Notes under the pieces: generated by a model
What the model saw: the letters and a program-made list of their open reading frames with translations, nothing else
What the model was told of the DNA's origin: nothing
Database searches by the model: none
Program-made: the position numbers and the translations under genes
In this document: one piece after another, positions 1-64,000 of the stretch
Layout: the number at the start of each line of letters is the position of its first letter
Position numbering within the stretch: the stretch's first letter is position 1
Origin: Myxococcota bacterium
Lineage (GTDB): Bacteria; Myxococcota_A; Polyangia; Nannocystales; Nannocystaceae
Direction: 5' to 3'
NCBI GenBank assembly: GCA_039028615.1
Contig: JBCCHT010000007.1
Location: 231,405 to 295,404 of the forward strand
Length of the DNA stretch: 64,000 nucleotides

Positions 1-1868
1 ACCGCGGCCTGAACCCGGCTGTCGGGAGAGCCCGACTTCTCGCGGAACTTGTCGGCGGCCGCCGGCACCGAGCCGGGCAGGTCGCCCTCGAGGTGCTCCT
101 TCCACAGCGCCTCGCGCATCTTCTTGCCGAAGGCCTTGTCGTACACGGCCACGCTGAGCTCGGTGTCGGGGGCACTGCCGCGCCCGGTCGTGAACACCTT
201 GCTCAGGTCGGTGACGCCGAGCAGCGAGATGCCGCCCGCGTTGGCCGAGCCGATGAGCGACCAGCGATCGTCGACGATGAGGCACTTGGAGTGGATGTAG
301 ATCTGCGCCGAGTCCTTGCCGAACTCCTCGATGTCCGCGTCGGACAGCGCGACGTTGTCCTGCCGCGACGCAGGCAGCGGCGCCACGGCGCAGTACATGC
401 CGAACTGATCTGCGCTCTTGGTCTGCGCGATGACCCGGTCCACGTGCGGGCGCAGGTCGATGTCCTGGTCGGTGCCGTAGCCCGCCGCATCGAGCGGACG
501 CCGCGGCAGCATGATCACGATGCGGAAGTCGGGGTTGTCGGCGTTCCGCTTCATCGACTCGACCAGCTCGGCCCAGATGTGCTCGTCGCTGATCCACTGG
601 TTTTCGAGGTAGATGTACTCGCGCGCGGCCCGAATCGCGATGAGGTACGCGTCCTTGCAGGAGCGCTCCCAGGTCTCGTCGGTGAGGTTCCATTCGGGCT
701 TCTGCTCGTCCCGGGTGTAGCGCCCGGCCGGCATCGAGCGCACGACCTGGATCTTGGTCCCCGACAGGTTCGGCACGGAGTCGATGCCACACTTGTCGAC
801 CAGCTCGGAGGTTCCCTCTTCGTCGTCGTCGCGAACGTGGATGTCGTCGGTGTTGCGCATCCGGTCTTGGTAGACCTGCGGATCGATGGTGATGCGCGAA
901 AATTTGTGACGGTCGTCGCCGTCGTCGGCCACCACGTTGAAGTTGAGCTCCTTGAACTCGCGGCGCACCAGCTGCTTGCCCTTGCGAACGTAGCGGCTGG
1001 TGACCTTCTCGACCCGCGACATGTCCTTGTACAGGACCCCGTGGTTCCAGCGAGCGTGGAAGTTGTCGAGCACGAACTGCACCGCGGGCCCTTCGACCTT
1101 GCACTGCACGTCGTGCCAGAAGTGCTCGGGCAGCGAGTAGCGGCGGTCGTCTTGCGGGCCGTAGGGCTCGTAGACCTCGTAGGTCTCGACGTCGTCGTAG
1201 GTGAACCAGCGGCTGACGATCCGCTCGTTCTCCATCTTGCCTGGCGCCGCGGCGGGAATCTCGTGGTCGATGTTGTCCCAGCGGTCGCCGTCGACGAGGG
1301 TGAGGTCGATGCCGCCCACGAACGCGATCTTCTTGTCGATGATCACCGTCTTTTGGTGATGCGTGGACATGAACACGCCCTGGTGGACATCGGTTCGGCA
1401 CATCACGTTGGGATAGTCGGCCAGCCCCGTGAACAGGTCGGAAGTCTCGGGCAAGTACCAGTCGAGGTGCCCCGCCTTCTTGATCGCCCCGCGAATGGGA
1501 TTGACCGTCGTCCACTCGTTCTTCCAGAACTGATTGACGAGCAGGTAGACCTTCACTCCGCGCTGGGCCAGCCCGCGCAGTGTATTGAGCAGGTTGTCGG
1601 GGTGATCGAGGTCGGCGTTCGCACTGCCCCCGCCCCGGATCAGCCGCCACGTGGGCTGGAAGTGCAGCCCCGTCAGCATGACCTCCTCGGTGGCGGTCGC
1701 GAGCGCAGCGTGCAGGGACTTGCCGTAGTCGTCGCCGTCGACCAGCAGCTCGATCGTGTTGTCCCCGGTGACCGGCAGGTAGTCGACGAACCACTGTCGC
1801 GGAGGCTGGCGCAGCACGTTGGTCGACCGCCGTGCGACGGGGTGATTGGTCTTGGTCTCGTCTACCAT
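1..1868 (-). CDS. Phospholipase D family protein with two HKD motifs; 3' end runs off the window
   Basis: Absent from the ORF track because it is open at the window edge. Spot translation of the minus strand from ATG 1868 gives MVDETKTNHP...ELLVDGDDYGKSL, then STHHQKTVIIDKKIAFVGGIDLT (about 1310-1367), HFWHDVQCKVEGPAV, QIYIHSKCLIVDDRWSLIGSAN (about 240-305) and MREALWKEHLEG. These are the typical PLD signatures. ORF 93..1970(+) is its antisense shadow. Confidence 0.9.
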   Translation of the reverse strand, partial: MVDETKTNHPVARRSTNVLRQPPRQWFVDYLPVTGDNTIELLVDGDDYGKSLHAALATATEEVMLTGLHFQPTWRLIRGGGSANADLDHPDNLLNTLRGLAQRGVKVYLLVNQFWKNEWTTVNPIRGAIKKAGHLDWYLPETSDLFTGLADYPNVMCRTDVHQGVFMSTHHQKTVIIDKKIAFVGGIDLTLVDGDRWDNIDHEIPAAAPGKMENERIVSRWFTYDDVETYEVYEPYGPQDDRRYSLPEHFWHDVQCKVEGPAVQFVLDNFHARWNHGVLYKDMSRVEKVTSRYVRKGKQLVRREFKELNFNVVADDGDDRHKFSRITIDPQVYQDRMRNTDDIHVRDDDEEGTSELVDKCGIDSVPNLSGTKIQVVRSMPAGRYTRDEQKPEWNLTDETWERSCKDAYLIAIRAAREYIYLENQWISDEHIWAELVESMKRNADNPDFRIVIMLPRRPLDAAGYGTDQDIDLRPHVDRVIAQTKSADQFGMYCAVAPLPASRQDNVALSDADIEEFGKDSAQIYIHSKCLIVDDRWSLIGSANAGGISLLGVTDLSKVFTTGRGSAPDTELSVAVYDKAFGKKMREALWKEHLEGDLPGSVPAAADKFREKSGSPDSRVQAA

Positions 1869-1966
1869 CGGCTCTGTCCGGCCCCGCAAAGGCCGTCGCT
1901 CATCGTATCGCTCCTCGACGCGCCTGACCACGGGCCAACTCGCGCCCTGCTAGCCTTGGCCTCGGC

Positions 1967-3733
1967 ATGACGGTCGATGTGGCGGCATGGATCTTGATAG
2001 CGCTCGTCGCCGGGCTGCTCATCGTCCACCGCAACCTCGTCCGCGCCCTGTGGTTCCGCACCGAGGACCCTCGACCGGTCGCGCTGTTTCGCATCGCCAC
2101 AGGAGCGCTCGTACTGGCGTGGCTCGTCGACCTGGCGCCTCTGTACGACTACTTGTTCACCCCCCAGGGCCTCGTCGACGGCCCCGAGGCCCACCGACGC
2201 TGGGGCCGCATGGGTCCCGTCTCACCGCTCTACGTGCGGGACGACTCCGCCTTCGTGCACGCCTACCTGGGGGCTTTAGGCATCAGTGCCGCCGCGTTGA
2301 TGGTGGGTTTTTGTACCCCGGTGAGCGCATGGCTGACGTGGGGCTTGTTCGTCGGCCTGCTCGGTCGCAACGGGGTTTTCACGGGCGGCGAGCAGATCTT
2401 CACCTGCTTCCTGTTCTATCTGAGCCTGTCGCGCTGCGGTCATGCCTTCAGTGTGGACGCCTGGCTTCATCGGCGGCGCGGCGGACAGCCCCGCACCATC
2501 CCTGCGTGGCCGCGCAACCTGATGCTGCTGCAGATGCTCGGAGTGCTGTGCGCCAACGGCTTCGCCAAGTACGGCCGCAGCTGGCAGCAGGGCGACACGC
2601 TGCACTTCGTCCTCAACCATCCGCACTTTCGCGCATTCGAGGCGTACGGCATCTCGGCCTTGCTCGGGACCACCGCCCTGCGATGGATGACGTGGATCAC
2701 CCACGCCTTCGAGATCTTGTTCTTCCTCGTGCTCGTGGGCGTCGTCGTGAAGCTCGTGCGGAGCCACCCGGTGGAGCCTCCCCGGGGACGTGCGCGCTGG
2801 CTGGGTCGCGCCCTCGGGGTCGCCATCGGCATGGACATCGTCGTGCTCGCGAACCTTCGCCTCACCGATTCCGCCCGAGCCTCGATGTCGTGGAGCTTCG
2901 CGATCGCCCTGGGGGTCGTCATTGCGCTCGGACCCGTGGTCCTCCGGGTCGCCCGACGCCTACCGCCCGTGGTGCTGCGCTGGGCATTGGGGCGTCGGGT
3001 CTGGGTTTCGCTGTGGCTGTTGTTCACCGCGCAGCTGGTCTTCGTCTTGCGCATCGGGTGGTTCACCGCGCTGACGATGTGTGCCGCCGTGTTGATGTTC
3101 GAGGGAGAGGAGCTTGCCCGGGCCCTGGCACGCATCGGCATTCCCTTCGGGTCGACCCCCACCGAAGTGCCTCGTCCACCCCGCCCCTGGCGACGGCGCT
3201 TCATCGGGGCCTTGTGCGCGTTCCATGTCGTCGCCGCGGTCGCCCTGTGCTTGCCCGCCGAGCGCCCCGTCTCCCCGTGGCGCAAGGATCTCGAACGGCC
3301 GCTACGGCGATGGATCCGGCAGACCAACTACGCCCAGGTCTGGCGCATGTTCGCGCCGTCGGGCTCGATCCGAGTGCTCGACTTCGAGGCCGTGATGCGA
3401 GACGACAGCGGGCAGGTCCTGCCCCTTGGAGCCGGCATCGTCGCCCCCGAGCATCTCGCCTCGCGGTGGGGCTTGGACAAGCGAGAGAAGATTCGCCGCC
3501 GCCTCGGAAGCCCCAAGATCGGCCCCAACTACTGGCCCGCGCACGCGCGTTGGGTGTGCCGCCAGTTCGGCGCGCGTGTCGATGGCCCCTCGGTCGTCGA
3601 GCTGTACCGCACCCTCACCCCCATCCCCACGCCGCGAGCACTGCAGACACTCGGCGTCGAGCAGGCGGTCGCCCAAGCCGAAGCCTCTCGCGAACGAATC
3701 TTGGTGTTCTCCGAGACCTGCAGTCCCAACTGA
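1967..3733 (+). CDS. HTTM-domain (gamma-carboxylase-like/SdpB-like) multipass membrane protein with a C-terminal QxWxMFAP domain
   Basis: Many hydrophobic helices. Motifs ALFRI, GGEQ, FSVDAW, PAWP...LLQ, GFAK...W..G and C-terminal YAQVWRMFAP. Confidence 0.75.
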   Translation: MTVDVAAWILIALVAGLLIVHRNLVRALWFRTEDPRPVALFRIATGALVLAWLVDLAPLYDYLFTPQGLVDGPEAHRRWGRMGPVSPLYVRDDSAFVHAYLGALGISAAALMVGFCTPVSAWLTWGLFVGLLGRNGVFTGGEQIFTCFLFYLSLSRCGHAFSVDAWLHRRRGGQPRTIPAWPRNLMLLQMLGVLCANGFAKYGRSWQQGDTLHFVLNHPHFRAFEAYGISALLGTTALRWMTWITHAFEILFFLVLVGVVVKLVRSHPVEPPRGRARWLGRALGVAIGMDIVVLANLRLTDSARASMSWSFAIALGVVIALGPVVLRVARRLPPVVLRWALGRRVWVSLWLLFTAQLVFVLRIGWFTALTMCAAVLMFEGEELARALARIGIPFGSTPTEVPRPPRPWRRRFIGALCAFHVVAAVALCLPAERPVSPWRKDLERPLRRWIRQTNYAQVWRMFAPSGSIRVLDFEAVMRDDSGQVLPLGAGIVAPEHLASRWGLDKREKIRRRLGSPKIGPNYWPAHARWVCRQFGARVDGPSVVELYRTLTPIPTPRALQTLGVEQAVAQAEASRERILVFSETCSPN

Positions 3734-3810
3734 GTCACTCGCCCCCACTGGCACATTTTCTCCCACTGCACGCCTCGGCTTTTTCCCGCTACGGTCTTCG
3801 CGTTCTCTCG

Positions 3811-4824
3811 ATGGTCAGTAGCAATCGGATCACCGTGCCCCACGACCGTCTGGTCAAGTGGGTCTTCACTCGCCCCGAGGCGGCCGCCGTGCAGCTACGG
3901 CAGGCGCTTCCGTCCGTGCTCGTCGATCGGCTCGACTGGAGCACGATCGCCGTGCAACCGGGGTCCTACGTCGACCAGGAGCTCGAAGAGCGACACAGCG
4001 ATGTCTTGTATTCGGTGAACTTCCGCGAGTCCTCGAGCTCCGCTCTCGTGTACGTCCTCGCCGAGCATCAATCGTCGCCCGACCGCATGATGGCCTGGCG
4101 GTTGTTCGAGTACTCGAGCCGCGTGTGGTCCCGCTACGTTCGGCAGCAACCCGAGCCCGTGCGACACCTGCCGCTGCTCATCCCGTTGTTGCTGTACCAG
4201 GGGCCGAACGGCTGCACCCAGCCCCGACGCCTCTCCGAACTCATCGACATGCCCGACTCCTTGCGGGGGTGCTTCGAGTCGCCGATCGAGCTTTCGTTCG
4301 AAGTCGATGAGTTCAACGCCTCGGTGTTGTCCGATCGGCGAGGCCGCGATGGAATCGCCGCCCTCGTGGAGATTGCCCGCAGTCTCTTGCGTCTGGCGTT
4401 TCATCCCAACGAGATCACTCGAGAGCGTCTAGCGCCTCTTGCGCCTCTTTTCGACGAGGTCATGTCGGCGCTCGGCGTCGACGACATCCACGCGCTGTGG
4501 ACCTACGTCATCAGCGTTTTCCCTCCCCAATCACCGATGCGCAGTATACTGAGCACGATCACCAGCCCGGAGCAGCAACACATGTACGCCACGATCTACG
4601 ACGAAGCCATCGCGAAGGGTATCGCCAAAGGCGTAGAGCAGGGCAGAGTTCGTACCCAGGTCGCGATGGTGCTTCGGGTGCTGGACAAGCGTGGGCTGGC
4701 GCTTTCCGACGCACAGCGACAACGCGTGCAGGCGTGCTCGGACGAGACCCAGCTCGACGAGTGGTTCGACCGCGCCCTCACGGCGACGACCGCCGACGAG
4801 GTCTTCAGCCCGGCCGGCGAGTAG
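3811..4824 (+). CDS. Rpn family recombination-promoting nuclease / YhgA-like (PD-(D/E)xK) protein
   Basis: Corresponds to the C-terminal part of track ORF 1987..4824. Motifs PHDRLVK, LDWSTI...GSYVD..L.ERHSDVLY, LAEHQSSPD..MAWR, LPLLIPLLLYQG and the tail AKGIAKGVEQG...QLDEWFDRALTA. Confidence 0.88.
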   Translation: MVSSNRITVPHDRLVKWVFTRPEAAAVQLRQALPSVLVDRLDWSTIAVQPGSYVDQELEERHSDVLYSVNFRESSSSALVYVLAEHQSSPDRMMAWRLFEYSSRVWSRYVRQQPEPVRHLPLLIPLLLYQGPNGCTQPRRLSELIDMPDSLRGCFESPIELSFEVDEFNASVLSDRRGRDGIAALVEIARSLLRLAFHPNEITRERLAPLAPLFDEVMSALGVDDIHALWTYVISVFPPQSPMRSILSTITSPEQQHMYATIYDEAIAKGIAKGVEQGRVRTQVAMVLRVLDKRGLALSDAQRQRVQACSDETQLDEWFDRALTATTADEVFSPAGE

Positions 4825-4902
4825 CTCACCCCACGATCGCAAAACGGGCTCGGCAGCGCGTGTGCGCCGGCGAGCCCGCTTCGTCCCGAACGCGAAACAG
4901 CG

Positions 4903-7026
4903 TCAGTTGTTCGTGGGCAGGAACGAGTAGCGGTCGGCGTACTCGAGCATCTGCAGCACGAAGTTGTCGGGATATTCGACCTTCACGTCGACGATCTCGC
5001 CGCCCTCGGTCACGGGGACGAGCCGGGGGTTGATGAATCCGGCGTAGGGCGCGATGGACAGCGACTCGTACCGCTTCAGGACCTGCTCGTGGATCGTGCG
5101 GTCGACCTTGACGCCGTAGTCCTCGACCAGCTTGCGACCCGCTTGGTAGTCGCCCTCGGACTTGATTCGCTGGACCTCGCGGAGCAGCTGGCCGAACAAC
5201 TCACGGAGCTTCACGTAGTCGTTGACCACGAAGTAGGTCTTGCCGTCACGCTCGACCTGCTCGACGACGTTGTCCTTCTTGCCCTTCTGAAACACCCACT
5301 GGGCGATCATCTGGCGGTTGCGCATGTGGGCCTCTTCGAGGTCCTCGCCCAGCTCGAGGCGGGCCAGCTGCACGAGCATGCCGTTGCGGATGTAGTCGTC
5401 GTAGCCGGCCATGCCCACCTCGAGGCTCGGCATGACGCCGATCTCGATGAGCTTGGGATCGAGCATGTAGTAGAGCGCTACGAGGTCGGCTCGCCCCTCC
5501 TCGAGGGTGGAGGCGTAGCTCTTGAGCGTCTCCTTCGGGGTCCCTACGCCCTTTTTGATCGCGCCCGAGGCATGGCCGATGACCTCGTGCATGTCGGTGT
5601 GCAGGGTGTCGGCGAGCCCGTTGTACTGCCGTGCCCGCGAGACCTCCTCCTCGGAGGCGGCGAACTCCTCGAGCACGCCCGTTTGCTTGCTCGACTCTTC
5701 GTAGGCGGCAACGATGTTGCCCAGGTTGACCGACTTGGAGCCGTGCTGAGCGCGGATCCAGTTGGCGTTGGGCAGGTTGATGCCGATCGGCGTACTGGGC
5801 GAGGCGTCACCCGACTCGACGACGACGGTGATCACCTTGGCGGAGATGCCCTTGACGTCCTTCTTCTTGTAGGCGTCGGGAATCGAGCTGTTGTCCTCGA
5901 ACCACTGCGCCTCGCGGCTGATGGCGTCGATGCGCTTGCTCGACTCCATGTCGCGAATGGACACCACCGACTCGAACGCGCCACGGTACCCGAGGGGGTC
6001 GCCGTAGACCTCGATGAAACCGTTGACGACGTCGATCCGCGAGCCGGTGTCCTTGACCCACGCGATGGAGTAGTCGTCGAAGGCCCGTAGGTCGCCGGTC
6101 TCGTAGTAGACCACCAGCTTCTCGAGCGCATCCCGCTGCGCGTCGTTCTCGGCCACGGTGGCGGCCAGCTTCAGCCAGTCGACGATCTCGGAGATGGCCT
6201 CGCCATAGAGCCCGTCCGCCTTCCAGACCCTCTCGACCAGCTTGCCCTTGTTCTTGACCAGCTGCGAGTTGAGGCCCCACGAGATGGGCCGCGGGTCTTT
6301 TTTGTCGATCTTGCGCCCGTAGAAGCGCTCGACGTCCTTCTGGGTGACGCCAGGCCCGTAGAAGTTGGTCGCGGAGGCGACCACCATGTCCTGCTTGGAG
6401 TCGAGGACGACGCGCTTGGGGTCGACCTTGGGGTCGAAGAGGATCGGAGTGAGCTCGTCGATGAGCTGGTCGGCGGTCTGCCCCTTGTCCAGCGGCAAGG
6501 TGCTGGCCTTGGTTCCCCGCACCGCCGTGCCCAAGAACTCCTTGGAGAACTCGGGCACGATCTTCTTCATCGAGTAGTGGTGGTGGATCCCGTTGGAGAA
6601 CCACACCCGCTTGGCGTACACGGTCAGCGCGTCCCAGTCGGCGCCTTCACGCTCGCCCTCGTAGCCGCGCATGATGGCCTCGAGCGTTCGCCGGACCTTG
6701 AGGTTGTGCCGATTGTTCTGGTCCCAGATGATGTCGCGCCCGCACAGCGCCGCCTGATAGAGGTAGTAGGCGAGCTTCTTTTCCTGGAGCGACAGCTCGT
6801 TGAACCCGGGAATCCGGTACCGAAGCACGCGAATGTCGGCGAATTGGTCGACTTGCACCTGGAACTCGTGCGAGACGGCTTCGCCGACGACCGTCGACGG
6901 CGCTTCGGTGGGCGGCGGCGCGGGGCTCGTGGGGGTCTCGGTGGGAGGAGGCGCCGTGCTCTTACCCGGGCAAGCGGGGAGCGACAGCGCGGAGACGATG
7001 ACGAGAGCGCGACCAAGGCGACGCAT
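4903..7026 (-). CDS. Dipeptidyl peptidase III (peptidase M49), probable lipoprotein
   Basis: Hexapeptide HEVIGH, second motif EEGRAD, GINLPN and EEAHMRNRQ. Start moved to MRRLGRAL, which has a lipobox-like LPAC. Confidence 0.9.
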   Translation of the reverse strand: MRRLGRALVIVSALSLPACPGKSTAPPPTETPTSPAPPPTEAPSTVVGEAVSHEFQVQVDQFADIRVLRYRIPGFNELSLQEKKLAYYLYQAALCGRDIIWDQNNRHNLKVRRTLEAIMRGYEGEREGADWDALTVYAKRVWFSNGIHHHYSMKKIVPEFSKEFLGTAVRGTKASTLPLDKGQTADQLIDELTPILFDPKVDPKRVVLDSKQDMVVASATNFYGPGVTQKDVERFYGRKIDKKDPRPISWGLNSQLVKNKGKLVERVWKADGLYGEAISEIVDWLKLAATVAENDAQRDALEKLVVYYETGDLRAFDDYSIAWVKDTGSRIDVVNGFIEVYGDPLGYRGAFESVVSIRDMESSKRIDAISREAQWFEDNSSIPDAYKKKDVKGISAKVITVVVESGDASPSTPIGINLPNANWIRAQHGSKSVNLGNIVAAYEESSKQTGVLEEFAASEEEVSRARQYNGLADTLHTDMHEVIGHASGAIKKGVGTPKETLKSYASTLEEGRADLVALYYMLDPKLIEIGVMPSLEVGMAGYDDYIRNGMLVQLARLELGEDLEEAHMRNRQMIAQWVFQKGKKDNVVEQVERDGKTYFVVNDYVKLRELFGQLLREVQRIKSEGDYQAGRKLVEDYGVKVDRTIHEQVLKRYESLSIAPYAGFINPRLVPVTEGGEIVDVKVEYPDNFVLQMLEYADRYSFLPTNN

Positions 7027-7198
7027 GGCGCGTACGATGGCGCAGGGTCCCGAGCGCGCGCAACCCCGCCCATGCCCCCGTAGCGTGCGTAGGCGCCCAC
7101 ACGAACCCGAGCGTGGCCGGATCCCGGCCGCCGCCCGAGGGCGCGGTGGAGTGCACAACGATGCCCCCAACGGCGTACGACCGGGATAGACTTCGCCC

Positions 7199-8584
7199 AT
7201 GCGGATTGGTTCTCGGCGCTCCCGGATTCGCCATCTCGTGCTGCTCGCCACGGCGAGCGTGGCCCTGTCGGCGTGCGGACAAGACGACGACACCGGGCAA
7301 CAGCTGGCATCGCGCTGCGGCGAGCCGGGCCAGTGGTCCCTGACGCGAGTCCCGAGCGCGAGCAACGGCGGCGTGATCGGCCTGGTCGGCGACCACGTGG
7401 TCTCGTGGTCGAGCGACGGCGACATCACCATGCTGCACGGGTCCGATACCTGCGGCGAAGGTTCGGTGGACGTCGAGCTCGACGCGGCCGGACAGTTCGT
7501 TCACGTGGACGATCACGTGTTCGTGCTCGCGGACGCCAGCGCCGTACGCTTCGACCCCGCCAGCGGCAGCACGCACGCCGCGTTCGGGGCCGTCTTCCCG
7601 CAGATGCACGCCACGCCCGCGGGTCTGCTCGCGCTGGGCATCGGCGGCAAGCTGCTGCTGCATCCCAACCCGGCCGACCCCGCGGTCGAGGCCGAAGTGC
7701 TCTCCGAGGGCGTCGCGTGGCTGCCCCGCGCCGACGATGCGGACCCGCCCGGTTGGCCACACCTGTGGACCGACGGCAGCCAAACCTTCGCTCTGTCGGT
7801 CGACTTCGAACTGCTCCGCGTGCCCCTCGACGGCAGCGAGCCGGTCATCGAACTCGAAGAAGTCGAGGAGTTTCACATCGTCGATGGAGGTCGCAAGGTG
7901 CTGTGGCGAGGCCTCGGCGGCGCGATGCTGACGATGACCGACCTCGGCAGCGGCGAGGAGATCTTCACCATCGAGCAGAGCACGGGGCGCTGGAGCGCCA
8001 CCGAGGTCGGCCGATGGGTGCTGCTCACCACCGACAAGGGGCGCCTGCTGAACCTCGACGACGGCAGCGTCACCGAGCCCGTCGACTTCAACCCCACCGC
8101 GATCACGGACACGGGCACCGACAACGTGCTGCTCACGGGCATCGCCAATGGCTCGACCGCTCGCGGCTACTGGCTGCTCTCCCCCACTGGGACGCCCTCG
8201 ACGTTCCTGGCCCCGGATGCCTGCCTCGAGTTCGACTCTCAGGTCACGGCCGACGGCGTCATCATCCCGGAGGGGCCCTGCGATCCGAACACGGCGCTGT
8301 TCAACCCGCGCGACACCATGGCGCTGCATCCCTTCGCCGGGGGTGCCCCGCAGACGCTGGGCGAACGCTTCGGCTTCGACTACGCCGCCCTCCAGGACGG
8401 CTTCATCTTGTCGTGGAACGAGCGCGTGGGTACGGACGAAGGCGAGCTGACCGCGGACTCTCCGGCCGGAGACCCGATCATCATGGGCGACGGAGTCAGC
8501 CGCACCTTCCCCACCGTCGATGGCCTGGACGCCTACTTCTTCCGGCTCGGCGAGGGCGTGCAGCGCTTCGCCATCTCGGACTGA
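7199..8584 (+). CDS. Hypothetical lipoprotein, beta-strand-rich (possibly propeller-like)
   Basis: Basic N-terminus, hydrophobic core and lipobox LSAC, followed by an acidic natural-looking sequence with high GC3. Confidence 0.7.
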   Translation: MRIGSRRSRIRHLVLLATASVALSACGQDDDTGQQLASRCGEPGQWSLTRVPSASNGGVIGLVGDHVVSWSSDGDITMLHGSDTCGEGSVDVELDAAGQFVHVDDHVFVLADASAVRFDPASGSTHAAFGAVFPQMHATPAGLLALGIGGKLLLHPNPADPAVEAEVLSEGVAWLPRADDADPPGWPHLWTDGSQTFALSVDFELLRVPLDGSEPVIELEEVEEFHIVDGGRKVLWRGLGGAMLTMTDLGSGEEIFTIEQSTGRWSATEVGRWVLLTTDKGRLLNLDDGSVTEPVDFNPTAITDTGTDNVLLTGIANGSTARGYWLLSPTGTPSTFLAPDACLEFDSQVTADGVIIPEGPCDPNTALFNPRDTMALHPFAGGAPQTLGERFGFDYAALQDGFILSWNERVGTDEGELTADSPAGDPIIMGDGVSRTFPTVDGLDAYFFRLGEGVQRFAISD

Positions 8585-8605
8585 GCGAGCCCCGAGCGTC
8601 TCGGC

Positions 8606-10177
8606 TCAGCCGAACACGTGCTCGACGGGACCGCGGCGGTCGGCCACCTGGGTCAGGCCGTCGCGAACGCGAACCCGCGTGCCCAGGTCACCCTCGTCCT
8701 CGTAGACCTCCATCCAGCCTTCGCGGGGGTGTGGACCGGTCAGCGAGTAGACGTAGGCCGCGTCGCGAGGCGAGAGGTTGATGCAGCCGTGGCTCGCGCG
8801 GTGACCGAAGCGGTCGTGCCAGTACGCCGAGTGCAGCGCGATGCCGCCGTGGAAGTACTGCACGTAGGGCACCGCCTCGACGGCGTAGACGTCGGACGCC
8901 CCGGGGGCGCTGCTCATGCTGCCGTAGGCCTCTTTTTCGTTGATCCGAAACAAGCCCGTGGGGGTGGGGCCCTTGAGGCCGCTGGAGATCAAGGTGGTGT
9001 AGACCGGGGTGTCGCCCTCCATCACCGTCAGGGTCTGCTGGTCGACGTCGACGTCGAGCCACCGCTCGCCCTGCGCCAAGGTCGGGTCGCCGAGGTCGGT
9101 GACCGGCTCCCAGCGACGAATGTGCCGCGAGGAGACGTAGCCCCCATCCACCAGTTCATAGAAGGTCCCGCTGGCGGTCTTCACCGGGGTGGGCTCGACG
9201 TAGATCTCGGCGTGGTAGTCGAGCACCTCGTGGATCTCGGCCTCGGCGTCGGCTGCGACCCGCACGGTGGTCTCCGGCCACTTGGTGGCCCAGGCCAGGC
9301 GCTGCCCCTGCGGCACGGGCTCGGCCCGCAGGTCGTGGCCGGCGAACGAGCTCGGGCGGAAGCGACGAAGGTCGCGCTCGGGCATCACTCGACCGCGCTT
9401 GTCGACGAGCAGGGTGGTGCCCTTGACCGCGCGACGGGTCTTGAACGCGAAGTGACGCCCGGGAGCGCTCACCGTCTGGGGCTCGTCGCCCGCGAGGTAG
9501 CTCTGGAGCGAGGACCAGCGGCGCGCCGTCTTCCCGGCAGGAATGGCCGCGAAGTAGAACGGCATGACCCCGTCGCCCTTGATCGCGGGCATCGTGCGCG
9601 GCGCTCGGGTGGCCTTGCGGGTCTCGGCGAGGCACACGAAGCCGCCGTTGCCGACGTCGGCCCAGCCCTTGCCGCCGCAGCTCTTGCCCTCGACCAGCTC
9701 GAACACGTCGAAGGACTCACCCATGGGGATGCGAGCGCGGCGAGGGGCCCGATGATCGGGCGCGACGCGGATGGTCAGGCGTTGCCGAGCGGTGCGGGCC
9801 TCGATGGGCTCACGCTCGGCGGGAATGGGTGCCAGCTCGACCGGCGCGACCACGGTCTCGGTCGCGGCGGGCTCGGGCCGAGTCGAGGACACGGGCTCGG
9901 ATGCAGCCGTGGACCCCTTGCGGCTCAACGAGCTCAGCGAGCGCTCGGTCGCCATGCCCTGCGACTCGGGCATCTCGTCGACCGTCATGTTCATGGTGGA
10001 GGGGCGCTCGCGCGTGGTGGCGTCGTCGAGGGTCTCGACGGCCATCGGCTCGCTGGGCGGCATGGCAGCGGTGGCCTGCTCGCAGCCGGGGGACAACAAC
10101 ACCAGGGCGCTCATGCACCCCAGCAAACCCAAGACTGCTCGCTTCGACTCCGTTGCCCTGCCACTGCGGTCGCTCAT
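8606..10177 (-). CDS. L,D-transpeptidase (YkuD domain), secreted or lipoprotein
   Basis: WLDVDVDQQTL, ISSG...TPTG.F and GIALHSAYWHDRFGHRASHGCINLS (catalytic His and Cys). Start placed at MSDRSG. Confidence 0.9.
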   Translation of the reverse strand: MSDRSGRATESKRAVLGLLGCMSALVLLSPGCEQATAAMPPSEPMAVETLDDATTRERPSTMNMTVDEMPESQGMATERSLSSLSRKGSTAASEPVSSTRPEPAATETVVAPVELAPIPAEREPIEARTARQRLTIRVAPDHRAPRRARIPMGESFDVFELVEGKSCGGKGWADVGNGGFVCLAETRKATRAPRTMPAIKGDGVMPFYFAAIPAGKTARRWSSLQSYLAGDEPQTVSAPGRHFAFKTRRAVKGTTLLVDKRGRVMPERDLRRFRPSSFAGHDLRAEPVPQGQRLAWATKWPETTVRVAADAEAEIHEVLDYHAEIYVEPTPVKTASGTFYELVDGGYVSSRHIRRWEPVTDLGDPTLAQGERWLDVDVDQQTLTVMEGDTPVYTTLISSGLKGPTPTGLFRINEKEAYGSMSSAPGASDVYAVEAVPYVQYFHGGIALHSAYWHDRFGHRASHGCINLSPRDAAYVYSLTGPHPREGWMEVYEDEGDLGTRVRVRDGLTQVADRRGPVEHVFG

Positions 10178-10330
10178 GCTCACCTTTCGCCCTTGGTCGG
10201 GCGGGGTCTCGGGTTGGCGCCTGCGGTGCGAGGCAGACGGACAACGACCCACGCCACCTTTGACGCAGCTTGGGCCTAGCGATTCTCTTTTCAAGTTGAC
10301 AGGCCGAAGAAACTATGAGGCTGGTGCGAC

Positions 10331-10440
10331 TCCCCCCGAGGTGACGACACGAGTAGCCATGTCACGGTCTCCCGTTCGGGGGTCGAACCTTCGTTCCGAG
10401 CGGGGGTGGCTACTGCGGTAGTCACCGTCCAATCGCGGGA
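10331..10440 (+). other. Long imperfect intergenic stem-loop; candidate structured ncRNA
   Basis: Nested complementary arms: GGTGAC 10340-45 with GTCACC 10421-26; AGTAGCCA 10352-59 with TGGCTACT 10407-14; CTCCCGTTCGG 10369-79 with CCGAGCGGGGG 10396-406 (two G-U pairs). Confidence 0.4.
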
Positions 10441-10569
10441 CAACGGGCACGCAGAGCGACAGGCCCGTGAGCTTTTCGACATCCGCAGTTCGCACGTCGT
10501 CATCGCTAGTGGGGAGATCCCACCACGAAGACGAGGCTGCGTGACCCGTTCGTGGCCCGGCCGCGGGGA

Positions 10570-11805
10570 CTACCGCGAGGGGCTCGAGACGAACACGGTG
10601 CGGAAGTGCGGCGTGTGCCGAGCCGCGTCGTCGGGCGTCCCCGAGGCGTCGGCCAATGTGTCACCAGAGGGGCCGGCGTCGGGAGGCGGAGCCACGTCCG
10701 TCGGCGTGTCACTCGAAGGCGGTTTCGCGGGAGGCGGAGCCACGTCCGTCGGCGCGTCGCTCGAGGGCGGCGGAGCCACGTCCGTCGGTGCGTCACTCGA
10801 GGGCGGCGGAGCGACATCGGTCGGGGCTCCGCTAGCCGGCGGCGTCTCGGGCGGAGGCGTGACATCGGTCGGTGCACCGCTGGGAGGCGGAGCATCGGCG
10901 GGCGGCGGAGCCACGTCCGTCGGTGCGCCACCGGGCGCGGGCTCGACCGGCGCGGCGGGAGCGGTGCGGGGCGGCGGCGTGGGCTGAGCGGGAGGATCGG
11001 GCTCGACTGCCTCGTCCATGGGATTGGTGGCGGGCGGGTAGCTGCGCGGGGCCTCACGCTCCCTTCGCTCACGCGCCCGTCGTTCCCGGCGACTCTCTCG
11101 CTTGCCCCCAAAGGCCAGCACCATGCCCAGCTGCGGCCCCCATCGGAACGAGCACAGGTCGAGCAACAGCGGCGTGCCGTCGGGGTCACTGGGGGTATAG
11201 GTCAGCGCGTCCTGGCACTGGTCGGTAGGGAAGATGCCCGAGAAACCGACGCCCAAGTTGACGTACAGCGGTCCCGCCACATTGAGGAACACCCCGGGTC
11301 CCGCCACCCACTGCCCGTAGGTCCCCGCGCCGTGGTTGAAGAACACCGGACCCGCTCCGCCGTAGACGTAGGGCGAGAACCGGCGACTACGAAAGAACAC
11401 GTACTGCAGCGTCGGCGTGATGTCGAAGACGTTGGTGGGCAGCTGATCTTCGATGCCGGGATAGCGAGCCTTGAACGCGCTCTTGTAGATGAGGATGGTG
11501 TCCGAAAAACTCAGCCCCGCCGAGAGCCCGTTGACGATGTAGTAGTTGAAACCGAGGCCGAAGTTCAGGGTCGCGATGTCGCTGAACAGGCCGCCCGCAC
11601 CGAGGCCGAAGGTGGGCACCATGGTCCCCCGCCCCCACGGGCGATCGTCGCGAGGCTCGGCCGCCTCGGCCGTGCTCGACCACGCCAGGGCCATCGCGGC
11701 CGCGCCCGTGGCCAGCAATCCCATGCGCCGACGTCGACGAGAGCGCCGAGTGCGACCGACGAACGAGGCGGACGAATCTCCGGTGGAGCGGGCCATTCGC
11801 TTCAT
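10570..11805 (-). CDS. Secreted, outer-membrane beta-barrel-like protein with a Pro-rich repetitive C-terminal tail
   Basis: Signal peptide ending AEA, alternating amphipathic strands (FGLGFNYY, SPYVYGGAG, LYVNLGVGF), then PTDVAPPP repeats. Confidence 0.7.
   Translation of the reverse strand: MKRMARSTGDSSASFVGRTRRSRRRRRMGLLATGAAAMALAWSSTAEAAEPRDDRPWGRGTMVPTFGLGAGGLFSDIATLNFGLGFNYYIVNGLSAGLSFSDTILIYKSAFKARYPGIEDQLPTNVFDITPTLQYVFFRSRRFSPYVYGGAGPVFFNHGAGTYGQWVAGPGVFLNVAGPLYVNLGVGFSGIFPTDQCQDALTYTPSDPDGTPLLLDLCSFRWGPQLGMVLAFGGKRESRRERRARERREREAPRSYPPATNPMDEAVEPDPPAQPTPPPRTAPAAPVEPAPGGAPTDVAPPPADAPPPSGAPTDVTPPPETPPASGAPTDVAPPPSSDAPTDVAPPPSSDAPTDVAPPPAKPPSSDTPTDVAPPPDAGPSGDTLADASGTPDDAARHTPHFRTVFVSSPSR
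10682..10925 (-). repeat. Intragenic repeat: 6 copies encoding PTDV(A/T)PPP
   Basis: Repeated + strand unit GGCGGAGCCACGTCCGTCGG and its variants, with variable spacers. Confidence 0.85.
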
Positions 11806-11926
11806 CGTCAAATAGCCCCGCCCCTAAAATCAACTCGTCAGGGGCCAGCTGCGGCGGGGGCGTGATGCAGGCCTCACCGCGCGGTGGGGCACCGTGCCAC
11901 GGAGGCTCGGCGCGAGGTGCCGTACC

Positions 11927-13432
11927 ATGCTCCCAATGTCGACGCTGCTCGATCGCTCGGCCATGGACCTGCTGCGTCTCGTCCGCCAACGCGAGGTCTC
12001 GCCCGTGGAGCTGCTCGAGGCCCATATCGCGCAGATCGAAGCGGTGAACCCCTCGCTCAACGCGATGGCGGCCCCCTGCTACGACGCGGCCCGAAACGAG
12101 GCGGATGCGGCCGAGAGCCTGATCATGCGCCGCGACCCGGACTCGCTGCCGCCGCTCATCGGCCTGCCCTTTACGGCCAAGGAGTACATCATGGCGGAGG
12201 GCATGCCGCTCACGGGCGGCGTCTGGTCTCGCCGCTCGATTCGGGCCTCTCGCGATGCCACCACCGTGCGAAGGCTGCGGGAGGCGGGCGCGATCTTGGT
12301 GGGGCTCACCAACGTGCCCGAGGGCGGCCTGTGGATGGAGACCTACAACGACATCTATGGGCGCACCGTAAACCCGTGGTCGCCCGCGCACACCTCGGGG
12401 GGCAGCAGCGGCGGCGAGGGGGCCATCGTGGCCGCGGCCGGGGTGGCCTTTGGCCTGGGCGCGGACGTCGGGGGCTCCATCCGCATTCCGGCCGCGTTCT
12501 GCGGGACCGTGGGGCACAAGCCCACCGGGCGCCTCGTCCCCAACACCGGGTTCTGGCCGCCCGCGGGCGAGGGCGACCTGTCGGCCTATCTCGTGTGCGG
12601 ACCGCTCACCCGCCGCGTCGAGGACGTCATGCCGATCATGCGCGTGCTGGCCGGGCCCGACGGCGAGGACCCCGTGGTAAAGCCATGGACCCTGGGTGAC
12701 CCGAGCGAGGTCGACCTGCGCGACGTGACCGTCTACCCGGTGCCGGGCAACGGCTTCGTGCGCATCAGCTCGGAGAACCGCCGCGTCATCGAGCGCACCA
12801 CCGAGGCCCTGCGGGCCCGCGGGGCCAAGGTCGGCACGTTCGACATCAAGCGGCTCCGCAAGGCCTTTCCCATCTGGGCGGCGATGATGGCCACGGGCGG
12901 CGGGCCCTCGTACAGCCAGGTGCTCGGGGACGGCCGGCCCTTCTCGGCCACGCGCGAGCTGCTGCGGCTGGCCCTGCGACGCTCGCATCACACCCTGCCC
13001 GCGCTGGTGGTCGCCGGTCTCGAAGAGCTCACCGCCAAGCTGCCCGACACCGTCGACGGCGCCATCGCGCAGGGTCGCGCCCTGCAGGCCGAGCTCGATC
13101 GAACCCTGGGCCCGCGAGGAGTCCTGCTGCATCCGCCCTACTCCCGCCCGGCCCCCCGCCACTATCGCTCGCTGCTGACCCCGTTCGACTTCGTGTGCAC
13201 CGGCCTGTTCAACGTGCTCGAGATGCCCTCGACCGTGGTGCCCACGGGTTTTTCGAAGGACGGTCTGCCGCTGTCGGTGCAGGTCATCGGAGGGCGCGGA
13301 CACGACCACCTGACGGTCGCCGTCGCGTCGGCCGTCGAGCGAGACTTCGGCGGCTGGCAGCGCGCGCGCCCCAGCGGGGTGCTGCCCTCGCGCTTCATCG
13401 GCCCCGACTCGCCGCTGCACGACCGCACCTGA
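11927..13432 (+). CDS. Amidase signature family enzyme (FAAH2-like)
   Basis: GLPFTAKE (catalytic Lys), GGSSGGEG, GADVGGSIRIPAAFCG (catalytic Ser) and GLPLSVQVIG. GAGGTG RBS upstream. Confidence 0.92.
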   Translation: MLPMSTLLDRSAMDLLRLVRQREVSPVELLEAHIAQIEAVNPSLNAMAAPCYDAARNEADAAESLIMRRDPDSLPPLIGLPFTAKEYIMAEGMPLTGGVWSRRSIRASRDATTVRRLREAGAILVGLTNVPEGGLWMETYNDIYGRTVNPWSPAHTSGGSSGGEGAIVAAAGVAFGLGADVGGSIRIPAAFCGTVGHKPTGRLVPNTGFWPPAGEGDLSAYLVCGPLTRRVEDVMPIMRVLAGPDGEDPVVKPWTLGDPSEVDLRDVTVYPVPGNGFVRISSENRRVIERTTEALRARGAKVGTFDIKRLRKAFPIWAAMMATGGGPSYSQVLGDGRPFSATRELLRLALRRSHHTLPALVVAGLEELTAKLPDTVDGAIAQGRALQAELDRTLGPRGVLLHPPYSRPAPRHYRSLLTPFDFVCTGLFNVLEMPSTVVPTGFSKDGLPLSVQVIGGRGHDHLTVAVASAVERDFGGWQRARPSGVLPSRFIGPDSPLHDRT

Positions 13433-13488
13433 GGCTCGCGGGGCGGACTTGGCGGGACCCGGCGCGATGCGTCACCATGGAAGGGTCC

Positions 13489-13881
13489 ATGGACGAGCGC
13501 ACCAACGAGGAGATCCGCCGACGCCTCAACAAGCAGCGTGAAGAACTCCGCCGCGAAGGCGACCTCGAGATCGCGCCGCTCAAGGACGATCCCACCAAGA
13601 AAGTGGACGAGGACGCGGCCCCCCTGGCGGAGATGAGCCAGGTGATCGCCTCGAGTCGCAACCGCAAGCGCGCCAAGCAGCTCGCGGACATTGCCGCGGC
13701 GCTGCAGCGCATGAAGGACGACCCGGAGGACTTCGGGCTCTGCGAATCCTGCGACGAGCCCATTCCCATGCGCCGCCTCGAGCTCATGCCATGGGCCCGC
13801 CTCTGTGCTCCCTGCCAGTCCGAACAGGACGCGAAGGGAACCCCCGGTGGCAGTCGTAAGCATTTGACTGACTACCGCTGA
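13489..13881 (+). CDS. TraR/DksA family C4 zinc-finger protein
   Basis: Coiled coil followed by FGLCESCDEPIPMRRLELMPWARLCAPCQ. Confidence 0.88.
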   Translation: MDERTNEEIRRRLNKQREELRREGDLEIAPLKDDPTKKVDEDAAPLAEMSQVIASSRNRKRAKQLADIAAALQRMKDDPEDFGLCESCDEPIPMRRLELMPWARLCAPCQSEQDAKGTPGGSRKHLTDYR

Positions 13882-14155
13882 CGGCCCAACGCAATGACGT
13901 CGTAGCGCGTTCGTTCATTGCTGTGCCCGTGATCGAAACGAACGCGTCTGCCACTGACTGCGAGATCGGCACGCAATGGAAGTCGATGTTCGAGAGACCA
14001 CGTTCACTGCATGGACGAGCGCTCGGCTGTGTTCGATGTAGTGAAAGATGCGTTGAAAACTACCCTGGGAGCCCAAATTTCGCTGGTTTGGCAGTTAGAA
14101 AACTTAGAGGATGTGTCCGGGCGGTTGGGAGTTTAGCTGGGAATCGGACGGACGA

Positions 14156-15496
14156 ATGAAGGGCACACGGATCAATTGGGTCGCGCTGGGTGGCGTGGCA
14201 GGGCTGTTGGCGATGTCGGGCAACGCGGGCGCAGAGGAGCCCGTCGACGACGTGCGACCACACGGGACCTACGTACAAGTCGACATGGATCCATCGCGGG
14301 TACTGACCGCCGATGACGATCCTCAGGCTGGCGGCGCCCCCCACATCCTCTTTCTCAACCGCTGCGCAGGCGGGCTGACCATCACGCCGGGCAATGGGGG
14401 CTCGGTGGCGAACCAGTCCGGGATCTTGAGCGGCACGGTCAACTTCCCCGAGTTCCCCTACGGCGACGCCGCGTGGGCTCAGGTGATGAACGAGGCTCGC
14501 GAGATTTTCTCGCCATTCAACATCCAGGTGACCGACGTCGACCCGGGCAACGTCTCGCACGACGAGGCGATCGTCTGCGGCACGGGCAGCGGTGCGGGCT
14601 TCGGGGGGGCCGGCGGCGTGGCTCCCTTCACCTGCGGGGTCATCAACAACCCCATCACCTTCACCTTCGCGGAGACCATCGGGAACAACCCGCGGGTGCT
14701 CGCCGAGGTCGTGGGGCAGGAGGCGGCGCACGCCTGGGGCCTCGACCACGAGATGCTCTGCGAAGATCCGATGACGTACCTCAACGGGTGCGGACAAAAG
14801 ACCTTCCAAGACGTGGACGCGCAGTGCGGCGAGTTCCAGGCTCGCAACTGCAGCTGCGGTGGAGCCACGCAGAACTCCTACCAGCACATTCTCAACACCT
14901 TCGGCTCGGCGATTCCCGATACGCAGTCACCGACGGCGGCGATCACCTATCCCACCGACGGCGAGACCTTCAGCCCGGGCGCGAGCTTCGACATCGAGGT
15001 CAGCGTCAACGACGACGTGCAGGTCACGCTGGTGACGCTGTACTCCGACGGTGATGCGGCCGGTGCCGACGAGACGGATCCCTTCGGGCCCTGGCCGGTC
15101 AGCGGCATCCCCGAGGGCAACTACGAGTTCTATATCGAGGCCGAGGACTTCGCGGGCAACGTGACCCAGAGTCCCACGGTTACCATCCACGTGACCGCCG
15201 ACGGCGAGCCCCCGCCCAACCCGGGCGATGACGGGGGCGACGATGGTGGCGACGGCGGCGACGGTGGAGGCTCCGCCGGCGACGACGGAGGTGACGGTGG
15301 CGGCGGCGGCGGCGGTGGCGGTGACGCTGGTGCCGACGGCGACGGCGGGCTGCCCCCGGGCTACGGCTTCGACGAGGATCCCACCACCGACGGCTGCAAC
15401 TGCCGCCAGAGTTCGCCCCGCGGCGCCCTGGGCTTCGGTCTGCTGATGTTGGGCCTGCTGGGCCTTCGCACTCACGGACGCCGACGACGACGCTGA
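14156..15496 (+). CDS. Secreted metallopeptidase-like protein with Ig-like domain, Gly/Asp linker and MYXO-CTERM-type anchor
   Basis: Signal peptide; QEAAHAWGLDH...DPMTY (metzincin-like motif with Met-turn); PTAAITYPTDG...AEDFAGN Ig-like domain; GCNC plus hydrophobic helix plus RRRR at the C-terminus. Confidence 0.8.
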   Translation: MKGTRINWVALGGVAGLLAMSGNAGAEEPVDDVRPHGTYVQVDMDPSRVLTADDDPQAGGAPHILFLNRCAGGLTITPGNGGSVANQSGILSGTVNFPEFPYGDAAWAQVMNEAREIFSPFNIQVTDVDPGNVSHDEAIVCGTGSGAGFGGAGGVAPFTCGVINNPITFTFAETIGNNPRVLAEVVGQEAAHAWGLDHEMLCEDPMTYLNGCGQKTFQDVDAQCGEFQARNCSCGGATQNSYQHILNTFGSAIPDTQSPTAAITYPTDGETFSPGASFDIEVSVNDDVQVTLVTLYSDGDAAGADETDPFGPWPVSGIPEGNYEFYIEAEDFAGNVTQSPTVTIHVTADGEPPPNPGDDGGDDGGDGGDGGGSAGDDGGDGGGGGGGGGDAGADGDGGLPPGYGFDEDPTTDGCNCRQSSPRGALGFGLLMLGLLGLRTHGRRRRR

Positions 15497-15525
15497 GAGT
15501 TCGCACGCTACCGATCACACGCAAC

Positions 15526-15563
15526 GAGGCCGACATGCACAGCGCATGTCGGCCTCTTTTGTT
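15526..15563 (+). terminator. Intrinsic terminator
   Basis: Perfect 13-bp stem GAGGCCGACATGC / GCATGTCGGCCTC with a 5-nt loop, followed by TTTTGTT, between convergent genes. Confidence 0.85.
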
Positions 15564-15580
15564 GGTTGCCCGCCGCGCGC

Positions 15581-16375
15581 TCAGGCCGGGTCTTTGAAGT
15601 TGGGCGCCCGCTTCTGCATGCCGGCCATCACCGCTTCCATTTGGTTGGGCTTGCCGAGCACGCCGCGCTGGATCTCCTCCTCCAGTTTCAGCCCGTCCTC
15701 GGTGGAGATGGTGCCCGCGACGTTGAGGATGCGCTTGGCACCGCGGATGGCATCGGGCGAGCGCTGGGCGACCTGACGGGCGGCCTCGAGCGCGGTCGCC
15801 CGTGGGTCGGCGACCACCCGCGTCGCGAGACCGATCTCCACGGCCTCCGTGCCCGGGACGGAACGCCCGGTGAACACCAGCTCCTTGGCGACGTCGAGCC
15901 GCACCAGGTGCCGCAGGGTCTGGGTGCCGGTCATGTCGGGGATGAGGCCCCAGTTGATCTCGCGCACCGAGAGCTTGGCGTCGGCAGTGACGAAGCGGAT
16001 GTCCGCGGCCAGGGCGATCTGCAGGCCACCGCCGTACACGTGGCCGTGCAGGGCGGCAATGACCGGCACGGGCACCTCGGCCCAGACCCAGGCCGCCCGC
16101 TGGGCCGTGTTGGCGCTGGAGCCCTCCTGCGGGGCCAGCAGCTGCGCCGGGTTCATGCCCTCGCGCATGAGCGAGGCGAAGTCGAGACCGGCACAGAACG
16201 AGGGGCCCTCACCCGACAGCACGACCGCGCGCAGGCTCTTGTCGTCGATGAGCGAGCTCCCGGCCTCGATCAAGGCCTCGAACATCCGGCGATCGAGACC
16301 GTTGTGCTTGTCGCCCCGGACGAGGCGGACGTCGGCCACGCCCTCCTCGATGTCTACGCGTACGCGGTCGTTCAT
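15581..16375 (-). CDS. Enoyl-CoA hydratase/isomerase (crotonase family)
   Basis: FCAGLD, PVIAALHG...GGGLQIALAADIR and EINWGLIPDM. Confidence 0.93.
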   Translation of the reverse strand: MNDRVRVDIEEGVADVRLVRGDKHNGLDRRMFEALIEAGSSLIDDKSLRAVVLSGEGPSFCAGLDFASLMREGMNPAQLLAPQEGSSANTAQRAAWVWAEVPVPVIAALHGHVYGGGLQIALAADIRFVTADAKLSVREINWGLIPDMTGTQTLRHLVRLDVAKELVFTGRSVPGTEAVEIGLATRVVADPRATALEAARQVAQRSPDAIRGAKRILNVAGTISTEDGLKLEEEIQRGVLGKPNQMEAVMAGMQKRAPNFKDPA

Positions 16376-16428
16376 GCCTGGTGCTTAGCACGACCCGGTT
16401 GCGCTCGAAACGGCACGCCGCGTCCGCG

Positions 16429-17355
16429 CTACTCCAGGGGCTCCCAGCACAGACACAACAGATTGCGCAGACCACTGCACTCGGCCGTGCCCGTGGCGAG
16501 CCACCCCGCGGGGATCGGGCTGTTGCCCCAGTCCATGCTGCCGACGGTGCCGGGTCCGACGGTGGTCGACCAGTCCGAGCACGAGGCGTCGGGCGTGCCG
16601 TCGGCGAGTGCACCCGTCCAGTACTGGAGCACGCCCCCGGGCGCGAGACCGCTGGCCATGATCTCCACCCGCGTGACCGGCAAGGGTCCGAGGATGAGCT
16701 GGAGGTAGTCGTCGGCAACGACGGTCGTGCCATCGGGTCCGCGAATCTCCAGGTCGATGAACCCGGGCTCGAGCAGCAGCAGCTCCGCCAGCTCGTAGCT
16801 CGGCGCCGAGATGAAGGGCCACACCGCCGCATCGGGCCCGCAGCGCGCGACGGGCAGGCCGAGATCGAGGGCCGCGTCGCACTCGAGCAGCGCTCGCTCG
16901 AGGCCCGTGGCGGGAATGCCCGGAGCGAAGTACCCCGGCATGTCGGGCACGGCGTAGAGCACGGCAAACGGCGTGTCGCCGCCCGAGTCGGTCGACTCGT
17001 CGAAGGGCCCGTCGTCGAGCACCCCGGTCATCCCGGTCGTGCTCGAATCGACGAGGCCTTCGTCGCTGGCTCCGTCGGTGAAGCCCTGCGAGTCCACGCC
17101 ATCGGTAGTCACCCCGCCGTCGGTGCCTACCGCCTGCGTGTCGCCCCCGCCCATCGAGCCTCCCCGGCCGTCGGCGCCCGAGGTCATCGCCCCCGTGGTC
17201 ATCACGCCCATGTCGCCGAAGTCTCCGCCCGTGCCGCCCGCATTGCCCGAGTCGGCCATGAAGGCGGGATTCGGCCGAGAACAGCCGCTCAGCGCCCACA
17301 CGGTGCCCACGAACCAGAGACTCGAACTCGACCAACGACGGCGGAAATACAACAA
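16429..17355 (-). CDS. Hypothetical lipoprotein with Gly/Thr/Asp linker and a Cys/Trp C-terminal (DUF1554-like) domain; start uncertain
   Basis: Lipobox LSGC, low-complexity linker, then YWTG...CSDWS...W....C....LLCLC. Track ORF extends to 17577. Confidence 0.6.
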   Translation of the reverse strand: MLYFRRRWSSSSLWFVGTVWALSGCSRPNPAFMADSGNAGGTGGDFGDMGVMTTGAMTSGADGRGGSMGGGDTQAVGTDGGVTTDGVDSQGFTDGASDEGLVDSSTTGMTGVLDDGPFDESTDSGGDTPFAVLYAVPDMPGYFAPGIPATGLERALLECDAALDLGLPVARCGPDAAVWPFISAPSYELAELLLLEPGFIDLEIRGPDGTTVVADDYLQLILGPLPVTRVEIMASGLAPGGVLQYWTGALADGTPDASCSDWSTTVGPGTVGSMDWGNSPIPAGWLATGTAECSGLRNLLCLCWEPLE

Positions 17356-17577
17356 GATGGCGAACGACCTGTCGAAGACAATCGCCTCCGCGACACGAAC
17401 ACGTCCCAATGTCCGTGTCACGGAGGCGACCGATGGGTGTGGGAGGACACCGCGACGACGCGGTGAGGTACACCTCGGTAGTGACACGGGCCCCCGGGTG
17501 CCACCAGGTCCGCGCGACGAACGGTACTCAGGGGTCGACCAACGGTCTTCCCGAAAACCGAGTGTTGCAATTCGCAA

Positions 17578-18729
17578 CTACGGAGCGTCGCTGCAGCCCA
17601 GGCGCTCGCGGGCCGACTCGACGGCTCGCGCGTATCGGCCCCGCGGGAAGCGGGATGCATGGCGTGCCCAGTGGGCGCATGCGGCCGGAGCATCGTCGAG
17701 ATGACGACCCAAGATCTCGCCGAGCTCGTAGCTCAACACTTGGGCGGTTCGAGAGTCCCAACGACGCGACTGCTCGGCCCGCCGCAACACCGACGCCGCC
17801 CGAGCGTAGGCGCCTTCGGACCGCAGCCGAGCCACTTCGTCGATGATCAGCGCCGCCTCGTCCGTCGTGCCACGAACTTTGTTCTGCGGTCGCGCACGGG
17901 TGCGAGGCGACTCGCCCTCGGTGCGGCGACGCGAAGAACTCGAGCTCTCCGAGGCGCGCTCGGGCGCGTGCTCCGAGGGGGCCGCGTCTAAAGGCGGAGG
18001 AGGCGGTGTCGCGGCGTCGGGCGTGCCCACAGCCTCGCCGACCGCCACCGTCGGACCACGCGCCGCCACCGAGTTCACCGCCATCGCGCCCCAGGTGTGG
18101 CGCTGACCGGGCTCGATGTCGACGACCTCACCGTGCAGGGACGTGAACCGAATCTTGCCCTCGAACAGATCGACGAAGCCCCCATCGGGCCCTTGCTCGA
18201 TGGTGAAGCGCGTGCCGATGACGTCGATGGTGCCGTGGGAGACCTGAATCCGCACGGGCTCGGACCCCGCGGGTACGGGCTCGACGTCGAACAGAGTCTT
18301 GCCTTCCACCACCCGGATGCCGCCGTCCTTTTGCAGCACCACGCGCTCCCAGGTCTGCACCGTCAGCTGCGGCGCGACCAGGCGGCACGCACCATCGAGC
18401 ACGGTCTCGTCCTGCCGCCCTTGGTGATGACACCCCTCGCCTTCGACGGTGAACATGCCCAGCACGGGGTGCTCGGGAGCCTGGGCCTGCACGGCGATGG
18501 GTGCCCGCTGAAGGCCCAGGCCCACCACCACCAGCACCAAGGCCGCCCCGGCGGCGAAGGTCAGCGCCGGGAGCCAGCGGTAGCGAAAGCCTCGGACCGC
18601 GGCACGACGCTCGGCTTCTTTGCGCAGGCGCTCGGCCACCCGAACCCGGGCGCCGGGCGGCATGCCCCGCAGTCGCTGGCGGCGATCGAGCTCACGCAAG
18701 GGCGGAGCGAGGAGGGGTTCGTCAGGCAT
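17578..18729 (-). CDS. FecR-domain anti-sigma factor with C-terminal helical/TPR-like region
   Basis: One TM helix, then VVEGKTLFDV...IDVIGTRFTI...VDLFEGKI. Start overlaps the ECF stop. Confidence 0.85.
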   Translation of the reverse strand: MPDEPLLAPPLRELDRRQRLRGMPPGARVRVAERLRKEAERRAAVRGFRYRWLPALTFAAGAALVLVVVGLGLQRAPIAVQAQAPEHPVLGMFTVEGEGCHHQGRQDETVLDGACRLVAPQLTVQTWERVVLQKDGGIRVVEGKTLFDVEPVPAGSEPVRIQVSHGTIDVIGTRFTIEQGPDGGFVDLFEGKIRFTSLHGEVVDIEPGQRHTWGAMAVNSVAARGPTVAVGEAVGTPDAATPPPPPLDAAPSEHAPERASESSSSSRRRTEGESPRTRARPQNKVRGTTDEAALIIDEVARLRSEGAYARAASVLRRAEQSRRWDSRTAQVLSYELGEILGRHLDDAPAACAHWARHASRFPRGRYARAVESARERLGCSDAP

Positions 18730-19294
18730 CGCCGACCTCCCATCCCTGGGCCCGTACACGGGCCTCGGCCCGCTTCACGAGCTTGCAGACGTAGCCCTTG
18801 GAGTGACCGAGGATCCCCCCGATCTCGACCAAGGTCTTGCCGTCGATGTGGACCATGCAAAACGCGATGCGCTCTTTGGGCGGCAGGCGCTCGAGCACGG
18901 TGGAGGCCTGGTCGAGCCCCTCGCGCGCGGCGATGAGCCGCTCGGGGTCGACGGGCGGACGGACCTTCTCGCCCAGCAGCCAGCGCACGGGCGCGGCGTT
19001 GCGGACCCGCTGCCGTCGCAGCCGGTTGAGGCAGTAGTTGCTGGTGACGCGGTAGAACCACCCCTCGAGACCATCGCGCTCGTCGAGCCGATCGATGGCA
19101 TCGAACAGCCGCAGGAACACCTCTTGGGTGACGTCCTCGGCCCAGGCCGCGTTGCCGCTGCCGTAGCGCAGGGCGAGGCGATAGACCAAGTCGTGGTAGC
19201 GACGATACAGGGCGTCGACCTGCAGCGGCTCCGACTTGGGCACTTCGATCTCGCCCAGCTCGGACAGCGCCATGACGTCGCTGGTCTCGCTCAT
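18722..19294 (-). CDS. ECF sigma-70 factor
   Basis: LYRRY..LVYRLA, AEDVTQEVF, W.YRV..N.CLN and a sigma4 HTH. ATGA overlap with the upstream gene. Confidence 0.92.
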   Translation of the reverse strand: MSETSDVMALSELGEIEVPKSEPLQVDALYRRYHDLVYRLALRYGSGNAAWAEDVTQEVFLRLFDAIDRLDERDGLEGWFYRVTSNYCLNRLRRQRVRNAAPVRWLLGEKVRPPVDPERLIAAREGLDQASTVLERLPPKERIAFCMVHIDGKTLVEIGGILGHSKGYVCKLVKRAEARVRAQGWEVGDA

Positions 19295-20631
19295 TCGATC
19301 CTCCAGCCGTGGCTGATGCCGAACATGAAGCCGACCCGCCAGGCGGGGCGGCTCCACACGACGCGACTGTCTTCGAACGCCCCGACCCGATGATCCCAGG
19401 CCGTCGACGCGACGCCCGGATCGATGGTGACGAGCAGGCGGGTGCGCTTGCGAACGGTGAACGCGTAGGTCACGGGCAGCTCGGCGGCGAAGGCCATGTC
19501 ACTGCCCGTTCGATCGCCGGAGTTGAAGGCATGCAGGTCCGTCCCGATGAGCGCAGCGACGTCGATGTGCCCGCGCTCGCCCGCCTGGAACTCCCAGTCG
19601 GGGCCCACCGCGAGCCGGGTGTCGAGCACGGTGTACGCCGAAGCACCCGAGGGGGTCATGCTGACCGACAGCCGCGCCCCCGCGCCGTGGATCTTGCCCA
19701 TGCGCCAGCCCGCCTGGAACAGCGGGTCGACCTGGGCCCCCCGCAGGGCGACGCCCGCCCGGCTGATCAAGCGCATCTCGGCGCGCGGCGGGCCTTGCAT
19801 GGGCGCGAGCTCGAGGTCGTCTTCGACGACCGGCCGCAGCGGAGGCGGAGCCGCGAGGTCGGCCGCAGGGGGGCCGCCGACGGTGTCGAGATCGAGGCGA
19901 TCGGGCTCTTGGTCGGGCGCCCGCATGGCGTCGACGACCGACCGCGCCGCACCGCGGATCACCTCGGGTGAACCATCGCCGAGGTCGAGCACGAAGCTCG
20001 CGGGTGCGCAGTCTTCGGACGCGAGCCCCAAGCCCACCTCGGCCAGGGACCCCACCTGAGTGATGCAGGCCAAGGTATCCGACGGCGCCGGGTCGCGGGT
20101 CAGGGTGACGCCCGAGTGCAGGGTCACCACCGCCATCGCCTCGAGGAAGTCGTCGTGCCGCGAGCCTTCGACGAAGCGCAGGGCCAGGCCGGGCTCGGGT
20201 GACGCCACCGGCTCGCTCGGGTCGCAGGTCTGCTCGACCCCCATCAGCGCGCGGTGCAGAAGCTCGAGCCGCAGCACCGCCTCGGGGCCTTCCTCGACCA
20301 CGAAGCTGCGCTGGCCTCGGCCCACCGCGTCGACGACCAAGCCGCCTTCGGCCCTTCGCACGTGCACCACCCCGTGGGCCCCGCGCTCGTTGGCCGCGAC
20401 GTCGTAGCCTTCCTCGAGCAGCCGACGCACGAGCCAGCCCCGCAACGCGGTGAGCTGGGCCTGCTCGGCAGCATCGACGGTGGGCTCGAGGTGCACCTCG
20501 ACCGCGACCGTGGGTCGGGCGGCAAGCATGAGGCTGAGGGCAAGGGCAGACACGACGACAGCGTTGGGGCCGCGGATGCGGCGCTGGGCCCGTCTAGGTC
20601 TGTCACCCCCAGACCCCCTCCAGGTTTCCAA
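19291..20631 (-). CDS. Hypothetical secreted protein with a C-terminal beta-barrel-like region; true start probably near 20530-20560
   Basis: Hydrophobic signal-like segment and amphipathic C-terminal strands (WRVGFMFGISHGWRIE). Stop overlaps the ECF start. Confidence 0.7.
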   Translation of the reverse strand: METWRGSGGDRPRRAQRRIRGPNAVVVSALALSLMLAARPTVAVEVHLEPTVDAAEQAQLTALRGWLVRRLLEEGYDVAANERGAHGVVHVRRAEGGLVVDAVGRGQRSFVVEEGPEAVLRLELLHRALMGVEQTCDPSEPVASPEPGLALRFVEGSRHDDFLEAMAVVTLHSGVTLTRDPAPSDTLACITQVGSLAEVGLGLASEDCAPASFVLDLGDGSPEVIRGAARSVVDAMRAPDQEPDRLDLDTVGGPPAADLAAPPPLRPVVEDDLELAPMQGPPRAEMRLISRAGVALRGAQVDPLFQAGWRMGKIHGAGARLSVSMTPSGASAYTVLDTRLAVGPDWEFQAGERGHIDVAALIGTDLHAFNSGDRTGSDMAFAAELPVTYAFTVRKRTRLLVTIDPGVASTAWDHRVGAFEDSRVVWSRPAWRVGFMFGISHGWRIE

Positions 20632-20780
20632 GAGTCTGCGGATCGATCACGGCAAATCGCGCAAACGGCCACCAGTGGGCCCACAGGCGCTGTTTTCCGC
20701 GCTCGGGCGACGACCGCGCAGGCTCCGCCCGCGTCTGAATCGGCGGGCGTCCGGCCATCGACCCCGCGCCGCCGCACGGC

Positions 20781-21560
20781 TCACCAGGAGACTTCGAGGT
20801 GCCCCTCGCCGTCGGTCTGCCCGCACACGCCGGGCTCGGTCACCGCCTCGAGCTCGAGGCGAAGACACGACCCGTCCTTCACCAGGCGAGACCCGGGGCC
20901 CGCCGCATAGACCCGCCGCACCGTCGAGTCGCCGTGGATCGTGTGGCGGACCCACGCATCCTCGACGGCCATCGATCCGTCGGCGCCGGGCGGCCCGTGG
21001 CGAACCACGATCCGCAGCGACTGCTCCCCGGAGATGAAGCCGGCCTCGCGCAGGTTGCCGTCCTGGTTGGCCGAGGTGGAGGTCCGGTCGAAGCGACCGT
21101 CGATGGCCCCTTCGAAGACCGCGTCGTTGGAGCACGAACCGTCGTCGCCGAAAAACCCGGTGACGGTCAGCGTCCCCTCTCGCTTGGCGGACCGCTCGTC
21201 GAGGATCGCCTCGACGCCGCCCACGTCGAGCGAGCCCTCGCGAAAATCGAAGGACCCGTGGTTCACCCGACCGCAGTGCCACACGCCCTCGTCGGCGGCG
21301 CTCCGCGACAAGAACATGCTGCCCTCGAGATGGCGTCCCGTGCGAAAAAGCGAGATCCGACCGCCGCCGATGAGCTCGATGTAGTGCTCCGCGTTCGATC
21401 GGCCGCCCGCCTGGAGGCGCGACCGACCGGAGACGCTCTGCCCCGCCACCTCCCCCGAGACCACCACGAAGCCCCGCGGCGCCAGGGTGAGCCACGCGAT
21501 CCCGACGATGGCGGCGAGACCGAGGACCAAGAGGGCGACGTTGCGGAGCCGTGAGTTCAT
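20781..21560 (-). CDS. Hypothetical membrane-anchored protein
   Basis: N-terminal TM helix after MNSRLRN. Starts 7 nt after the aminopeptidase stop. Confidence 0.6.
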   Translation of the reverse strand: MNSRLRNVALLVLGLAAIVGIAWLTLAPRGFVVVSGEVAGQSVSGRSRLQAGGRSNAEHYIELIGGGRISLFRTGRHLEGSMFLSRSAADEGVWHCGRVNHGSFDFREGSLDVGGVEAILDERSAKREGTLTVTGFFGDDGSCSNDAVFEGAIDGRFDRTSTSANQDGNLREAGFISGEQSLRIVVRHGPPGADGSMAVEDAWVRHTIHGDSTVRRVYAAGPGSRLVKDGSCLRLELEAVTEPGVCGQTDGEGHLEVSW

Positions 21561-21567
21561 TTCTTTT

Positions 21568-23559
<1,992 letters not shown>

Positions 23560-23844
23560 ACACCCAGGTCAACCGACGTTCTAAGACATGTGATCTGAAG
23601 TGTGGCCTAGTGCCCCCAATCTATTCATCTGTCTACGATTGGAAATGTTAGAATTGCAGGAGCAGATCATTCGTAGGGAGATCTCTTAACCGTGCGCAAT
23701 TGCGCGTCCCAATCGCGTTTCATGATTTGTTGAGTATTTTCATGGGAAGCACCCCCACAAATATTTTCAGTGCGGAGCAAATTTTCACTTGAACTAAAAA
23801 GCGTAATCTAGCTTAATGGCCAGCGTCGAAGCGAGACGCCCGCC

Positions 23845-24624
23845 ATGACCGCCCTTCTCCGCCACGTCGCCGCCGTCGCTGCTCTTTCCACCACCGCCAT
23901 CCTCGGCAGTGGCTGTGACTTGCTCGAAGCCCTCGAGAACGAGGTCGATGGGACCACTTTGGTCCAGCTGATGGTCACCCATCACGCGACGCCCGAGGAC
24001 GGGCGCTTCCCCGATCTCTCCGACGGCGAGCTTCGTACCTTCGAGACCGACGAGGGCTGGACGGTCTTCTTGCAGGCGGCCTACGTCACCACCTCCCACG
24101 CGACTTTGGGCAACTGCAACGGCAGCACCGTCGAGTTCGACCCGTACTGGGGTCCGCTTCCCGAGAACATCGGGCACCAGGATCTCGACCTGTTCTCCTT
24201 CGCGGCGGCGGAGGTCGAGGGCGGCAACTACTGCGAGCTGAGCGTCGAGTACGGTCCCTTCGTCGCCACCCCGGAGGCCGCTGGCCGCACCGACATGGGC
24301 GAGCACAAGGCGGACGTCGAGGGCAACACGTACTTCTTCAAGGGCGTCGCGCAGAAGGGCGAGCAGGCGGTCGAATTCGAGCTTTCGAGCAACGCGACCA
24401 TCGACGTCGACCTCGACATGAGCCAGGTGATGAACGGCGGCCCGCTCCACGTTCGCGCGGACGAGGCCTTCCCCATCGACCTCACCCTCTCGAAGACCTA
24501 CGACCGCCTCTTCGACGGCATCGACTTCGAGACCGCGGAGGACGAGGACCTCGAAGGCAACATCATGGCCATGCTCGAGCTCGAGACCCGCATCGCGTTC
24601 GGCACCCGCGTTTCCGCCAACTGA
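23845..24624 (+). CDS. Hypothetical acidic lipoprotein
   Basis: Signal peptide with GSGC and strong GC3 codon bias. Confidence 0.75.
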   Translation: MTALLRHVAAVAALSTTAILGSGCDLLEALENEVDGTTLVQLMVTHHATPEDGRFPDLSDGELRTFETDEGWTVFLQAAYVTTSHATLGNCNGSTVEFDPYWGPLPENIGHQDLDLFSFAAAEVEGGNYCELSVEYGPFVATPEAAGRTDMGEHKADVEGNTYFFKGVAQKGEQAVEFELSSNATIDVDLDMSQVMNGGPLHVRADEAFPIDLTLSKTYDRLFDGIDFETAEDEDLEGNIMAMLELETRIAFGTRVSAN

Positions 24625-24710
24625 TCGGAAGCACCGTTCGCGGCCACCCGAGTGGCCTCCTTTGAATCGCCCTCGCCTCAGGCTTTCGCCCGAAGCGGGG
24701 GTGAGCCAGT

Positions 24711-26396
24711 ATGGGGCCGGTGCCCAATTGCGCCCATTGCGGGGCCGCGGTCGCGTCCGGGGTCCGTCAGTGCCCTGGGTGCGGCGTCACCCTCAGCGGG
24801 CGCGATCAAGCCACGCTCCCCGGCCCTGGGCACCACGCCGCCCCGGCCACGACCGACGCCATGATCGGGCGCTCGATCATCGGGCAGTTCGTGGTGCGAT
24901 CGAAGCTCGGCATGGGCGGCATGGGTGCCGTGTATCTCGCCGACCAGCCCAGCGTGGGGCGAACCGCGGTCATCAAGGTCATCCACCCGTGGCTATCCAA
25001 GGACCATGAGATCGCCGATCGCTTCGAGGCCGAGGCGCGAGCCATCGCGCGGCTCCAGAACCCGCACATCGTCTCCATCTACAACTACGGCAAGCTGCCC
25101 GACGGGACCCTCTTCCTCGCGATGGAGCACATCCAGGGCTCGACCCTGGCCGAGACGCTGCAGACCAAGGGTCGCATCGATGCTTCGCGCGCGGTGACCA
25201 TCGCCACCCAGTGCTGCGAGGCGCTGGGCCAGGCCCATCGCCGCGGGGTCGTGCACCGCGACGTGAAGCCCTCGAACATCATGCTCCAGGCGCGGCACCA
25301 GGGGCCGGGCTTCGTGAAGATGCTCGACTTCGGCGTCGCCACGCTCGACGAGCTCGACACGGCCAAGGGACACGGCCCGACGGGCACGCCCTGCTACATG
25401 TCTCCCGAGCAGCTGGGCGGCGGCGCGGTCGATGGTCGCAGCGACATCTACTCGCTCGCGATCGTGATCTACGAGATGGTGGTGGGTCAGCCGCCCTTCC
25501 TCGCGCCGACGCCCGAAGACTACGCTCGGCAGCATCGCGAGGTCCCGCCGCCGGCCCCGAGCGCGCTCGCCCCCGAGATCCAGATTCCCGCCCCGCTCGA
25601 GGCCTGCATCATGCGCGCGCTGGCCAAGGAGCCCCATGCTCGCCCGCAGACGGCGGAGCAGTTCGCCGACGCGCTGTGGGGCACGGTGATGGGCAGCACC
25701 GCCAACCATGCCGCCGACCCGGTGCTCTTTGCCCACGCCATCGCCAAGGCGCCGCGGCGCCGCCGACCCGCCCGTCGTCGGCTGGTGCTGGCCGCGGGGG
25801 GGGTGCTCACCGTGGCGGCCGCGGGCATCACCGCGGGGACCCTGATGCTCACCGACGACGACGCTCCGAGCCCGCCGCCCGTTGCCTCGGCTTCGACCGA
25901 GCCCGAGCCCGCCGCCGAAGCAAACACCCCGACCGCGGCCGATCCCCTGCTCACCGCCCTGCTCTCGCGCAGCGTGGCCGAGCTCGAAGCGGAGCTCGAG
26001 CGTGCCGCCATCCTCACCGGGCGGGACGCCGCGGCCCTGGGCAAGGCGATGACCGACTACCACGGACGCGCCCGTCGAGTCCCCGCGGGGCACGACCCAC
26101 CCGCCCATCGCCGACGGGTCCTGGCCGAGCTCATCGTGGGCTGGGCCCGCGCCCCGCAGCGCGCCGAATCCAAGGCTTCCATCGCGGAGCTCGAAGCAGT
26201 GTTCCTGCGCATGGAGAGCCCGCTCGACGTCAAGGAACGCCGCGACATGCTCCACGAGCTGAAGCTGCGCGACGGCATCCGCCCCGACGAAATTTCCACG
26301 CGCTTGCTCGAATGGATCGCGCAGCGCGGCCTCGACTACCAGACCGGAGAGCCCGGTGCCGAGCTGGTGGTCGAAGACGACCCCTCTACCCAGTGA
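24711..26396 (+). CDS. Ser/Thr protein kinase with an N-terminal zinc ribbon and one TM helix
   Basis: CAHC...CPGC, GMGGMGAVY, VIK, HRDVKPSN, DFG and YMSPEQ. Confidence 0.92.
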   Translation: MGPVPNCAHCGAAVASGVRQCPGCGVTLSGRDQATLPGPGHHAAPATTDAMIGRSIIGQFVVRSKLGMGGMGAVYLADQPSVGRTAVIKVIHPWLSKDHEIADRFEAEARAIARLQNPHIVSIYNYGKLPDGTLFLAMEHIQGSTLAETLQTKGRIDASRAVTIATQCCEALGQAHRRGVVHRDVKPSNIMLQARHQGPGFVKMLDFGVATLDELDTAKGHGPTGTPCYMSPEQLGGGAVDGRSDIYSLAIVIYEMVVGQPPFLAPTPEDYARQHREVPPPAPSALAPEIQIPAPLEACIMRALAKEPHARPQTAEQFADALWGTVMGSTANHAADPVLFAHAIAKAPRRRRPARRRLVLAAGGVLTVAAAGITAGTLMLTDDDAPSPPPVASASTEPEPAAEANTPTAADPLLTALLSRSVAELEAELERAAILTGRDAAALGKAMTDYHGRARRVPAGHDPPAHRRRVLAELIVGWARAPQRAESKASIAELEAVFLRMESPLDVKERRDMLHELKLRDGIRPDEISTRLLEWIAQRGLDYQTGEPGAELVVEDDPSTQ

Positions 26397-26406
26397 ACCC
26401 AACGCC

Positions 26407-28929
26407 ATGAACGACGCCGATTCCGCCAACAAGCCCACCGTCGTGGTCGAAGACGATCGCACGGGGATGTCGCCCGAGACCGTGCATCGGGCCGTGCTCG
26501 ACCACCTGCTGTACACGTGCATGAAGGCGCCCGACAACGCCACCACGCTCGACGTGTACAAGGCGGTCTCGCATGCCGTCCGCGACCGGTTGGTGCACCG
26601 CTGGCTCCGCACCCAGCGGCAGTACGCCGACAAGGACGCCAAGCGGGTCTACTACCTGTCGGCCGAGTTCCTCATGGGGCGCTTCCTCGGTCACAACCTC
26701 ATGAGCCTGGGGGCCTACCAGCTCGCCCGTGACCTGCTGAAGAACTACGGCGTCGAGCTGAGCGACATGCTCGAGCAAGAGCACGACCCCGGCCTCGGCA
26801 ACGGCGGCCTGGGACGGCTCGCCGCCTGCTTCCTCGATTCCATGGCCACCATGGGCCTGCCCGGCTACGGCTACGGCATCCGCTACGAGTTCGGGATCTT
26901 CATGCAGGAGATCCAAAACGGCGAGCAGATCGAGCGCGGCGACGCGTGGCTGAGCAAGGGCACGCCCTGGGAGATCCCCCGCCACGAGTACACCGTCACC
27001 GTGCCCATGTACGGCCGCGTCGAGGAGCGTCTCGACGAAGACGGTACCTTGCGGGTCAAGTGGGTCGAGACCGAGAAGGTGCTCGGCGTCCCCTACGACA
27101 CGCCCGTGGCCGGCTTCGGCAACGCCACCGTCAACACCCTGCGGCTATGGGCGGCGCGGGCCTCCAAGGAATTCCACTTCGAGGTCTTCAACGATGGCGA
27201 CTACCGCCGCGCCGTGGAGGACAAGTCGACCAGCGAGACCATCTCCAAGGTCCTGTATCCCAACGACGAGTCGCCCGAGGGCCGCGAGCTTCGACTCAAG
27301 CAGCAGTACTTCTTCGTGTGCTGCTCGATCTCCGACATCATTCGGCGCTATCGCAAGCACCACACCAACTTCGACGCATTCCCCGACAAGGCCGCCATTC
27401 AGCTCAACGACACCCACCCCGCCATCGCGGTGGCCGAGCTGATGCGCGTGCTCGTGGACCAGGAGCAGATGGGCTGGGACAAGGCGTGGGCGATCACCGA
27501 AAAGACCATCGCCTATACCAACCACACCCTGCTGCCCGAGGCGCTCGAGACCTGGCCGGTCAGCATGTTCGAGCGGCTGCTGCCGCGGCACCTGGGCATC
27601 ATCTACGAGATCAACCGTCGCTTCCTGCGGCAGGTCGAGATCCACTCCCCCGGCGACGGCGCTCGCCTGCAGCGGATGTCGATCGTCAGCGGCGACGAAA
27701 GCAACAAGCAGCTGCGCATGGCTCACCTCGCCGTGGTCGGCTCCCATAGCGTCAACGGCGTGGCCAAGCTGCACTCCGATCTGGTCAAGGCCCAGCTGCT
27801 GCCCGACTTCGCGGAGATGTGGCCCGACAAGTTCAACAACAAGACCAACGGGGTCACCCCGCGGCGCTGGATCATGCAGGCCAACCCGCGCCTCACCGAC
27901 GCCATCACGCGGCGCCTGGGCGACGGCTGGATCACCGATCTCGACCGCCTCGAGGGGCTCACCAAGCTGCGCGACGACGTCGACTTCCTGCGCATCCTGC
28001 AGACGATCAAGCGCCAGAACAAGCAAGACCTCGCCCGCCTGGTGCACGAGCGCGCCGGGGTGGAGATCGACGTCGACTCGCTCTTCGACGTGCACGTCAA
28101 GCGGCTCCACGAGTACAAGCGGCAGCTGCTCAACTGCGTGCACATCGTGGCCCTCTACCAGTCGCTCAAGGCCAGCCCCCACGACGAGCGCGTGCCCCGG
28201 ACCTTCATCTTCGGCGGCAAGGCAGCGCCGGGCTACGCGATGGCCAAGCTGCACATCAAGCTCATCAACGACGTCGCCGAGACGATCAACGCCGACCCGG
28301 CCATGAAGGGGCGCCTCAAGGTGGTGTTCCTGCCCAACTACGGCGTCTCGATGGCGGAGACGATCATCCCGGGCACCGACGTGTCCGAGCAGATCTCGAT
28401 GGCCGGCAAGGAAGCCTCGGGCACGGGCAACATGAAGTTCGCCATGAACGGGGCGCTGACGGTGGGCACCCTCGACGGGGCCAACATCGAGATCCGCGAC
28501 GCGGTGGGCGAGGACAACTTCTTCCTCTTCGGTCTCGATGCGCCCCAGGTGGTCGAGGCCAAGCGCCAGGGCTACCAGCCCTCGCGCTTCATCGAGCAGA
28601 GCGAGCGCCTGCGCGGGGCCCTGGAGCTGATCGGCTCCGGCTTCTTCAGCCCCGACGACAAGACCCGCTTCGAGTCCGTGGTCAACGGCCTGTGGCGCCA
28701 CGACCCGTACCTCGTGTGCGCCGACTTCGACAGCTACTGGGAGTGCCACGAGCGCGTCGACGCGGCCTACCGCGACCAGGACGACTGGACCCGCAAGGTG
28801 CTCGCCAACCTCGCCCACATGGGTCGGTTCTCGAGCGACCGCACCATCGGGCAGTACGCCGAGGAGATCTGGGGCGTCGAGCCCGTCCAAATCTCAATGG
28901 ACGACGACAACCCGGCCCAGCAGCGCTAG
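26407..28929 (+). CDS. glgP: Glycogen/alpha-glucan phosphorylase
   Basis: LGNGGLGRLAACF, IQLNDTHP, KRLHEYKRQ and EASGTGNMKF (PLP-binding Lys). Confidence 0.97.
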   Translation: MNDADSANKPTVVVEDDRTGMSPETVHRAVLDHLLYTCMKAPDNATTLDVYKAVSHAVRDRLVHRWLRTQRQYADKDAKRVYYLSAEFLMGRFLGHNLMSLGAYQLARDLLKNYGVELSDMLEQEHDPGLGNGGLGRLAACFLDSMATMGLPGYGYGIRYEFGIFMQEIQNGEQIERGDAWLSKGTPWEIPRHEYTVTVPMYGRVEERLDEDGTLRVKWVETEKVLGVPYDTPVAGFGNATVNTLRLWAARASKEFHFEVFNDGDYRRAVEDKSTSETISKVLYPNDESPEGRELRLKQQYFFVCCSISDIIRRYRKHHTNFDAFPDKAAIQLNDTHPAIAVAELMRVLVDQEQMGWDKAWAITEKTIAYTNHTLLPEALETWPVSMFERLLPRHLGIIYEINRRFLRQVEIHSPGDGARLQRMSIVSGDESNKQLRMAHLAVVGSHSVNGVAKLHSDLVKAQLLPDFAEMWPDKFNNKTNGVTPRRWIMQANPRLTDAITRRLGDGWITDLDRLEGLTKLRDDVDFLRILQTIKRQNKQDLARLVHERAGVEIDVDSLFDVHVKRLHEYKRQLLNCVHIVALYQSLKASPHDERVPRTFIFGGKAAPGYAMAKLHIKLINDVAETINADPAMKGRLKVVFLPNYGVSMAETIIPGTDVSEQISMAGKEASGTGNMKFAMNGALTVGTLDGANIEIRDAVGEDNFFLFGLDAPQVVEAKRQGYQPSRFIEQSERLRGALELIGSGFFSPDDKTRFESVVNGLWRHDPYLVCADFDSYWECHERVDAAYRDQDDWTRKVLANLAHMGRFSSDRTIGQYAEEIWGVEPVQISMDDDNPAQQR

Positions 28930-29663
28930 CCGGCCCCACGAACGCGGATGCTCATGCTCCACGCGGAGACGCGGAACTTCATGGGCATCCGCGAGGGCTG
29001 CAGGCGCATCAGCAGCGCCGGCCCCCGGTCGATCACCTCGTAGCGGTCGTCGAGCACGACCATCACCTCCTCTTCGGTGACGCCGACGGGGGTGATGCCC
29101 GCCTCGAGCACGGTGGACAGGGCCGGCATCACGCCCAGCCGCAGCAGCGGCCCGAGCAATCGCTCTTCGCCGTCCCGTAGCTCGAGCAGGTGCAGCAGGC
29201 CGCGCTCGCCGGTCAGGGTCAGCGCGTTGCGGATGAAGGTGCCTCGCTCGTCGGGCGCGAGCTCGTGGAGGACGGCGCGGATATACACGTTGCAGTCGCC
29301 GAGCTCCGCGTGCAGGGACTGCATGTCCGCGGCGCGCAGGCCATCGGCCACCCGGAACTCGAGGTTGCTGCGCGCGTACTCCCGTCGCGCTCGCTCGACG
29401 GCGGCGCTGGCGACGTCGATGCCGATCACCTGCGGTACGCGCTCGGCCACGTAGGCCGTCTGTCGCCCGTGACCGCAACCCAGGTGCACCAGGGGCAAGC
29501 CGGGCGTCAGCGTCTCCGACCACGCGGACCAGTCGAGCGCCACGCCTTCCTCGGCGGGCACGTCCCACACGATCGCCGCATCGCGCTCATTGATCGTGTT
29601 CCAATAGCGGTTCCAACGCTGGGCGTAGTCCGGGGCATCGACCATGGGGACAGCTGCCGTCAT
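28926..29663 (-). CDS. Class I SAM-dependent methyltransferase
   Basis: LVHLGCGHG motif I, VIGIDV and NVYIRAVLH. Confidence 0.8.
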   Translation of the reverse strand: MTAAVPMVDAPDYAQRWNRYWNTINERDAAIVWDVPAEEGVALDWSAWSETLTPGLPLVHLGCGHGRQTAYVAERVPQVIGIDVASAAVERARREYARSNLEFRVADGLRAADMQSLHAELGDCNVYIRAVLHELAPDERGTFIRNALTLTGERGLLHLLELRDGEERLLGPLLRLGVMPALSTVLEAGITPVGVTEEEVMVVLDDRYEVIDRGPALLMRLQPSRMPMKFRVSAWSMSIRVRGAG

Positions 29664-29824
29664 CGTCCCTCGGTTGGGCGACCGTCGCCATCACAATCGA
29701 TTGCACACTCGGCCTCGTACCTCGCACGAAGGCCCGACAAACGCCGCGGCATCGGCCTGTAGGCCGCCTTATCGACCCGTCCCGCGGTGACCCAGCGGGC
29801 CCGATCGCGGGCCTGCTATGATAC

Positions 29825-30610
29825 GTGGCCGTGCTGAGGGCCACCGGTCGAATGGTGCTGGCCGAGGTCGGACGCCTCGTCTCGTACTCCGCCCTCACCG
29901 TGATGGTCCTCGGGGCCATGATCCGCCAGACTCGAGAAGGCGGCGGCATGGTGCGGCTGCAGATCGCCCGGCAGATCGTCTTCAGCGCGTGGGACGGCAT
30001 CCGGCTGGTCCTGCTCATCGGCGGGCTCATGTCGATCTCGCTCGTCGCCCTGTCGGCCACCCTGCTGCCGAGCTTCGAGGCCACCGCCGTCGTGGGCCGC
30101 GTGCTCACCCACGCCCTCGTGCGCGAGCTCGCCCCGCTGATGACCGCGATCCTGGTCATCCTGCGATCGTGCGGCGCCATCGCGGTGGAGCTGGGCTACA
30201 TGAGCTGGCGCGGTGAGATCGAGGGCCTCGAGACCCTCGGCATCGACCCGCTCAAGTTCCTGGTGCTGCCTCGTTTCGCCGGCCTGGTGGTGGCGGTGGT
30301 CAGCCTGACCATGGTCTACATCGTGGTCGCGATCGGGGCGGGCTTCTTGACCGCACAGCTGTTCGCGATCGCCCCTTCATTCGGCTACATCAGCGCGAAC
30401 ATCGAGGCGTTCCTCTACCCCGAGGACCTGATCATCGCGTTCATCAAGAGCGTGCTCTTCGGCGCCACGATCGCCTCGATCGCGTGCTACCACGGGCTGT
30501 CGGTGCGCAACGACCTCACCGCGGTGCCGCGCCGCAGCAGCCGAGCGGTGGTCGAGTCCCTCAGCTGGTGCACCATCATCGGCGTCGCCATCACCCTCAT
30601 CACCCTATGA
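29825..30610 (+). CDS. mlaE: MlaE-family ABC permease
   Basis: VRELAPLMTAI, EL..M...GEIEGL..LGIDP..FLVLPR and IKS.LFG..IA.IACYHG. Confidence 0.88.
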   Translation: MAVLRATGRMVLAEVGRLVSYSALTVMVLGAMIRQTREGGGMVRLQIARQIVFSAWDGIRLVLLIGGLMSISLVALSATLLPSFEATAVVGRVLTHALVRELAPLMTAILVILRSCGAIAVELGYMSWRGEIEGLETLGIDPLKFLVLPRFAGLVVAVVSLTMVYIVVAIGAGFLTAQLFAIAPSFGYISANIEAFLYPEDLIIAFIKSVLFGATIASIACYHGLSVRNDLTAVPRRSSRAVVESLSWCTIIGVAITLITL

Positions 30611-31284
30611 GCATGATCGAGGTCGAAGGGCTGGGCATCGAGCGGGACGGAGCCGCGCTCCGCGACGTGAGCCTGATCGTGGCCGAAGGCGAATCGCTGG
30701 CCGTGGTCGGTGAAGACCAAGCCGCGCTGACCCTGCTCGTTCGCTGTTGCGGAGGCCTGCAGCCGCCCGATCGGGGGCGGATCCGCGTCGCCGGCGTCGA
30801 CATCACCGCGGCCAATCGGCGAACTCTGCTGGCTCTGCGCCGCACGGTGGGTTACGTCTCAGTTGACGGTGGGCTGCTGTCCAACATGACCCTGCGCCAG
30901 AACATCGAGCTCCCCATGCGCTACCACGCGCTCGCGGAGCGCCCGATCGTCGAGCAGCGGGCGGCCGAGCTGCTCGAGCAGGCCGGGATGGAGCGCCACG
31001 CCGATGCGCTCGCCTCCACCGTACCCGCCGAGATCCAAAAGTGTGCGGCCTACCTGCGGGCGGTGGCCATCGAGCCGCGGGTGCTTCTGGTCGAAGACCC
31101 CAGCGCCCTGCTCCACCCGCGGGGGCGCACCATCGTGCGCGCGCTGTACCAGCAGCTGCGGGCCCGGGGCGTCAGCGTGCTGATGACCGACGACGACGTC
31201 GAGTTCGCGACCGAGCTGAGCGACCGCCAGCTGCACGTCGAAGGCGACCAGATCGTCCCTGGTCCCGGGGAGGTCCGCGGATGA
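30607..31284 (+). CDS. MlaF-like ABC ATP-binding domain with degenerate catalytic motifs
   Basis: ABC fold recognisable (LRDVSL.V..GE, PDRGRI.V.G, LSNMTLRQNI.LP). Walker A reads GEDQAALT, the signature region VPAEIQK, Walker B LLVEDP and the H-loop MTDD. Confidence 0.8.
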   Translation: MSMIEVEGLGIERDGAALRDVSLIVAEGESLAVVGEDQAALTLLVRCCGGLQPPDRGRIRVAGVDITAANRRTLLALRRTVGYVSVDGGLLSNMTLRQNIELPMRYHALAERPIVEQRAAELLEQAGMERHADALASTVPAEIQKCAAYLRAVAIEPRVLLVEDPSALLHPRGRTIVRALYQQLRARGVSVLMTDDDVEFATELSDRQLHVEGDQIVPGPGEVRG

Positions 31285-32321
31285 GCCTGCCCTTCCGCAT
31301 CCGGCGATCCGAGTGGGTCGCAGGCGCCCTGCTCATGCTCTCCGTGGTAGCCCTGGTGGCCAGCCTGGTGCTGCTGTCGCGGGCGCGGGGCAGCTTCGAG
31401 TCCACCGTCACCTACTACGCGGTGCTCGAGGAGGGCTACGGCATCACCCCCGGCGGGCGGGTCGAGATGCTCGGCATCGACATCGGTCGCATCGAGTCGC
31501 TCGAGATCACCGACGACAACAAGGTGTCGGCGCGCATCGAGGTCCGCGAGCGCTTCGCCGCGCGCATCCTCCAAGACTCCCGCGCCCGGGTCAAAGCCTC
31601 GCTCGATCTACAGGGGGTGCTCGGCGGGGTGGGGCTGGCCGTCAGCGCGGGCACGCCCGGGGTCGCACGCCTGGAGCCCGGCTCGACCATCACCGTCGAC
31701 GAGCCGCGCACGGTGGCCGACCTGCTGCCCATGGTCGAGGGCGATCCGCTCATCCAGGACATCGAAGCGCTGGTGCACAACGCCCGGCGCATGAGCGACG
31801 AGGTCGCCGATCCCAACTCGCCCTTGCAGCAGGCGCTCGTGCAGGCCACCGCTCTGCTGACCAAGGTTCAAGACGAAAAGAGCACCATCGGTCGCATCCT
31901 CCAGGACGACGGCCAGATGTATGCGCGCCTCGTCGGCACCCTCGACAGCGTCGAGCAATCGCTCGAGCGGCTCGACAAGGTCCTCGCCCGATCGGGAACG
32001 CTGATTCGCGACGCCGACGGCATGGTCGACCGCGGCGGCAAGCTCATGGACAAGGCGGGCGGGCTCATCGACGACAGCCAGCAGGTCGTGGGCGGCATCT
32101 CCCCCGTGCTCGACACCACCGACGACGCCATGAAGGAGCTGAACGCCGCGGTGAAGGCCTTCGCCGACACCACCACCGAGCTCAAGGCGGTGGTCGAAGC
32201 CATGGGCCCGCTGGTGGAGAACATGGACGACATGGTGCGCAACATGGACGAGGTCGCCGAAGCGACCAAGAAGGTGTGGCCCATTCGCAAGCACGCGCGT
32301 CGCAACGAGAAGCGAGACTGA
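31281..32321 (+). CDS. mlaD: MlaD/MCE family protein
   Basis: N-terminal TM helix, GI.PGG.V.MLGI.IG.I and a long helical C-terminal region. Confidence 0.88.
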   Translation: MSLPFRIRRSEWVAGALLMLSVVALVASLVLLSRARGSFESTVTYYAVLEEGYGITPGGRVEMLGIDIGRIESLEITDDNKVSARIEVRERFAARILQDSRARVKASLDLQGVLGGVGLAVSAGTPGVARLEPGSTITVDEPRTVADLLPMVEGDPLIQDIEALVHNARRMSDEVADPNSPLQQALVQATALLTKVQDEKSTIGRILQDDGQMYARLVGTLDSVEQSLERLDKVLARSGTLIRDADGMVDRGGKLMDKAGGLIDDSQQVVGGISPVLDTTDDAMKELNAAVKAFADTTTELKAVVEAMGPLVENMDDMVRNMDEVAEATKKVWPIRKHARRNEKRD

Positions 32322-32382
32322 CGCCATTCCCTTACGAGGTCCGGGGGTACAATCGAAGGCCCGAGCCGCCCGCCGCCTGCTC

Positions 32383-35105
<2,723 letters not shown>

Positions 35106-35109
<4 letters not shown>

Positions 35110-35759
35110 CCGATTCCGAAACCAACGACGCCCCGACGGACTGGCTCGCCTTTTGGGAGGCCGGAGACACCGGGTGGCACGAAGACCAAGTCCACCCCGC
35201 CATCGTCGAGCACGCCAAAGGCTGGAAGCGCGTGCTCGTGCCCCTGTGCGGCGCGACCGTGGACATGGCGTGGATGGCCGAGCGCGACCACGAGGTGGTC
35301 GGCATCGAGCTGTCCGAGCTCGCCTGCCGCCGGGTCTTCGACGATTGGGGCAAGACGCCCGCCATCGACACCCATACTGCAGACGGCACGAGCTACGAGC
35401 GCTACCACGCCTCGGGCCTGACCCTGCTGCGCGGAGACATGCTCGCCCTGGCCCCGAGCCACGCCGGGACCTTCGACGCGGTGTGGGACCGCGGCTCGCT
35501 CGTCGCCCTGTCGCCCGAGCAACGGCGGCCCTACCTCGATGCCCTGTCTCGGGTCGCCGCCGGAGCCCAGCTGCTGTTGGTGACCTTCGAGTACCAGCTC
35601 GACGCCATGAAGGGTCCGCCCTTTTCCATCTCGCCCGCGCTGGTGCGCGACAGCTTCGACGAGGTCGAGCAGGTCCACGAGGACCGCGACCTGACCTTCC
35701 CCACCGACCCCGAGCCGCTGACCGTCACCCGCCGCTGGTATCGGGCTCGAATCCGCTGA
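35106..35759 (+). CDS. Thiopurine S-methyltransferase (TPMT) family
   Basis: W...W..G.TGWH, RVLVPLCG, VVGIELSE, DAVWDRG.LVAL and GPPFSI. ATGA overlap with the kinase. Confidence 0.88.
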
Positions 35760-35986
35760 CCGCCGCGGGGGGGCGGCCGAACTCGCGCGAGGTTCGCGAG
35801 TTCCCTTGCCGCGACCGAGCCCCGCTGGCCCGCTGGGGCTTTGCCCGACCATCAAAACGGGCCGCGGTTCCTGCCGATTCTGGAGCGGCCGCGGGTTCGG
35901 GCTCACCCCAATTGCGCCTGAAGGGGCCGGAGCCCGGGCCGCTTTGACAGCGACGCCCCTGGGGCGCAGGCTGTTTTCGGAAACGC

Positions 35987-37291
35987 ATGGCGCAGCGACC
36001 AGCTACCAAAGGACGCCGCCTGATCCGCTTGGCCTCGATGACCGCGCGGGTTGCGACGGGCTACACCAAGTCTCGGGTCAAGTCGGTCTTCCAGAGCAAG
36101 GAAGCCGCCGATCGCGATCGTCTCAAGGCCCACGAAGAGGCGGGTGAGCTCATCGCCCAGACCCTGGGCGAGCTCAAGGGCGCGGTGATGAAGGTCGGGC
36201 AGATGGCCTCCATCGCGGGCGACCTGCTGCCCAAGGAAATGGCCGATGCCCTCGGCGCGCTGCAACGCGAAGCGCCGCCCATGGACTTCGAGGTCATCGC
36301 CGAGCAGATCGAGCGTGAGCTCGGGGCGCCGCCGCCCATGCTCTTCGAGCGCTTCGACCCCGAGCCCTTCGCCTCGGCGTCCATCGGCCAGGTCCACCGC
36401 GCCCGCACCGACGACGGCCGCGAGGTCGTGGTCAAGGTGCAGTACCCGGGCGTCGACGATGCCGTCGATTCCGACCTCGCCCACCTAAAGGTGGCCCTGC
36501 GCGCCAGCGGCCTGGTCAAGATCAAGAAGAAGGCCCTCGACGCCGTCTTCGCCGAGCTCAAGGCCCGGCTCGTCGAGGAGCTCGACTACTGCAACGAGGC
36601 CGACAACGTGCGGCTCTTCGCCGACTACTACCGCGACCACGAGCACGTCGTGGTGCCCGAGGTCGTCGGCGAGCGCAGCAGCCAGCGCGTGCTCACCCTG
36701 ACCTACGAGCCCGGCCATCACATCACCGAGCTCGACGGCTTCAGCCAGCAGGTCCGCAACGACATCGGCGCGGCCCTGTTCCGCACCCTGGCCGACCAGA
36801 TCTTCAACCTCCAGGTCCTGCACGCTGACCCGAACCCGGGCAACTTCGCGTTCCGCCCCGACGGCACCGTGGTCCTGTACGACTTCGGCTGCGTCAAGCG
36901 GCTCGACCCCGAGATCATCGAGGCCTACCGCGACACCATTCGCGCCGGCTTCACCGAGGACTACGAGGGCATCGAGGCCGGCCTCATCCGCTTGGGGGCC
37001 CGCAACCTCGACGGCCCCGAGATTCCGCTCGACTACTACAAGCCGTGGCGAGACATCTTCTTGCGGCCACTGCTGGGCGACGACCCCTACGATTTCGGTC
37101 ACTCGAGCCTGCAAAAAGACGCGATCAAGCTCGTGCCCACCTTCCTGACCAAGTACATCGGGGCGTTCCAGCCTCCGGTCGAGATGGTGTTCCTCGATCG
37201 CGTGGTGGTCGGGCACTACGGCAACCTGCGGAAGCTCGGCGCGATCGCGCAGTACCGCGGCCTGCTCGAAGCCCACGTGCCCGGCGTCTGA
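35987..37291 (+). CDS. ABC1/AarF/UbiB atypical kinase
   Basis: LKGAVMKVGQ, PFASASIGQVH, VVVKVQYPGV, HADPNPGN and LYDFGC. Confidence 0.93.
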   Translation: MAQRPATKGRRLIRLASMTARVATGYTKSRVKSVFQSKEAADRDRLKAHEEAGELIAQTLGELKGAVMKVGQMASIAGDLLPKEMADALGALQREAPPMDFEVIAEQIERELGAPPPMLFERFDPEPFASASIGQVHRARTDDGREVVVKVQYPGVDDAVDSDLAHLKVALRASGLVKIKKKALDAVFAELKARLVEELDYCNEADNVRLFADYYRDHEHVVVPEVVGERSSQRVLTLTYEPGHHITELDGFSQQVRNDIGAALFRTLADQIFNLQVLHADPNPGNFAFRPDGTVVLYDFGCVKRLDPEIIEAYRDTIRAGFTEDYEGIEAGLIRLGARNLDGPEIPLDYYKPWRDIFLRPLLGDDPYDFGHSSLQKDAIKLVPTFLTKYIGAFQPPVEMVFLDRVVVGHYGNLRKLGAIAQYRGLLEAHVPGV

Positions 37292-37360
37292 ACCCGCCGC
37301 GGGTGTTTCGGTTTCATCGGAGCCCGCCGCATCGCCTCTCGATGCGTGCGGGTTCTCGCG

Positions 37361-37401
37361 TTGACACGCTCGCGCTTTCGGTCCACGGTGAATTCACCGT
37401 G
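37361..37401 (+). promoter_or_regulatory. Putative sigma70-type promoter overlapped by an 18-bp perfect palindrome
   Basis: TTGACA 37361-66, a 17-nt spacer and a weak -10 CACGGT 37384-89. Palindrome CACGGTGAATTCACCGTG at 37384-37401. Confidence 0.55.
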
Positions 37402-37518
37402 TCGATTCGACGCAGCCTCTTCGTGAAACCGCTGGTGAGCGGGGCCGAGCTCATTCGGTACCGTCACTGGCTGCCGGTTTCCCACGCCATGATGGCGATG
37501 GGAGACCCAGGTCCATAA
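37399..37518 (+). CDS. Putative leader peptide (39 aa from GTG, or 9 aa MMAMGDPGP from ATG 37489)
   Basis: MSIRRSLFVKPLVSGAELIRYRHWLPVSHAMMAMGDPGP*. Its last codons overlap the antiterminator arm. Confidence 0.5.
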   Translation: MSIRRSLFVKPLVSGAELIRYRHWLPVSHAMMAMGDPGP

Positions 37519-37548
37519 GGCGCGTACACGCACGAATTCGCAGGAATT

Positions 37549-37585
37549 ACGCCCTTCTGGACCATCCAGGAGGGCGTTTTTCTTT
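37549..37585 (+). terminator. Intrinsic terminator (attenuator) in the 5' leader of the ABC exporter operon
   Basis: Stem ACGCCCTTCTGGA / TCCAGGAGGGCGT followed by TTTTCTTT, ending about 26 nt before ATG 37612. Confidence 0.85.
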
Positions 37586-37611
37586 GTCTGACCACGGAAA
37601 CGAAACGAACG

Positions 37612-38610
37612 ATGACCGCCGCGATCGAGATCGACGAGCTGACCAAGACCTTCACCGTGCGCGAGCGCGGCAAGGGGCTCGTGGGCGCCATGCGAGCGGC
37701 CTTCGTCGCTCCCACCCGCACGCTGACCGCCGTCGATGCGCTGTCGTTGCGCGTCGAGCCGGGGGAGCGCATCGCCTTCATCGGGCCCAACGGCGCAGGT
37801 AAGTCCACTGCGCTCAAGATGCTCTCGGGCATCCTGCACCCCACCTCGGGGCGGGCGTCGGTCATGGGCCTGTGCCCCTGGGACGAGCGGCGCCGGCTGG
37901 CCCACCGCATCGGCACCGTCTTCGGGCAGCGCTCGCAGCTTTGGTACCACCTGCCCGCGGCCGAGACCTTCGAGCTGCTGGCGCGCATCTACGACCTGCC
38001 CCTGCCCCAGTATCGGCAGCGCCGCGACGGCCTCGTCGAGCGCTTCGAGATCGGGGCCCAGCTGAGCAAGCCGGTTCGGCAGCTCTCGCTCGGGCAGCGC
38101 ATGCGCTGCGAGGTGGTCGCGAGCCTGCTGCACGCGCCCGACGTGCTGTTCCTCGACGAGCCGACCATCGGCCTCGACGTGTCGGCCAAGGCCACCATCC
38201 GCGACGTGATCCGCCACGACTCCGAGCACCACGGGCGTACCGTCGTGCTCACCTCCCACGACACGGGCGACATGGAGCGGGTCTGCGACCGCGTGGTGGT
38301 CATCCACGCGGGGCGGGTGCTCGTCGACGAGCGCATCGAGCACTTGCGGACCCGTCTGCTGGGTCGCAAGCGCGTGGTGGTGCGCACCGCCGAAGCCACC
38401 CTCTCGCTCGACTTACCCGGGGTGCGGGTGCTGAGCCAGCGACCGCACCACACCACGCTCGAGGTGGAGACCGACCGCAGCCCCATCGAGACCGTGGTGC
38501 AGGCCGTGCTACGAAGCTCCGGCCTGCTCGACCTGACCATCGAAGACCCTCCGATGGATGAAGTGATCCAGACCCTCTACGAACGCGCACGACGACAGGC
38601 GAGCCCATGA
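37612..38610 (+). CDS. ABC exporter ATP-binding subunit
   Basis: GPNGAGKS, LSLGQRMR, LFLDEPTIGLD and TSHD. Confidence 0.95.
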   Translation: MTAAIEIDELTKTFTVRERGKGLVGAMRAAFVAPTRTLTAVDALSLRVEPGERIAFIGPNGAGKSTALKMLSGILHPTSGRASVMGLCPWDERRRLAHRIGTVFGQRSQLWYHLPAAETFELLARIYDLPLPQYRQRRDGLVERFEIGAQLSKPVRQLSLGQRMRCEVVASLLHAPDVLFLDEPTIGLDVSAKATIRDVIRHDSEHHGRTVVLTSHDTGDMERVCDRVVVIHAGRVLVDERIEHLRTRLLGRKRVVVRTAEATLSLDLPGVRVLSQRPHHTTLEVETDRSPIETVVQAVLRSSGLLDLTIEDPPMDEVIQTLYERARRQASP

Positions 38611-39389
38611 ACGCCAAGTACCTGTACATGGTCCGGGTCTCCGCTCGTCAGCGCCTGGCCGAGCGCGGCGCCCTGCTGGGCCGCGCCGGCTACTACGCGC
38701 TCGTGCTCTACGTGTTCTCGAAGATCTGGGAGGCCGTGCTCGCCGACCAATCGCTCGACTTCGCCGAGCCCCACCAGCTGGTCTGGTACCTGGCGATTAC
38801 GGAGTGGATCATCCTGTCGATCCCCGCCTTGCACCTCGAGGTCGAGGACGAGGTTCGCCAGGGTGACCTCGCCTACCGCCTCGCGCGGCCCGTGGCCTAC
38901 CCGCTCGCCAAGATCGCCGAGGGGGTGGGCAACCTCGTGGTGCGACTGGCCGCGATGGCGCCGCTGGGCTTCGGCGTCGCCTATGCGCTCACCGGGCAGC
39001 TGCCCACCGAGCCCGCGAACCTGCTGTGGCTGCTGCCCCTGGGGCTGCTCGCGGGCGTGCTGTGGACCCTCAACATGTTCGCGGTGGGCCTCAGCTCGTT
39101 CTGGCTGCACCAGTGCAAGCCCATCTACTGGATCTGGCAGAAGTCGGCCTTCGTGCTCGGCGGGCTCTTCTTGCCCCTCGACGTCTACCCCGACGGGCTG
39201 CGTCAGTTCGGGGAGTGGACGCCCTTTGCCGCCGTGCTCTACCGCCCGGGCACCCTCGCCCTGGGCGCCGAGACGGCCGACGCTCTGTTCACCATGGCCC
39301 TGCTGCTGGGGTGGATCGCCGTGTGTGGACTCGTCACCGCCGTGCTCTATCGCCGCGCCCTCGCTCGCCTCGAACTCTCGGGAGGATGA
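38607..39389 (+). CDS. ABC-2 family permease (DUF990-type)
   Basis: About 6 TM helices, EVRQGDLAY.L.RP and GGLFLPLDVYP. ATGA overlap. Confidence 0.88.
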   Translation: MNAKYLYMVRVSARQRLAERGALLGRAGYYALVLYVFSKIWEAVLADQSLDFAEPHQLVWYLAITEWIILSIPALHLEVEDEVRQGDLAYRLARPVAYPLAKIAEGVGNLVVRLAAMAPLGFGVAYALTGQLPTEPANLLWLLPLGLLAGVLWTLNMFAVGLSSFWLHQCKPIYWIWQKSAFVLGGLFLPLDVYPDGLRQFGEWTPFAAVLYRPGTLALGAETADALFTMALLLGWIAVCGLVTAVLYRRALARLELSGG

Positions 39390-40165
39390 CCATGCGCCTG
39401 TTCTTCGCCTTGTTGTCGACCAACCTCCAAGCCGTCCTCGCCCTGCGCACCACGTTCTGGATTCAGGCGCTGTTCATGGCGCTCAACAACGTCATCTTCT
39501 TCGTGTTCTGGTGGGTGCTCTTCGAGCGCTTCGACGAGATCCGAGGGTGGCGCATCGAGGACGTGGCCGCGCTTTTCGGGGTGTCGGCCGCAGGCTTCGG
39601 GATGGCGAGGATCTTCGCGGGGGGGCTCGATGGCCTCGCCGAGCGCATCGACGGCGGTCAGCTCGATCCGCTGCTCGTGCAGCCTCGCAGCGTGCTGCTC
39701 ATGACCCTGGGCTCGCGCACCAACGCCGACGGCTGGGGCGACGTGCTCAGCGGCTTCGTGCTGCTCGCATTTTCGGGATACCTCAGCGGCGTGGGCCTCG
39801 TGCTGGCCCCGCTCGCCGTGCTGCTCTCCGGCCTGGCCTTCACCGCCTCGGGGCTGCTCATCAACTGCCTGGCCTTCTGGCTCGGCCGCGTCGACGATCT
39901 CGCCCGGCTCATCTGGGACTTCCTGCTGGTGTTCAGCGTCTATCCGCCGTCGCTGTTCGGCGGGGCGCTGCGGGTCGTGCTCTACACGCTGATCCCCGCC
40001 GGGTTCGTGGCCTACTTGCCCACGGAGCTCCTCCGCAATCCCGCCGTGAACACGCTGGTCATCGCCTCGCTCGGGGCAGCGCTGTACGCCGTGCTCGCGG
40101 CCTGGGTCTTCAGTCGTGGGCTGCGGGTCTATGCCAGCGGCAGCCGCTTTGGCGTTCGCGATTGA
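39386..40165 (+). CDS. ABC-2 family permease (DUF990-type)
   Basis: IRGW, GQLD.LLVQP, YP..LF, IPAGFVAYLP and GLRVYASG. ATGA overlap. Confidence 0.88.
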   Translation: MTMRLFFALLSTNLQAVLALRTTFWIQALFMALNNVIFFVFWWVLFERFDEIRGWRIEDVAALFGVSAAGFGMARIFAGGLDGLAERIDGGQLDPLLVQPRSVLLMTLGSRTNADGWGDVLSGFVLLAFSGYLSGVGLVLAPLAVLLSGLAFTASGLLINCLAFWLGRVDDLARLIWDFLLVFSVYPPSLFGGALRVVLYTLIPAGFVAYLPTELLRNPAVNTLVIASLGAALYAVLAAWVFSRGLRVYASGSRFGVRD

Positions 40166-40192
40166 CCCGCGGGTCAACCCGGAGGTGGGTCG

Positions 40193-41536
40193 ATGTTTTC
40201 GGCCCGCCTTCGGGACTATCATCGAAGGCGCGAAGTGACCTCGACCTCCCCCGCCGACCGCTCGCCCGTATCGCCCGAGCGCATCGTGCTCCGCTGCGAG
40301 TCCTGCGGAGGCACCCTGCCCACGCCCGATGTGGCCTCGGTGCTCTGCCCCGGCTGCGGCGTGGTCAACCGCATCGACGGGGCATTGCTCGAGACGATCC
40401 GGGCCCATCAAAAGCGCGTCGGGCACTACCGCAAGCAGGTCGACAGCGCGACCGAGCAGGCCATCGGTGCCCGGCTGTCCCATGTGCTCGGCAAGGGGTG
40501 GGCGATCGGCATCGTCACGTCGTGGCTGGTCGCCGGGGTCGTGATGATCCCCGACACCCTCGCCACCCACCTGCTCGCGCTGGCGATCTTCGTGGGGCCC
40601 TTCATCGGGCTGTTCGTGCACGTCCGGCGAGCCGAGCGACGCATGCGAGCGGAGATCGTGGCGGCGCGGCAACGAGAGGCGATGGTGTACGTCGCCTGCC
40701 CGACCTGCGGCGGCCAGAGCGAGTTCCTGCCCGACGAGCCCGTGCGCCCCTGTGGCTACTGCGGCGGCACCTTGGCCGCCGATGCCCAGTCGCGGGCCGA
40801 CATGATCGCCGCCGCCCGGGACGAGGCCGTGCGCGAGCAGTGGATGGCGACCCACCAGCGCTGGCGGAGCAGCGCCATCACCCACCGCGATCCTGCGACC
40901 GATCTCGTCCCCTACTTCGTGATCGGCGGCCTGGGCTCGCTGCTCGTGCTCGGCACGGTGATCACCGACATTCGGCTGCTGCTGTTCGACCCGGGGCAGC
41001 CGGTCGACACGGGCGGACTCGTCGTGCTGCACGTGCTGTCCCTCGGGGTGCTCGTGGGCGTCGGCGCGCCGCTGTGGGCACGACGGAGCCGAGCGCGTCG
41101 CTGGACGGCCGCGGTCGACTCGCTCGCCCGTGCCACCCGTGGCCGGGTGGAGTGGACGCTCGGTGCGTTCGCGGAGTGGCTCGTCGCGCACTGGAGAGGC
41201 GAGTTCACGTCGCGCGAGATCTGTGCCGGTCGGCAGTACGCGGTCGTCCGCTCGACCCGCGCGCCGCTGTGGGCTCTGTCGCTCGCCCCCGTGGCGCTCG
41301 AGGACAGCCTGGTCGTCCGCCACGTGCGGCTCGTCGTGCCCGGGGATGCTCGCGGCCTCGCGCTGACCCGGTTCGCGGAGGCGATGCGTGAGCTCGGGAT
41401 GAAGGTCCGCCTCGAAGACGCCGGGCTCATTGCGCAGTGGGTCGGTCGGCCCGCCGATGGGCTCTACGACGACCCCGAGGGCCTACGGCCGCTCGCCGAG
41501 GCCATTGCCGCCGCCAGCGAGCCCGCTTCCCGCTAG
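40193..41536 (+). CDS. Membrane protein with two zinc-ribbon (CxxC...CxxC) modules
   Basis: CESCGG...CPGCG and CPTCGG...CGYCG, each followed by a pair of TM helices. Confidence 0.7.
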   Translation: MFSARLRDYHRRREVTSTSPADRSPVSPERIVLRCESCGGTLPTPDVASVLCPGCGVVNRIDGALLETIRAHQKRVGHYRKQVDSATEQAIGARLSHVLGKGWAIGIVTSWLVAGVVMIPDTLATHLLALAIFVGPFIGLFVHVRRAERRMRAEIVAARQREAMVYVACPTCGGQSEFLPDEPVRPCGYCGGTLAADAQSRADMIAAARDEAVREQWMATHQRWRSSAITHRDPATDLVPYFVIGGLGSLLVLGTVITDIRLLLFDPGQPVDTGGLVVLHVLSLGVLVGVGAPLWARRSRARRWTAAVDSLARATRGRVEWTLGAFAEWLVAHWRGEFTSREICAGRQYAVVRSTRAPLWALSLAPVALEDSLVVRHVRLVVPGDARGLALTRFAEAMRELGMKVRLEDAGLIAQWVGRPADGLYDDPEGLRPLAEAIAAASEPASR

Positions 41537-42936
41537 CGCCGACGCTCCACCTCGAGCCACACGCCCTTGGCCGGACGCAGCGTCACCGCGTTGCTCAGCT
41601 GCAGCGGCGGCGCGGAGGCCATCGGCCGCACCGTCAGCGTCTGCATCAGGGTGGCGAGCACCAACACCCCCTCGAGCATCGCGAAGTGGTTGCCCACGCA
41701 GATCCGCGGACCCCCGCCGAACGGAAAGTACGCAAACCGATGAAGCCCCTGCGCCCGCCCTTCGAGCCAGCGATCGGGGCGAAAGCTGTCGGGCTCCGTG
41801 TACCACCGCGGATCCCGATGCACGACCCACTGCGGCGTGAGCACCTGGCACCCCTTCCGCACCTCGTACCCGCCGATCTCCCGGTCTGCGAGCAGCTCCC
41901 GCCCCACCGTGTACGCGGGCGGGTAAAGCCGCATCGACTCGCGCAGCACGGCATCCGTGAGCACCAGCGCGGGCACGTCGTCGACCCGAGCCGGCCGCGT
42001 ACCCAACACCCGATCGATCTCCTCCTGCACCCGCGAGGCCACGTCCGGGTGGTGCGCGAGCAAGTGCAGCGTGTACGACAGCGCCAGTGCGGTCGTCTCG
42101 TGCCCCGCCAGGAACACGGTGGCGACCTCGTCACGCACCTGCTGGTCGGTCATCCCCTGGTCGTCGTCGTCGCGAGCATCGAGCAAGCGACTCAGCAAGT
42201 TGGTCTCCCCCTTCGCCTGCCGCCCCTTGGCGATCAGGTCGTAGAGGATCACGTCGAGCCGCTCGACGTGCCGATCGAGCTGGGCCAGCGCCCTGGCCCG
42301 CATGGACTCGGGCAGGAGCCGGCGGAAGGTCAGGTACTGGCGCCGAAACCCGATGAGCATGTCGTCGACGATCTCGCCGACGATGTCGATGTCGCGCACC
42401 GAGTCGGCCCCGAACATGGTGTCGAGCACGATCTCCAGGGTGATGCGCATCATGTCGACGTGGACGTCACGCTTCGATCGCTCGGGGATCCTCGCGAGCC
42501 GCTGCCGCGAGCGATGCACCATGGCCTCGCCGAAGCTCTCGATGTGGCGGCGCTGAAACGAAGGCGCGGCGATCTTCCGCTGCCTCCGCCAGACCTTGCC
42601 TTCGCTGGTGAGCAGCCCGTCCCCCACGTAGCGGGACAGCACCCGGGTGAGTTCGTCCTTCATCAGGTGGGCATGCTCGCCGACCAAGATGCTCTGGATG
42701 TCCTCGGGATGGTTGTAGACGTACACCTCCGCCAAGGCCAAGGGCAGGTGGACCACGTCACCGTAGCGTCGCCGATAGCTCGTCAGGGCGGGGAGGAAGT
42801 TGGTCGCCAGCCCGATCCCGCCGCCGATGATCGGCAAGGTCGGGGGCCCGGGCGGGAGCCGTCGCCCCAGCCCAGAGAGCCGCGGGGGCTGAAGAATCAA
42901 GCGTCGACTCGATGAGCGGAGGTTGGGTCGGGCCAT
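41533..42936 (-). CDS. Cytochrome P450
   Basis: I-helix AGHETT, ExxR (ESMR), F.PDRW and heme motif FGGGPRICVG. Confidence 0.95.
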   Translation of the reverse strand: MARPNLRSSSRRLILQPPRLSGLGRRLPPGPPTLPIIGGGIGLATNFLPALTSYRRRYGDVVHLPLALAEVYVYNHPEDIQSILVGEHAHLMKDELTRVLSRYVGDGLLTSEGKVWRRQRKIAAPSFQRRHIESFGEAMVHRSRQRLARIPERSKRDVHVDMMRITLEIVLDTMFGADSVRDIDIVGEIVDDMLIGFRRQYLTFRRLLPESMRARALAQLDRHVERLDVILYDLIAKGRQAKGETNLLSRLLDARDDDDQGMTDQQVRDEVATVFLAGHETTALALSYTLHLLAHHPDVASRVQEEIDRVLGTRPARVDDVPALVLTDAVLRESMRLYPPAYTVGRELLADREIGGYEVRKGCQVLTPQWVVHRDPRWYTEPDSFRPDRWLEGRAQGLHRFAYFPFGGGPRICVGNHFAMLEGVLVLATLMQTLTVRPMASAPPLQLSNAVTLRPAKGVWLEVERRR

Positions 42937-42939
42937 GAC

Positions 42940-43920
42940 TCAGCGGTCCTTTTCGACGTAGCGCTTGCCGTCGAAGCGCCACACGGATTCCTGCTCGTCG
43001 CCGTGCACCATCAGCTGATGCACATGGAGGTCGCACATCTTCTGGCCTTCGTCGCGTCGGCATCCGATCCCGGACACGATCCAGAAGTTGATCCGCCCCA
43101 CCAGACGCGGGCATCCTCGGCGGATTCGATAGAAGAAGTGGTCGACGTTCTCGCCGTAATTTCGATACGCGAGCACGAGGTCGAGCACGCCGTCGTCGTC
43201 GAGGTCGACGTCGGTCCACGCCGGCTCGAAGTCCAGCGCGTCCGCGGTGCCCCCGATCTCCGCTCGGGCCTGCTCCACCGGGTCGACGCAGCCGGGTCGA
43301 GCCTCGGCCGCAGCGCCCGCGAAGATGCGAATCTCGCGGAGCAACAGGGACTTCAGCGCGGGGTCGGAGGCGAAGATCCGAACCTCGACCGTCAGCGGTC
43401 CCAGGGCATGGACGGCATCGAAGAACCCGGCGGCATGGGCCTGGTGATGCACGCGAACATCGAGATAGACGCCCCCGCCGGGGCCCCAGACCGGCTCGTG
43501 GCGACACCCCTTGCGCAGCGGTTTCCGCTCGCAGCGCGCGTCCGGCCGGAACTCCAGCAGGCCGCTCTGGAACGACAGGCGCCGCACTCCGGGGCTGAGC
43601 TGTTCGATGGCGTCATCACTCAGTCCCTCCAGCACGGGGGAGCGATTCGCCCCCCGCACCACGTGGCTGAACATGGCATCGACGCGACGCCACGCGGCCG
43701 CTTCGGCTTCATCGACGGGTGGGGTCGCGGAGATCGAGCTCGGTTCGGGCGACGCGGCGTCAGCCTCGGCGAGGGCCGGGGTCGGAGCCGGCTCGAGCGG
43801 CGCCACCTGCTTCACGGGCGGCTCGGCTGGCGCTGCGGGGGGCTCACTCGCGGCCGCGCATGCGCCCACAGCCACGAGCGCACTCGAGGCCAAGACGAGC
43901 TGAACGAGCCGCGCGCACAC
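42940..43920 (-). CDS. Hypothetical lipoprotein
   Basis: Signal peptide with VGAC, a Pro/Ala linker and a DLDDDG..D Ca-loop-like motif. Ends 3 nt before the P450 start. Confidence 0.65.
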   Translation of the reverse strand: MCARLVQLVLASSALVAVGACAAASEPPAAPAEPPVKQVAPLEPAPTPALAEADAASPEPSSISATPPVDEAEAAAWRRVDAMFSHVVRGANRSPVLEGLSDDAIEQLSPGVRRLSFQSGLLEFRPDARCERKPLRKGCRHEPVWGPGGGVYLDVRVHHQAHAAGFFDAVHALGPLTVEVRIFASDPALKSLLLREIRIFAGAAAEARPGCVDPVEQARAEIGGTADALDFEPAWTDVDLDDDGVLDLVLAYRNYGENVDHFFYRIRRGCPRLVGRINFWIVSGIGCRRDEGQKMCDLHVHQLMVHGDEQESVWRFDGKRYVEKDR

Positions 43921-43945
43921 GCGACGACGGTAGCATCAGTCGAAC

Positions 43946-45655
43946 TCAGCGAGAGCCGACGCGCCAGACCGGGTCGCCGAAGGTCTCGTCGGCCACGATC
44001 TCGCCCGCGACGACTTCGCCCGTGACCTCTTTGGTGCGCAACACTCCCGCGCCCGCGGCCCGATGCATGGCGGCGCTCTGCCGCTGGCGGGGCTTGACCG
44101 CGCCGGTCGTCTCTTCGCGCACGTCACCCGAGTGCGGCCGCCGACGAACGACCGGGGCACCGGGCTCCGCCCGAACGAGCTGCCGGGCGAGGGGGTCGGT
44201 GTCGGCCGACCACGGTGCATGGCGAGACGGCGTGGCACAGGTGACCGCGATCTCGGCCGCGCGACGCGAGGACGGCACGTTCTGTTTCTCGGCCGAAGCC
44301 GGGTGCCGACGCGTGGCCAGAGCGTCGAGCAAGGGCTGCTCGGCTTCGGGCAGGACCTGGGTATCGCCGCTGGCCGCCGGTACCGGCTCGGTGGGCGTGC
44401 TCGAGGGCGAGGCCGATACGTCGACGTTCTCGTCGGTCGTCGCCTGGATGCGCCACGCCGGGCTGCTCTCGCTGGGCTGCGCCCGGGTCTGGGCATCGGT
44501 GGGCTGCTCGCTCAAGGCCTGCAACGCCACGTCGGCCCGCGCTTCGGCATCGCGCCGCGCTTTGGCCCGCCGACCGCTGTCGTTGGCCGCGCTGCGAGCA
44601 TGCACCGCGGTGACGAGCCCGCTGCGCATCGGCGCGGAGGTGTTCCACGGATCGCGAGGACTGGTGGCCCGCCCCGAGACCCGGGTGGCGGAGTCGGAGG
44701 TGGCCGAGGACCGCGGCACGGGGCTGTCCTGCTCGACGGCGGCGGGGACGATGCCCGTATGACCGGAGTGACTCGGGCCGACCATGCCGCGATAGATCAC
44801 CGCCAGCTCGCTCTGTGCCCACTGGAAGCCGGACCACCCCTCGAGGGCCCGCAGCACGGACTCGGCCGAGCGGGCCCGATGGGTGCGATCCGGCTGCAGC
44901 AACGAGCGCAGCACCCGGAGCACGGGCTCGGGCACGTCGGTGCGCCGCAGCGAGGGCACGCGATCGCGATAGATCTCTTGGAAGAGCGCATCGTCGTCGG
45001 CGCAGTGCCAACGGAAGCGACGACCGTCGAGCAACTCGAAGAGCAACGCCCCGACCCCGTACAGATCGGAGCGCTCGTCGGGCTCGCCTTCGACTTGCTC
45101 GCGCGGCACGTAGCCGAGCTTGCCCAGCGCGTCACCGAGCGCAGGCGCGCTGCCCACCGGTTGGGCGATGCCGAAGTCCATCAGGGTGATCTCGCCGTGC
45201 GAGCTGACCATGACGTTGTGCGGGGTGACGTCGCGGTGCACGACCCCCTGCGGCACCCCGCCGACGCGGTAGCCATGCAGGTGCACCAGCGCCCGCAGCA
45301 CACACGCGGCGACGTAGACGGCGTGCTCGACCGGCCACGGGCGATCGACGGAGCGGGTCAGCTCGGAGAGCGTGACGCCGTCGATCTGCTCCATCGCCAT
45401 GTAAAGCTGGTCGTCTTGGCCGCCGACGTCGAACACGGAGACGACGTTGGCGTGGCCGCTCAGGGCCAGCGCGAGGCGCCCCTCTCGCAGGAACATCTCC
45501 CGGTAGCCCGGCTCATCGGCGTATCGCGGCTTGATGATCTTGACCGCGCACGTCTTGGGTCCGCCCAGCGTCTCGCGTTGGGCTGACCACACTTGCGCCA
45601 TGCCGCCTTCGCCAATGCAGCGAAGCAATCGGTACGGTCCGAAGCTGCGATTCAT
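43946..45655 (-). CDS. Ser/Thr protein kinase with a low-complexity C-terminal tail
   Basis: GEGGMAQV, AVK, HRDVTPHN, DFG and GKLGYVPREQ. Confidence 0.9.
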   Translation of the reverse strand: MNRSFGPYRLLRCIGEGGMAQVWSAQRETLGGPKTCAVKIIKPRYADEPGYREMFLREGRLALALSGHANVVSVFDVGGQDDQLYMAMEQIDGVTLSELTRSVDRPWPVEHAVYVAACVLRALVHLHGYRVGGVPQGVVHRDVTPHNVMVSSHGEITLMDFGIAQPVGSAPALGDALGKLGYVPREQVEGEPDERSDLYGVGALLFELLDGRRFRWHCADDDALFQEIYRDRVPSLRRTDVPEPVLRVLRSLLQPDRTHRARSAESVLRALEGWSGFQWAQSELAVIYRGMVGPSHSGHTGIVPAAVEQDSPVPRSSATSDSATRVSGRATSPRDPWNTSAPMRSGLVTAVHARSAANDSGRRAKARRDAEARADVALQALSEQPTDAQTRAQPSESSPAWRIQATTDENVDVSASPSSTPTEPVPAASGDTQVLPEAEQPLLDALATRRHPASAEKQNVPSSRRAAEIAVTCATPSRHAPWSADTDPLARQLVRAEPGAPVVRRRPHSGDVREETTGAVKPRQRQSAAMHRAAGAGVLRTKEVTGEVVAGEIVADETFGDPVWRVGSR

Positions 45656-45869
45656 GAGGGGAACACTTGGGCCCCGGGGGAAGGGCGTTGGTGGCGCTAC
45701 GCCTGGGGGTGAGGCATGAGCGAAATCGCCACGTTTCTTTGGTTATGCGACGTACCAAGGCCAGGCGCATGTCCTACCTCGGGAATTTGCAGCTCCTCGG
45801 CCACACAGCGAAAGACAGCGTCCTCGGCTTCTAGGGGCCAATTCACGCTGCGGGGATCGCGATGTGCGA

Positions 45870-47276
45870 CTACATGCTGACGATGCGTACCTCGGGGACC
45901 CACACCCCACCGACCAACTCGCGAATGCGGCGATCCTCTTCGGAGCGTCGCGTGCCGGCTGGCAGGACCATGACCCGAGGCGGCTGCAACTCGTCGCGCT
46001 CTCGCAGGTAATCGTAGGCGGGAGATCGGCGCCGCAACGATTGATCGATCCGCTGCGACAAGAAGCCGTTGAGCTCCGGCGCCACGAACCCCTGCGCCTC
46101 GACCCGCACCAACAACGCACGCGGACGATGGCGCTCCACCCGGTGCGTCCCCGACCGCGCCATCCATGACAGCTCGGTGTCCTTGAAGGCGTCGGGCAAG
46201 CGCATCGACGCGGCGGTCTGCGTCTTGGCGACGCCGCGCGGCACACTGCGGGGATCGGGACCGATCTGCGCGCCGACGAGCGCCGGGTCCTCGCGCTGAA
46301 AGGCCTGCCGCAAGCTGGCGGTGAGCCACGCGCCCGCGACGGTGCACCCTTCGAGCGTGACGTCCGGAGGTGCAGGCGCCAGGCGAACGACCCGCGGTCG
46401 CGGGAAGGGTGCGTGCTCCGACGGCGCATCGAAGCCGACCACGCGCACGTGCTCGTCGGTGCGCAGCCGCAAAAAGCCGAGCGGCGACGACACCACCAGC
46501 TCGTAGCGCTGCCCCACGATCGCGTGCTCGGGCAAGACCGTCTCGGTGGCGTAGACCCGGCGCGCGTCCTCTTCGGGATTGCCGTAGGGCAGAAGCTCGA
46601 TGATCTGCGAGCCGACCGCGAGGGTCAGCGCGCGATCGGGCGGGCGCAGGGTGGGCAGGCCGAGGCGACCGCTGCGATGGATCCACCCCGCCGCGTGCAC
46701 TCGAACCCGGCTGCGCACCTCCTGCCCCAGATCGTGCTCGGCCAGGACCATGCGGAGCGAGCGGAGTCGTCGCTCGAGCGCGCCGCGGTACACCGACTCG
46801 AGCCAGCGCAGGGTGAGCACGCTGGGCACGACCATGAGCTCGGGGTCGAAGCCCTCGAGTCGCTCGAGCACGGCCTCGGGATCGTCGATGCGATCGATGC
46901 CGAGCACCTCGGCCTCGAGCGCCCGCACGTCGTCGCGCGCGATTCGGTCGACGCTGGGGTCGACGTTGTGCCCGCGCAGCAGCACGACGCGTCGAACGGG
47001 CCGACGCTTCAGCGCCCGCCAGATCGACACCACCGCGTCGCGCTCGGTGGCCCCCCCGGACAGCTCGCGCAGCCGGTCGTCACCCGAGTCGGCGAGGCCG
47101 AAGCCGAGGTGCAGCTCGACCTCCCGCTCGTGGCTCTCGGGATCCATGATGGGCAGCGACGCCCGCAGGTCGGCGAGGCTGCGGATGCGCCCCACCCCGA
47201 GCCGCTGGCCGAGCTTGGTCGGACCCAGCTGCTCGACGATCTGCCGAAGGCACCGCTCGCGACCCGGGACCGCCAC
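45870..47276 (-). CDS. GH3 (acyl-acid amido synthetase)-like protein, divergent
   Basis: GQRYELVVSSPLGFLRLRTDEHVRVVGF and C-terminal IDQSL....PAY..LR....LQPP resemble GH3 family motifs. Confidence 0.65.
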   Translation of the reverse strand: MAVPGRERCLRQIVEQLGPTKLGQRLGVGRIRSLADLRASLPIMDPESHEREVELHLGFGLADSGDDRLRELSGGATERDAVVSIWRALKRRPVRRVVLLRGHNVDPSVDRIARDDVRALEAEVLGIDRIDDPEAVLERLEGFDPELMVVPSVLTLRWLESVYRGALERRLRSLRMVLAEHDLGQEVRSRVRVHAAGWIHRSGRLGLPTLRPPDRALTLAVGSQIIELLPYGNPEEDARRVYATETVLPEHAIVGQRYELVVSSPLGFLRLRTDEHVRVVGFDAPSEHAPFPRPRVVRLAPAPPDVTLEGCTVAGAWLTASLRQAFQREDPALVGAQIGPDPRSVPRGVAKTQTAASMRLPDAFKDTELSWMARSGTHRVERHRPRALLVRVEAQGFVAPELNGFLSQRIDQSLRRRSPAYDYLRERDELQPPRVMVLPAGTRRSEEDRRIRELVGGVWVPEVRIVSM

Positions 47277-47291
47277 CGTGGCCGTCTCCCC

Positions 47292-48299
47292 TCAGCGCCC
47301 CAGCTCGGTGCGCAGCGTCTCGATGACCGACTTGGCCTGCTCGCGCCGGGCTTGGAGCTCGGGGTCGCGCTCGTCCCCCGGCAGGCGGTCGACGGCGATG
47401 CGGAAGCGCTCGAGGTGGGCGAGCGCCTCGCCCTTGCCCCCCGTCTGGAGCAGCGCCCGAGCGAGGCCATAGTGCCCCTCGATGCAGTCGGGATCCCGGC
47501 GCAGGACGTCGCGATAGCCCCGTACCGCCGCTTCGTGGCGATCCATGACCAGCGACAGCTCGGCGAGGTTGAGCCGCGCCTGCAGCTGATCGGCATCGTG
47601 GCGCAGCGCCTCTTCGAAGTGCTCGCGGGCTTCTTCGATCTGACCGATCTCGGCGAGCAAGCCCCCGAGGTTGGTCCACGCCGCGGCCAGGCAGGGGTCG
47701 AGCTCGAGCGCCGCCTCGTAGGCATGCCGGACCCGGGACAGCCCCTCGGTATCGGCGGGGGCGCGGTCCCACTCCTCCTCGAGCTCCTGCGCGAACGAGA
47801 ACCACTCGTAGGCGGTCTCGGGCGCGTGCTCGGAGCTGTCGTCGCCGTCGACCCAGGGCAGCGACACGACCTGCGCCGCCTCTTCGCGCAGCGCCTTGAC
47901 CTCGAAGTCGAGCACGAGCTGACCGGAGTCGGCCTCGAAGCGATGGGCGACCTCGTCCACGACCACGCGATCGTTCTCGCAGCGGATCCGCAGCTCGTGC
48001 AGCGGCGCGCGGACGCGAGGCAAGGTGGTGCGGAGTGCTTCGAGCTGTCGTCGGACGCGACGCAAGGGCAGGCCGCCTTCGAGCAAGCCCTTGGCGACCT
48101 TCACCGCGATCAGATCGCGAAAGCTATAGAACCGGCGCTCGCCCTTTCGAACCGAGGGCACGACGAAACCGGTCTGTGACCAGTACCGAAGCCGCCGCTC
48201 GGGAAGAGCCAGCAATCGAGAGACCTCTCGGAACGAGTACGCGCTTTCGTCGTCGCTCGCCGCGGAGATCGGGGAGACATTCGTCGCCACCACGTGCAT
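47292..48299 (-). CDS. MerR-type HTH plus TPR repeat protein
   Basis: YSFREVSRLLAL..RRLRYW...G...P...RRFYSFRDL, then TPRs (AWTNLG, ARLNLA, GHYGLA). Confidence 0.85.
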   Translation of the reverse strand: MHVVATNVSPISAASDDESAYSFREVSRLLALPERRLRYWSQTGFVVPSVRKGERRFYSFRDLIAVKVAKGLLEGGLPLRRVRRQLEALRTTLPRVRAPLHELRIRCENDRVVVDEVAHRFEADSGQLVLDFEVKALREEAAQVVSLPWVDGDDSSEHAPETAYEWFSFAQELEEEWDRAPADTEGLSRVRHAYEAALELDPCLAAAWTNLGGLLAEIGQIEEAREHFEEALRHDADQLQARLNLAELSLVMDRHEAAVRGYRDVLRRDPDCIEGHYGLARALLQTGGKGEALAHLERFRIAVDRLPGDERDPELQARREQAKSVIETLRTELGR

Positions 48300-48305
48300 G
48301 TAAGA

Positions 48306-48821
48306 CTACCCTCGTCGGTTGGCCAATGTGGCCTGGACATCGATGTCGAGGAGCACGGCCGTCCCTGCGGCCCGCACTCCGGTTTCGAGGACCAAGGACA
48401 GCGCCTCGGGCTCCGTATCGGCCAGCTGCGCCAGCTCGCGCCCGGCCAGCGTGCGCAAACGCTGCTCGACCCGGGGATCCTCCTCCATCAGCTCGGCCAC
48501 CCGTCGCGCGGTCGCCTCGTCGGCGGGCTCGCGGAAGCACGAGCGACATCGAACGAGGTCGATCGTGACCATGACGGTGGCGTAAAAGCGGCGATCGGCG
48601 GTGCGGCGTCCGCCCAGCTCTTCGCCGCCCTCGACGACCAAGTCGACGTGCTCGAAGAGCACCTCCAGGGCCCCCGGCGAGAGGACCTCACGGACCTCGC
48701 GGCGGATGAGCTGAACCCGCTGTACGCGGGCCCAGGGTGGATCGCCCAACGGATCGGCGGAGTCTCGCTCTCGCGGACTCGGCGCCTTCTTCGCGGCGGT
48801 TTTACGGGAAGGTGTAGTCAC
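48306..48821 (-). CDS. Hypothetical protein; start uncertain (track ORF extends to 48911)
   Basis: Natural-looking composition. Ends 6 nt before the MerR-TPR ORF. Confidence 0.6.
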   Translation of the reverse strand: MTTPSRKTAAKKAPSPRERDSADPLGDPPWARVQRVQLIRREVREVLSPGALEVLFEHVDLVVEGGEELGGRRTADRRFYATVMVTIDLVRCRSCFREPADEATARRVAELMEEDPRVEQRLRTLAGRELAQLADTEPEALSLVLETGVRAAGTAVLLDIDVQATLANRRG

Positions 48822-48941
48822 CAGACCTACATTATCGAGGGGCCTCCACGAGCCTCCCAATTTTCGGCCAGGACGCATCGGCCCACCGCGCGGGACTAGC
48901 GCGACGAGCACGCCGGCCCAACTCCCCTATCCTTCGGGCCG

Positions 48942-49898
48942 ATGTCCGACGTGCTCTTCGTGATGGATCCGCCCGAGACCTTCGATCCCCGGGCGGACAG
49001 CACCTACGTGATGATCACCGAGGCCATTCGGCGTGGCCATCGACCCTTCGGCACGAGCGTGGCGGGGCTGAGCTTGCACGGCGATCGAGCCCGGGCCCGG
49101 GTCGCCCCCGTGGGCATGACCGAGGATGGCTCGAACCGGCTGCACTACACCGAGGCCCCGAGCACCCGCGAGCTGAGCGAGTTCGCCGCGGTGATGATGC
49201 GGGCCGACCCGCCCGTCGACCAGGGCTACGTGGCCGCGACCTGGATCCTCGACTACGCCCACACCCTGGTGCTCAACGGACCGGCCGGTCTGCGCACCCT
49301 CAACGAGAAGCTCTCCATCCTCGGCTTCCGCGACCTGACCCCCAAGACCTTCATCTCCCGCGACTCCGACGAGCTGCGAGAGATCCTGGCGCAGCTGGGT
49401 GGTCGGATGATCGTCAAGCCGGTCTACGGCTTCGGTGGCCGCGAGATCCTGCTCGCCCGCGAGGACGACCCCAACCTCGGCAGCCTGCTCGAGCTGGCCA
49501 CCGCCGAGGGCACACGATGGACGGTCGCCCAGGAGTACCTGCCGGCCGCGGTCGAAGGCGACAAACGGATCCTGATGGTCGAGGGAGAGCCCATCGGGGC
49601 CGTCCTACGGGTTCCCGCCAAGGGAGAGCTCCGCAACAACTTCCACGCAGGCGGCCGACCGGCGACCAGCGACCTCGACGACCGGGACCGCGAGATCTGC
49701 TCAGCCGTGGGGCCCTTGCTACGAGAGCACGATCAGTTCTTCGTCGGGCTCGACGTCATCGGGGGTCAGCTGACAGAGATCAACGTGACCAGCCCGACCG
49801 GCATGCAGGAGGTCAACCGCCTCGCAGGGCTGACCGGCGACGACACCATGCAGGCACGCTTTTGGGACGCGCTGCAGGCCCGCATCGACCAGAGCTGA
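48942..49898 (+). CDS. gshB: Glutathione synthetase
   Basis: LFVMDP...DST, MR.DPP, NEKL, GDKRIL, R.NFHAGG and GLDVIG..LTEINVTSPTG. Confidence 0.95.
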   Translation: MSDVLFVMDPPETFDPRADSTYVMITEAIRRGHRPFGTSVAGLSLHGDRARARVAPVGMTEDGSNRLHYTEAPSTRELSEFAAVMMRADPPVDQGYVAATWILDYAHTLVLNGPAGLRTLNEKLSILGFRDLTPKTFISRDSDELREILAQLGGRMIVKPVYGFGGREILLAREDDPNLGSLLELATAEGTRWTVAQEYLPAAVEGDKRILMVEGEPIGAVLRVPAKGELRNNFHAGGRPATSDLDDRDREICSAVGPLLREHDQFFVGLDVIGGQLTEINVTSPTGMQEVNRLAGLTGDDTMQARFWDALQARIDQS

Positions 49899-50092
49899 GC
49901 CTTCGTTCTGCAATCGGCAGATCGTGCCGCGGCGAGCCAGCCGCCGCTTTACAGCGCCAATCAGCGCAGTAGCGGCCCACCGTGTAACCGACCCAACCGC
50001 GAGGGCCTGCTTCAGCCCGCGGTGAGCGCTTGGCGCCGCACTCGGTTCGTGACAAGCTGTGCGGCGCTCCCTCTCCCCGGCCCGGAGTCTCG

Positions 50093-50851
50093 ATGACGGA
50101 CACGCCCTCTACCCTTCGTGAGCTGCTCGACAAAGAGCTACCCCGCCTCTACGCCTTCGCGTACCACATGTCCGGCTACCGGCGTGACGCGCGGGCCCAC
50201 GTGGCACAACTGGTTCGCGACGCAAAGGAGAAGGGTTTCGAGGCGCTCACCGCCGACGGCAACAGCAGCGACGCCCTGCTCGGCCTCATGGCCCGGACCA
50301 TGGAAGAGAACCTCGGGCGCAAGTCCGACTTCAGCTTCGAGGGTCTCGACAACCAGCTGCGCAGCGACATCACCCGCCCCATCGATCTGCACGGCGGCGT
50401 GCTCCAGGGCTCGCCCCAGCAGGTGCACATCATGCTCTGGGAGCTCAAGCGCACCTGCCTCACGGCCACCCTGTGCTGCCTGCCTCCGGGTGTCCGCGTC
50501 TCCTTCGTGCTCACCGATCTGCTCGGATACTCGCCGTCCGACGCCTCGAAGCTGCTCAGCATCAAGGAGAGCGCGTACCGGGTGCGTCTCACGCGGGCCC
50601 GCAAGCGCATCGAGGACTACCTCACCCCGCGCTGCGCCCACGTCGACCCGCAGAACCCCTGCACCTGCACCGGCCGCCTCGTCATCGCCCTCGACTCCGA
50701 GTTCGTGAAGTCGCCCGCGCACACGCTCGACATCCCGCACGAGCCCCACGACGGCGACGGCCCGCGCCGCGACATGGGCAGCCTGTACCGCAGCCTGCCC
50801 GACGCCCAGCTCACCCCCGAAGAGACGGGCGAGCTGCTGCAAGACACCTGA
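50093..50851 (+). CDS. ECF-type sigma factor with a Cys-rich C-terminal extension and atypical region 2
   Basis: LYAFAYHM.G, ELKRTCL..TLCCLP, sigma4 HTH (ASKLLSI....YRVRLTRAR) and CAHVDPQNPCTC. Confidence 0.8.
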   Translation: MTDTPSTLRELLDKELPRLYAFAYHMSGYRRDARAHVAQLVRDAKEKGFEALTADGNSSDALLGLMARTMEENLGRKSDFSFEGLDNQLRSDITRPIDLHGGVLQGSPQQVHIMLWELKRTCLTATLCCLPPGVRVSFVLTDLLGYSPSDASKLLSIKESAYRVRLTRARKRIEDYLTPRCAHVDPQNPCTCTGRLVIALDSEFVKSPAHTLDIPHEPHDGDGPRRDMGSLYRSLPDAQLTPEETGELLQDT

Positions 50852-50870
50852 GGCGAGAGGCTCGAACGCC

Positions 50871-50913
50871 GCGACGCCCGACCACACCTCGCGTGGGTCG
50901 GGCGTTGTCGTTT
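50871..50913. terminator. Stem-loop between convergent genes; probable terminator
   Basis: GCGACGCCCGACC pairs with GGTCGGGCGTTGT, followed by CGTTT. Confidence 0.55.
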
Positions 50914-51787
50914 AGCGCAGGGGGGTGGTGAGGCGGCCGAGTTCGAAGCCGTCGAACTCGATGCGGACGACCTGGCCCGGGCTCAGGGCGGACACGCCCT
51001 TGGGGGTTCCGGTGTAGATGAGGTCGCCGGGCTCGAGGGTCATGACGCGGCTGATGTACTCGATGACGAAGGCCAGATCGAAGATCATCAGCTCGATGGG
51101 GGCCTCTTGGCGGGGCTGGTCGTCGAGGAAGCCGCGGATGCGGGCCGCCCCCGGCAAGGCAGTGCCGGGATCGACCATGCGCACGAAGGGGCCGCAGGGG
51201 GCGAAGCCGTCGAAACCCTTGCCGCGGGTCCACAGCTTGTCGCCGCGCTGGAGATCGCGGCACGAGACGTCGTTGCCGAGGGTGTAGCCCGCGACGTACC
51301 CGAGGGCGTCGGCCCGCGACACAGCGGTCGCGGTGCGGCCGATGACGGCCACGAGCTCGGACTCCATGTCGATGCGCTCGTAGCCACGGGGCAGATCGAG
51401 CGACTGGCCGGAGGCCAACAACGAGGAGGCGGGCTTGTGGAAGAGGATGGGCTCGTCGGGGACCTCGTTGCCCATCTCCTCGGCGTGGGCGCGATAGTTG
51501 CGACCGACGCAGAGGATCTTGCCCGGGCGCACGGGCGGGGCGAGTTCGAACTGCTGGAGCGGCCCGCGAAGACCGTCGGGCAGCGGGGCGGCCTCGTGGG
51601 CGAGCGCGTAGGCGTTGCCGTCGGCGTTGCCGCCCTGCCATGCGGTGACCCCCGCGAAGGGATCGGCGATCTCCTCGACCTCGGTGTCGGGCCCGGGGGC
51701 GCTTCCATCGGTCCACAGGCGCACCACCCGGTGCTGCGTTTGCTTCGGGACGGTGACTCGACCCACCCAGGCGATGCGCTCGGACAT
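50912..51787 (-). CDS. Fumarylacetoacetate hydrolase family protein
   Basis: KILCVGRNY..HA.E, ESEL, GNDVS.RDLQ, GKGFDGFAP and LEPGDLIYTGTP. Confidence 0.93.
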   Translation of the reverse strand: MSERIAWVGRVTVPKQTQHRVVRLWTDGSAPGPDTEVEEIADPFAGVTAWQGGNADGNAYALAHEAAPLPDGLRGPLQQFELAPPVRPGKILCVGRNYRAHAEEMGNEVPDEPILFHKPASSLLASGQSLDLPRGYERIDMESELVAVIGRTATAVSRADALGYVAGYTLGNDVSCRDLQRGDKLWTRGKGFDGFAPCGPFVRMVDPGTALPGAARIRGFLDDQPRQEAPIELMIFDLAFVIEYISRVMTLEPGDLIYTGTPKGVSALSPGQVVRIEFDGFELGRLTTPLR

Positions 51788-51989
51788 GGCCAAGACCCTC
51801 CCCCACTGCGGCCAGCGCTGGCAAGGCCCGCGGCGCGACCGACGGCTGTTGCGCCCACGTTGGAACGCGATGCAACGGAGCGCCCCGCGGCCAGGCCGGC
51901 CAAGGCCTCAAAGCGCCCGCCAAATGCCGTTCAGGCGCCCCGGAGATATTGGCCCAGGGCGTGCAGTAGAAAGGGAAAAGGGATACGCC

Positions 51990-53039
51990 ATGTTGTTTCG
52001 TCAGCTCTTCGACGCCGAGACCTCGACCTATACGTATCTGCTCGCCGATCAGGACACCCGCGAGGCGGTGTTGATCGACTCCGTCAAGGAGCAGGTGGAG
52101 CGCGACCTCCAGATCGTCGCCGACCTCGAGCTGACGCTGGTCTACACGCTCGAGACCCACGTCCACGCCGACCACATCACGGGAGCCTCGACCATCCGCG
52201 ATCGGCTGGAGACGCGCTCGGTCGTGGCCGCCGAGGGCGGGGCGAGCTGCGGTGACCTGCACGTGAGCGAAGGCGACGAGGTTCGGTTCGGACGCCACTG
52301 CCTCCGTGTGCTCACCACCCCCGGCCACACCCATGGCTGCCTGAGCTACGTGCTCGGCGACGAGTCGATGGTGTTCACGGGCGACGCGCTGCTCATCCGG
52401 GGATGCGGGCGCACCGACTTTCAGCAGGGCTCCTCCAAGACCCTGTACCACTCGGTGCACGACAAGATCTTCGCGCTCCCCGACGGCACGCTCATCTACC
52501 CCGGCCACGACTACAAGGGCCGCACCGTCAGCACCGTCGGCGAGGAGAAGCGCCTGAACCCGCGCCTCGGGGGCGGCAAGACGGAGGCCGAGTTCGTCGA
52601 GATCATGAGCAACCTGAAGCTGGCGCACCCCAAGAAGATCGCCATCGCGGTGCCGGCCAACCTCAACTGCGGCGTGGGTCGCAAGGCCGAGCCCGAGCCC
52701 GCGCCGTCGCCCTTCGTGGCGGGCACGGTGGTCGAGGTGGAGCCGCAGTGGCTCAACGGCAACGGCGAGGGCATCTTCGTGGTCGACGTGCGACAAGCCG
52801 AGGAGTTCCACGGCGAGCTGGGGCGAGTGCCGGGCGCGGTCTCGGTGCCGCTGGCCGAGCTTCCGGGCAAAGCCCGCGACTGGGAACGCAGCCGACCGAT
52901 CGTGACGATCTGCCACTCGGGGCGGCGCAGCCTCGAAGCCGCCCGGGCGCTGAGCGACGCCGGCTTCCGCGAGGTGGCGTCGATGCGCGGCGGCATGCTG
53001 GGGTGGAACGAAGCCGGGCTGCCGAAGCTCAGCGGCTGA
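51990..53039 (+). CDS. Persulfide dioxygenase (ETHE1-like MBL fold) fused to rhodanese
   Basis: ETHVHADHITG, TPGHT, FTGDALLIRGCGRTDFQ and YPGHDYKG, then VVDVR...CHSGRRS. Confidence 0.93.
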   Translation: MLFRQLFDAETSTYTYLLADQDTREAVLIDSVKEQVERDLQIVADLELTLVYTLETHVHADHITGASTIRDRLETRSVVAAEGGASCGDLHVSEGDEVRFGRHCLRVLTTPGHTHGCLSYVLGDESMVFTGDALLIRGCGRTDFQQGSSKTLYHSVHDKIFALPDGTLIYPGHDYKGRTVSTVGEEKRLNPRLGGGKTEAEFVEIMSNLKLAHPKKIAIAVPANLNCGVGRKAEPEPAPSPFVAGTVVEVEPQWLNGNGEGIFVVDVRQAEEFHGELGRVPGAVSVPLAELPGKARDWERSRPIVTICHSGRRSLEAARALSDAGFREVASMRGGMLGWNEAGLPKLSG

Positions 53040-53112
53040 CGGACACGATTGCGCCATCGTGTAGAGCGGAATTGCGGGGTCGTGCCTCGCCCGCACCGAC
53101 GAGCATGGAGGC

Positions 53113-53859
53113 GTGCAGTGCTCGACTTCCTGGTTGATCCTCCTCGCCGCGTGCGTGGCGTGCTCCGCCGCCGAGTCCGACTCGACCTCCACCGCGCCCG
53201 CGCCGACCGGCCTCACCGCGTCGGTGAGCACGACGGTCGGCGATGACGACGACGGCTCGACCGGTGCGCGCACGCCCGACGATCCGGGTTCTACGCCCGG
53301 CACCGGGTCCATGGGCACGGGTGAGACCACCGCGGCGGACTCCGACCCCGGTGACGACTCCGGCAGCGACGAGACCTCGGCCGGCATGGACTGCGTACCC
53401 GGCGATGGGTGGGAAGCGGTGGGCAGTGCCGCGTTCGTCGACAACACGACGTGCTTGATGTGGACCAACGAAGTCCAAGCGATGGGCTCGAGCTGGGTCG
53501 ACATCGCCGCGCACTGCGACGCGCTCTCACTCGAGGGCTACGACGACTGGCGCATGCCCACCACCGCCGAAGCGCTGAGCCTCCCAGTGGACGCGTTCAA
53601 CGATCCCTACTGGGGCGCGGCGCTCACCAGCCCCCGATTTGTAGCCCCGGGCACCGCTCCCGAGCAAGTCGATGGCACGTTTCACATCTGCGCCGTCGCC
53701 TGGTTCAATAGCGTCGATGCCACCTGCCAGTGGTGGGGACCGGCCAATACCAACGGGACCTTCTGTGTGCGCGGCGGCGGCGGCCCGCTGCCGCCGATGC
53801 CGGATGCGTGCGCGACGGCCTGTGCCAACGCCGAGGGCTGGGACCCCGTGGCGGAGTAA
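53113..53859 (+). CDS. Lipoprotein with a DUF1566/Lcl-like C-terminal domain
   Basis: Signal peptide with VAC, an S/T/D linker, D.TT.LMW...W.....C..L.LEGYDDWRMPT..E and CVRG. Confidence 0.75.
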   Translation: MQCSTSWLILLAACVACSAAESDSTSTAPAPTGLTASVSTTVGDDDDGSTGARTPDDPGSTPGTGSMGTGETTAADSDPGDDSGSDETSAGMDCVPGDGWEAVGSAAFVDNTTCLMWTNEVQAMGSSWVDIAAHCDALSLEGYDDWRMPTTAEALSLPVDAFNDPYWGAALTSPRFVAPGTAPEQVDGTFHICAVAWFNSVDATCQWWGPANTNGTFCVRGGGGPLPPMPDACATACANAEGWDPVAE

Positions 53860-53907
53860 CTACTGAGCATGCTTTGTATCTAAACGAACTTCGTTTAGGA
53901 TGGCGCC

Positions 53908-56235
53908 GTGATGCGTGAGCTTAGGTTGTCCGTAGTGCCCATGGCACTGCTCCTGTCGGCCTGTCCATCCGATGACCCACCGACGGCGGCGGGGAGCTCG
54001 GACACGGGGACTCCCTCGGACCCGACCAATGGCAGTAGCAGCTCGGGGGAAGCCGCCGACGAGACGGGCGAAGCACCCGAGCTCGACGTGCACGGCTTCG
54101 CCAACGGTTGTTGGTCGGTGCGGGCGGGCGATACGTGGCTCGCGGCGTCGGGGGACGCGGCCTACGACTTCGGCGCGACCGATGCGGGCAGCGCCGCGCG
54201 CTTCTACATGAAGCCGTCGGAGCTGGGCACCTACCTGCTCTACGACCAAGACGGCGGCTACGTCGTGTCCGAAGACGGCCCGCTGGTGCGCCAGACGAGC
54301 CTCGACTCCGACGTGACCACCATCGATCCCGCGACGCTCATCATCGATGACGACTTCGTGTCGGGCGCCGAGTGGATCCTCGAGACCTCGGTGGTCGATC
54401 CCGAGCAGTACCAGCTCCGCAACCGTCGCAACGACCAGCTCTTGGGGGAGAGCGGCCTGACCGGCGACGAAGCCTCGAGCCTGCCCGTGACCTTCGAGAC
54501 GGCCGAGGGATGCCTCGAGCACCCCGAGCTGACCCTCGACGCCAGCGGTGAGGTCACCACGACGCGCTTCGAAGATGGCGACCTGTACGGCATCGTCGAC
54601 ACCCACTCGCACATCCTGTCGAACTTCGCGTTCGGCGGCGGCATCTTCCACGGAGCCACCTTCCATCGCCTGGGCGTCCAGCATGCCCTGCCCGACTGCG
54701 ACGCCTTCCACGGCGAGAACGGGCGCAAGGACTTCTTCGGCTACGCCTTCGACACCGCGGGTGCCGATGGCGCGGACCTGGCCAGCCTGATCCCCGACCT
54801 GCTGGCGGGGGAGCTGAGCTTCGACAACCACATCACCACGGGCTACCCGGCCTTCACCGATTGGCCCAACGGCCCCGAGCGCTCGACCCACCAGACCCAG
54901 TACTACCGCTGGCTGGAGCGGGCCTGGCTCGCCGGCCTGCGGCTGGTGGTGCAGCACGCCACCACCAACTCCATCATCTGTCACCTCACCGTCGCCGAGG
55001 GCGTCCAGCCCTCCCGCTACAGCTGCGAGGACATGATCGCCGTCGATCGCATCATCGACGAGACCTACGCGATGGAGCGCTACATCGACGCCCAGGCGGG
55101 CGGCCCCGGCGAGGGCTTCTTCCGCGTGGTGCAGAGCCCGGCCGAGGCCCGCGAGGTCATCGCCGACGGCAAGATGGCGGTGATCCTGGGCATCGAGACC
55201 TCCAACCTCTTCGAGTGCACCTCGGTCCCGCGGGAGGGCTTCCCCACCTGCGACGAGGCGTACATCAACGAGCAGCTCGACGAGTACTACGACCGCGGAG
55301 TGCGGGCGCTGTTCCCCGTGCACAAGTACGACAACGCCTTCACGCCGGGTGATGGCGACCGCGCCTTCATCGAGCTGGGCAACTTCTTCAACAGCGGGCA
55401 CTACTCCAACTTCACCGACGAGTGCCCGGCCGACGTCGGCGGCTTCGACCGGGGCAACGTCGCATTCGGCGGCCTCAACATGCCTCGCGACGAGTACATC
55501 TCGGCGCCGCCCAACGACTTCAGCGGCTTCCCCGATCAGCCCATCGTCACCGCGTTCCCCTTCTTGTCGGTGCTCGGCGAGCCCGCGCTCGAAGGCGACT
55601 ACTGTCAGAACGGCACCATCACCGGCCTGGGAGAGACCTTCATCGAGGGCATGATGGACCGCGGGATGATCATCGAGGTCGACCACTTCCCGCGCTTCTC
55701 CTACAACCGCGTGTACGAGTTGCTCGAGGCCAACGACTACCCCGCGGCCGGCACCCACGGGCGCAACAACGAAGGTCGCATCTACGCGCTCGGTGGCATC
55801 TCCAAGACGGGCATAGGCCGCTGCCGCGATCCCGAGAACCCCGGGGCCCAGACCTCCAACCTGCTCAGCCGCGTGGAGCTCATCGAGGAAAACGGGGGCT
55901 ACCCCGCCGAGGGCTTCGGCTTCGACCTCAACGGCTTCGCGGGCGCTCACCGCCCGCGCTTCGGCGAGGGCAACTGCGGCTCGCCGCAGACCGACCCCGT
56001 CACCTACCCCTTCACTTCGTACGCGGGCGACGTGGAGTTCACCGAGCCCAGCGTGGGCGACCGGGTGCTCGACTTCAACACCGAGGGCATGGTCCACATC
56101 GGCCTATTGCCGGAGCTGCTCGAAGACGCCCGGCGCGACGCGGTCAACCCCGACGACCTCGACCCGCTGTTCCGCTCCGCCGAGGGCTATATCCGCATGT
56201 GGGAGCTGGCGGAGGCTCGCGCCGCCGAACGGTAG
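53908..56235 (+). CDS. Amidohydrolase / membrane-dipeptidase-like lipoprotein (ceramide N-deacylase-like)
   Basis: Lipobox LSAC, VDTHSH metal motif, YYRWLERAW.AGLRL, GKMAVILGIE, MIIEVDH, G..HIGLLP and LFRSAEGYIRMW. Confidence 0.8.
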   Translation: MMRELRLSVVPMALLLSACPSDDPPTAAGSSDTGTPSDPTNGSSSSGEAADETGEAPELDVHGFANGCWSVRAGDTWLAASGDAAYDFGATDAGSAARFYMKPSELGTYLLYDQDGGYVVSEDGPLVRQTSLDSDVTTIDPATLIIDDDFVSGAEWILETSVVDPEQYQLRNRRNDQLLGESGLTGDEASSLPVTFETAEGCLEHPELTLDASGEVTTTRFEDGDLYGIVDTHSHILSNFAFGGGIFHGATFHRLGVQHALPDCDAFHGENGRKDFFGYAFDTAGADGADLASLIPDLLAGELSFDNHITTGYPAFTDWPNGPERSTHQTQYYRWLERAWLAGLRLVVQHATTNSIICHLTVAEGVQPSRYSCEDMIAVDRIIDETYAMERYIDAQAGGPGEGFFRVVQSPAEAREVIADGKMAVILGIETSNLFECTSVPREGFPTCDEAYINEQLDEYYDRGVRALFPVHKYDNAFTPGDGDRAFIELGNFFNSGHYSNFTDECPADVGGFDRGNVAFGGLNMPRDEYISAPPNDFSGFPDQPIVTAFPFLSVLGEPALEGDYCQNGTITGLGETFIEGMMDRGMIIEVDHFPRFSYNRVYELLEANDYPAAGTHGRNNEGRIYALGGISKTGIGRCRDPENPGAQTSNLLSRVELIEENGGYPAEGFGFDLNGFAGAHRPRFGEGNCGSPQTDPVTYPFTSYAGDVEFTEPSVGDRVLDFNTEGMVHIGLLPELLEDARRDAVNPDDLDPLFRSAEGYIRMWELAEARAAER

Positions 56236-56289
56236 CCCCGCACTCGCGACCGCACTCGACGACCCCGGTGACCCTTCGCGGCGCCGGGG

Positions 56290-57132
56290 TCAGTCACAGG
56301 CGAGCTCGACCTCGAACGACACCTCGCCCGAGTTGTTCTCGCAGATGCCGTCGTCGATCCAGCACGTGAAGTCGCCGCCCGGATGGTCGAACTCCTCGGA
56401 GTCCGCCATCAGGTTGCCGTAGGCCACATTGGCGTTGGAGTACAGCGCCCCCGGAGGCGTCCGCATCGTCTCCGGGTTGTAGGTATTGCACCACACGTCC
56501 CAGATCCACCCGCTGTCGGGCGGGTCCCAGGGCGGCGGATAGATGGTGCCCCCCGAGGGCAGGGCCGTCACGCGGTAGCGCCCCGCGGGGAGATCCTCGA
56601 GCGACTGGTCTCCGAACACGTTGTCGCCGTGGCAGTCGGTGGAGAAGCTGACGCTCAAAAAGCCCGAGGCCACGCAGATCGCATCGACGCACGACAGGCC
56701 CGCGTCGCAATCGTTGGTGGTGGAGCAGCCCTGGCAGCCTCCGCACGCCTGGGGGCAGGCGGCGCCGCAGTCGATGTCGGTCTCGTCGCCGCTGAGCAGG
56801 CCGTCGCGGCACGAGGGGTGCTGGCAGGTCACCAAGCAGCCATCGAGGTTCGACGCGTTGCCGTCGTCGCACTGCTCGCCGGGATCGACCACGCCGTTGC
56901 CACAGTTGACGGGGATCGGGTCGTCGTCGGTGCCCATGCCGCCCGTGGAGCCGTCGGCGCCTCCCGTGCCCGCCGTGGCCGAATCGTTCGGCTCCTCGGT
57001 CGAGCCGTCCGTGGCGGCGGGTTCCTCGTCGTCGTCGTTCGCCGGCATCAGCGGCGTCATCGTGGACACGTCCGTGCCCGACGCACATGCCGCGCACCAC
57101 AGCACGATCCAAGCCTTACGCCACAACCCCAC
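56290..57132 (-). CDS. Lipoprotein with a myxobacterial cysteine-rich repeat (DUF4215-like)
   Basis: CGNGVVDPGEQCDDGN...DGC...C and GDETDIDCG. Confidence 0.8.
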   Translation of the reverse strand: MGLWRKAWIVLWCAACASGTDVSTMTPLMPANDDDEEPAATDGSTEEPNDSATAGTGGADGSTGGMGTDDDPIPVNCGNGVVDPGEQCDDGNASNLDGCLVTCQHPSCRDGLLSGDETDIDCGAACPQACGGCQGCSTTNDCDAGLSCVDAICVASGFLSVSFSTDCHGDNVFGDQSLEDLPAGRYRVTALPSGGTIYPPPWDPPDSGWIWDVWCNTYNPETMRTPPGALYSNANVAYGNLMADSEEFDHPGGDFTCWIDDGICENNSGEVSFEVELACD

Positions 57133-57197
57133 GACTCAGCGTACCAGGCCGTTTCCGCGATTCCCAAGGCTCGGCTCGGGCCGCTACCGTGGTGCCC

Positions 57198-57752
57198 ATG
57201 GCCCAGCTCACCGAGGCCGCCCGCGCCGGCCGAGCCAAGTGGTTTCAAGGCGAACGCCCTCGCCCTCAGAACATCGACCCGACGGGTCCTGGCCAGGAAT
57301 CGGCCTGGAGCTATCCCCGACCGCCGCGACTCGATCGCAGCCCCCACCTCGTCCGCGTCGAGTGGGCGGGGCGGGTCATCGCGGAGACTCGCAACGCCCT
57401 GCGGGTGCTCGAGACCTCGCATCCGCCCAACTACTACGTGCCGCCCGCGGACGTGGACTGGTCGGCGCTCGTGCAGGCCCCGGGCTCTTCGCTGTGCGAA
57501 TGGAAAGGCGAAGCCCGCTACTGGTCCGTGCGCGCGGGCGGCCAGGTCGTAGCCAATGCCGCGTGGAGCTACCCCGACCCCTTCGACGATTTCGCCGAGG
57601 TCCTCGACCACGTCTCGTTTTATTGCGCGACGCTGCAGTGCTGGGTGGGCGACGAGCGAGCGCTGCCGCAGCCAGGCGGCTTCTACGGGGGGTGGGTCAC
57701 CTCGCACGTCACCGGGCCCTTCAAGGGCGGGCCCGGCACCCAGGGCTGGTAG
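57198..57752 (+). CDS. DUF427 domain protein
   Basis: ESAWSYPRPP, VLETSHPP.YY.P, S.CEWKG.A.YW, AAWSYP and QPGGFYGGW. Confidence 0.88.
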   Translation: MAQLTEAARAGRAKWFQGERPRPQNIDPTGPGQESAWSYPRPPRLDRSPHLVRVEWAGRVIAETRNALRVLETSHPPNYYVPPADVDWSALVQAPGSSLCEWKGEARYWSVRAGGQVVANAAWSYPDPFDDFAEVLDHVSFYCATLQCWVGDERALPQPGGFYGGWVTSHVTGPFKGGPGTQGW

Positions 57753-59870
57753 TCAGCCCTCGCCCGCCCGAAGCGCGGCCAGCTCGCGTCGGGCCACGGT
57801 CCGAAGATAAGGCTCGGGCCCGGCCGGGTTCGCCACCGCGAGGGCGCGTTCGTATTCGACCTCGGCGTCCTCGAGGCGAGCCATCGTCTTCAGCAGGCGC
57901 GCAATCTCGATGTGGGCGTCGATCTGCCGCATGCCGTAGTCGGGACCGAGGCCGCTCCAGAAGGTGATCGACGTCCGGTACTCGTCGATGGCGGCCATCG
58001 TGCGCCCCTGCTTCGCCAGGCAGTCGGCCAGGCTGATGCCGGTCAGCGCCGAGTCCACCGTCTCGGGCTCCCCTTCCCTGCGGTAGCCCTGGCGTGCCCG
58101 TGCGAGGTAGGGCGAGGCTTCGTCGCATCGGCCGAGATCGGCGATGGCGACACCGATCGCATCCTCGGCCAGGGCGCGCAGCGGGTGCTCGGGGCTCGCG
58201 ACCCCATCGAGCAGCGTCGAGGCCCTCCGAGCCCAATACAGCGAGCGCCGACTGGCATTCACGTAGCGCAGCGCCGAGGCCAGCTCGAGCATCTGGTAGG
58301 CCATGAACGCGTCGTCGTCGGGCTGCGTCTCGCCGATCGCCGCGTCGGCCAGCTCGAGCATAGCGAGCGTGTCTTCGTCCTCGTAGATCACCGCCCGCCC
58401 GTAGCCCGAGCTCACCATGACCTGCACCGCCGCCCGGCGATCCCACGGCCCTCGATACAGCTCCACCCACGCGTGCCGAGTCCACTCCGCCAGCGACTGC
58501 CCGTGATCTTCGACGTAGGCGGTCGCCATCGAGATCGCGGCTCGGGCCGCCACGGACGGGATGTCGGCCTCGCGGGCGAGGAAGAAGGCCCGGCGATAGA
58601 AGTCGACCGCTTGCTGGTCGTCGCGCAGGTAGCCTCGCCACAGCAGCAGCTCCGCCGCGAACGAAGGGTCCTCGTCGGGATCGGGCTCGGCGGGGAGCGC
58701 ATCCAGGGCGTCGCGAACCCCGTCGCCGAAGCGCTCGGGCCAGGTCTGTTCAACCTGGCGTCGAAACGCGGCCGCCCCGGGCGAAGGCGCGACGCCATCG
58801 GCGGGCACCCCCACCGGGGCCGGGGCGGGCGTGGGCTCCACGGTCACCGCCGCGTCCGGCGTCGCCAGCTGCCACCCCACGACTCCGGCCAGGGCCAGCC
58901 CGAGCCCCCCGACCCACCACCGCGCCCGGCCGGCTCGGCCTCGCGACAGCGCGCTGAGCAGGTCCGCCATCGATGGCCAGCGCGCCTCGGGGTCGGGGTC
59001 CAGCCCGCGCTCGACCACGGGCCGGAGCGACTTGGGCATCTCGCGGAAGCACGGGTCGTACTCCCGCGCGAGCTTGGCCCGATTGAGCTCCGAGACCTCG
59101 TTGCTCCCGAAGGGCCGCGCCCCGCACAGCGCCTCCGCCAGCGACACGCAGTACGCATATTGATCGCTGCGGACGTCGGCTCGATCGCCGAGGTGTTGCT
59201 CGGGCGCCATATAGGCGGGCGTCCCCATGACCGTGCCCGTGCGCGTCATGGAATCGGCCGCCCCCGCGTCGTCTGACGAGGGAGGGCCCCCCGTCGAAGG
59301 GCCCGCCATCGCGCGCAGCTGGGCCAGGCCAAAATCGAGGACCTTCGCCCGGCCCTCGGCATCGACGATCACGTTGGCCGGCTTGAAGTCCCGATGCACC
59401 AACCCGGCTGCATGCGCGGCGGCGAGCCCTCGACCCGCGCCGACGAACACGGACAAGACCTCGACCTCGCTGCGCCGCGTCTCGAGCCACTGCTTGAGGT
59501 CCATGCCCTCGACCAGCTCCATCACGATATAGGCGCCCACCCGCGGCACGTCGGGGGGCCACCCGGCCACGCCGCGCAGGTCGTACTGGCCGACGTCGAA
59601 CACATCGATGACATGGGGATGGGTCACCCGCGCCAGGGCTTGGGCCTCCTGGCGCAGGCGTTCGAATGCTCCCTTCCCGTGCGAGCCGAGGCGAATCAGC
59701 TTGAGGGCGACGGCGCGATCGAGATCGAGGTCGTGCCCGGCGTACACCACCCCGAGACCGCCCACGCCGATCCGCCGACCCAGACGGTATCGCGCGATGC
59801 ACGGGGCTTGTTCGATCGGCAACGACACGGGCTCGGCTCCAGGGTACCGGACGGCAGGGGCGGGCAGCAT
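57753..59870 (-). CDS. Membrane Ser/Thr kinase with C-terminal TPR repeats; start approximate
   Basis: GVGGLGVVY, VALK, HRDFKPAN, DFG, GTPAYMAPEQ, a TM helix and TPRs. Confidence 0.9.
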   Translation of the reverse strand: MLPAPAVRYPGAEPVSLPIEQAPCIARYRLGRRIGVGGLGVVYAGHDLDLDRAVALKLIRLGSHGKGAFERLRQEAQALARVTHPHVIDVFDVGQYDLRGVAGWPPDVPRVGAYIVMELVEGMDLKQWLETRRSEVEVLSVFVGAGRGLAAAHAAGLVHRDFKPANVIVDAEGRAKVLDFGLAQLRAMAGPSTGGPPSSDDAGAADSMTRTGTVMGTPAYMAPEQHLGDRADVRSDQYAYCVSLAEALCGARPFGSNEVSELNRAKLAREYDPCFREMPKSLRPVVERGLDPDPEARWPSMADLLSALSRGRAGRARWWVGGLGLALAGVVGWQLATPDAAVTVEPTPAPAPVGVPADGVAPSPGAAAFRRQVEQTWPERFGDGVRDALDALPAEPDPDEDPSFAAELLLWRGYLRDDQQAVDFYRRAFFLAREADIPSVAARAAISMATAYVEDHGQSLAEWTRHAWVELYRGPWDRRAAVQVMVSSGYGRAVIYEDEDTLAMLELADAAIGETQPDDDAFMAYQMLELASALRYVNASRRSLYWARRASTLLDGVASPEHPLRALAEDAIGVAIADLGRCDEASPYLARARQGYRREGEPETVDSALTGISLADCLAKQGRTMAAIDEYRTSITFWSGLGPDYGMRQIDAHIEIARLLKTMARLEDAEVEYERALAVANPAGPEPYLRTVARRELAALRAGEG

Positions 59871-60018
59871 CACCCGGCGCGCACTTCGACCGAGCTGGGC
59901 ACCGAAGCCGAAGCCGTCGAGATCATCGTTCGGCCGGACCCCAGCCCCGGTCCCGGACACCGAAGCCCCCGGCTGCCCGCAGATTGGTACGCTCGCCCGG
60001 CAGTGCACGGCGGTGGGG

Positions 60019-63000
60019 ATGGCTGAGTCCCAGGTTCCGACCCTGGCGTCCATGGACGGCTCCGCGCCGGCCAGTGAACTCGACGATCGCCTCGAGGCTG
60101 GGGACGCCATCGACGATCGCTTCGTGATCGTGTCTCACCGCGGGGCGGGAGCGATGGGCGTGGTCTACGAGGCCATGGACAACACGCTCGAGCGGCGCGT
60201 CGCGATCAAGCTGTGCCGAGCCGGGCGCACGGCCAAGCAAGACGCTCGCATGTGGCGGGAGGCCCGGGCCATGGCGCGCCTGAGCCACCCCAACGTCATC
60301 ACCGTGCACGAGGTCGGGCACTACAGCGGCCGCGTGTACATCGCGATGGAGCTGGTCGACGGAGGCACCGTCCGCGACTGGCTCGGCACCCCTCGCAAGT
60401 GGCGAGACGTGCTGCGGGTCTTCATCCAGGCCGCGAGAGGCCTGGCCGCGGCCCACGACGTCGGGCTCATCCACGGGGACGTCAAGCCGGCCAACATGCT
60501 GCACGGCTCCGACGGCCGGGTCAGGATCGCAGACTTCGGGCTGGCCCGCGGCACCCAAGACGACGAGAGCGGCGTGGAGACCCTGTCGGGCGTCAGTGGT
60601 CGGTCGGGCGAGCGCCTGCCGCTGGACGAGCCCGCCACCAAGTCGCAGGTCGGCACGCCGGGCTACATCGCCCCCGAGCAGTTCGGCGACGAGATCGTCG
60701 ACGAGCGCGTCGATCAATTTTCGTTCTGTGTCTCGCTGTTCGAGGGGCTGTGGGGCAAACGACCCTTCCAGGGCCTGAGCATGGCCGAGCTCTACCTCGC
60801 GACCTCGCGCGGCGAGATCGAGTACCCGGAGCCCCGGGTCGAGGTCCCGCGATGGGTCCGCGAGCTCGTCGAGCGCGGCCTCCGACCCGATCCCACCGAG
60901 CGCTTCACCAGCATGAACGACCTGGTGGCCGCGCTCGAGGCCGATCCCGCCAAGGCGCGCCGACGAGGGCTCGCGGTGGGCGGGGTGATCGTGGCCCTGG
61001 GCGCGACCGCCTGGATCTCGAGCTCGCTCAGCGACGGCCCCTCCCCGTGCGCCGACGTGGAGGCGGCGATCGAGGCGCACTGGAACGCCGACCGAAAGAC
61101 GCAGCTCGACGCGAAGTTCCGCGAGGTGGGCCCCACCATCGCCGAGCCCACCTCGAGCCGGGTCGCGGACACGCTCGACGCCTACGCCGGCTCGTGGGCG
61201 GAGCAGCGGACCGAGGCCTGCCGGGCCACCCGCGTGCGGGGAGAACAATCGGAGAGCCTGCTCGACCTGCGCATCGCCTGCCTCGATCGCCGCGCCACCG
61301 AGCTCGCGTCGGTCATGCAGCAACTCGAGACGGCGGACGTCGAGGTCATGGTCCGGGTGGACGAGCTGCTCGCCTCGCTGGGCCCGCTGGGTTCCTGTGC
61401 CGATACCACCCTGCTCCAGGCCCAGGTCCCCTTGCCCGAGGACCCCGCCGACCGCGAGGCGGCCGAGTCCATGCAAGCCGAGGCGATGCGAATCTCGGCC
61501 GCCAGCGCAGCCGCGCGAGGCCGCGGCGAGGAGTCCCACGCCCGCGCGCTCCTCCAGCGAGCCGAGGCGCTGGGGCACGCCCCCACCCTGGCCGACGCCC
61601 GCATCGCGCTGGCCAGCGTGGAACATGCCATCGAGCGCCCCAGCGAGGCCCGCGCCTCGCTGGTGGCCGCCCATCGCAACGCCGCCGCCAGCGGCTACGC
61701 CTACGCGGGCTTCGACTCCGCGCTGCGACTGGCGACCACCATTGCCCGCACCAAGAAGAACGCCACCGCGGGGCTCGAGTGGCTCGAGGTCGCACGCGGC
61801 TGGGCGGAGCGACTCGACCTCGGGCCGGAGCAACGCAGCCGCCTCGTCTACGCGCACGGGCACGTGCTGCGGGCCGGCGAGCGCTGGGACGAAGCCCTCG
61901 CCGTGCTCGCCGAAGACCCGCAGCGAGATGCCGAGCTGCCGGCCATCGCCCGGAGTCGACTCGCCGCCGCGCGAGGCAGCACTCATGCGATCGTCGGGCG
62001 CTTCGACGAAGCCCGCCGGGAGTACGAGCGCGCGGCCGAGCTGATCCGCCCCGAGTACGGCGACAACCACCCTCGCTTGGCGGGGCTCTACGCCGACATC
62101 GCCAACCTCGACGCCCGCGAGAGTCGATTCGAAGAGGCCCTGGCCGGCCATCGCAAGACCCTGAAGATCGAGTCCGCCACCTACGGCCCACAGTCGGCCA
62201 AGGTCGCGGAGATCCACGGGTCCATCGCCAACGCCCTGTGGGACCTGGGGCAGCACGAGCAAGCGCTCGAGGCCTTCGACCAGGCCATCGCCGCCGCGGC
62301 CGGAGACACCACGCCGCTGCTGCGCACCCAGATGGTGCTGAACGCCAACTACTCCAACTCGCTCGCCCAGGCGGGGTACTTCGAGCGAGCGGTGTCCACC
62401 AGCGAGCGCGCGCTCGAGCTGGGGCTCCAGCTCTACGGCGCCGACAGCAGCAAGGTCGCGCAGATCCGCATCAACCTCGGCAACGCCTACGGTGCCAACG
62501 GACAGGACCCGAAGGCCATCGAGCAATACGAGCTGGCCTTGCCCGTCATCGAGACCGAGCTGGGGCCCACGCATCCGAGCTTGCCCTCGCTTTATCTCAA
62601 CCAGGCGCTCGCGTACATGAAGACCGAGCAATGGGACGCGTGCGAGACTTCCATCGCACGCGGCCTGGAGATCGACGCGACCCGCAACGACCCCGGCTCG
62701 TTGTGGCCCTCCTCCGCATGGACGGTCCGGGCTCGACTCGCCGCGGCACGGGGCGACCTGCCGGGCGCCGCCGAAGCCCGAGCGCGCAGCGTCCAGGCCC
62801 TCGAGACCATCGACGAACGTCACCCCAAGCTCCGCGAAGCGCTGTACCGCTGGGGGCTGGCCCTGGAGACGCTGGGAGACATGGCGCGAGCCCAGTCGGC
62901 GTTGCTGCGGGCCCGCGACCTCGCGACCCCCAAGGCCGCCATTCCCGAGCAACGGGCCGACATCTTCTTCGCTCTCGCTCGCGTGCACTGGGCGCGGAGC

Positions 63001-63111
63001 AAGACCCGTGCCGACGCCCACGTGTTCGCCCACCAAGCGCTCGAGCTATACCCCGAGGACAACGAAGGGCACGCCGACGTCGAGCAGTGGCTCGCCGCGC
63101 ACGGCGAGTAA
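60019..63111 (+). CDS. Membrane Ser/Thr kinase with C-terminal TPR repeats
   Basis: GAGAMGVVY, VAIK, HGDVKPAN, DFG, GTPGYIAPEQ, a TM helix, CLDRR motif and G..HP-type TPRs. Confidence 0.92.
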   Translation: MAESQVPTLASMDGSAPASELDDRLEAGDAIDDRFVIVSHRGAGAMGVVYEAMDNTLERRVAIKLCRAGRTAKQDARMWREARAMARLSHPNVITVHEVGHYSGRVYIAMELVDGGTVRDWLGTPRKWRDVLRVFIQAARGLAAAHDVGLIHGDVKPANMLHGSDGRVRIADFGLARGTQDDESGVETLSGVSGRSGERLPLDEPATKSQVGTPGYIAPEQFGDEIVDERVDQFSFCVSLFEGLWGKRPFQGLSMAELYLATSRGEIEYPEPRVEVPRWVRELVERGLRPDPTERFTSMNDLVAALEADPAKARRRGLAVGGVIVALGATAWISSSLSDGPSPCADVEAAIEAHWNADRKTQLDAKFREVGPTIAEPTSSRVADTLDAYAGSWAEQRTEACRATRVRGEQSESLLDLRIACLDRRATELASVMQQLETADVEVMVRVDELLASLGPLGSCADTTLLQAQVPLPEDPADREAAESMQAEAMRISAASAAARGRGEESHARALLQRAEALGHAPTLADARIALASVEHAIERPSEARASLVAAHRNAAASGYAYAGFDSALRLATTIARTKKNATAGLEWLEVARGWAERLDLGPEQRSRLVYAHGHVLRAGERWDEALAVLAEDPQRDAELPAIARSRLAAARGSTHAIVGRFDEARREYERAAELIRPEYGDNHPRLAGLYADIANLDARESRFEEALAGHRKTLKIESATYGPQSAKVAEIHGSIANALWDLGQHEQALEAFDQAIAAAAGDTTPLLRTQMVLNANYSNSLAQAGYFERAVSTSERALELGLQLYGADSSKVAQIRINLGNAYGANGQDPKAIEQYELALPVIETELGPTHPSLPSLYLNQALAYMKTEQWDACETSIARGLEIDATRNDPGSLWPSSAWTVRARLAAARGDLPGAAEARARSVQALETIDERHPKLREALYRWGLALETLGDMARAQSALLRARDLATPKAAIPEQRADIFFALARVHWARSKTRADAHVFAHQALELYPEDNEGHADVEQWLAAHGE

Positions 63112-63260
63112 ACCGGCCGCCCGGGTGTCACGACACCGATGCTCCACGTGCGTCAGCACAAACATCGACGCCGTACAATTGCGCTCGTTCACGACGAAGG
63201 AATGGAGGAAGTCGAGACACGCGGCCCCGTTCGCGAGTCTCACCAACCCCACAGGAATGC

Positions 63261-63938
63261 ATGAACCAAACGCATCGTCTCCTCCGTCCGCACCGCTTTG
63301 TTCCCCTCCTCGCCCTCGCCCTCGGGTCGCTCCTCACGGCATGCGATTCCCCCGACGACGGCGAATCGTTCGATGACGACCGCACCGACGTCGTCGTGTT
63401 CGAAGGCGCAGCCGTCAACGACACGCTGCGAGACGCCCCCGACACCGTGCATCGAGTCGATCTCACCGACGGCACGGCCTACTACTTCGACGGCCGCGAC
63501 GAAGCCTTCGACATCTCGAGCTTCTCGTTCCTCTGCCCGTCGATGGACTTCCCCATTCCGCTCGCCGACGCCATGGCCCCCCACGCGGGCCCCGAAGTGA
63601 CCGGCTATTGGTCAGTGCAGCTGACGGACGCAAAGCCAGTGGCGTTTCGGCTCAGTCAGCACTGCGTGAGGAAGTGTCAGCCCGACGGTAGCGACTGCTT
63701 CGACCTGTGCCCCGATCCGCCTCCGCCGCCCGCACGGTTGCGTCCGCACGCATGCGTACGCTCATGTTCATCTTCAAATTGGTCGATATATGCAATGCAA
63801 CCCACAAACGCACGCATCCAAATACGGTACATCAGATGGGTACGCATACATTCAGTTGTACAGCGTGCGGGTACGTACATTGATACCTTTAGTACATTCA
63901 TGTGTTACAATGCATATACACGTATGAATCAGGGTTAG
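63261..63938 (+). CDS. Hypothetical lipoprotein whose last ~65 codons run into compositionally foreign DNA
   Basis: AGGA RBS and MNQTHR...LLTAC lipobox. Host-like codons continue to CVRKCQPDGSDCFDLCPDPPPPP, then become AT-rich. Confidence 0.65.
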   Translation: MNQTHRLLRPHRFVPLLALALGSLLTACDSPDDGESFDDDRTDVVVFEGAAVNDTLRDAPDTVHRVDLTDGTAYYFDGRDEAFDISSFSFLCPSMDFPIPLADAMAPHAGPEVTGYWSVQLTDAKPVAFRLSQHCVRKCQPDGSDCFDLCPDPPPPPARLRPHACVRSCSSSNWSIYAMQPTNARIQIRYIRWVRIHSVVQRAGTYIDTFSTFMCYNAYTRMNQG

Positions 63939-64000
63939 GGTTAGACGCACGGCACGCATGAGCGTATAGCGAATTTATCTAGCGTATCTTTTGTAACAAG
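63741..64000. other. Low-GC segment with TACAT/GCAC motifs and a 14-nt TTAGGG-register tract
   Basis: Hand count gives 96/220 G+C (about 44%) over 63781-64000. AGGGTTAGGGTTAG lies at 63931-63944. Confidence 0.7.

Follow-up and report, generated by a model that had tools for sequence, protein, structure and literature searches.

A probable leader-peptide attenuator family ahead of DUF990-type ABC exporters that would sense slowed translation

Described leader-peptide attenuators and the leader of the window

Leader-peptide attenuators are a textbook kind of regulatory switch, and TnaC works as a stop-codon arrest peptide. In the whiB7 leader, efficient translation of a uORF (upstream open reading frame) leads to the terminator and inefficient translation to the antiterminator (PMC10274678). 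The bmrCD exporter of Bacillus subtilis is likewise controlled by leader-peptide attenuation and is induced by ribosome-targeting antibiotics (PMC4191407, PMC13689557). The vmlR leader of the same species combines a uORF with an anti-antiterminator, an antiterminator and a terminator (PMC9226507), leaderless first-cistron small ORFs with runs of cysteine codons control operons in mycobacteria (10.1101/834739), and in the case of PepNL and TnaC a ribosome held on the stop codon matters for the expression of the genes downstream (PMC11890864).

Here we analyzed a leader located in a stretch of DNA of 64,000 nucleotides (hereafter the window), all its features lying on the forward strand. The promoter is of the sigma-70 type (37361-37389), with TTGACA at 37361-66 and, 17 nt further on, the weak -10 box CACGGT at 37384-89, a layout that recurs in 33 other complete leaders; a sigma-70 consensus scan of the window leader called 0 promoters, CACGGT being too weak for the scan. 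Nine nt past the -10 box starts a near-leaderless uORF of 39 codons (37399-37518), whose homologous frames have a coding-type bias and which runs from GTG at 37399 to TAA at 37516-18 with the 3' end GAC CCA GGT CCA TAA. This uORF includes hairpin A (37476-37507; -22.2 kcal/mol), three internal Met codons in frame with it (31, 32 and 34; 37489-37500) and, 15 nt before the stop, a Shine-Dalgarno (SD)-like GGAG (37501-37504), identified by its positional clustering in homologous uORFs and buried by hairpin A in the untranslated RNA of the window (unpaired probability 0.00). Burial of GGAG in hairpins was rejected as a general rule, the motif being unpaired at 0.26 against 0.18 for other G-rich 4-mers.

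The 5' arm of the antiterminator (37510-37526), supported by folding and by homologue pairing, overlaps the uORF stop and takes the form of a CCGGAAG arm in most homologues. In folding of the window it forms 15 pairs with 37548-37563 (-21.9 kcal/mol), and this second segment is also the 5' arm of the intrinsic terminator (37549-37585) that sits between the uORF and the ATPase gene and consists of a hairpin of 13 pairs (37549-77; -23.0 kcal/mol) followed by a U-tract, with compensatory change in the alignment of its homologues. Because one strand is common to both structures, antiterminator and terminator are mutually exclusive, as an earlier note on this DNA had proposed; all the parts named in that note, from the TTGACA-N17 promoter and the short ORF ending in DPGP-TAA to hairpin A, the antiterminator and the terminator, were found where it had placed them.

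Profile matches identified the genes that follow as an ABC ATPase (37612-38610; PF00005, with drrA as the best NCBIfam match, below its cut-off) and two ABC-2 permeases of PF06182, or DUF990 (38607-39389 and 39386-40165), in agreement with the DUF990-type exporter expected downstream of the switch. The same make-up of an ATPase with two PF06182 permeases is that of EvrABC, from the DUF990 family that TCDB lists as the ethyl viologen exporter family 3.A.1.141, and the likeness is one of family make-up only (PMC5417439). No solved structure related to the permease by sequence was found, and the homologues on plasmids, none of them above about 30% identity, bear generic names only. The gene upstream of the leader (35987-37291) encodes an atypical kinase of the ABC1/UbiB type, whose match to the macrolide-binding ATPase MABP-1 is below threshold (172 bits against 800), and past the exporter lies an ORF of 447 amino acids (40193-41536) with CxxC pairs and hydrophobic stretches but no Pfam or NCBIfam match. 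In related loci, GNAT acetyltransferases (L130:4584-5012, L153:4591-4974) or a second ABC ATPase (L116:4591-5598, L117:4924-5913) lie 3' of the permeases, neither being general.

As would be the case here, whiB7/wblC of Actinobacteria senses ribosome position via a uORF, and drugs as well as amino acid shortage can trigger whiB7; its target is, however, a transcription factor with feedback and its uORF is Ala-rich, whereas the target here is an exporter, and no sequence relation was seen (PMC10274678). The portions of that paper on which we draw mention neither a leaderless start nor an SD before the stop. Ahead of bmrCD, as here, a leader uORF and attenuation precede an ABC exporter, but in bmrB the terminator lies inside a 53-codon uORF and loss of translation raises termination (PMC4191407), whereas the uORF of the window ends before the terminator, its untranslated RNA is predicted to read through and the transporter belongs to another family. 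The vmlR leader places a very short, SD-led uORF inside its anti-antiterminator and controls an ABCF protein (PMC9226507); a helix of this kind is present in some short homologues of our leader, while the window has no significant anti-antiterminator. The mycobacterial polycysteine ORFs share with our leaders the leaderless first cistron and the codons for sulfur amino acids but act on translation initiation through runs of Cys (10.1101/834739), in contrast to the intrinsic terminator and scattered Met and Cys codons found here. Finally, TnaC and PepNL need conserved residues in their peptides (PMC11890864), whereas here the peptide is free to vary and a ribosome sitting on the stop is predicted to repress.

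Distribution of the leader and conservation of its stop position

In a set of 60 related genomes the permease had a single close match (G026, 41%), and scans of metagenome and genome collections yielded 80 and 46 loci. An ATPase tree was built from 74 subfamily rows and 8 outgroup rows after the exclusion of 15 duplicate or partial rows, using a quick method; L138 was mistranslated in it, which makes its placement void. Examination by regular expression and by eye identified the leader in 34 of the 74 subfamily rows and not in the remaining 40, a few of which have too little upstream DNA to judge; 29 of the leader-bearing rows carry the CCGGAAG-type arm (one of them partial) and five, all alphaproteobacterial, a different arm. 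With L162, which was found by RNA pattern alone and has the start, the stop position, the internal Met and the GGAG at -13 that were predicted, the complete leaders came to 34. The same design therefore precedes 34 DUF990 (PF06182) ABC operons of Myxococcota, Gemmatimonadota and Alphaproteobacteria, and this recurrence, along with the anatomy of the leader, supports the proposal of a terminator/antiterminator switch coupled to a uORF. The leader was seen, by eye and promoter regular expression, in none of 26 more distant DUF990 operons, and the quick ATPase tree is compatible with a leader that was present ancestrally and disappeared from one derived clade. The partial L047 was left out of the counts and L117, whose frame is shifted, also out of the peptide counts; because the leaders are homologous, counts of leaders are not independent.

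Pattern searches found no second copy of the element in its own genome and, elsewhere, gave hits in 5 of 401 and 3 of 301 genomes, all matches but L159 preceding this ATPase or repeating known loci. We took L159, which has no uORF or ATPase, and 14 matches in a viral collection, with no ATPase nearby, as chance. At the gathering score Rfam 15 had 0 matches in the window, and the single weak match obtained was to anti-hemB, with 17 bits where 49.5 is the cut-off (E 0.15).

Several rows depart from the common layout. Many members of the clade lacking the leader (L033-L042, L044) carry GAACC-N16/17-GGTTATA immediately ahead of the ATPase gene, at about 10-35 nt from its start. This resembles another promoter, possibly of the ECF type, serving a leaderless message, and regulation may have been swapped in this clade. 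The five alphaproteobacterial leaders (L140, L149-L152) keep the promoter, the leaderless uORF and the stop spacing, have the antiterminator arm inside the uORF (-36 to -11) and show ATG or GTG as second-last codon in five of five. In L117 the uORF is off by one base from its first ATG, pointing to an assembly indel or a broken leader, and L120, from a record titled Bifidobacterium, has an ATPase that groups with a Polyangiaceae one, either by mis-binning or by transfer.

The uORF starts 6-12 nt past the -10 box in 33 of the 34 leaders, and exactly 7 nt past it in 14, so that the message is likely to be leaderless or nearly so. Its stop lies 28-39 nt before the 5' arm of the terminator in all 34, in frame with the first start in 33 and shifted by one base in L117, while the two other frames have their first stop in this zone in only one of 64 cases, that case being L117 itself. 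The uORF is thus conserved as a frame, in-frame from start to stop in 33 of 34, and it has the composition of coding sequence, with a GC3 of 0.81 and an Arg content of 6.6%, where the other frames reach 19.5% and 23%. In contrast, the peptide varies in sequence and in length (22-57 amino acids), with no shared motif and no conserved residues upstream of the stop across the uORF set. These results show that the position of the stop, and not the peptide, is the conserved property of the leader.

Folding of the nascent leader and the role of the stop region

None of 200 shuffles folds as well as the full-length leader of the window (z -5.6). The antiterminator alone, compared by upstream pairing to the 5' arm, ranks 6th of 120 terminator-like hairpins of the genome; by itself it is only modestly beyond chance, and the comparative evidence is decisive. 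Pairing of the stop-region arm with the 5' arm of the terminator is above shuffles singly in 19 of 28 leaders and not so in 9, including L133, L135, L138 and L153, and the antiterminator arms have 88% of cells paired in place compared with 24-65% when slid. In the alignment of 29 sequences the terminator has 99% of its cells paired, and in 5 of its 12 pairs both sides have changed. Covariation of the antiterminator is not beyond shuffles (39-163 of 500) in an alignment where the arm of the window is misaligned.

At equilibrium the full-length RNA of the window always has the terminator folded (P 1.0), so the switch would have to be kinetic, with the choice made during transcription. Folding of the nascent transcript under an assumed ribosome footprint of -12/+16 gave the antiterminator a probability of 0.97 with the ribosome on codons 1-32, 0.54 with the ribosome on codon 34 and at most 0.05 with the ribosome on codons 36-39, and the untranslated nascent RNA also folds it with a probability of 0.97. 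Under this footprint the model bears out the earlier idea that a ribosome at the final codons would promote termination and that one stalled further upstream would free the antiterminator.

We propose that, on the near-leaderless transcript, the ribosome enters at the 5' end and trails RNA polymerase. In an unstressed cell it would have reached the stop as the terminator is being transcribed and, with the 5' arm of the antiterminator covered at that time, transcription would end near 37583. A ribosome delayed anywhere up to about codon 33 would instead let the antiterminator form first and the operon be read. The signal would probably be general translation stress, such as that caused by ribosome-targeting drugs, rather than a ligand bound by a specific peptide. 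On the strength of leader anatomy, its conservation and modelled folding, we find it reasonably probable that the leader is a ribosome-dependent transcription attenuator which turns the exporter on when translation of the uORF is slowed or blocked, the best reading by analogy being a whiB7/bmrB-like attenuator that senses slowed translation.

A count over 29 uORFs gave 19 copies of GGAG, 17 of which are 9-17 nt before the stop, a zone that makes up 8.9% of uORF length, and 10 exactly 13 nt before it. A copy placed at -13 has its end 6 nt ahead of the last codon, which is the usual spacing of an SD at initiation. Pairing of -5 kcal/mol or better with the anti-SD is found in 18 of 29 uORFs, covering at least half of the members in 7 of 11 lineages, whereas the figure is 8% for other parts of the uORFs and 25% for the ends of ordinary genes; GGAG is mostly missing in 4 of the 11 lineages. 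Of 28 uORFs, 17 have ATG, GTG or TTG as their last codon, a share that is 1.9% among ordinary genes, and where the peptide ends in Val the codon is GTG in 14 of 15 cases compared with 13 of 81 in the uORF body, both figures coming from few lineages; in the window the last codon is CCA, which is no start codon. Thirteen of the 17 GGAG copies have the phase xxG-GAG, and conservation of Glu could therefore account for the motif. Recoding with synonymous codons did as well in 17 of 2000 trials over all leaders, which is significant, and in 154 of 2000 by cluster, which is not. This recoding test includes the five alphaproteobacterial leaders; they were dropped from the SD tests that came after it, since in them the G-rich stretch and the antiterminator arm are one and the same. 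Also counting against the SD reading, GUG-UAG pairs with the 5' part of the uORF in several leaders.

An upstream SD can make the release of mRNA from post-termination ribosomes 50-fold slower (PMC5737721). If GGAG were to pair with 16S rRNA in this way, it would prolong the stay of the ribosome on the stop and tighten the off state, since the 5' arm would stay covered while the terminator is made. That the stop codon carries a purpose-built ribosome clamp, in which the SD at initiation spacing, the start-like last codon and the upstream in-frame AUGs delay recycling or restart the same ribosome and so keep the antiterminator covered, is a possibility we put forward tentatively. Were it true, the off state would be set by the kinetics of termination and recycling, and the switch could read drugs or stresses that act on termination, on recycling or on the supply of Met.

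Alternative signals and biological meaning

Internal in-frame Met codons are found in 31 of 33 peptides, compared with 43.5% of 31-codon windows of ordinary host genes, and Met makes up 4.3% of uORF codons, where shuffles give 0.8% (z 12) and the other frames 0.0-0.3%. This excess, which is left unexplained by a purely generic sensor of translation, may mark Met sensing or sites of re-initiation. Shortage of sulfur amino acids, in which ribosomes halting at the internal Met (and Cys) codons that the family conserves would open the antiterminator, is accordingly the least improbable of the rival signals, although we regard it as unlikely. Cys is present in 30 of 33 peptides against 24.5% of the host windows, and 32 of 33 have Met or Cys at least 7 codons before the stop; but the abundance of Cys is near the shuffled level (z 1.3) with none in the peptide of the window, Met codons are mostly single and scattered (-5 to -38) rather than in runs, and the in-frame ATGs could be re-initiation sites instead. 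Redox cyclers cause limitation of sulfur amino acids, and if this signal were the true one a pump of the viologen-exporter family could be tied to redox or methionine-analogue stress. Membership of DUF990 in the ethyl viologen exporter family of TCDB (PMC5417439) and the leaderless polycysteine attenuators of mycobacteria (10.1101/834739) speak for it, whereas the operon encodes an ABC-2 exporter and no sulfur-metabolism gene was found among the 14 downstream ORFs scanned.

In a three-helix switch of the vmlR/bmrB type, the 5' part of the uORF would be joined to the stop region by an anti-antiterminator, RNA left untranslated would end at the terminator, and opening the switch would require a ribosome arrested on the first codons. 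This design appears somewhat more doubtful still. In addition to being the design described for vmlR (PMC9226507), it draws on the pairing of the first 45 nt with the stop region, which over 28 leaders has a mean of -19.0 against -16.6 +/- 0.5 when shuffled (0 of 200, and also by cluster), and on long helices visible in L125, L132, L133 and L157 that could explain the conserved GUG-UAG. Yet this pairing is singly significant in just 5 of the 28 leaders and not in the window (p 0.38), the untranslated nascent RNA of the window folds the antiterminator (P 0.97) where this design has it terminate, and a stop fixed on the antiterminator arm would be left without explanation. The attenuator sensing slowed translation remains our preferred reading.

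The earlier note had attributed control of the exporter to a ligand- or drug-dependent arrest peptide ending in DPGP, of the kind of TnaC, SecM or 2A. DPGP occurs in 1 of 33 peptides, that of the window, and any Pro before the stop in 4 of 33 (12%), which is the background frequency of this genome (11.3% of 7209 gene-like ORFs), so that the arrest-peptide reading fails its own test; the alignment shows no conserved PGP-stop either, GP-stop being present in 2 of 33. The peptides of the window and of its nearest neighbour in the tree, L064, both end in GP-stop and that of L002 in DP-stop, and Pro before a stop reportedly impairs termination (Hayes 2002). However, with no conserved residues upstream, and with arrest on codons 36-39 blocking the antiterminator in the model, arrest at the stop could just repress and not induce. 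It would correspond to the off state, the opposite of an inducible sensor of the TnaC type, and we therefore hold such a peptide to be very improbable; the most that a slow Pro-stop would do in the lineage of the window is reinforce the off state. A macrolide-type +X+ motif was also rejected, being present in just 4 of 32 peptides.

That the uORF encodes a small functional protein, exported or in the membrane, while the terminator sets a fixed ratio of transcripts is the most improbable reading, its coding-like hydrophobic composition and its position beside the exporter being outweighed by a length of 22-57 amino acids without conserved sequence, the lack of a Pfam match for the peptide of the window, a stop fixed on a conserved antiterminator arm and a downstream region in which no modifying enzymes were seen apart from two GNATs.

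Taking these results together with the literature, we consider the leader family to be real, apparently undescribed and of a known kind of switch, with one design feature, the SD before the stop, that may be new. Our full-text search, covering main texts, found no description of a DUF990 leader, of a myxobacterial attenuator of this kind or of an SD before a leader-peptide stop, nor of any leader-peptide attenuator for DUF990 exporters or for Myxococcota, Gemmatimonadota or the alphaproteobacterial phylum of our leaders. The uORF motifs named in the parts of a 50-genome motif survey used here differ from those of our leaders (PMC11109978). If GGAG does act on the ribosome, these leaders would be a natural, selected use of SD-delayed recycling, otherwise described, in the papers drawn on here, just as an effect in vitro and in profiling, and if the inducer is translation stress, it would give a pointer to the class of substrates handled by this subfamily of exporters.
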